Source: Planctomycetota bacterium (lineage in GTDB: Bacteria > Planctomycetota > GCA-002687715 > CAIWVZ01). Taken from it: DNA of 32,489 nucleotides. The DNA is taken from positions 1-32,489 of the forward strand of contig JBGANV010000016.1 in the NCBI GenBank assembly GCA_044222185.1, read 5' to 3'. A program made the position numbers and the translations under genes. The notes beneath the pieces were generated by a model. It was given only the letters and a program-made list of their open reading frames with translations, did not search any database and was not told the DNA's origin. Below, piece by piece: positions 1 through 32,489 of the stretch. Position 1 is the stretch's first letter. Every line of letters begins with the position of its first letter.

Positions 1-110
1 TCAGCCGCAGGGCAATCAGCCGCAGGGCAATCAGCCGCAGGGCAATCAGCCGCAGGGCAATCAGCCGCAGGGCAATCAGCCGCAGGGCAATCAGCCGCAG
101 GGCAATCAGC
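1..110 (+). repeat. Perfect 15-bp tandem repeat (TCAGCCGCAGGGCAA) x7 plus 5 bp, encoding (QPQGN)n; runs off the left edge
   Basis: Read directly: 7 identical units at 1-105, then TCAGC; in frame with the ORF ending at 1546. Confidence 0.97.
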
Positions 111-1546
111 AGGAGACCCCGGAGGCCGTCAAGGATGCCGCGAAGCAGCTCCGCGACGCCGCCAACGAGCTCGAACGGGCGTCGAAAGCCCAGAAGGAAC
201 AGAACGCCGCGGGCGGGAAGCAGGCTCGCGAGGCCGCCCAGAAGAAGCTCGACGCCGCCAAGGAGAAGCTCGCAGCCCTTCAGCGTGACTTCGATCGCAA
301 GAAGGAAGAGAAGGCCAAGCTGGCGGAAGCCGAGCGCGACTTCTCCCGCAAGACCGAGGAGCTGAAGAAGGACCTCGAAAGCGTCGCCCGCGAAGGCAAC
401 GAACACGCGCAGGAGGCCAGCGACCAGGCGCAGGAGGCCGCGGCCTCCATGAATCAGGCAGCCGAGAAGATGCAGAGCGGCGAGTCGGACCCGCGCGATT
501 CTCAGTCAAGCGCCGCCGAGTCCCTCGACAAGGCGCAGGAAGCACTCGACCGCGCGCTCGGTGAGAAGAACAAGGACGAGAAGAAGGACGAAGAACGCCT
601 GAAGGATCTCGCCAAGCGCCAGGACGAGGTCGAGAAGAAGACCAAGGAACTCGCCGAGAGCCTGAAGCAGTCGTCGCCACAGGGATCGCAGAAGGCTTCG
701 CAGGCGTCGCAGAAGATGGACGAGGCCACGCGCCAGCTCCAGCGCAAGGACCCTGGCGAGGCGAACAAGGACCAGGACGAAGCCATGGACTACCTGGACC
801 AGACCCAGAAGGATCTGGAACAGGAACGCGACAAGTACACGGATCTTCAGCAGGAAGAGCTGCTCTTCTACCTGAAGTCCGAGGTCGACAAGCTCATCAC
901 GGACCAGGAAGTCATCAACAAGGAGACGTCGCGGGTCGACGGCGAGCGCACGGCCGAGGGTCGCCTGACCCGAACGCACCGCCGTGACCTGAAGACCGTG
1001 CAGGACACGCAGTCCCGCTCCATCTCCAAGGTCGACGAGATGAACGCCGCCATCAAGAAGGAGCAAGCGCTGGCCTTCACGTGGCTGTTCGATCAACTGA
1101 AGGTCGACATGAACCGCGTCGTCGAGTACCTGGAGCAGCGCGAGACCGGGCGCCTCGCGCAGTCCGTCGAGGAGGACGTCATCGCTGCTCTTCGCCAGAT
1201 GAAGACGACCCTCGAGGAGGAGGTCGACCGCCTGCGCAAGATGAAGAAGGACGAGCAGAAGCCAGACGAGTCGGAGGGCCAGCCGAAGAAGCAACCCCTC
1301 GTCTCCCCCATCGCCGAGCTCCTCCTGATTCGTCGCCTGCAGCTCGTGAACAACGACGAGACCCAGAAACTCCTGGCTCGCAAGCCCAAGTTCGAGGGCG
1401 ACGGAGATCCCGTCGAGCAGGAGATCCTCAAGCGCCTCACGCACCGCCAGAGCAGCATCCGAACGATCTTCGAACGGTTCATGAACAACGCCGGGATCCC
1501 GCCGCACGAGGGCGAGGACACCGAGCCGCCGGGGAAGGACAAATGA
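2..1546 (+). CDS. 5'-truncated large Gln/Glu/Lys-rich coiled-coil protein (planctomycete DUF4175-like)
   Basis: The frame of ORF 449..1546 appears open back to position 2 (QPQGN..., then QQETPEAVKDAAKQL...). Heptad-like Q/E/K/A composition; C-terminal PLVSPIAELLLIRRLQ motif; strong GC3 bias. Confidence 0.8.
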   Translation, partial: QPQGNQPQGNQPQGNQPQGNQPQGNQPQGNQPQGNQQETPEAVKDAAKQLRDAANELERASKAQKEQNAAGGKQAREAAQKKLDAAKEKLAALQRDFDRKKEEKAKLAEAERDFSRKTEELKKDLESVAREGNEHAQEASDQAQEAAASMNQAAEKMQSGESDPRDSQSSAAESLDKAQEALDRALGEKNKDEKKDEERLKDLAKRQDEVEKKTKELAESLKQSSPQGSQKASQASQKMDEATRQLQRKDPGEANKDQDEAMDYLDQTQKDLEQERDKYTDLQQEELLFYLKSEVDKLITDQEVINKETSRVDGERTAEGRLTRTHRRDLKTVQDTQSRSISKVDEMNAAIKKEQALAFTWLFDQLKVDMNRVVEYLEQRETGRLAQSVEEDVIAALRQMKTTLEEEVDRLRKMKKDEQKPDESEGQPKKQPLVSPIAELLLIRRLQLVNNDETQKLLARKPKFEGDGDPVEQEILKRLTHRQSSIRTIFERFMNNAGIPPHEGEDTEPPGKDK

Positions 1547-2253
1547 AGACCACGAAGCGTTCCATCTCCACGTTCGTCGCCCTGGCCGCCCTCGCGCTGA
1601 CGTTCTCGACCCGCCCGCTCGCGGCGCAGGACGAGGAGTCGAGCGATGACCCCGTCGAACTCATGAGGCAGATCCGCCGCAACATGGTCAAGATCGAAGA
1701 GGAGCTCGGGAAGATCACTCCGGCCACCGCTGGTCGCGGCGAGCAGGTGCAGAGCGACATCCTGAAGCTCCTCGAAGGCATGCAGCGTCGCCAGGGCCAG
1801 GTCGTCAAGGACATCGACGACATGATCAAGCAGCTCAAGCTGAAGGACTCCTCCAGCGGCGGCGGCGGTGGCGGCGGTGGCAAGTCGGGACAGAAGCCCA
1901 GCGACTCCCAGCAGAACGGGAAGAACTCCAAGCCCCGCGATCGAAACAAGCCCGACAAGCCGAATGGCGGCCAGAAGAAGCCTTCCGGCAAGGACCAGAA
2001 GAAGGGCGGCGGCCAGCCGGAGGACAACTCCGGCAAGGAGAAGGACAAGGGCGAGAACACGGAAAACCAGAACCTGCCTCCCGAGGGTCCGCGCGAGAAG
2101 ATCAAGCAGGATCTGATCAACCAGATCTGGGGCAACCTCCCGAAGGAGCTCCGCCAGAAACTCGTGGACCGCAACTTCGACGAAGTCACGCCCGAGTACG
2201 AAGGCGAGGTCGTCGAGTACTTCAAGAAGACGAACACGCCGAAGAAGAACTGA
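1543..2253 (+). CDS. Exported hypothetical protein with G/S/K/Q-rich linker and C-terminal WGNLP...PEY...VVEYFK motif
   Basis: ATGA overlap with the upstream stop (1543-1546); signal peptide MKTTKRSISTFVALAALALTFSTRPLAA-QD; poly-Gly tract. Confidence 0.85.
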   Translation: MKTTKRSISTFVALAALALTFSTRPLAAQDEESSDDPVELMRQIRRNMVKIEEELGKITPATAGRGEQVQSDILKLLEGMQRRQGQVVKDIDDMIKQLKLKDSSSGGGGGGGGKSGQKPSDSQQNGKNSKPRDRNKPDKPNGGQKKPSGKDQKKGGGQPEDNSGKEKDKGENTENQNLPPEGPREKIKQDLINQIWGNLPKELRQKLVDRNFDEVTPEYEGEVVEYFKKTNTPKKN

Positions 2254-2319
2254 CCCTCGGCGCCCCGAGATCGCGCTTCGAGCCGTGCCCGACATTCGCA
2301 TCGTGCACGGCTCGTTCTC

Positions 2320-2335
2320 TACAATCGCGGCCATG
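2320..2335 (+). promoter_or_regulatory. Putative -10 element (TACAAT) 7 nt before ATG 2333; leaderless-type start
   Basis: TACAAT at 2320-2325, then CGCGGCC, then in-frame ATG; no Shine-Dalgarno. Confidence 0.5.
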
Positions 2336-5173
2336 CATGCGGCGATGCTGGCGGCCCGCGCCACCCTGGCGGCCATGGCGATCGCGACGAGCGGGCGGAC
2401 TCAGGAACCGGAGAGCCCCGCCCGGTTTCGGGCCACGCTGGAGGCGGCAACCGCGCGAGTCACGGTCGACGTCGCCGGAGCATTCGACAAGCGCGGCAAC
2501 GACGTGTTCGACGTCCTCGTCACCGCCATCGACACCGATGGTGCCGCGATCGGCGGGGCCCAACGCCTCGCCAGCCTGTTGCCTGGCCCGGAGAAGGCCG
2601 GGCTCACGACGCTCTTGACGGAGCTCGCGGCCGCCGAGCCGAAAACGCGCGCCGCATTCGCCGACGCCGTTCGCGCGCTCGCGAACCTGGAAGCTGCACT
2701 CGCCGACCGGCGAAGCCCCCGCAAGTTGCTCGCGGAGCGCCACGCGGCGCTCACCGCGTGTCTGGACGCCGAACCTCACGCCTGGATTCGCGCTCGCGCG
2801 AGCCTGGTGGCCGCACTCATGGCAGTCGACGGTGACCTCGCGTCCCAGGCGGCGCCGCTCTCCGCCGCCGCCGCCGTGTTCGACGAGGCGCACGACCGAT
2901 TCCACCTCGCCCTCACGTCCGTGTTGTGGTCGAAGGCACTCGTCGACGCCGGTGAGTGTCGCCGCGCGATCCGGATGCGGGACGACGCTCAAGCCCTCAT
3001 CGCCGCGCTCAAGTGCCAGATGGAACGGCCGGGCCTCGTTTCCGCCGTGCTCGCGCGCACGGACGCTTCCGTGGCCAGGCGACTGTTCGACGACGGCTGG
3101 GACGAGCCCGCGTTGGTCGCCGCGCAACGGACCCGAGCCGTCGCCAGGCTCCAGGATCCGGATCAAGAATCGGACGCGGCGATCCTCTTCGCCTGGATCA
3201 TGATCGAACGACGCAGTTACGCCGCGGCGCTCGAGGTCCTCAAGCCGCAACAGCCGCGGCTCTCGGACGACGCACCACCCGACATCCGCCTGCGCCTGGC
3301 GACCGTGCTCGGAACGGCCATGCGCCTGTCCGGGCGCGTCGAGTCCGCGACCGACGTCCTTCGAAAGACGCTGGCCAGGACCGCGACCTCGAAAGCTGAC
3401 GCTCGCGCGGAAGTCCTGGCGCGGTTCACCCTGGGGCTTTGCCTCGCCCAGTCCAAGCAGGCCGAGGCCGCGAGCGAGGCCTTCGACGCCGTCGCCGCGA
3501 AGGCTGCCTCCGCGGGGATCGCGCCGCTGGGCCGCGCCGCGATGATGAACCGGGCCATCCTGCAGCTCTTGACCAACAACCCCGACCAGGCAGCAAAAGG
3601 AATGGCCGCGGCCGTGGCCACGTCGGCCGGCGGAGCGACACTCGACCGCATCCAGGGTTGCGGACCGCTGCTCGTCTACGCCGACCTGCTGGTCGACGCC
3701 GGGAAGCCGGGCGACGCAATGCCCTGGCTTCGCATGGCGGCGGGAGTCTCCGAGGAGATCGGCCTCTCTCTCGACGAGCTCCGGATGCCGGCCGGGGCGG
3801 TGATCCCTCCCAGCCGCGTTCCACTCCCCGCGCGCCTCGCGGCGACGATCACGGCCTCGGACCTCAAGCCCGATTGGTCGACTCTCGAACCGGCGTTTCT
3901 CGCGGCCGAAACGCCGGCGTTCGACGTCGTGTCCAGGCTGGGGGCTGCGGACGCCGCAGCCTCGGAGACCCGCGACCGGGCCGACGAGTCGCGGCGGAAA
4001 TTCACCCGCATCCTGCGCGCACTCGCCGGACTCCGGCCGCCGATCGCGGAAGCGGAGGCCGCCGCGATCGTTCGCGAACGGGCCGCCGTCGTGGATGAGG
4101 TGTGGACCCAGGACCCGGCGTTTGCGACGCGCGCATTCCCCCGATTCCCGTCACTCGAACGCGCGCGGTCGCAGTACTGCGGATACGACGGCGCCATCTT
4201 CCACGCGGTGTTCTCCTCGGCCGGGTCGTACGTCCTGGCCTTCTCTCGCAACCAGCTCGCGTTCAGGTTCATCCCGCCGTCGACTCCGATCCTCGACATG
4301 GTGGCGAAGTATCGCACCGTGCTGCGAGACCCGTCGTCCTCACCCGCCGCGTTCGTCGCGGCCGCGGGTCCTCTCTACGACAGCCTCATCACGCCGTTGA
4401 CGGACGTGCTCGACGGCAGGACGTGGATGGCCGTCTACTTCGACCCGGCATTGGATGACATCCCAATCGAGTGCCTCGTTCCCACCGGCACCGCGGCCAC
4501 CTCGTGGGCGAACCTCCCCTACCTGATGAACACGGTCGCGATCGGGCGAATCCCGACCGCCGGCCGCACGCTCGCACCGCGCAATCGACGACCGACCAGC
4601 TGGCTCGATGAGGTCCGACTCGTCGCGGTGCAAGGCGGGGGTGCGCCAGAAGTCCTGGAGGGTGCCCGACAATTCGATCCAGCGCTCACGGCGGCGTCAC
4701 CTCGCGGGGATCGCGCCCTGGTCGTGACGCGGGAGGAGTACTGCGCACCAACGGCGCTCGCCGAATCTCGCCATCCCAGGGCGTTCCCTCCGGGCGGCGT
4801 TCTGTGGTTCGGGCCGGGGTTCCCGCAGGCGTCGTGCGAATGGCCGGCGGGGTCGACTCCGGGGCTCGTCGTGTCGTCCGACTTCCTCCGACCGCAGTTC
4901 AACGGCGACGATCTCACCATGCGCATGATCGGGAAGGGCGCGCGCGCCGTGATCGCACCCCGCGCCCCCATGGATGCGGAACTGGTCGACGGCCTCCTGC
5001 GGACCACGTTCCTCGGGCTCGCCGAACAGAGCGTCGGACCGATCCAGGCCCTCGCACGTGCGAAGCAGGCGCTTCTGGGCGGGCGGATGAAGTCCGCAGC
5101 GGGGACCGGAAAGGCGGAGTGGAAGCACCCCGCCGTCTGGACGGCGCTCGAGGCCTGGGTGGCACGGCCCTGA
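2333..5173 (+). CDS. TPR-like helical repeat protein with C-terminal degenerate CHAT (caspase/HetF-like) domain
   Basis: CHAT landmarks LYDSLITPL, LDDIPIECL, GARAVIA, ALARAKQALL, HPAVWTAL; Ala/Leu-rich helical N-terminal part. Start moved from 2285 to ATG 2333. Confidence 0.72.
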   Translation: MHAAMLAARATLAAMAIATSGRTQEPESPARFRATLEAATARVTVDVAGAFDKRGNDVFDVLVTAIDTDGAAIGGAQRLASLLPGPEKAGLTTLLTELAAAEPKTRAAFADAVRALANLEAALADRRSPRKLLAERHAALTACLDAEPHAWIRARASLVAALMAVDGDLASQAAPLSAAAAVFDEAHDRFHLALTSVLWSKALVDAGECRRAIRMRDDAQALIAALKCQMERPGLVSAVLARTDASVARRLFDDGWDEPALVAAQRTRAVARLQDPDQESDAAILFAWIMIERRSYAAALEVLKPQQPRLSDDAPPDIRLRLATVLGTAMRLSGRVESATDVLRKTLARTATSKADARAEVLARFTLGLCLAQSKQAEAASEAFDAVAAKAASAGIAPLGRAAMMNRAILQLLTNNPDQAAKGMAAAVATSAGGATLDRIQGCGPLLVYADLLVDAGKPGDAMPWLRMAAGVSEEIGLSLDELRMPAGAVIPPSRVPLPARLAATITASDLKPDWSTLEPAFLAAETPAFDVVSRLGAADAAASETRDRADESRRKFTRILRALAGLRPPIAEAEAAAIVRERAAVVDEVWTQDPAFATRAFPRFPSLERARSQYCGYDGAIFHAVFSSAGSYVLAFSRNQLAFRFIPPSTPILDMVAKYRTVLRDPSSSPAAFVAAAGPLYDSLITPLTDVLDGRTWMAVYFDPALDDIPIECLVPTGTAATSWANLPYLMNTVAIGRIPTAGRTLAPRNRRPTSWLDEVRLVAVQGGGAPEVLEGARQFDPALTAASPRGDRALVVTREEYCAPTALAESRHPRAFPPGGVLWFGPGFPQASCEWPAGSTPGLVVSSDFLRPQFNGDDLTMRMIGKGARAVIAPRAPMDAELVDGLLRTTFLGLAEQSVGPIQALARAKQALLGGRMKSAAGTGKAEWKHPAVWTALEAWVARP

Positions 5174-5189
5174 ATCGGACGCCGCTGGT

Positions 5190-6395
5190 TCACTGCGCGG
5201 CGGAGTGACTCCAGCTCATGATGCGCACGGTCGATGCCGTGCCCGCGGCCGGCAGGCCCCCGAGCACGCTCGAGCTGTACTTGATCGTGGCGTTTCCGTT
5301 TCCGTAAGCGTTGCCGATGGCTTGATTGCCGAACGACATGATGGCGCCGACGAGAGCGAAATCGCCGTTCAGGTGCTCCATGTAATCGCAAAGCAGCACG
5401 CCCTTGAAGGCGCCGTGAACGTTCTTCATCAGGGCATCACCGGTCGCGCTGTGGTGGACGATCACGGATGGAGAGGCATTCAGCGTCGACCCCAGGTTCA
5501 CGGGCAGCCAGGTCGGGAAATCCGCGTAGATGATCTTGCTGCTCGGCATGACCCCGCCGTTCGCCGCGAGCCAGGTGTCGAACTGCGCCTGCGTGGAGAA
5601 GTACGTCCCGGCGGCTTGGGCGGCGGCCCGCAGCGTCCCGGGTGCCAGGTGCAACATGACGTCCGGCGTCGTCGGGTAGGAGTTCGTGTCCTCGTCCGTC
5701 TTGCCGTCGTGGTCGTTGTCGATGCCGTCGAATGCCTCCTCGTCGACGAGGCCGTCGCCGTCGTTGTTGGCACTGTCGGACCAGTTCGCATTCGGCTCGA
5801 CCGTCGTGGCCGGCGGCGGCTTCGCTGGTGCGATTCCCTTGCCGCCGACCTTGGCATTGCCCTGGTTCAGGATCGACATCACGCTCGAGATCCCGAACGT
5901 CCCGGGCGAGAGAATCGCCGTGCCGGAGGAGTTCCAATCGCGGCCGTCGACGACGATGCTCCCCGTCACCGTCACGGGGCCATTCGACGTGATGGCCGCG
6001 CGAGCCGGGAACGTGTAGGTCCCCGTCGGGGTTCGCTCGACGAGGGCGTCGGCGCCGGCCCGAGCCCGCAGGAGTACGGCGACCGAATGAAGGCGATAGA
6101 GGTTCCCACCGAGGTCGGAACTCGTCACGGTGATCGTCCGCCCGTCGGTCCCGGTCATGGAGATGGTCCCGAGCCCGTCACCCCCGGCGTCGACACCGCT
6201 CTTGATCTCGGCCATCGCGCGATGCAGGCCCTCCTCGGCGGCGAGGCGCGCCTCGGAGGTCTCCAACTCACGGGCCGAAACCTCGATTCCGCCGACGCTC
6301 GCCGTGTGGAACGCGGACGCGAGCCCGAACATGATCACGGTGATGAGGATTGCGCTCACGAGAGCCGTTCCGCGTTCGTCAGAACGGGGGTTCAT
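5190..6395 (-). CDS. PilX-like minor pilin with large C-terminal domain
   Basis: N-terminus ERG-TALVSAILITVIMFGL (class III leader without Glu5) followed by ARLAAEEGL, typical of PilX_N; last gene of the pilin cluster. Confidence 0.75.
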   Translation of the reverse strand: MNPRSDERGTALVSAILITVIMFGLASAFHTASVGGIEVSARELETSEARLAAEEGLHRAMAEIKSGVDAGGDGLGTISMTGTDGRTITVTSSDLGGNLYRLHSVAVLLRARAGADALVERTPTGTYTFPARAAITSNGPVTVTGSIVVDGRDWNSSGTAILSPGTFGISSVMSILNQGNAKVGGKGIAPAKPPPATTVEPNANWSDSANNDGDGLVDEEAFDGIDNDHDGKTDEDTNSYPTTPDVMLHLAPGTLRAAAQAAGTYFSTQAQFDTWLAANGGVMPSSKIIYADFPTWLPVNLGSTLNASPSVIVHHSATGDALMKNVHGAFKGVLLCDYMEHLNGDFALVGAIMSFGNQAIGNAYGNGNATIKYSSSVLGGLPAAGTASTVRIMSWSHSAAQ

Positions 6396-6988
6396 GGCTT
6401 GTCACCTCTCTGGGCGTCGACCGGTGGCAGGCGCAGAACCAGGCTGATCGCCGTCGCCACGGCAGCCTCGTCCACGGTCGGATCCGCCTGCTGCCGCGGC
6501 GTCGTGGCGCGGAGCAGGCTGGCCGTCTCGAAACCGGGAGGCAGTCCGCCCTTGTCGGCCGCCCGCGTCATGGTGTCGCGGAGCGCCGCGTCATCGTTTC
6601 GTTGCGTGGCGACGTCGCGGACGAGCGCGGCGTAGCGGTCGAAGTCGGCCCGCGTCATCGCCTGCTCGAACAGGGCCTGATCCAGTTCGCGGCTTCGACC
6701 GCCGCTTCCGAGCAGGATTGCAGCCGGGATCTCGCCGGCATGGTGCGTGGCGATCTCGTTCCAGCGATCGACGCCTTCCGCCCGTCCAAGCACCGGGAGC
6801 GGAGGGTGGACGACGCGAAACGCCCGGCTCGCCGGGGCAGGCACGCCCATGAGGCAGACCATGCCGACCACGGCACAACCGGCGATGCGCTCACGCCACG
6901 AGCAGGCGCGAAGCCGCCGCCAGGCCCGCCGAAGCAGCGGGGGCGAATTGCGTGGGCGAATGACCCTGATCGGGGCGTCTTCGCTCAC
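6392..6988 (-). CDS. Hypothetical membrane-anchored protein within the pilin cluster
   Basis: 3' part of ORF 6392..7627; probable GTG start at 6988 (uncertain); Arg-rich stretch then hydrophobic IAGCAVVGMVCLMGV; stop overlaps the PilX-like start by 4 bp. Confidence 0.55.
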   Translation of the reverse strand: MSEDAPIRVIRPRNSPPLLRRAWRRLRACSWRERIAGCAVVGMVCLMGVPAPASRAFRVVHPPLPVLGRAEGVDRWNEIATHHAGEIPAAILLGSGGRSRELDQALFEQAMTRADFDRYAALVRDVATQRNDDAALRDTMTRAADKGGLPPGFETASLLRATTPRQQADPTVDEAAVATAISLVLRLPPVDAQRGDKP

Positions 6989-7035
6989 GTCCCAGGGCTC
7001 GTCCCGCGCGCGCTCGCGATTTCCGCGGCGGCCTT

Positions 7036-8250
7036 TCAGTTGCGAGTCATCAAGCTGAACGACTCGATGTGGTGCTGCCATTGTTCGCTCTCCGCCTCGG
7101 CCCGTGCCGTCGAACCAACGGTGATACGGACCACTCGGGGATCCGATACACCTCGCGGGTTCGTCGACGAGGACCAGGGGCTCGATGCCGACGTCGAGAC
7201 GGCAAATTCGGTGAGTTGCCGCACGATGGTGCGGGGCGTCCGCGTGAAAGCGCGCTCTGCGCGCCACCTCAAGCTCGCGCTCTGGTAATGCTGTACGAGG
7301 AACGTCGTCGCTCCGGTCGCGAGATTGATCTGGAGCGAGAGCGTGCGCCAGGGGTAGCTCGTGCTCGACCCCAGCGACTTGTAGATGACGAGCGAAGGTT
7401 GGCCGTTGACGGTGCCCGACACGAAGAGCTCCATGGACGCATCGCTGCCCGTGCGCGTCCGCGGGACGCTCCCATCGGGAACCCCGTTCGTCGTGCCGTC
7501 GGTTCCGAAGTCCATGAGATTCACCATCGTGGGCGAGACGGGATCGAAGAGCGTCCACGTCCCCGTCACGGTCGCGGGCACGGAGAGCAGGTCGGAGACG
7601 TACACGTCGTAGCGACGCAGCTCGCAAAGCCCATCGGTCGTGGCGTACGGGAAGTAGATGACCATCCCAAGCCAGCGCGGGCGCCCGCTGGCATCGACGG
7701 ACAGGACTCCGTCAGAGGTCCGAGGTATGAACAGCCGAACACCGTCGAGCCGAGGTGCCGACGCGAGGACGCTCCCGTCCAGTGGACACCGGGACAAGCT
7801 ACCGGGCCAAACCTTGCCCCGAGCGACGGGGCTCAGGCTCGATCCGTTGCGGTACTCGAATCCACAGTCGTACCGGAGCGTGTCCACCAGGAGGCTCGTC
7901 GTCGTGTGGAACTTGCACGTCGCGCTCGGACACTGCCTGAGCGTGGTGCCCGGAACGAGGAATCGGTCCGACTCCTGGCTGAACGAGATCAGCCCGGCGA
8001 CGGTGTAGTGGGTTCGCGTCGACGTGTCGACGAACGCCATCTTCGATTCCGTGATGGGATCGAACATCGTCGCCAGGGCGTTCCGCGTGTTCGCCTCGAC
8101 CATGTTCTCCGTGACACCGGAATGGGTGTGACTCAGCGCCCGACTGAACATCTCGGAGGCGGCGACGAAGCCGATCGAGACGACCGCCATGGCGATCATC
8201 GTCTCGACGAGAGTGAGGCCGGACTCGGATCTGAAGGTGGGTCGGGTCAC
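7036..8250 (-). CDS. PilW/PulJ-like protein with prepilin N-terminal cleavage/methylation motif
   Basis: SG-LTLVETMIAMAVVSIGF (Gly-1, Glu5, hydrophobic helix); C-terminal VVRITV...SLMTRN resembles PilW-like ends; GTGA overlap with the upstream gene. Confidence 0.82.
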   Translation of the reverse strand: MTRPTFRSESGLTLVETMIAMAVVSIGFVAASEMFSRALSHTHSGVTENMVEANTRNALATMFDPITESKMAFVDTSTRTHYTVAGLISFSQESDRFLVPGTTLRQCPSATCKFHTTTSLLVDTLRYDCGFEYRNGSSLSPVARGKVWPGSLSRCPLDGSVLASAPRLDGVRLFIPRTSDGVLSVDASGRPRWLGMVIYFPYATTDGLCELRRYDVYVSDLLSVPATVTGTWTLFDPVSPTMVNLMDFGTDGTTNGVPDGSVPRTRTGSDASMELFVSGTVNGQPSLVIYKSLGSSTSYPWRTLSLQINLATGATTFLVQHYQSASLRWRAERAFTRTPRTIVRQLTEFAVSTSASSPWSSSTNPRGVSDPRVVRITVGSTARAEAESEQWQHHIESFSLMTRN

Positions 8251-8720
8251 GGCTTCACCTCCGTCACGACCATGGGAAGCGCGAACGTCCGCGCGCCTCG
8301 CGTGCCTAGCCAGCGGATCGTCACCGTGATGACGATCCGGTTGTGGTCCGTTGCGTCGATCGCGACGGATCCCTGTGGATCGGGCTGACCCGTCTGACCG
8401 ATCGTCGGGCGCAGCTCAGCGACGGCGAACGTCGCCTTGGAACTCTGAGCCCAGTAGGAAACGAGGTTGTCGATGTTGCCTGCGTAGTCGTAGGCGAGGA
8501 CGGTCTCCATCTTGCTGACGGCGGCTCGAAGGGCGACCGATCGCTCCTTCAATTCCTTGTCGATGACCGTCGACGCGACGAGCGTGCTCAGCGCGGACGT
8601 CGTCGCCACGGTGAGCACCATGATGGCGATCGTGACCTCGACGAGCGTGACGCCGGCGTCGGAACGTCGCGGGCGGGTCACTGGCGGGAGGCCGCGCCGT
8701 CGCCGAGTCAGGCTGAACAT
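8247..8720 (-). CDS. PilV-like minor pilin
   Basis: AG-VTLVEVTIAIMVLTVA prepilin motif; C-terminal ITVTIRW; ATG at 8720 with GAGG upstream. Confidence 0.82.
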   Translation of the reverse strand: MFSLTRRRRGLPPVTRPRRSDAGVTLVEVTIAIMVLTVATTSALSTLVASTVIDKELKERSVALRAAVSKMETVLAYDYAGNIDNLVSYWAQSSKATFAVAELRPTIGQTGQPDPQGSVAIDATDHNRIVITVTIRWLGTRGARTFALPMVVTEVKP

Positions 8721-8917
8721 CGTGCTGGCACCTCGCTCTGTTCCGAGGGGGGTCAATGAGACGACACGACCTGTATCGTTTCGAAACGGCTGATGCCTTG
8801 AGGTGACGACGGTGTATCGAGAGCGATCCGTTTCCGGCCCGGCGGAAAAGGTTCTCCGCCCTCGTCGTTGGCGGGCGACGAGGAAGACGCGCGCCGAGAT
8901 CGAGTACCTCGGGCAGA

Positions 8918-9577
8918 TCAGCTGGTGAGGACGTAAGCGAGGCGGAGGCGTGCCCTGCTCCACTCGCGCTCCACGGTCCGCAGCGTCATCCCCATCTCAC
9001 GCGCCACGTCGGCCATCGGCAGCCCGTCGAAGAAACGGAGCACCACGATCCTCCGCGCATAGGGCATCAAGAAGTCGAGCGCTTCCTCGAACTGAAGACG
9101 CTGCGGTGGTCCCATGGCGGGATCCACGAGCCGCATCAACACGCGCTGCGCGCGGGCCGGCGTCGACTTGTCGCGGGCCCGTCGCAACCGGTCGGCGAGG
9201 ATCTCCTGCATGACGCGCGTCACCGTGCAGAGGAAGTCGAAGCGCCCGTCGAACGTCGTGTGATCGGACGACAAGCGCAGGAACACCTCGCGGACGAGCG
9301 CGCGGGGCGCGACGCGTCGACCAGGGCAGAGGCGTGCCGCCAACTGCGAGGCCAGGAGGCGCAATTCGACGTAATGACGGGCCACCAGATCCCGCACGGT
9401 CGTTCGGGGCGGAACACGACCAGGCCGCAGCGCTCCCCGCGCGGCGGGCGGCGGGGTGACCTTCGGGGGCTGGCCCCCTCGCGGGTCCGCGGCGCGGCGA
9501 GGGACGACGGTTGGCCCGCTGCCGGCCGACCGCTCGACCCGTCTGGCGCCGATCGCGAATCCGCTTCCGTGGTGCAT
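8918..9577 (-). CDS. ECF-type sigma factor, TIGR02999/Sigma70_ECF-like, divergent; start uncertain
   Basis: YVELRLLA, ALVREVFLRL, VMQEILADRLR and region 4 IVVLRFFDGLPMADVAREMGMTLRTVEREWSRAR match this family's pattern. Confidence 0.8.
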   Translation of the reverse strand: MHHGSGFAIGARRVERSAGSGPTVVPRRAADPRGGQPPKVTPPPAARGALRPGRVPPRTTVRDLVARHYVELRLLASQLAARLCPGRRVAPRALVREVFLRLSSDHTTFDGRFDFLCTVTRVMQEILADRLRRARDKSTPARAQRVLMRLVDPAMGPPQRLQFEEALDFLMPYARRIVVLRFFDGLPMADVAREMGMTLRTVEREWSRARLRLAYVLTS

Positions 9578-9750
9578 GAAACGCTCCGTGGGATCGGAGC
9601 GAGCCAAGGGACGCAACTCCGATGGCTCTTGCTTGAGCCGGAGCCGGAGAATCGGACACGCAATTCGACGAAATTCGCCCTTTGGCGCGAGGCTCAGCCG
9701 CGCTGGCAGCCTCGACGCGGACTGCGGGCGGTAGGCGCGGAGGGCTCGAC

Positions 9751-10998
9751 TCAGGCAGGATCGAGGCCGGGGCCAAAGGCGGGAGCCGGCGTGGCGTGCG
9801 CCACCTTTGTTCTGAGCAGCCGATAGACGTGGCACTTCAGATAGCGGCTCTCCGCGTGGGGCAGGAGCATGGGGTGATCCCCCGGCTGGCCGCCGCGCTC
9901 GACGAGTTGGAGCCTCACCTCCGACTCCTTCGCCACGTTCGCGAGGACGTCCTCGAATGCCGATTCGGAGACGTGCTGACTGCACGAGCACGTGACGAGC
10001 AGACCGCCGTCTCGCAGGACCTTGACGGCCTTCTCGTTCACCTCGAAATAGAGCCGCAGGCCCCGCTCCAGTTCGTTCAGGCGATGGACGAACTTCGGCG
10101 GATCCAGGATGACGACGTCGAACGTGCGACCCGACTTGGAGTAGTGCTCGAGGGCTCGGAGGACGTTGAGCTCCTCGAAGGTCGCCCGATCGGCGACATC
10201 GTTCGCCTGCGCCGCACGCTGGGCCAGAGCGAGTGCGGGTCCGGAGGAATCGAGGAAGTGCACCGACCGCGCGCCCTCCTTCAACGCCTGGAGCCCGAAG
10301 GGTCCGACGTAGGAGAACGCGTCGAGCACGTCGCGGCCCGCGCAGAGTTTGCGCACCAGCTGCCGGTTGTCCCGCTGGTCGCAATAGAAGCCGGTCTTCT
10401 GGCCGGACCGGATGTCGACCCAGTGGCGGAGGCCATGCTCATTCACCTCCACCACGTCCTCGGGCGGAGTGCCGAAATGAACGGTGTCCGATCGCTGGAG
10501 CCCCTCCTCCTCGATGCCGACGCGCGACGCGCGCTCGATCACGCTGGTCGGCTGGAGCATCTCCACGAGACGCGCCACGAGCGCCGGGACGAATCGTGCA
10601 ATCCCGAGCGACGTCACCTGGATGACGAGGTGCGACCCCATGCGATCGACGATGAAGCCGGGGAGGCCGTCACCCTCGGAGTGCACGACGCGGTAGGCAT
10701 TCGTCACGGCGTCGAGACGCAGTCCCTGTCGCCGCAGCGACACCGCACGCTCGAGGCGGCCGATGAGGAGCTCCGGCGTGATCGGTCCCTCGAACCATTG
10801 CGAGACGAGACGGACACGGATCTGGCTCTTCGAGTTGAAGAAGCCGTGCCCGATCAGTTTTCCCTCGTGATCGCACAGCTCGACGATGTCGCCGTCTTCG
10901 ACCTGGCCCTTCACGCGGTCTACGGCACCCGAGAAGACCCAGGGATGGCCGAACCAGAACGGACGTGCCTTGCGGAACTTGACGATCACTTTGGTCAT
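9751..10998 (-). CDS. rlmI: RlmI-family class I SAM-dependent rRNA m5C methyltransferase
   Basis: GHPWVFSGAV (PUA-like), HSEGDGLPG, GQKTGFYCDQRDNR, VILDPPKF, TCSCS, DHP, YLK motifs. Confidence 0.9.
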   Translation of the reverse strand: MTKVIVKFRKARPFWFGHPWVFSGAVDRVKGQVEDGDIVELCDHEGKLIGHGFFNSKSQIRVRLVSQWFEGPITPELLIGRLERAVSLRRQGLRLDAVTNAYRVVHSEGDGLPGFIVDRMGSHLVIQVTSLGIARFVPALVARLVEMLQPTSVIERASRVGIEEEGLQRSDTVHFGTPPEDVVEVNEHGLRHWVDIRSGQKTGFYCDQRDNRQLVRKLCAGRDVLDAFSYVGPFGLQALKEGARSVHFLDSSGPALALAQRAAQANDVADRATFEELNVLRALEHYSKSGRTFDVVILDPPKFVHRLNELERGLRLYFEVNEKAVKVLRDGGLLVTCSCSQHVSESAFEDVLANVAKESEVRLQLVERGGQPGDHPMLLPHAESRYLKCHVYRLLRTKVAHATPAPAFGPGLDPA

Positions 10999-11119
10999 TC
11001 GCTGGCTCCCCCGACTCGTGATGCGGGGCGGCATGCTAACAGCCCGATCCGGCGCGTTGACGCTCCGTGACGGCGACTGCTACCCTGCGCCGCCTTTTCG
11101 CAACCCACGAGGTGATCCG

Positions 11120-12286
<1,167 letters not shown>

Positions 12287-12310
12287 GGCCTGGCGCCGGC
12301 GGAGAGTTGC

Positions 12311-13516
12311 ATGACCGAGTCGCTCTCCGCCGCGTTCGCCGCCGAACTCCTACGGACCTACGGCAGCCCGCTCTACGTCTATGACGAGGCCACGATCCGC
12401 GAGCGCTGTCGCCGTTTGCGCGCCGCGCTGGCGCTCCCCGGAATCCAGATCCTCTACGCCATGAAGGCCAACGCCAATCCGGAGATCCTCCGGGTCGTGC
12501 GTGAGGAGGGGCTCGGAATCGATGCCGTTTCCCTTGGCGAGGTGGCGCTCGCGAGGCGATGCGGCTTCGCGCCCGAGGAGATCTCCTACAACGGCAACAA
12601 CGTGGATGACGCCGAGATGCAGGACGTCGTCCGCGCGGGCGTCCACGTCTCGGTCGATGGGCTCGACCAGCTCGAGCGGTTCGGACGACTCCGGCTCGGC
12701 GAGAGTGTGGGCCTGCGTTTGAACCCGGACGTGGGCGCGGGGCACCACGATCACGTCATCACGGGCGGACCCGAGGCGAAGTTCGGCGTGCCGCCGGCCG
12801 CCATCCCCGAGGCCCTCGCCATCGCGCGGCGCCATGGGTGCCGCGTCGACGGGCTCCAGCAGCACATCGGATCGGGGATCCTCGACGCGGAGACGATGCT
12901 GCTCGCCGTCGACGTGATGCTCGCGAACGCGGCCGGACTCCCCGATCTCCAGTTCGTCGACTTCGGCGGTGGGATCGGCATCCCCTACAAGCCCGCGGAC
13001 CGACCCATCGATCTGTCGACGTTCGGCAGCCGCGTCGCGGGCCGTCTCGGGGAGTTCCGGCGTCGGCTGGGCCGCGAGGTGCGGTTCCGCTTCGAACCCG
13101 GTCGGTTCGTCGTCGCCGAATCCGGGACACTGCTCGTGACCGTCACGGCCGTCAAGCGCGGCGAGCGCCACGTGTTCGTCGGCACGGACTCGGGGTTCAA
13201 TCACCTGGTCCGTCCAGTCATGTACGGCTCGTGGCACGAGATCCGCAACGTCACGAACCCGGGCGGCACGCCCGTGCCCGTGTCCGTCGCGGGCAACATC
13301 TGCGAATCCGGCGACCTCTTCGCCAAGGATCGGCCCATCGCCGAGCCTCGCGCCGGTGACGTGCTCGCCATCGCGAACACCGGAGCCTACGGCTACTCGA
13401 TGGCGTCGACCTACAACCAGCGAGCTCGACCAGCCGAAGTGATGGTGCTCGGCGGCGCGCACCGCCTCATCCGGCGCCGCGAGACCCTCGCCGACCTCTG
13501 GGCGACGTTCGCCTGA
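12311..13516 (+). CDS. lysA: Diaminopimelate decarboxylase
   Basis: YGSPLYVYDE, PLP-lysine YAMKAN, KFG, HIGS, DFGGG, EPGR, ICESGD, GAYGYSMASTYN. Confidence 0.95.
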   Translation: MTESLSAAFAAELLRTYGSPLYVYDEATIRERCRRLRAALALPGIQILYAMKANANPEILRVVREEGLGIDAVSLGEVALARRCGFAPEEISYNGNNVDDAEMQDVVRAGVHVSVDGLDQLERFGRLRLGESVGLRLNPDVGAGHHDHVITGGPEAKFGVPPAAIPEALAIARRHGCRVDGLQQHIGSGILDAETMLLAVDVMLANAAGLPDLQFVDFGGGIGIPYKPADRPIDLSTFGSRVAGRLGEFRRRLGREVRFRFEPGRFVVAESGTLLVTVTAVKRGERHVFVGTDSGFNHLVRPVMYGSWHEIRNVTNPGGTPVPVSVAGNICESGDLFAKDRPIAEPRAGDVLAIANTGAYGYSMASTYNQRARPAEVMVLGGAHRLIRRRETLADLWATFA

Positions 13517-13524
13517 CAGATCTC

Positions 13525-14307
13525 ATGTCGCACTCACCACGGCAGCACGGACCCCGCCGTCCGAAGGCCGCGCGCCCGAGCGGAGGCGAAGGCGTCGCCT
13601 CGGGGCCGTCCAACCGGCGGAGTTCACACGAAGACTCCCGCGAGCCGGACGCTGGCCCCATCGCCATCCAACTCACGACGGACGACGCGATCTGCGACGG
13701 CTGTCGCGAGCGCCTCGACCGCGACCAATTGTTCGTCAGACACGGTTCGCACGGCCATTGCATCGAGTGCGCCGACATGGGGCACCTCGTGTTTCTCCCA
13801 CGCGGCGACGCGGCACTCACGCGGCGTTCCACCAAGCACTCGACGCTCTCCGCCGTCGTCGTGCGCTGGAATCGACGTCGTAAGCGCTACGAGCGGCAGG
13901 GCACGCTCGTCGAGGAGGAAGGATTGGCGAAGGCCGAGGCCGAGTGCCTCGCGGATGCGGACGTGCGCGCGCGCAAGCGCGATCGCGATGCCATCCGGCG
14001 CGAGCGACTCGATGCCACGTTCGTTGCGACGTTCGCGGCCCGCGTTCGCGAGCGATTCCCGAACGCGCCCAAGGACACGGACGTCACGGTGGCCGAGCAC
14101 GCATGCCTGAAGGGCTCTGGTCGTGTGGGGCGGACCGCCGCCGCGAAGGAATTCGAGCCGGACATGATCGACCTCGCCGTCCGGGCTCACATCCGCCACG
14201 TCCACACACCATACGACACGCTGCTCGCGAAGGGCACGGGCCGAGACACGGCCCGCGAGATCGTCGGGGACCTGGTCGACGCGATCACGCGCGAATGGCG
14301 CGGTTGA
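13525..14307 (+). CDS. DUF2293-family protein with N-terminal CxxC...CxxC
   Basis: GSGRVGRT...AVRAHIRHVHTPYDTLL and RRKRYERQG motifs; CDGC and CIEC. Confidence 0.8.
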   Translation: MSHSPRQHGPRRPKAARPSGGEGVASGPSNRRSSHEDSREPDAGPIAIQLTTDDAICDGCRERLDRDQLFVRHGSHGHCIECADMGHLVFLPRGDAALTRRSTKHSTLSAVVVRWNRRRKRYERQGTLVEEEGLAKAEAECLADADVRARKRDRDAIRRERLDATFVATFAARVRERFPNAPKDTDVTVAEHACLKGSGRVGRTAAAKEFEPDMIDLAVRAHIRHVHTPYDTLLAKGTGRDTAREIVGDLVDAITREWRG

Positions 14308-14403
14308 TCACATACGCGCCGTTGCGGATCCGCTGAACGCCGGTGTCGACGACTAAGATCACCGGCGGCAGTCCCCGGGTCGGTCGTTCTCTCGGAGCCC
14401 CGC

Positions 14404-16134
14404 ATGAAGTCCATTCCGACGCCATGGGCATGGACCATGGCCCTCTTGATCGTCTCCTCGGCCGCGTCGCAGGTGACGCGGAACGTGCCCTCCCAGTACC
14501 CGACGATCCAAGCGGCGATCGCCGCCGCGGGAACCGGGGACACGGTCCTCGTTCAGTCGGGCACGTACTCGGGCCCGATCAACTTCCTCGGTCGTGCGAT
14601 TGCCGTCGTCTCGGCGCACGGCGCCACGGCTACCACGATCCTCGCGACCGGAACGTCCCGCGCCGTCACGTTCGCGACGGGTGAAGGTCCGGCTTCGATC
14701 CTCAACGGCTTCACGATCACGTCCTCGGGCGGCGGCGTGATGATCCAGAACGCCTCGCCAACGATCGTCTATTGCCGATTCCTCAACTGCATGGCAACGA
14801 CGGCCTACACGTCGCCGTCGGACGGCGCCGGCATCTACTGCAGGGCCATGGGAGGCGGAACGGCGTCACCGACGGTCTTGAGCTGTCGATTCGAGAACGG
14901 GATCGCCGTCGACAACTACGGGACGAACACCGTTTGCGGGAGTGCCTGCGTCTTCAACGCCACCGGCGGGACGTCGACGCCGACGCTCTCGGGGTGCTCG
15001 ATCGCCGGTGGCAGTGGCGTGAACGTCTTCGGATCGGGAATCTGCGCCATGGGGTTCACTCAAGCCGGCGGCCTGATGAGCCCGACGATCACGAACTGCA
15101 TCGTCTCGGCCAACACGGGAATCGCCGTCAGGCTCGCGAACTGCAACACGGTACTCGTCCAGGACACGCGCATCGTCGGCAACGCGGGGGGTCCCGCCGT
15201 CGACGGAGTGGCCGTGCAGGCCACCTTCACTGGCTGCCTGATCGCCGGCAACGCCGCGGGGATCAACATCAACCAGGCGGCGGTCATCGCGAGTTCCCAG
15301 CCGGGCGCCTACGCGATCCGAAACTGCACGATCGCGCACAACGCATCGAGCAGCATCGGCGGCATCCGCGCTCAGGGATACGCGTACGCTGCCGCCCAGG
15401 TGTCCGTGACCAACTCCATCGTCTGGGGAAACTCGGTCCTCGACGGATTCACGACGGGAGTCGCGACGATCGCCACCAACCACTCGAACGTCGGGCTCGG
15501 CACGTGGACGCTCGGACCCGGCACAGTCTCGGTCGATCCACGATTCGTCGAAGCTGCGGCGGGCGACTTCCACCTTTCGTCCACCTCGCCGTGCGTCGAC
15601 GCCGGCTCGAGCTCGGCCGCCGGAATTCCGGCCGTGGACTTCGACGGCTCGTCGCGCGTGGTCGGTGCGACCATCGACATCGGAGTGGACGAACTCCCGG
15701 CGGCGCTGTTTCCGGGATCGAGCGAGGACCTGGATCTCTACACCTGGGTGGACGGCTCGGGCGATCCGCTGGCTTCCGTCGCGACGATCACGGCGAACCA
15801 GGTTCTGCGCGCCCGCCTCGCGAGTCCGCGCGGAACGTTCACCGGTTGGCCACCGCTCCTGTTCGGGCGCCTCCACGCCAGCGGATCGCCCGCCGGCACG
15901 ACCGCCGGTTTTCCGGTCATCCAAATGGATGTGAGCACCGCGTTTCTTCTGTTCGGTGCCTTGGCGCCGCCGCTCCAGACGCCCGGCCTGCCCGCGACGG
16001 GAGTGGACCTGTTTCTTGCGATCCCGCCCGGGTTTGCGGGCCAATCGCTTCGCGTGCAGCTCTTCGCCGTCTCGCCGACGGCCGCGAACGGGCTCTTCGC
16101 GGCAAGCGCCGCGCACGAGATTCGCATTCTCTGA
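14404..16134 (+). CDS. Secreted right-handed parallel beta-helix protein with choice-of-anchor-Q-like segment (paralog 1)
   Basis: Signal peptide; VPSQYPTIQAAI...GDTVLV..GTY; DPRFV...DFHLSSTSPCVDAG...DFDG..R...IDIGVDE. Confidence 0.85.
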   Translation: MKSIPTPWAWTMALLIVSSAASQVTRNVPSQYPTIQAAIAAAGTGDTVLVQSGTYSGPINFLGRAIAVVSAHGATATTILATGTSRAVTFATGEGPASILNGFTITSSGGGVMIQNASPTIVYCRFLNCMATTAYTSPSDGAGIYCRAMGGGTASPTVLSCRFENGIAVDNYGTNTVCGSACVFNATGGTSTPTLSGCSIAGGSGVNVFGSGICAMGFTQAGGLMSPTITNCIVSANTGIAVRLANCNTVLVQDTRIVGNAGGPAVDGVAVQATFTGCLIAGNAAGININQAAVIASSQPGAYAIRNCTIAHNASSSIGGIRAQGYAYAAAQVSVTNSIVWGNSVLDGFTTGVATIATNHSNVGLGTWTLGPGTVSVDPRFVEAAAGDFHLSSTSPCVDAGSSSAAGIPAVDFDGSSRVVGATIDIGVDELPAALFPGSSEDLDLYTWVDGSGDPLASVATITANQVLRARLASPRGTFTGWPPLLFGRLHASGSPAGTTAGFPVIQMDVSTAFLLFGALAPPLQTPGLPATGVDLFLAIPPGFAGQSLRVQLFAVSPTAANGLFAASAAHEIRIL

Positions 16135-16245
16135 CCCGCGCGAAGGTGCATCGGTCGCGGCGAAACACCACGAGCACGACGCGACCGCCGCGACTCTGAT
16201 CGCCATCCTTGGCGCACCGCGCGCTTCCCCCCGAGGAAGTGTCCC

Positions 16246-17961
16246 ATGAGAATTCACCGCTCGTTGACGTCCATCACAGGTCTGTGCCTCGTCGCCGCCG
16301 CGGCATTCGCGCAGACGACGCGGAACGTGCCGTCCCAGTACCCGACCATCCAGGCAGCGATCAGCGCGTCGAGCAACGGCGACACGGTGTCGGTGCAACC
16401 GGGAACCTACTCCGGCACGATCAACTTTCTGGGGCGCGCGGTGACGGTGACGTCGGCGGGTGGATCGGGCGTCACGACGATCGCCACCGGCACTGGCGTC
16501 AAGGCAATCACCTTCTCGACGAACGAAGGTCCCAACTCGGTGCTGAACGGATTCACGATCACCGCCGGCGGCGGCGGGGTCCTGATCCAAAACGCCTCGC
16601 CGACGATCACGAATTGCCGATTCCTCAACTGCGTCGCCGCCACGACGCAGGCGACGGGAGACTCCGCCGCCGGCATCTACTGCACGCTGGCGACGGGGGT
16701 TTCTGCACCAACCGTGACCAACTGCCGATTCGAGCAGGGCGTTGCGCTCGCTCAACAATCGCGCGCCACGAGCGCCTGCCTTTTCGTCGCGAACGGCGGG
16801 AGCCTGCTCCCGACGCTGACGGGGTGCACCGTCATCGGGGGGACCTTCTTTTCGAACTACGCCGGCTCTGGCGGCACGCTCACGTTCCTGCGGAATGCCG
16901 GGACGCTCTCACCGACCCTCGTCAATTGCACGATTGCGTCGAACACGAGCGTCGTAGCGATCGCCTGTAGTGAGTGCAGCGCGGTTCAGCTCCAGCGCGT
17001 GCGAATCACGAACAACCCGGGGGTCGTCGGACTGTCGGTCGGGTTCTACAGCGTCGCCACGCTGGTCACGCTCTCCGGTTGCCAAATCACTGGCAACGGC
17101 TCCGGTGTGTCGGTGGACGGCGGCGGCGGTGGCGTGACGATCGACGCCTCGACGATCGCTTCCAACGGCGGCAACCCTCAGTCTTCGGGTGGACTGTATG
17201 TGACCGCGGGAAACGCGTCGCAAGTCCAGGTCACCGTGCAGAACTCCGTGGTTCATGGAAATGTCCCTTTGAACGCGGCCGCGTTCGGAACGGCCACGAT
17301 CACCGCGAGCTTCTCGGACGTGGGGGTGGGGAACTGGACGTTCGGCCCGGGAACGATCACGAGCGACCCGCGCTTCGTCGACGCGGCGGGCGGGGACTTC
17401 CATCTCTCGTCCTCGTCACCCTGCGTGAACGCGGGTAATCCCACGGCCTCGGGCCTTCCGAGCGTCGACATCGACGGCTCGCCGCGCGTCATCGGCGGCG
17501 TCGTCGACATGGGCGTGGACGAGAAACCCGCGACGGCATTCCCCGGCTCGAACGAGGACCTGGACCTCGACACCTGGGTCGACGGAGCCGGCGATCCGCT
17601 GGCCTCGACGATCACCGCCGCCGCGAATCACGTCGTTCGGGTGCGCGTCGCCACGCCGGGCGGCACGTTCGTCGGCGCCGCACCGCTGTTGTTCGGGTAC
17701 CTCCGCCCGACGGGCCAGGGCGCGGGAACCACGCCCGGATTCCCCGCGATCCAGATGAACGTCAACACGGCGTTCCTGATGTACGGCGCCGTGCTGCCAC
17801 CGCTGCAGGCCCCCGGCCTCCCGCCCGGAGGAATCGACCTCTACTACCTGATCCCCCCGTCGCTGGCGGGTCAGACCGTGCGCCTCCAGGGCTTTGCCGT
17901 GGCACCCGTCGCCACGAACGGGCTCTTCGCCGCGACTGCCGCGCACGACGTCAACCTCTGA
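16246..17961 (+). CDS. Secreted right-handed parallel beta-helix protein with choice-of-anchor-Q-like segment (paralog 2)
   Basis: Same architecture and collinear motifs as 14404..16134; GAGGA RBS. Confidence 0.85.
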   Translation: MRIHRSLTSITGLCLVAAAAFAQTTRNVPSQYPTIQAAISASSNGDTVSVQPGTYSGTINFLGRAVTVTSAGGSGVTTIATGTGVKAITFSTNEGPNSVLNGFTITAGGGGVLIQNASPTITNCRFLNCVAATTQATGDSAAGIYCTLATGVSAPTVTNCRFEQGVALAQQSRATSACLFVANGGSLLPTLTGCTVIGGTFFSNYAGSGGTLTFLRNAGTLSPTLVNCTIASNTSVVAIACSECSAVQLQRVRITNNPGVVGLSVGFYSVATLVTLSGCQITGNGSGVSVDGGGGGVTIDASTIASNGGNPQSSGGLYVTAGNASQVQVTVQNSVVHGNVPLNAAAFGTATITASFSDVGVGNWTFGPGTITSDPRFVDAAGGDFHLSSSSPCVNAGNPTASGLPSVDIDGSPRVIGGVVDMGVDEKPATAFPGSNEDLDLDTWVDGAGDPLASTITAAANHVVRVRVATPGGTFVGAAPLLFGYLRPTGQGAGTTPGFPAIQMNVNTAFLMYGAVLPPLQAPGLPPGGIDLYYLIPPSLAGQTVRLQGFAVAPVATNGLFAATAAHDVNL

Positions 17962-17975
17962 GGGCCGCAGCGTCC

Positions 17976-18827
17976 TCAGCGAGGGCCGGCGCCCAGAGTC
18001 GACCCGCTCCCCGACCGGAACCCGTCCAGGTCCAGACTCACGAACCGGTATCCGAGCTGGTGCAGCTGGCTCGTGATCGCGGCGCGCAGGGAGGGATCGA
18101 TCAGACGCGAGAACTGATCGGCCGGGACTTCGATCCGGGCGTGGTCGCCGTGGTGGCGAACCCGAAACTCCGCGAACCCGACGCCGCGTAGGAATACCTC
18201 GGCGGCTTCGACCCGGGCCAGGCCTTCGACCGTGACCGGGACGCCCGCCGGAAACCGCGAAGCGAGGCACGGCGCCGACGGTTGGTCCCAGGTTGGCAGG
18301 CCGGCGCGGCGGGAGAGCCTGCGGATGGCGGCCTTGCCGAGCCCGACCTCCAGGAGCGGACTTCGGACGCCCTGCTCCCGCGCCGCGGCCTGACCGGGTC
18401 GATGGCCGCGGACATCATCTGCATTCGTGCCGTCGAGGACCGGCCAATCGGACCCGTCGCCGAGCCGACCCAGTGCACGGAACAGCGTGTCCTTGCAGAA
18501 GTAGCAACGGTTCCCTCGGTTCGCCTGGTAGTCCGGGTTGGAGGTCTCGTCGGTCCGCGTCTCCACCAGCACGATGCCGACGGTCGCTGCGACCGACCGG
18601 GCCTGAGCGAGTTGCGTCTGCGGGACGCTCTCCGACACGCCGATGACCGCCCGGACCCGCGCCGCGGTCAGGGAATGCACCGCCGCCCACAGCACGTAGC
18701 TGGAGTCGACTCCTCCAGAGAACGCCACTGTCGCCCCGGGCATCCCACGCAGGACCTGAAGAAGCTCACGCTCCTTCGCGTCGTCGGCAGGAATCGGTGT
18801 TTCAGGTTCCGTCGCGCTCACGCGCAC
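17976..18827 (-). CDS. larE: LarE-family ATP-dependent sulfur transferase (nickel-pincer nucleotide biosynthesis)
   Basis: PP-loop VAFSGGVDS, NRCYFCK, DGTNADD...RPG, SPL, PSAPCLASR, RVRHH, ARIE, LDLDGFRSGS. Confidence 0.9.
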   Translation of the reverse strand: MRVSATEPETPIPADDAKERELLQVLRGMPGATVAFSGGVDSSYVLWAAVHSLTAARVRAVIGVSESVPQTQLAQARSVAATVGIVLVETRTDETSNPDYQANRGNRCYFCKDTLFRALGRLGDGSDWPVLDGTNADDVRGHRPGQAAAREQGVRSPLLEVGLGKAAIRRLSRRAGLPTWDQPSAPCLASRFPAGVPVTVEGLARVEAAEVFLRGVGFAEFRVRHHGDHARIEVPADQFSRLIDPSLRAAITSQLHQLGYRFVSLDLDGFRSGSGSTLGAGPR

Positions 18828-18935
18828 CCCATCTCGGAGTCGAAAGAATTTCGTAGCATCGCCGCGAATGGTCAGGACCGATTGCCCGGAGCCGGGTCGA
18901 CACCTTCGACCGCTGTCCGCGCGCTCGGGACGACG

Positions 18936-19871
18936 ATGATACCGCCCAGCGGGCAGCGAACCCCGGCCTGCATCAAACAGGGACAGGAAGCGACGATCAA
19001 GGCCGACGGAACGGCGACCGTCAAGCTGACGATGGGCATCAAGACCGAGGTCATCGAGAACCTCCGCGCCATGATCGAGTCCATGGGCGGCGGCGACGAC
19101 GACCAGTCAGGCGAAGTGACCGGCGTGTTCGACAAGCTCACGGCTGCCCTCGACGACAAGAAGATCGGCGAGGAATGGAAGAAGATGGGCCTGGAGATCA
19201 CCAAGTCGTCCACCACCGAGAAGGATGGCTGGAAGACCGTCGACCTCGAAGCCTCCATCAAGAACGTCTCCGAGTACAGCAAGAAGTACGCCGAGTGGCA
19301 GAAGGCGATGCAGGAGAAGGTCAGCGGCGGGATGCAGAACCCCAAGGAGATGCTCAACGCCCTCGACAAGATGCTCCTCCCGGCCATCCCCCGCTTCTAC
19401 AAGACGGACAAGGCGAACATCGTCAAGGTCGGCGTCACTCCGCGCATGGGGAACATGTTCGACAAGATGGACGAGAACCCCCTGTCGAAGCTCGAAGAGA
19501 TGGGTGACGAAGAGCGCGCCATGTTCGACGCGCAGATGAACCAGATGCGCGCCATGTTCGCCCTCGACGAGATGAAGGTCGAGATGAAGTACACCCTGCC
19601 GGGCAAGGTCACTGCCGTGAGCGGCCTGAAGCAGGACGGCAACACCGTCACCTTCTCGATGCTCGGAAAGAACATCGGCATCGACACGATCAAGGACGTC
19701 GCCACGATGGGCAAGAACGGCATGACGGCCACCGTCCAGATCGACGAGAAGGACTGGAAGATCGCCCTCGAGGACGAGCCGAAGGCGACCGAGTCCAAGC
19801 CCGTCGAGAAGACCGCCAAGCCGGCGAAGAAGACGGAAGAGGAAGAGAAGAAGAAGGAAAAGGACGGCTGA
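18936..19871 (+). CDS. Lipoprotein-like hypothetical protein, N-terminal signal apparently missing
   Basis: Strong coding bias from about 18966; AC-IKQGQEATIKADGTATVKL and YTLPGKVT resemble LppM/DUF3153-like lipoproteins; Lys/Glu-rich tail; start uncertain. Confidence 0.7.
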   Translation: MIPPSGQRTPACIKQGQEATIKADGTATVKLTMGIKTEVIENLRAMIESMGGGDDDQSGEVTGVFDKLTAALDDKKIGEEWKKMGLEITKSSTTEKDGWKTVDLEASIKNVSEYSKKYAEWQKAMQEKVSGGMQNPKEMLNALDKMLLPAIPRFYKTDKANIVKVGVTPRMGNMFDKMDENPLSKLEEMGDEERAMFDAQMNQMRAMFALDEMKVEMKYTLPGKVTAVSGLKQDGNTVTFSMLGKNIGIDTIKDVATMGKNGMTATVQIDEKDWKIALEDEPKATESKPVEKTAKPAKKTEEEEKKKEKDG

Positions 19872-19896
19872 TCGCCCGGCGACGGCCTTCGTGACG

Positions 19897-19929
19897 AGCA
19901 GCCCGGCCCGTGCCGGGCTGCTTTCGTTT
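19897..19929 (+). terminator. Rho-independent terminator
   Basis: AGCAGCCCGGC-CCGT-GCCGGGCTGCT stem-loop followed by TTCGTTT, shortly after the stop at 19871. Confidence 0.8.
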
Positions 19930-19983
19930 CCCCCCGGTCCAGCGCGGCGCGCGCGGCCCCATCGGACCGTCCCGCCCTCGCGC

Positions 19984-20000
19984 TATCCTCCTCGCCCATG
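19984..20000 (+). promoter_or_regulatory. Putative -10 element (TATCCT) 8 nt before the helicase ATG; leaderless-type start
   Basis: TATCCT at 19984-19989, ATG at 19998, no Shine-Dalgarno. Confidence 0.45.
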
Positions 20001-22163
20001 TCTCGCCTGCTCGACGACCTCAACCCGGAGCAACGCGCGGCCGTGACTCACGCGGCGGGGCCGCTGTGCATCGTGGCGGGCGCCGGCTCCGGCAAGACGC
20101 GAGTCATCACGCGCCGCATCGCGTGGCTCATCGAGCAGGGCGTGCCCCCGACGGCGATCGTCGGGGTCACGTTCACCAACAAGGCGGCGCGCGAGATGCG
20201 GGCCCGCGTCGAGCAGCTGTGCGGCCTGCGCGGGGCGTGGCTCACGACGTTCCACGGGTTTTGCGTGCAGATCCTTCGCCGCGACGCGGAGGCGATCGGG
20301 CGCCGGACGGACTTCTCGATCTACGATTCGGCCGACTCGCTCGCGTTGATGAAACGCGTTTGCGACGAGCTGAAGATCGACACCGAGTCGCTCCCCCCAG
20401 CCGCGCTGCTCGAGTACCTCTCGAACCGACGAAACGCGCGGCCCGACGTGTCGATCGAGCCTCCCGGCCGCGGCATGCGGAGCTTCGCCGAGGACGCCGA
20501 CCGCGCTGCGGCCTGGTACCACGACGCCCTCGTGGAAGCGAATGCCATCGACTTCGACGAGTTGCTTCTCGAAGCCGTTCACCTGTTCGCCGCGGATCAG
20601 GACGTGCTCGCACGATGGCAGGACCAGCTCCAGTTCCTCCTGGTCGACGAATTCCAGGACACGAACTTCCCCCAATACGAGTTGGTGAAGCTCCTCGCGG
20701 GGACGCGACGCAACCTGTCCGTGACGGGCGACCCCGATCAATCGATCTACACCTGGCGCGGCGCCGATCCCCGCAACTTCGACGATTTCCGCCGGGACTT
20801 CCCCGAAGCTCCGACCGTCGTCCTGGCCCAGAACTACCGCTCGACCAATCACATCCTTCGATGCGCCAGCGCCGTCATGGAGCCAGTGCCCGGGCGGGTT
20901 CCGAAACGACTCTGGAGTGAACTGGGCAACGGTGAGCGCGTCCACGTCGTCTCGTTTCCGAACGATCGCCAGGAGGCGAACGACCTCGCGCACGAGATCC
21001 TCGCCTGGGAGGCCGAGGGTTTCCGGCGATCGGAGATCGCCGTGATGTTCCGGTTGAACGCGCTCACGCTTCCGTTCGAGCGGGCGCTCATGGCGCGCGG
21101 CATCAACTTCCGCGTACTGGGCGGCCCCGAGTTCTTCGGCCGTCAGGAGGTGAAGGATCTCGTCGCCTACCTGCGCGTCCTCGCGAACCCGTTCGACATC
21201 CAGGCTCTCTCGCGCATCATCAACACGCCCCCCCGCGGACTGGGCGAAAAGACGCAGGCGATGATCTTCGACGCCGCGCGGGCTGCGGGCGTCGCACCCC
21301 TGCAACTCGTGCGGGATCGGGGCTGGCCAGACTCCGTCGGGAAGCGTGCCGATACCGCGCTGAGGCAGTTTGCCGCGCTGTATGACGAGTTGGTCGAGCT
21401 TCCGAAGGACCGTGTGGGAGGGCTGCTGGAGGCGGTCATGCGCGCGACGGGCTACGCCGATTGGTGGGCGGGACGGTCCGCATCCGCGCAGCTCATCGAG
21501 CCGCTCCGAAACATCGGTCAGCTCCTGGCATTCGCGGGTGAATGCGAAGAGCAGCTCGGCGTCGATCTCCAGGGATTCCTCGAGCAGACGGCCCTCCTCA
21601 CGAACCTCGAAGGTCGGGAGGAGGTCGAGCGCGTGACGCTGACCACGATCCACGCCGCCAAGGGGCTGGAGTTCGACGCCGTCGTCGTCGTCGGAGTGGA
21701 GAGGGACCTCCTCCCGCATGCCACCGCGTTGAATGAGATCGGTGGAATCGATGAAGAGCGCCGCCTCTTCCACGTGGCCATGACTCGCGCCCGACGGCGC
21801 CTGATCATGACTCACTGCGGACAGCGCACGCGATTCGGGCGCGAGCAGCCCTCGCAGCCGTCGCCGTTCCTCTCCGACCTCCCATCCGGCGACGTCGAAT
21901 GGGTCGGCGATGCCCGCATGGGAACCATGCGGGACGACGAGCGCCGCATCGAGCGTGAGGACGACTGGGACGATCCGATCCTGCGGTTGAGCCCCGGATC
22001 GACGGTCCGGCATGCCGAGTTCGGCGACGGTCAGGTCGTCCGCGTTCGCAACCGCGGGCAAGGTCTCGACGCGACCGTCGTCGTTCGATTCCGCGGCGGT
22101 GCGGAGCGCAATTTCCTCCTCCGCTACGCCAAGCTGACGGTGCTCGAAGCCGACGATTTCTGA
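19998..22163 (+). CDS. uvrD: SF1A ATP-dependent DNA helicase UvrD/PcrA
   Basis: LNPEQ, AGAGSGKT, TFTNKAA, TFHG, VDEFQD, GDPDQSIY, QNYRS, TIHAAKGLEF, EERRLFHVAMTRA, C-terminal VRHAEFGDG Tudor-like domain. Confidence 0.93.
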   Translation: MSRLLDDLNPEQRAAVTHAAGPLCIVAGAGSGKTRVITRRIAWLIEQGVPPTAIVGVTFTNKAAREMRARVEQLCGLRGAWLTTFHGFCVQILRRDAEAIGRRTDFSIYDSADSLALMKRVCDELKIDTESLPPAALLEYLSNRRNARPDVSIEPPGRGMRSFAEDADRAAAWYHDALVEANAIDFDELLLEAVHLFAADQDVLARWQDQLQFLLVDEFQDTNFPQYELVKLLAGTRRNLSVTGDPDQSIYTWRGADPRNFDDFRRDFPEAPTVVLAQNYRSTNHILRCASAVMEPVPGRVPKRLWSELGNGERVHVVSFPNDRQEANDLAHEILAWEAEGFRRSEIAVMFRLNALTLPFERALMARGINFRVLGGPEFFGRQEVKDLVAYLRVLANPFDIQALSRIINTPPRGLGEKTQAMIFDAARAAGVAPLQLVRDRGWPDSVGKRADTALRQFAALYDELVELPKDRVGGLLEAVMRATGYADWWAGRSASAQLIEPLRNIGQLLAFAGECEEQLGVDLQGFLEQTALLTNLEGREEVERVTLTTIHAAKGLEFDAVVVVGVERDLLPHATALNEIGGIDEERRLFHVAMTRARRRLIMTHCGQRTRFGREQPSQPSPFLSDLPSGDVEWVGDARMGTMRDDERRIEREDDWDDPILRLSPGSTVRHAEFGDGQVVRVRNRGQGLDATVVVRFRGGAERNFLLRYAKLTVLEADDF

Positions 22164-22177
22164 CGTCCGAGCAAGCT

Positions 22178-22200
22178 GGCGACGGCTCACCGCCGTCGCC
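22178..22200 (+). terminator. GC-rich hairpin after the helicase (possible terminator, no U-tract)
   Basis: GGCGACGGC-TCACC-GCCGTCGCC. Confidence 0.45.
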
Positions 22201-22726
22201 GATCCGGCCGCCTGACGGGCGAGGCGGCGCGCCCCGTGATGGCGCACGACATGTCGCTCGAATGGTCCGCTCGCGCCCGGGAAAACCCTCGATTCCGAAT
22301 CAACCTAAAAGTGCGCGCGACGTCGCGAGCGCACCTGGACAAACGACGCCGTCGCTGGCACTCTGCGCCCGCATTTCGCGGCGCACTGCGATCCGGACCG
22401 GTTTGCAAGCTGGCAGGACGTCACGGCGCTGGCGTGGAATCGAACCGATCACCTCGTTTCGGTCCCCGATGGAGTCTCACCTGATCGACGAACCCTGGCG
22501 CACGGGCAATCGCCCGCGGCGACCGTGGCCTCGTCGCGGCCGTGACGTCGGGCCCGAGCCGGGCGTCGCCGATTTCCCCACCCGTGCGCATGCCTGCTCG
22601 TTCCGGTCGTCGATCGGCGGCGCGCGTCCCGCGAACTTGCTTTTTTCGTTCGTGTCGCCGCCGGCCCAGCCCCACCACGGCAGCCGGCGATTCCTGTACC
22701 CGTTTCCCCATGGAGTTCCCCGAAAC

Positions 22727-23941
22727 ATGACGCCTCGTACCTCGATCCTCTCGAAGTCAGCGGCACTGGCTCTCGTTCTTTCGGTTGCGACGTTCGCGCA
22801 GACGGCGCACACCGACGGTCTCGCCGGCGCCTGCGGTGACCCGGTCCCGACGCTCAACTGCACCCTGCCCCTCGTCACGCAGGACTTCACGATCTTCGTC
22901 ACGAGCGCGTTCCCCAACACGCCCATCGCGCTGTACGTCAGCTCGCCCGTGAACGCCGCGACAGACCTCGGCAACAACTGCCTCCAGTGGGTGACCACGG
23001 ACCAGTTCCTCTTCACCGGAACGACGGGCCCGTTCGGCCAGTTCTCGATCACGGCCCCCACGTCCGTCCTGTTCCCCTTCATCGGAGTGGTGTGCAACGG
23101 CCAGGCCGTCCTCCTCGGCACGGGCGCCGGCTCGGTCCAGTTCGCTGGAACGCAGGGCTGGCTCACGAACGGCATCGCCATGACGATGGGCAACCCGCCG
23201 TGCAACTGCTCGGGCAAGCCGCTCGGCTGCAACCCGGGCTTCTGCACGATCGACAAGTGTGACTGGGGCTCGAGCTACGGCACGGGCTGCTCGAAGCTCA
23301 ATTACCACTACATGTCCTGCTTCCCGAACGGCTGCAACGTCGGCCAGTACCAGGGCTGCAACACGTCCTACAACAGCAGCTGCTCGGGCACCAACAGCTG
23401 GAGCTGGGGCGGAAGCTGCAACTGGACGGGAAACACGTCTTACGGCGGATGGTGCTCGTGGAGCGGGAACAACTGGTGGAACAACACCTGCAACACGACC
23501 AGCTCCCACCGTGGCAAGCGGTTCTCGTGCAGCTCCTCGGGTCTCTACGCGCTCCGTAGCTACCTGAACTCGTGGGGATCGAGCGGCAGCTACTACTGCG
23601 ACTCCTACAACTCGGGATCTGACTGCGGCGGCGGCGCCCTCGGCCGCGAGGCGACGGCCCTCACGCTCAACGTCACGATGAGCGACAACGGCCACCTCGG
23701 CACGAACGCCAACTACCACTTCGGCGACCTCGTCTACGTCAACCCGGGCGACTCGCTCAACGGCATGCGCATCCGCGACATCCTGACGGCGATCAACCAG
23801 GCGCTCGGCGGCTCGGGTCTCCCGGCTGGCCACACGATCTCGTCGCTTCAGAACCTCGCGAACAACCTGAACAACTCGTTCGAGGGCTGCTGCGTGTCGT
23901 ACTGGGCGCGCCAGTTCCTCTACTTCGCGTATCCCCAGTGA
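22727..23941 (+). CDS. Secreted Cys/Ser/Asn/Trp-rich hypothetical protein
   Basis: Signal peptide MTPRTSILSKSAALALVLSVATFA-Q; GGAG upstream of ATG 22727; strong codon bias only from here (ORF track start 22262 is over-extended). Confidence 0.85.
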   Translation: MTPRTSILSKSAALALVLSVATFAQTAHTDGLAGACGDPVPTLNCTLPLVTQDFTIFVTSAFPNTPIALYVSSPVNAATDLGNNCLQWVTTDQFLFTGTTGPFGQFSITAPTSVLFPFIGVVCNGQAVLLGTGAGSVQFAGTQGWLTNGIAMTMGNPPCNCSGKPLGCNPGFCTIDKCDWGSSYGTGCSKLNYHYMSCFPNGCNVGQYQGCNTSYNSSCSGTNSWSWGGSCNWTGNTSYGGWCSWSGNNWWNNTCNTTSSHRGKRFSCSSSGLYALRSYLNSWGSSGSYYCDSYNSGSDCGGGALGREATALTLNVTMSDNGHLGTNANYHFGDLVYVNPGDSLNGMRIRDILTAINQALGGSGLPAGHTISSLQNLANNLNNSFEGCCVSYWARQFLYFAYPQ

Positions 23942-23977
23942 TCGCGCCTGATCGCGCGGCCTGAACGCGCGACCTGA

Positions 23978-24010
23978 GGGCCGAAGCGAGTCGTCGCTTC
24001 GGCCCGTTTT
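23978..24010 (+). terminator. Rho-independent terminator
   Basis: 12-bp perfect stem GGGCCGAAGCGA-GTCG-TCGCTTCGGCCC followed by GTTTT. Confidence 0.88.
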
Positions 24011-24250
24011 CGTTGAGACGGCCACATGCGCGTCCCCGTCACGAACGAGACTCCGAATCGAATGAGCGCATTCGCTCGATTCGTGCGAGGCAGACGCCTC
24101 GAAGTCGCTGGGAACCCGACCGCCCGCCCACATTTCGCAGCCGGGAGTCACTTTCCAACTTCTCCGTAGACGCACACCGGGACTCCGGACTACAGTCCCG
24201 GCCAACCCAACATCAGACTCACCCAGCAGTCACCCAATGGAGCCTCACAG

Positions 24251-26032
24251 ATGTCGTCACGGAACCTGTCAGCTCTCATCGCATTGTTGTTTTGCGTCGC
24301 GACTTCCTCCAACGCGCAACTGAACGGCACCTACACGGTCGGTGCCGGCGGAAGCTTCGCCACGCTCGCCGCCGCGGCTACGGCACTGACGAGTGGAGGC
24401 GTCACCGGACCGGTCACATTCGTCGTCGGTGGCGCTGAAGCCGGCCCGATCACCATCGGGGCGTACCCCGGCCAGGGCGCCGCGAACCCCGTCCTGATCT
24501 CGGGCGGCGGCACGGCATCGCTGACAGGCACGGGCACCGTGCTCACGATCAACGGTCAGTATGTGACGCTGGATGGTTTCAGCGGCTCGTTCGTGAGTGG
24601 CGCGGCCATCGTCATCGCCGGATCGTTCACGACGATCCGCAACTGCAACTTCACCATGACCGTCACGAGCTCGACCAGCGCCAACAAGGTGTTCGCGCTC
24701 AATGGCGGCACGGGCGTCACCATCGAAGACACGACGTTCGGTGGTGGATACGAAGCCTTCAACTCCGCGGCGGCCGTCGCGCAGTTGACGATCCAACGGT
24801 GCCGCATCCTCGGCGGCGGCTTCTGGACCGCGCAGGCCGCGGGCAACACCGTCACGATCCGCAACAACTTCATCTACGGAAACTCGAACTACGGTCTGCG
24901 CGCCACGGACCCGGCTCCCAACCTCCGGATCCTCAACAACTCCTTCTACATGGTGCACCCGACCGCGAGCTCGCAGTACTGCGCGCTCCGCTGGTACAAC
25001 ACGGCCGCCAACTACTCGGAAGTGATCAACAACGCGTTCACGGACCTCCATCCGAACTCGACCGTCGGCTTCGTGATGTGGTGCAGTGGAGCGCTCAAGC
25101 CGTCCGTCATGGACTACAACGTCTACAACGGCAACGGGCTCGCCCTCATCTTCTCGACGTCAAACCAGACGCTCGCGTCGTGGCAGGCCCTCGGCTACGA
25201 CCTGAACAGCGTGCTCGGCGACCCGGGCTACGCGAACACCGCGTCCAGCCCGCCGGATCTGCACATCACGCCGACGTCGCCTTGCTTCCTCAGCGGCCAG
25301 CCGAACGCGAACGTGCTCGACGACATCGACGGCCAGGTCCGGAATCCCGGCGTGCCCTGCCGTGGCGCCGACGAGCTGGCCGGTACGGGCCTCTTCGCTA
25401 GCTTCTCAGCGTCGCCGACATCCGGTGCGGCCGCGTTGACGGTGAACTTCACCGACCTCACGTTCACGAGCGATCCAGGCGGAGTGACGAGCTGGGCCTG
25501 GGACTTCCAGAACGACGGCATCGTCGACTCGACGGTCCAGAACCCGAGCTTCACGTACCTCGTTCCCGGCACGTACTCCGTGACGTTGACGACGACGGAC
25601 GCCTCGCACCCCGCCGCGACGCTCACGCGGTCGAACTACATCGTCGTCAACCCCTACCAGCTCGTCGTGACGACGTCGGGCAGCGGCGTCGGAGATCTGC
25701 AGATCCTGCCGGTCCCGCCGCAGTACCAGAACCCGACCGCAGCCACCGGCTACCTGTTCATCTCCTTCGCGACGACGAGCCCGGTCGGCACGGGCCCGGC
25801 GTTCGGGATCGTGCCCGACCCGACGGTGTTCAGCATCGCGGCGTCGCCCGCAAACGTCGGTGACCTCCTCCACTGGGTCGTCCAGCCCGGGTTCTTCCCG
25901 ACGGTGCCGTTCGGCGTACCGGCCGGGGCCCTCTCGTTCCTCGCCGGCGTGTCGGTCGACTTCGTCCAGGTCGACCTGGGACCGACCCAGAACCTGCTGG
26001 CCTGGTCGAACGTCCGTCGCGTGACGTTCTGA
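24251..26032 (+). CDS. Secreted beta-helix plus PKD domain protein
   Basis: Signal peptide; QLNGTYTVG...FATLAAA; DLHITPTSPC...DDIDG..R...GADE; PKD motif VNFTD...SWAWDF..DG..DST.QNPSFTY..PGTYSVTLT; GGAG RBS. Confidence 0.88.
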   Translation: MSSRNLSALIALLFCVATSSNAQLNGTYTVGAGGSFATLAAAATALTSGGVTGPVTFVVGGAEAGPITIGAYPGQGAANPVLISGGGTASLTGTGTVLTINGQYVTLDGFSGSFVSGAAIVIAGSFTTIRNCNFTMTVTSSTSANKVFALNGGTGVTIEDTTFGGGYEAFNSAAAVAQLTIQRCRILGGGFWTAQAAGNTVTIRNNFIYGNSNYGLRATDPAPNLRILNNSFYMVHPTASSQYCALRWYNTAANYSEVINNAFTDLHPNSTVGFVMWCSGALKPSVMDYNVYNGNGLALIFSTSNQTLASWQALGYDLNSVLGDPGYANTASSPPDLHITPTSPCFLSGQPNANVLDDIDGQVRNPGVPCRGADELAGTGLFASFSASPTSGAAALTVNFTDLTFTSDPGGVTSWAWDFQNDGIVDSTVQNPSFTYLVPGTYSVTLTTTDASHPAATLTRSNYIVVNPYQLVVTTSGSGVGDLQILPVPPQYQNPTAATGYLFISFATTSPVGTGPAFGIVPDPTVFSIAASPANVGDLLHWVVQPGFFPTVPFGVPAGALSFLAGVSVDFVQVDLGPTQNLLAWSNVRRVTF

Positions 26033-26067
26033 TCGAGGCATCTCATCGCCCGTGACTGCCGCTCGGA

Positions 26068-28413
26068 TCATTCCGGCGGCAGTCCGGCCGCGGCCCTCTC
26101 TCGCCTGATGACCTCCGCGATCGCGCGGAGCTGATTCGCATCGAACCTCGCCTCGACGACGGTCACGTCATCCTTGATTTGGACCCAGCGCCAGTCGGCG
26201 AGGATCGGCGCGGCGAGCCCGGGTACCACGATCTCGACGACGACCGTCGCGGATGCCAGCCCGGGAGCCCGCAACGTCGCATCGCCAGCCTCGCCGACGT
26301 ACGCCGCCGGGCGGCGGGATGCGATCGTTCCATTGATCCCGACGAGCACGCGGCGCCCACCTACGGCCAGCTCGTTGTGCTGTGGGACGACCACGCGGAC
26401 CGCGGGGGCGGCGCGCAGCCGCACGCTCGCCAGCGCCAGGCCCGCGCCCTCCTCTTCGACCGAGACCAGGGCATCGCAGTACCCATCGAGCGTCACGTTG
26501 AACGCCGCGCGGCCGAGCGGGACGTCGAGGGACGCGACTCCGTCGTTCCCGGTCATCGCTTCGAGGGTCGTCGTCGAGACCTCCGTCTGCGTCAACGCGA
26601 CGCGCGCGCCGACAGCCGGCCCGCCCGTCGGAAGTGAAACGACGATCCGACAGGTCCGAAGCAGTCGGGTCCAGTCGATGGGGTTCAGGCTCGGCGGTGC
26701 GACGGTCGCGCCGTCCTCGACGAGGATGTCGTCAAGATGAACGACCGCCCGCCCGTCGCCGCCCGGCCGGATGTCGACTGAATAGCGGCCCGGCGCCAAC
26801 TCGACGGAACCGGCGTGGTCGTTCGCCAGCGCGACCTCTCGCATGCGGTCCGTCGCCGCGTCTCGGAAGCGCAACACGGCGGATCCGGCTCCGGAGGTCT
26901 CGGATCGCCACGTCACGTGGCCGTTCTCGACCAGGGTGATGAGGACTTCCTCAGCGCCCGATGCGATCGCGAGCGATCGCCGCATGAGATGACCTGCGTG
27001 GCGCGCGCGCAGGTACACGGATCCCGTCATCGTGGTCGAACTCACGAGCCGGAACGTGCCGTCGCGTTCGGTGACGGCCCAGGGCTCTCTCTCACCCGGC
27101 AACGCGCGCATGGAGTTTCCGAGCGCCTCGGCGGCGAGCACCTCGGCGCCGGCGATGGGGTTCCCGCGCGAATCGACGACGCGCCCGGACGCGATGAGCT
27201 GCGGCGCGTTCAAGACCACCGCTCCCAGGTCGATGACCGTCGCTTGGGGCCCGATCACCTGCGGCGCCGAGCGGCCGGTCGCACCCAGGGACGCGTGGTC
27301 GGTGCTCATGAGCACGAGCACGGCCGCGCCGTGGTCGGCGGACGGTGTGGAGGAGTCAGCCGGCGCGTCCGCCTCCCCGTCCACTCCGAGCTTGGGCATG
27401 GGCCCGATGCCGATCTCGAACGCTCCGTTCCCGTCGGTCGTGCAGAACTCGTTCACGCGCCACTCGGACGATCCTTCCACGTCCACGTGCAGGCGCGAGC
27501 GCCGCAGCGGCGTTCCATCGGCAATGACGGCGCGGCCGACGATCCGATGCACCGACCGCTTCAGTTGGATCGTGAAGAGGTGTTCCGACGCGTCCGTCAC
27601 CGAGATCACCGGCCAACTTACGCTGCCGAAGTCGAGCCAGGCGCCGTCCAGCGGTGACGCTCTGAGCGGAAGCCGGTGCGGCGCGGGTGCAGGCACGATC
27701 AGGGTGGCCTCTCCACCCAGGACCTCGCGCTCGACGATGATCTCGTCGTGTTCGGAATGAAGCGGCGGACGCGGAATCTCCGCTCCGAACGCCACGAGCA
27801 CGGGCGACGTCACCAGCCTCCCCTCGGCATCGACGACCCGGACGCGGACGTCGTCCGTCGGCGGAAGCGCGGCGACGACGGGTTCCGAGGGCGCGGCTCG
27901 CGAGGAGAACGACGTTCGCGGAAACGCTGCGGGAGCGGGCGTCAGCGGGAGGAATGCAAGGTCATCGACCGACGGGTCGATCGACCGCACCGCGCTCGCT
28001 GCGAGCCGGGCCCGCAGCTTCGGCCACGATGGAACTGCCGCGATGCCGTCCGACCCGGTCTGCCCGCGCCACAAGAGCGCGTCAGGACTCCTGTCGATCC
28101 GCAGGAGTGCCACGTCCACGCCCTCGCGGGGCTCACCGGTCGAGTCGACGATCTGCACGGACAACGTGTCGGAGTCGGAGAGCGTGTACGGTGCGGGCGT
28201 CACGCGGGATGTGGCGGCGGCTCGGGAGTCTGCGGCAGTGCCGGGCGTGACCTCGGCCGGGCTCACATCCGCCGTCGTCACCGCGCCAGGGCGGTCGACC
28301 ACGCCGCGCGGCCCTGACACGTCCGGCGAATCCAACGCCGCTCGCACGGCGACGATCGTCAGGACGACGACTCCGACTGCGAGCAGCGCCTTCGTTCGCG
28401 AGTCGGGCTTCAT
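26068..28413 (-). CDS. Membrane-anchored protein with carboxypeptidase-regulatory-like (beta-sandwich) repeats
   Basis: N-terminal TM ALLAVGVVVLTIVAV; repeated VVDxxGxP motifs (IVDSTGEP, VVDAEGR, GRVVDSRGNPIAGAEV) and TDGNGAF/TERDGTF; ATG at 28413. Confidence 0.78.
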   Translation of the reverse strand: MKPDSRTKALLAVGVVVLTIVAVRAALDSPDVSGPRGVVDRPGAVTTADVSPAEVTPGTAADSRAAATSRVTPAPYTLSDSDTLSVQIVDSTGEPREGVDVALLRIDRSPDALLWRGQTGSDGIAAVPSWPKLRARLAASAVRSIDPSVDDLAFLPLTPAPAAFPRTSFSSRAAPSEPVVAALPPTDDVRVRVVDAEGRLVTSPVLVAFGAEIPRPPLHSEHDEIIVEREVLGGEATLIVPAPAPHRLPLRASPLDGAWLDFGSVSWPVISVTDASEHLFTIQLKRSVHRIVGRAVIADGTPLRRSRLHVDVEGSSEWRVNEFCTTDGNGAFEIGIGPMPKLGVDGEADAPADSSTPSADHGAAVLVLMSTDHASLGATGRSAPQVIGPQATVIDLGAVVLNAPQLIASGRVVDSRGNPIAGAEVLAAEALGNSMRALPGEREPWAVTERDGTFRLVSSTTMTGSVYLRARHAGHLMRRSLAIASGAEEVLITLVENGHVTWRSETSGAGSAVLRFRDAATDRMREVALANDHAGSVELAPGRYSVDIRPGGDGRAVVHLDDILVEDGATVAPPSLNPIDWTRLLRTCRIVVSLPTGGPAVGARVALTQTEVSTTTLEAMTGNDGVASLDVPLGRAAFNVTLDGYCDALVSVEEEGAGLALASVRLRAAPAVRVVVPQHNELAVGGRRVLVGINGTIASRRPAAYVGEAGDATLRAPGLASATVVVEIVVPGLAAPILADWRWVQIKDDVTVVEARFDANQLRAIAEVIRRERAAAGLPPE

Positions 28414-28523
28414 GGACCGTTCGTGCCGCCCATCATCATCGGATCGCCTCATGCACGCGTGAGAGCCTACACGGAACGTTGCAGCCTTTGCACGAACTCC
28501 TGGCTCCGCAGACGCCGACGGCG

Positions 28524-28561
28524 CTGACAGGCTCTGCACATGCAATCATGCTCCGCACATG
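28524..28561 (+). promoter_or_regulatory. sigma70-type promoter with overlapping operator repeats for the TA operon
   Basis: CTGACA (28524-29), 17 nt, CATGCT (28547-52), 6 nt, ATG. Direct repeat GCTCYGCACATG at 28531-42 and 28550-61; TGCA-CA-TGCA dyad at 28535-44. Confidence 0.65.
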
Positions 28562-28786
28562 ACGAAGATGAACCAGATCAGGAACGTGCTGGATCGATTG
28601 CACGCGAGGCTGAAGGCGCGAGCCGCCCTTTCGCACATGTCGCTTTCGGACTACCTCCTTGCGCAGTTGAAGGAGACGATGGAACGGCCGACATGGTCTG
28701 AGGTCCGGGACCGCCTGCCGCGATATGGGGACGCCCTCAGTCCTGCCCCCGCTGACGTCATCCGAGCCGCGCGCGACAGCCGGTGA
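28559..28786 (+). CDS. FitA-like ribbon-helix-helix antitoxin
   Basis: QIRNV.D.LHARLKARAA...MSLSDYLL RHH pattern; GTGA overlap with the PIN toxin gene. Confidence 0.85.
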   Translation: MTKMNQIRNVLDRLHARLKARAALSHMSLSDYLLAQLKETMERPTWSEVRDRLPRYGDALSPAPADVIRAARDSR

Positions 28787-29172
28787 TCGACGTCGACGCA
28801 TCCGCCGTCCAATTCGTCCTCCGGACCGCGTCCGCCGAGGCCGTCGCCGATCGCATCGAGTCCGCCAACGGCGTCGTGCATGGGCCTCACGTATCGGACG
28901 TCGAGGTGCTGCACGTCCTGCGCCGCTACGACCGCGAGCGGATCGTCGACTCGTCACGGATCCGAGCGGCCCTCAGCACGTTCGGCGACCTCACGATCCA
29001 TCGCCACGAGCACACCATGCTCATGCCGCGGGTCTGGGAACTTCGCGCCAACCTGACGGCTTGCGATGCAACCTACGTTGCCCTGGCCGAGGCGCTCGAC
29101 GTCCCCCTGGTCACGTGCGACCAGCGGCTCGGTCGAGCCGCTGGCATCCGCACGAACGTCGAAGTGCTCTGA
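28783..29172 (+). CDS. vapC: VapC-family PIN-domain toxin
   Basis: VDASA, VEVLHVLRR, RVWELRANLTACDATYVALAEAL..PLVTCDQRL; acidic tetrad present. Confidence 0.9.
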   Translation: MIDVDASAVQFVLRTASAEAVADRIESANGVVHGPHVSDVEVLHVLRRYDRERIVDSSRIRAALSTFGDLTIHRHEHTMLMPRVWELRANLTACDATYVALAEALDVPLVTCDQRLGRAAGIRTNVEVL

Positions 29173-29184
29173 CGCGAAACCCGT

Positions 29185-30393
29185 TCAGGGCTTCTTCGTC
29201 GGCATCTCGTCGAGCAACTTCTCGACGGCCTTCTCCATCTCCTCGCCTCGGAGATTCTTGAAGCGGATGACGCCCTTGTCGTCCAGGATGTAGATCGTCG
29301 GCCAACCCGACACGTTCCACGCCTTGGCGATCTCACCGCCACCGGGGCCGGCGAAGAAGGAGCGCCACGTGATCTTCTCCTTCTTCGTCACCTCGCGCAG
29401 TTTCTCGGCCGTCTCATCGGAGTTCACGCCAACCAGAGCGAACGGCTTGTCCTTCAGCTTCTCCACGAGCGACCGCTCGTGTGGGATCATGGCCCGGCAT
29501 GGGCCTCACCAGAATCCCCAGAAGTCGAGGACGACCACCTTGCCCCGGAAGTCGGAGAGCTTGAACTCCACTCCGTCGGCGTCCTTGCCGACGATGTCCG
29601 GCGCGGTCTTCCCGATCGCGAGGTTGCGGATCTCGAACAGCTCGCCCTTCGCCATGTCGGCGAGTGAGCCATCACCATACGGAGGCTTGACGTCGCCGCC
29701 GCCCTTCACGACCTCTTCGTAGAGGGCTTCGGCGCGAGCCTTCGCGTCGGCGACGTCGAGAGTCTTCAGCCACGCGACGGTGTCGGCGCCGAAGTACTCC
29801 TGGTATCGCTTGCTCGCCTTCGCATCGGCGTCGGGCTTCTGAAGCGTTTCGGCGGGGCCCGCCATTCCCATCAGGAGGGCCCCCTTCGTCCATTTCGCCA
29901 TGACGCGCACGGAGTCGTGCGGCGTCTCGGCGAGGACTTTCTCGACGACCTCGAGCGTGCCCTTCGTTCGGTCGTAGGTGAGGTCCATGCACCAGCGGCC
30001 GATCGTCGTCGACTTCAGGTGATGCGCGAGGAACGTCTCGCGCACCTTCTCCTTGTCCACCTTCTCGTTGCCCTGCTGCTGGATCCACAGGAGTGCGTCG
30101 GCGGCCGCTTCATCCTTGGGATTGGCGTCGACGAGCACCCACAGCTTCTTCACCTGCGGTGCGGGGGACGGATACTCGGCACCGATCTTCTCCCGTTCCT
30201 CGTCGGTCTTCGCTTCCTTGTACTTGGCGAAGAACGCGGTGCGGGCGTCCTCGAACTCCTTCTTGACGGCGTCGACCTGCTCCTTTCGGTCGCTGGTCGG
30301 CGCGCTTGCGGGCGCCTCCTTCTTGTCCTGCGCCCGGGCGACGGGCGCAGTCATCAGAAGGAGAGCGATCGCGGCACACGTGGCTTTGATCAC
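29185..30393 (-). CDS. Exported TlpA/thioredoxin-like oxidoreductase, predicted selenoprotein (UxxC) with N-terminal helical domain
   Basis: ORFs 29506..30411 and 29185..29490 share a frame, joined by TGA-GGC-CCA-TGC-CGG-GCC, giving VVVLDFWGFW-U-GPCRAMIPHE; also GKTAPDI, WPTIYILDDKGVIR. GTG start at 30393 with AAAGGAG RBS and signal peptide. Confidence 0.88.
29464..29508 (-). promoter_or_regulatory. Putative bacterial SECIS element following the in-frame UGA
   Basis: mRNA reads UGA GGCCCAUGCCGGGCC AUGAUCCCA CACGAGC-GGUC-GCUCGUG: 7-bp perfect stem with a G-initiated 4-nt loop starting 32 nt after the UGA. Confidence 0.7.
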
Positions 30394-30526
30394 GGCTGGG
30401 TCTCCTTTCACGGGACCCAGGTTCTACGAACGGGCGACGTGTTTGGCTCCGGCAGTCCACATTTCCACGTGAACCGAGCCGCTCCATCACCCGCCTCGAT
30501 TCGGCGCGGCGCCCGAAAAGCGCACC

Positions 30527-32349
30527 TCACTTCTGCCAGAGCAACCGGTGCAGCCACGGCTGCGGCGGTGGCGTCGTTCCCGTGTCTGCACGAGCGTCGA
30601 GCCCCTGCGCGAATACCAGGCGCTTTGCGGCGAGCGGATCCGGTTCCGTGACGTGGACGACCTCCGCGGTCGGGATCGTTTGAAGTGACATGACCAGATT
30701 TCTCGCGTCTGTGCTGTGGAACAGGTCGTTCGCCGGGAGGTGCGGCTGCGCGCCGGCTGCGAGTACGTGCCACATCTCATGCCCGAAGATGTGCCAATTC
30801 AGACCCGGTGTATATACCGGCGCCCCCGGCCCCATGATGACCGGGGCCATCCCCATGGCGCACCGGCCAAGGATCACCACGTTGGCTCGCGGATCGGGGG
30901 TGGGGGTCGGTTGGTAAGACTTGCCGAGCGCCGTTGGCGTCACCCAATCCACGTCCAAAATGAACACGTCGACGGCGCTCGGGTCCCATCCCGCGTAATT
31001 CAGGCAGAGCACCCACATGTCCCATGACGTGGCATCCGTCGGTTGAGCGGCGACCGGAAACAGGGACCAGCCGAGGCTCGCTGGCGGAGTACCGACGATG
31101 CTGAAGTCTTGCGTGATGTTGGCGCGGAATGGAAGCTCGCGTCGATTGGTGACGATCAGGAAGACGGTTGCCCCGACCGTCGGGACCGGAAAGACCTCTG
31201 CCAGGAACCCGCCCTGAGCCGCCGTCCTTCCGTTGATCGTCGCTGCAACATCGTTCACGAACGCGTCGATCGGGGTACCCGCCGTGAAATCGACGGAGAT
31301 GTCGACGTTCTCGATCTGGCCGACGAGCGTTCCCGAGCTCGCCACGGTGGTGATGGAAGTTGGGACGGCGATGAGGAACGCGTTCTTGACGGGGGCCAGG
31401 TTCATCGTGCTCGCCGCGGCAGCCCGAAATCCCACCTGCGCGAGGTCCTCGTTGACCCAGGTCACAGCCTGAGCATAAGGCCACGGCTGTCCCGGAAGAC
31501 CAAACATCCGCAGACTGACCGTCCGAATCGCGTTGTCGCCGGACTCGGACGGCGGCCGGAAGACAGGAAGTGACCGGGATGCGAAGACACTGCCACCGAT
31601 CCTGAGGGTCGCGACGACATAGTCCGCCGAGTATGCCTCGGTCGCGGTGACCGGCGGGTTGTCGAGGCGGACGAGTCGCGTGTGGATCCCGCCGACTCCG
31701 TCGTCGATGCCATTGGAGACGAGGCGTATGAAGTTCGTTCGAAATGCGCTGGCACCTCCCGAGATACCTGAGACCATCGGGTACTGCGCATCGCTTCGCT
31801 GGGTCGCCTGCAGCCCTGGGATCATCACGGCAATGTTCACCTGAACGTTGCTGCTGGGGGCCAAGCCAACCACTTCGACGCGGAAGTTGTCGGGGTCACC
31901 CGTAGGGGCTGCGTCAAAGACCAGCGGCGTCGGGAACGTGCCATCGGCGGCCGCGTTCGTCAGCCTGACAGTCACCATCTCGCTGACCTCGAGCGCGGCA
32001 GCCGCGCCGTACAGCGCTTTGGGAGCCGAGTTGTCTCCGAGGAAACGAAGCCCGACGACGGTCACTGACACGACATCGCGGCACATGAACCGGGCCGTCG
32101 CAGGGTTGCTGTAGACCGCACAGTGGATGAGGGTCTGACCGGGACTCCGTCCCTCGACCCAGTAGGTCAGCGTCCCAGCGCTCGTGAAAGGAATCTGTCC
32201 CCCGTTCGACAACTCTCCGGTCTTGTCGGCATTGGTGAAGATCTTCACGCCGTCGGCCGGGAACCAGCTGAAGCGCAGACGGGACTGACCCGAGGGCGGC
32301 GCGAACGGGAGGACGACTCGGAGTTCTTTCAGGTCGTGTTCGGCGAGGT
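30527..32349 (-). CDS. Large protein with C-terminal HExxH zinc metalloprotease domain; N-terminus missing or interrupted
   Basis: HIFGHEMWHVL...PH and downstream NLVM (Met-turn-like). The frame stays open upstream of 32248 (DNLAEHDLKELRVVLPF...) up to the putative IS junction. Confidence 0.68.
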
Positions 32350-32489
32350 TGTCGGTTCCGGAAAAAATGGCGGTGTAATTTCCGGAAAATATGGCGGTCG
32401 TCGTAGAGGCAAGCCTCGACGCTCGTGATGTTCGCCCTTCAAGGATCGCCGCAGTGGCGATCGCGAAGGGATCGGAGGATGCACGACGT
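32350..32489 (+). mobile_element. Putative IS21-family terminus (probably left end), truncated by the window edge
   Basis: Starts TGT; two 19-bp repeats TTCCGGAAAAWATGGCGGT at 32356-74 and 32380-98 (period 24, 1 mismatch); possible ORF start ATG 32479 (MHD...). Confidence 0.6.

Follow-up and report, generated by a model that had tools for sequence, protein, structure and literature searches.

Thioredoxin-fold proteins of the TlpA (Bradyrhizobium), ResA (Bacillus), and CcmG/DsbE type are targeted outside the cytoplasm and carry a W-C-x-x-C motif at a common position, and the characterised members are re-reduced by CcdA/DsbD. Exported bacterial selenoproteins are not unprecedented, and curated NCBIfam models NF041054 (ResA-like, WAxxUGC), NF053656 (thioredoxin-fold, TUGYCR), and NF045694 (TsoB) likewise describe thioredoxin-fold selenoproteins. 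UxxC TlpA-like selenoproteins appear in a table of a 2026 review (PMC13188914), where they are predicted from Sec/Cys pairing together with a SECIS element, and Kim et al. (2016, PMC4807772), studying planctomycete P1, list in their S9 Table two 'thiol-disulfide isomerase-like thioredoxin' selenoprotein candidates, each annotated as a pair of neighbouring genes owing to an in-frame UGA. Going by these two tables, UxxC TlpA-like or thiol-disulfide-isomerase-like selenoproteins are a kind already predicted, Planctomycetes included.

Here we describe a minus-strand gene (30393→29185) in the window, by which we mean the whole 32,489-nt stretch of DNA that was analysed. It very probably encodes a 402-residue exported selenoprotein that combines a TPR-like domain with a TlpA/ResA fold bearing a U296-G-P-C299 redox motif. 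Compared with the review's TlpA-like group as described there (PMC13188914), it similarly has a thioredoxin-fold domain with Sec first in UxxC, but differs in having an additional ~225-residue TPR-like N-terminal domain and a predicted signal peptide; set beside the same description, its subfamily is concentrated in Planctomycetota and Verrucomicrobiota and has a near-invariant SECIS element. The P1 candidates belong to the same phylum and annotation class, with Cys at the homologous residue of the closest NCBI match, but their table entries read 'SECIS present: no' (PMC4807772), whereas the SECIS here is clear. Relative to TlpA, ResA, and CcmG/DsbE, with which the fold, motif position, and (predicted) extracytoplasmic targeting are common, the nucleophilic Cys would be replaced by Sec, and a soluble helical N-terminal domain takes the place of a simple membrane anchor. 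The motif, FWGFW-U-GPC, also differs from the WAxxUGC of NF041054 and the TUGYCR of NF053656.

Translation of positions 29185-30411 (minus strand) with TGA taken as U gives one frame with a sole internal stop, the TGA at 29506-29508; the surrounding residues read VVVLDFWGFW-U-GPCRAMIPHERSLV. The sequence-only reading had placed the only in-frame stop here, where the thioredoxin WCxxC motif (W-C-G-P-C in this case) has its first Cys, and this is borne out, although it gave no strand; a plus-strand reading of 29185..30393 was rejected, as it yields only a meaningless Arg/Leu-rich frame. The complete CDS (29185..30393, minus strand; 402 codons plus a TGA terminator, from the read-through translation and the AlphaFold2 model) comprises a predicted signal peptide, a helical domain, and a Sec-thioredoxin domain. 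Its GTG start at 30393 is shared with the deposited 295-aa product (P0003) and lies 8 nt downstream of a Shine-Dalgarno-like AAGGAG read from the sequence (30402..30407, minus strand), so that the earlier length of 402 aa, with the proposed Sec at residue 296, is correct. The in-frame UGA (29506..29508, minus strand) occupies the first, nucleophilic position of U-G-P-C, and the codon for the resolving Cys299, the second redox residue, is at 29497-29499 (minus strand). The true terminator, also TGA (29185..29187, minus strand), has no hairpin of the SECIS kind behind it.

A TGA at such a position could reflect a nonsense pseudogene, in which the TGC or TGT Cys codon of a TlpA-like gene mutated to TGA and the downstream part is decaying. 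This would need one base change, and the database product is indeed truncated at 295 aa, but conservation effectively refutes it and we give it almost no credence. TGA occupies the same column in 29/29 family members (relatives and paralogs, and so kin rather than independent samples), in 26/26 tblastn stretches, and in 60 of the 61 strong matches (E<=1e-45) across 38 of the 201 genomes sampled from the phylum, even with a Cys-form query; the only stop-free strong match in that sample is in genome G173. The family members come from a six-frame W-U-x-x-C scan with 48 matches, 29 of which passed a D[FY]WGxWU family filter; three others are distant E[FY]FxYWU paralogs, and the other 16 were dropped as Arg/Ser-rich chance frames. 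Downstream of the TGA the frame stays open, with amino-acid constraint accompanied by synonymous variation, and the corresponding parts of homologs are without frameshifts or stops. Among public loci with the UGA and hairpin module (see below), 79/80 are open through the TGA, and the full thioredoxin domain is modelled at pLDDT >90.

Cys occupies the Sec column in ten paralogs from the same genome and in 86 of the best 120 database matches; one Cys form, P0018, reads FWGFWCGPCREMIPHERSLV and has the same architecture at ~43% identity. Homologs with Cys and with TGA at this column, which the sequence-only reading had proposed to look for, were thus both found (by tblastn and among database matches), and the close homologs, rather than all having Cys and no conserved hairpin, overwhelmingly have TGA and the same hairpin.

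The TGA is no artefact of assembly. In contigs assembled from DNA of three other studies (three runs), 29506-29508 is spanned and no variant is listed there; the earlier reading had named TGC or TGT in reads as evidence against selenocysteine. A metatranscriptome contig (X15, 29385-29548) also spans the UGA with no variant listed at it, its single mismatch being unplaced in the tables; we do not count it as expression because such libraries can hold DNA. The expected splitting by gene callers is evident in public annotation: the deposited form stops at the UGA after 295 aa and is named "redoxin domain-containing" or hypothetical protein, and 19 of the best 120 database matches, this product included, end exactly at ...DFWGxW.

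The proposed SECIS core is at 29464..29481 (minus strand), where CACGAGC-GGUC-GCUCGUG forms a 7-bp stem with a GGUC apical loop. The hairpin begins 24 nt and its loop 31 nt past the UGA, and it overlaps the codons for H-E-R-S-L-V. It folds at -12.1 kcal/mol, a stability reached by just 1/200 dinucleotide shuffles (z = -3.44), although the 72-nt context as a whole is not exceptional in folding (z = -1.54, 13/200 shuffles). The Fig 2 legend of PMC13188914 gives bSECIS criteria of a 3-9 nt loop, a 4-16 bp stem, a G at each of the loop's first two positions, a distance of 16-37 nt from the UGA, and an MFE <= -7.5 kcal/mol, and the hairpin lies within all four of the published limits (4-nt loop, 7-bp stem, loop GG, 31 nt, -12.1 kcal/mol). 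The G-loop hairpin noticed earlier at a SECIS-compatible distance therefore fits the published bacterial model. When 29300-29650 was scanned against Rfam at E<=10, four miRNA-model matches of chance level (E>=1.6) were returned and none at the hairpin, which says little because Rfam has few bacterial SECIS models.

The exact hairpin sequence is present in 21/29 family members by one count and 27/29 by a second, and at least 121 exact UGA plus hairpin modules are found in public genomes. By the first count, eight of the 29 members are without the exact hairpin, mostly from the window's own taxonomic family, and no convincing common alternative fold was seen among them. Codons inside the hairpin scarcely vary (His CAC 25/25, Arg CGG 21/21, Ser TCG 21/21, Leu CTC 22/25), and at other conserved residues three to six codons are in use (six for Arg +16 among 15 sequences; four for Gly, Val, Pro, and Ala). 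These frozen synonymous sites indicate an RNA-level constraint on the hairpin. The support is from conservation and not covariation, as an invariant sequence yields no compensatory changes, and part of the conservation in this region is at the protein level, since the H-E-R-x-L-V peptide is common in the consensus of Cys forms too. The codon-drift control is weak, because the sole Cys-form DNA (n=1, from G173) encodes HHRELV instead of HERSLV and gives no drift test at identical amino acids.

Sec insertion in bacteria takes place in competition with termination by RF2, and it is plausible to ask whether termination dominates at this UGA, with the 295-aa helical product being functional, perhaps together with a separate C-terminal ORF, and Sec read-through being marginal. 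An ATG at 29490, six codons after the TGA, does open a 101-aa ORF, which together with RF2 competition is what speaks for such an arrangement. Nonetheless, we regard it as very unlikely. Neither piece would have a complete thioredoxin fold or redox motif, and the frozen hairpin would be left purposeless. Moreover, the codons +1 to +5 past the UGA, between TGA and ATG, keep G-P-C-R-A while using 3, 4, 2, 3, and 3 synonymous codons, which argues that translation continues past the UGA. Structure prediction points the same way: the full-length AlphaFold2 model has a pLDDT of 92.5 and a pTM of 0.85, and the 295-aa product modelled alone does poorly over its C-terminal ~35 residues (pLDDT 36-69 from residue 261, and <50 for residues 283-295). 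According to these models the full-length protein folds, and the truncated product leaves the thioredoxin domain incomplete.

The sequence-only reading predicted selA, selB, selC, and selD in this genome, and the machinery is complete in the assembly (93.8% complete), with every component over its curated cut-off: tRNA-Sec with anticodon TCA (74.7 bits, cut-off 47), selA (487 bits, cut-off 268), selB (330 bits, cut-off 242; C1:529551-531440), and selD (371 bits, cut-off 125). Across relatives, selA was detected in 36/41; among the matches listed, four of the five selA-less relatives show stop-free matches only, and a weak match with TGA is seen in G027, a genome of 91% completeness in which selA was not found. 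This distribution bears on whether the UGA is instead read as Cys, Trp, or another residue, through near-cognate decoding or a reassigned code. In other systems, Cys has been reported to be misincorporated at Sec codons when selenium is limiting, and one database homolog, P0042, has W at the column (FWGDWWAPC), which is probably a translation-table artefact. But TGA is an ordinary stop in this genome, closing 2865 of the 3474 open frames that reach >=500 codons as well as this gene itself; the conserved hairpin is of the SECIS type and suitably spaced, the Sec machinery is present, and TGA forms co-occur with selA. Decoding as a residue other than selenocysteine is thus extremely unlikely.

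The selenoprotein is predicted to begin with a Sec-type signal peptide, identified by inspection (residues 1-21, MIKATCAAIALLLMTAPVARA then QD; 30331..30393, minus strand), with a basic n-region, a hydrophobic core, and A-x-A and A-R-A then Q at the cleavage site. Sixteen homologs share this signal-peptide-like N-terminus, with P17 and Q22 invariant, and residues 1-30 are modelled at pLDDT ~50. The large helical N-terminal domain anticipated from the sequence is seen in the AlphaFold2 model as 12 helices over residues 34-257 (29623..30294, minus strand; pLDDT >90), which probably form a TPR-like alpha-alpha repeat. This domain has no Pfam match, no PDB sequence match before profile position 225, and no Foldseek match at E<=0.001. 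VIA-align gives Z values of 11.0 to a designed toroid and ~9 to TPR proteins (list 11.0 to 8), which lie under its stated background of ~13 for helical repeats, and the ESM Atlas matches are only truncated clusters of the same family, named 'peroxiredoxin family protein'. A specific family name for the domain was rejected, as Pfam, PDB, and Foldseek are null and the VIA-align similarity is of a generic helical-repeat/TPR kind.

The C-terminal domain (residues 258-396; 29206..29622, minus strand) is assigned to the TlpA/ResA-like thioredoxin fold by Pfam, PDB profile, and Foldseek. Pfam scores are 74.6 bits for Redoxin (PF08534, cut-off 26.6), 73.5 for AhpC-TSA (PF00578, cut-off 26), and 57.1 for Thioredoxin_8 (PF13905, cut-off 27). 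PDB profile matches are to 2lrn (3.7e-28), ResA 4nmu (2.4e-26), and TlpA 1jfu (3e-21), with TlpA 4txo matched too. Foldseek aligns 139 columns with 4nmu_B (ResA) at E 4.2e-10, TM 0.87, and an rmsd of 1.9 Å, and its list also includes ResA, CcmG, and Etrx2. The model thus has a thioredoxin fold with the ResA/TlpA-type insertion and is superimposable on solved members. No NCBIfam release 20 model scores over its cut-off with this protein; the best rows are ResA NF002854 (78.7 of 170 bits) and TlpA NF047696 (63.6 of 230), and the selenoprotein models score lower still (NF041054, 36.8 of 300; NF053656, 19.3 of 100; NF045694, 16 of 805). By these profile scores, the protein is a family-level relative of TlpA and ResA and an equivalog of neither.

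It is conceivable that this is a real selenoprotein with another activity, whether that of a Prx-like peroxidase or sulfenate reductase or that of an oxidase or isomerase, rather than a disulfide reductant of the TlpA type that draws its electrons from DsbD/CcdA. AhpC-TSA nearly equals Redoxin in Pfam score, homologs are named 'peroxiredoxin' in their source annotation as frequently as 'thiol-disulfide isomerase', and Sec favours peroxide chemistry according to the review cited above (PMC13188914). However, the W-U-G-P-C motif is that of thioredoxin, TlpA, and ResA and not the Prx P-x-x-x-T-x-x-C/U, its best relatives among solved structures are ResA, TlpA, CcmG/DsbE, and Etrx, and the best NCBIfam rows, albeit under cut-off, are ResA and TlpA. 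We consider such an alternative activity improbable, though with an appreciable chance of being correct. Gene context offers no operon-based clue to the substrate, because none of the three window neighbours (a 653-aa upstream ORF, a PIN protein, and an 825-aa ORF) is present in the loci of 48 relatives, and genes for cytochrome-c or Cu-centre maturation are absent from its surroundings, a difference from TlpA, ResA, and CcmG/DsbE.

For the reductant we favour, we infer the following scheme of Sec incorporation, export, redox direction, electron donor, and substrate. The hairpin would recruit SelB·GTP·Sec-tRNA(Sec), such that the UGA at 29506-29508 is read as selenocysteine and not as a stop, and the UGA at 29185-29187, with no such hairpin after it, would terminate the gene. 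The signal peptide would take the protein across the inner membrane, and the choice of partner proteins probably falls to the TPR-like helical domain. The U296 selenolate may then attack a disulfide (or sulfenate) of an envelope substrate, and C299 would resolve the mixed selenenylsulfide. The oxidised U-C pair would most likely be re-reduced by a membrane electron transporter of the DsbD/CcdA type; the genome encodes one, a DsbD_TM protein (93.1 bits, cut-off 27.1; C7:834867-835496), which is a possible electron donor.

The gene suggests that the cell envelope contains a selenolate nucleophile and, as the sequence-only reading proposed, that selenium-dependent redox chemistry takes place outside the cytoplasm. 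The current picture of bacterial selenoproteins is unchanged by this, and a known class is extended. More tentatively, proteins of the form DFWGxW-U-[GP]PC...HERSLV may constitute a distinct exported family of TPR plus TlpA reductases in Planctomycetota and Verrucomicrobiota, almost obligately Sec-dependent and with a SECIS frozen across two phyla, although we would not yet rely on this. If it is true, public databases contain the family in systematically truncated form and no curated model captures it, it would be among the most numerous exported selenoprotein families of environmental bacteria, and envelope thiol-redox homeostasis of these organisms would hinge on selenium supply. A dedicated annotation model would regain the active-site halves of many Planctomycetota and Verrucomicrobiota proteins, and the near-invariant hairpin offers a clean natural SECIS beyond the usual model organisms, usable for reporter and SelB-binding studies.

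We also note that the runs with matching contigs are labelled as activated-sludge and bioreactor metagenomes, and that genomes with DFWGxW-U-[GP]PC...HERSLV proteins carry several paralogs.

The gene occupies a single minus-strand frame (30411/30393 to 29185), in which the first Cys of a thioredoxin-type W-C-G-P-C motif is replaced by TGA 29506-29508 (...GKVVVLDFWGFW-U-GPCRAMIPHERSLVEKLKDKPFALVGVNSD...); the terminator at 29185-29187 is again TGA. The sequence-only reading, which named no strand, had proposed a hidden selenoprotein in 29185..30393 whose only in-frame stop is at this Cys position, and minus-strand translation confirms that observation. A plus-strand reading of the same interval was rejected, as its translation is nonsense. 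The GTG at 30393 follows an AAGGAG (30402-30407, minus strand) with an 8-nt spacer, as read from the sequence, and the 295-aa product deposited for the same contig (P0003) begins at this codon too; the claimed length of 402 aa, with Sec at residue 296, is therefore correct. Of the 3,474 stop-to-stop frames with 500 codons or more in the same genome, 2,865 end in TGA, which is the ordinary stop there, so any recoding must be local. Reads showing TGC or TGT had been named as evidence against Sec, and three DNA runs, each of a different outside study, gave contigs that span 29506-29508 with no variant listed there: X2 (29324-29692, two mismatches), X3 (29202-29562, no mismatches), and X4 (29431-29850, one mismatch, with 29674 the sole variant listed in the span). 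A contig from metatranscriptome X15 (29385-29548), whose library may hold DNA, also covers the UGA, and its single mismatch is unplaced.

All four components predicted for Sec synthesis and insertion score above curated cut-offs in this genome (7.08 Mb, 16 contigs, 93.8% complete). The tRNA-Sec (C1:1632625-1632718; 74.7 bits versus a cut-off of 47; ARAGORN, tRNA-SeC with anticodon TCA) has selA directly upstream (C1:1631186-1632544; 487 versus 268 bits), the two being about 80 nt apart on the same strand (G000:C1:1631186-1632718). The selB gene (C1:529551-531440; 330 versus 242 bits) shares their contig at a distance of over 1 Mb; a different contig carries selD (C14:427704-428624; 371 versus 125 bits, TIGR00476). 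Because the selD match holds one in-frame TGA, SelD is itself probably Sec-containing. Among 41 genomes (40 relatives and this one), selA is present in 36 and was not found in five that are 91-99% complete (G023, G027, G031, G033, and G034). In four of the five, the matches listed are all stop-free; G027 (91% complete, 5% contamination) has one weak TGA-bearing thioredoxin-fold match (C177:2556-2906).

A six-frame search of the 41 genomes returned matches in 38, nearly all strong ones with exactly one TGA, and the TGA column is identical in all 26 tblastn stretches from 20 fetched loci (...DFWGxW-U-[GPS][PAS]C). Scanning these loci and the gene's own genome gave 48 six-frame W-U-x-x-C matches, 29 of which pass a D[FY]WGxWU filter (25 from relatives and four own-genome copies, counting the gene under study); the other 19 comprise three distant E[FY]FxYWU paralogs and 16 chance frames, which were dropped. 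In codon analysis of the 29 family members, the TGA is invariant (29/29); these sequences, like those of the wider samples below, are kin and paralogs rather than independent samples. The five codons that follow it keep G-P-C-R-A with 3, 4, 2, 3, and 3 synonymous codons, and translation therefore goes on beyond the UGA.

The proposed SECIS, CACGAGC-GGUC-GCUCGUG (29464-29481, minus strand), starts 24 nt past the UGA and forms a perfect 7-bp stem with a 4-nt loop. A SECIS-compatible distance had been claimed, and with a UGA-to-loop spacing of 31 nt the hairpin agrees with the consensus bacterial model as given in the Fig 2 legend of a 2026 review (PMC13188914): loop of 3-9 nt, stem of 4-16 bp, G in the first two loop positions, UGA-to-loop distance of 16-37 nt, and MFE <= -7.5 kcal/mol. 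Folded alone it reaches -12.1 kcal/mol (z = -3.44; 1/200 shuffles as stable), and in a 72-nt context it appears in both the MFE and centroid structures, with an unremarkable total energy (z = -1.54). Rfam has no match at the hairpin. Synonymous sites within it are frozen (His CAC 25/25, Arg CGG 21/21, Ser TCG 21/21, Leu CTC 22/25), an invariance that shows conservation, not covariation; outside it, Gly -12, Val -9, Gly -3, Pro +2/+8/+21, and Ala +23 each use four codons, and Arg +16 uses six among 15 sequences. Of the 29 members, 21 have the exact 17-nt core. The other eight, mostly from the window's own taxonomic family, show neither the hairpin nor a clear substitute for it. In a UGPC[VR]..[LI]PHEKEMV subgroup (loci L035-L039 and L188; the window's own family and others), the canonical hairpin is absent and no other candidate SECIS was convincing.

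These patterns extend to wider samples. When 201 genomes drawn evenly across the phylum were queried with a Cys-form homolog (P0018), 38 had matches at E<=1e-45, with TGA in 60 and none in 1 of the 61 matches listed. Twenty-eight of 30 returned loci hold 29 family members (two gave none), 27 with the exact hairpin, one keeping the core, and one without it. A combined W-U-x-P-C and hairpin pattern occurs in at least 121 stretches of public genomes. By record titles, 80 loci from these comprise 65 from Planctomycetota lineages, eight from Verrucomicrobiota, four from other phyla, and three unclassified, and in 79/80 the frame runs open from one end of the locus to the other apart from one TGA. 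The exact UGA-hairpin module is thus labelled Verrucomicrobiota in eight of the 80 (MAG loci L042, L060, L062, L066, L067, L071, L095, L111), and L043, L048, L058, and L109 carry Paceibacteria, Bacillota, Proteobacteria, and Alcaligenaceae labels; labels outside Planctomycetota could reflect mis-binning, mislabelling, or horizontal transfer.

Both TGA and Cys forms of the UGA column were recovered by tblastn and database search. Among the best 120 database matches, 19 stop exactly at ...DFWGxW and are truncated Sec forms; the 295-aa P0003 is one of them, as expected from the claim that gene callers cut the gene at the UGA. The motif is internal in 89 (86 Cys, two Ser, one Trp). Of the Cys forms, P0018 (372 aa) is closest: it shares the protein's architecture at ~43% identity, with the sequence FWGFWCGPCREMIPHERSLV. 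The remaining 12 are other, at least one of them (P0004, 495 aa) an ORF beginning just past the TGA of a tandem copy. P0004 runs into a second copy with a degenerate motif (YFQGNRYSPGR) and no CxxC or UxxC, which suggests that tandem arrays including inactive copies exist; the gene is tandemly duplicated in 7/48 relatives' loci, two being the same place. Within the gene's own genome, a thioredoxin-domain search found 19 places: seven with TGA, ten with Cys (mostly FWATWCGPC), one with Tyr, and one without the column. Four TGA copies are close DFWGxW-U forms with the same hairpin, and three are distant E[FY]FxYW-U-[GP]PC paralogs with different hairpins at similar distance (e.g., GUCAACC-AGUU-GGUUGAC). 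TGA-bearing copies are at C1:395620-395988, C1:1682773-1682483, C4:240620-241027, C7:47192-47632, C14:22281-21835, and C5:71196-71393.

Pfam assigns the C-terminal ~130 residues to Redoxin (74.6 bits), AhpC-TSA (73.5), and Thioredoxin_8 (57.1), with no match over the first 260. The top two NCBIfam models, ResA (78.7/170 bits) and TlpA (63.6/230 bits), are both under cut-off, and curated Trx-fold selenoprotein models score far under theirs. A large helical N-domain preceding a Sec-thioredoxin had been anticipated, and the full-length AlphaFold2 model (39 sequences; pLDDT 92.5, pTM 0.85) has residues 1-30 disordered, 12 helices at 34-257, and a thioredoxin fold at 268-396. For the 295-aa product modelled alone, confidence drops from residue ~260. 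The C-domain superimposes on ResA 4nmu_B (TM 0.87; 139 columns at an rmsd of 1.9 Å), as it does on further structures of ResA, CcmG, and Etrx, and a sequence profile matches TlpA 1jfu at 3e-21; the modelled N-domain resembles TPR-like alpha-solenoids only generically. The N-terminus looks like a Sec signal peptide (A-R-A/Q-D, cut before Q), common to homologs. The genome encodes a DsbD_TM protein, the usual electron-donor class for TlpA/ResA-type reductases.

We conclude that this is very probably a genuine Sec-decoding gene, and the earlier interpretation as a Sec-thioredoxin is supported. The hairpin would direct SelB-dependent decoding of UGA 29506-29508 as U296; after export, the U296 selenolate would attack substrate disulfides, C299 would resolve the resulting mixed selenenylsulfide, and re-reduction of the U-C pair would fall to a DsbD/CcdA-type transporter, with the helical domain probably selecting partners. 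The recoding part rests on the Sec machinery, SECIS, comparative data, Sec/Cys pairing with selA co-occurrence, and independent contigs; we infer chemistry, location, donor, and substrate from the family.

Zhang et al. 2006 (PMC1794560) report three 'Thiol:disulfide interchange protein' selenoproteins in Deltaproteobacteria. For planctomycete P1, the S9 Table of Kim et al. 2016 (PMC4807772) gives two split 'thiol-disulfide isomerase-like thioredoxin' candidates, both marked without SECIS, plus one 'peroxiredoxin' and one 'AhpC/TSA' candidate, all with Cys in their nearest NCBI matches. Given these candidates and the UxxC TlpA-like selenoproteins tabulated in the 2026 review, the kind and its presence in Planctomycetota are already in print. 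The strings Planctomycet*, Verrucomicrobi*, and 'signal peptide' are absent from the text of PMC13188914, and in open-access text we found no description of this particular TPR-plus-TlpA subfamily, of Sec use by nearly all its members, or of a SECIS frozen within it. The interest is chiefly twofold: a widespread annotation error is mended, and Planctomycetota and Verrucomicrobiota gain a clean, abundant family of predicted exported selenoproteins.

The gene's neighbours, a convergent VapBC-like RHH/PIN pair and unannotated large proteins, are not conserved beside homologs in 48 relatives' loci. The pair, whose ORFs overlap by 4 nt, consists of a FitA-like RHH antitoxin (28559-28786, plus strand; E 2.4e-5, under the Pfam cut-off) and a PIN-domain protein (28783-29172, plus strand; 38.6 bits). 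Directly upstream on the gene's strand, an ORF of at least 653 aa (30527-32488, minus strand) runs off the window; it has no Pfam match, was not found beside homologs in those 48 loci, and holds an H-E-x-x-H string (HEMWH).
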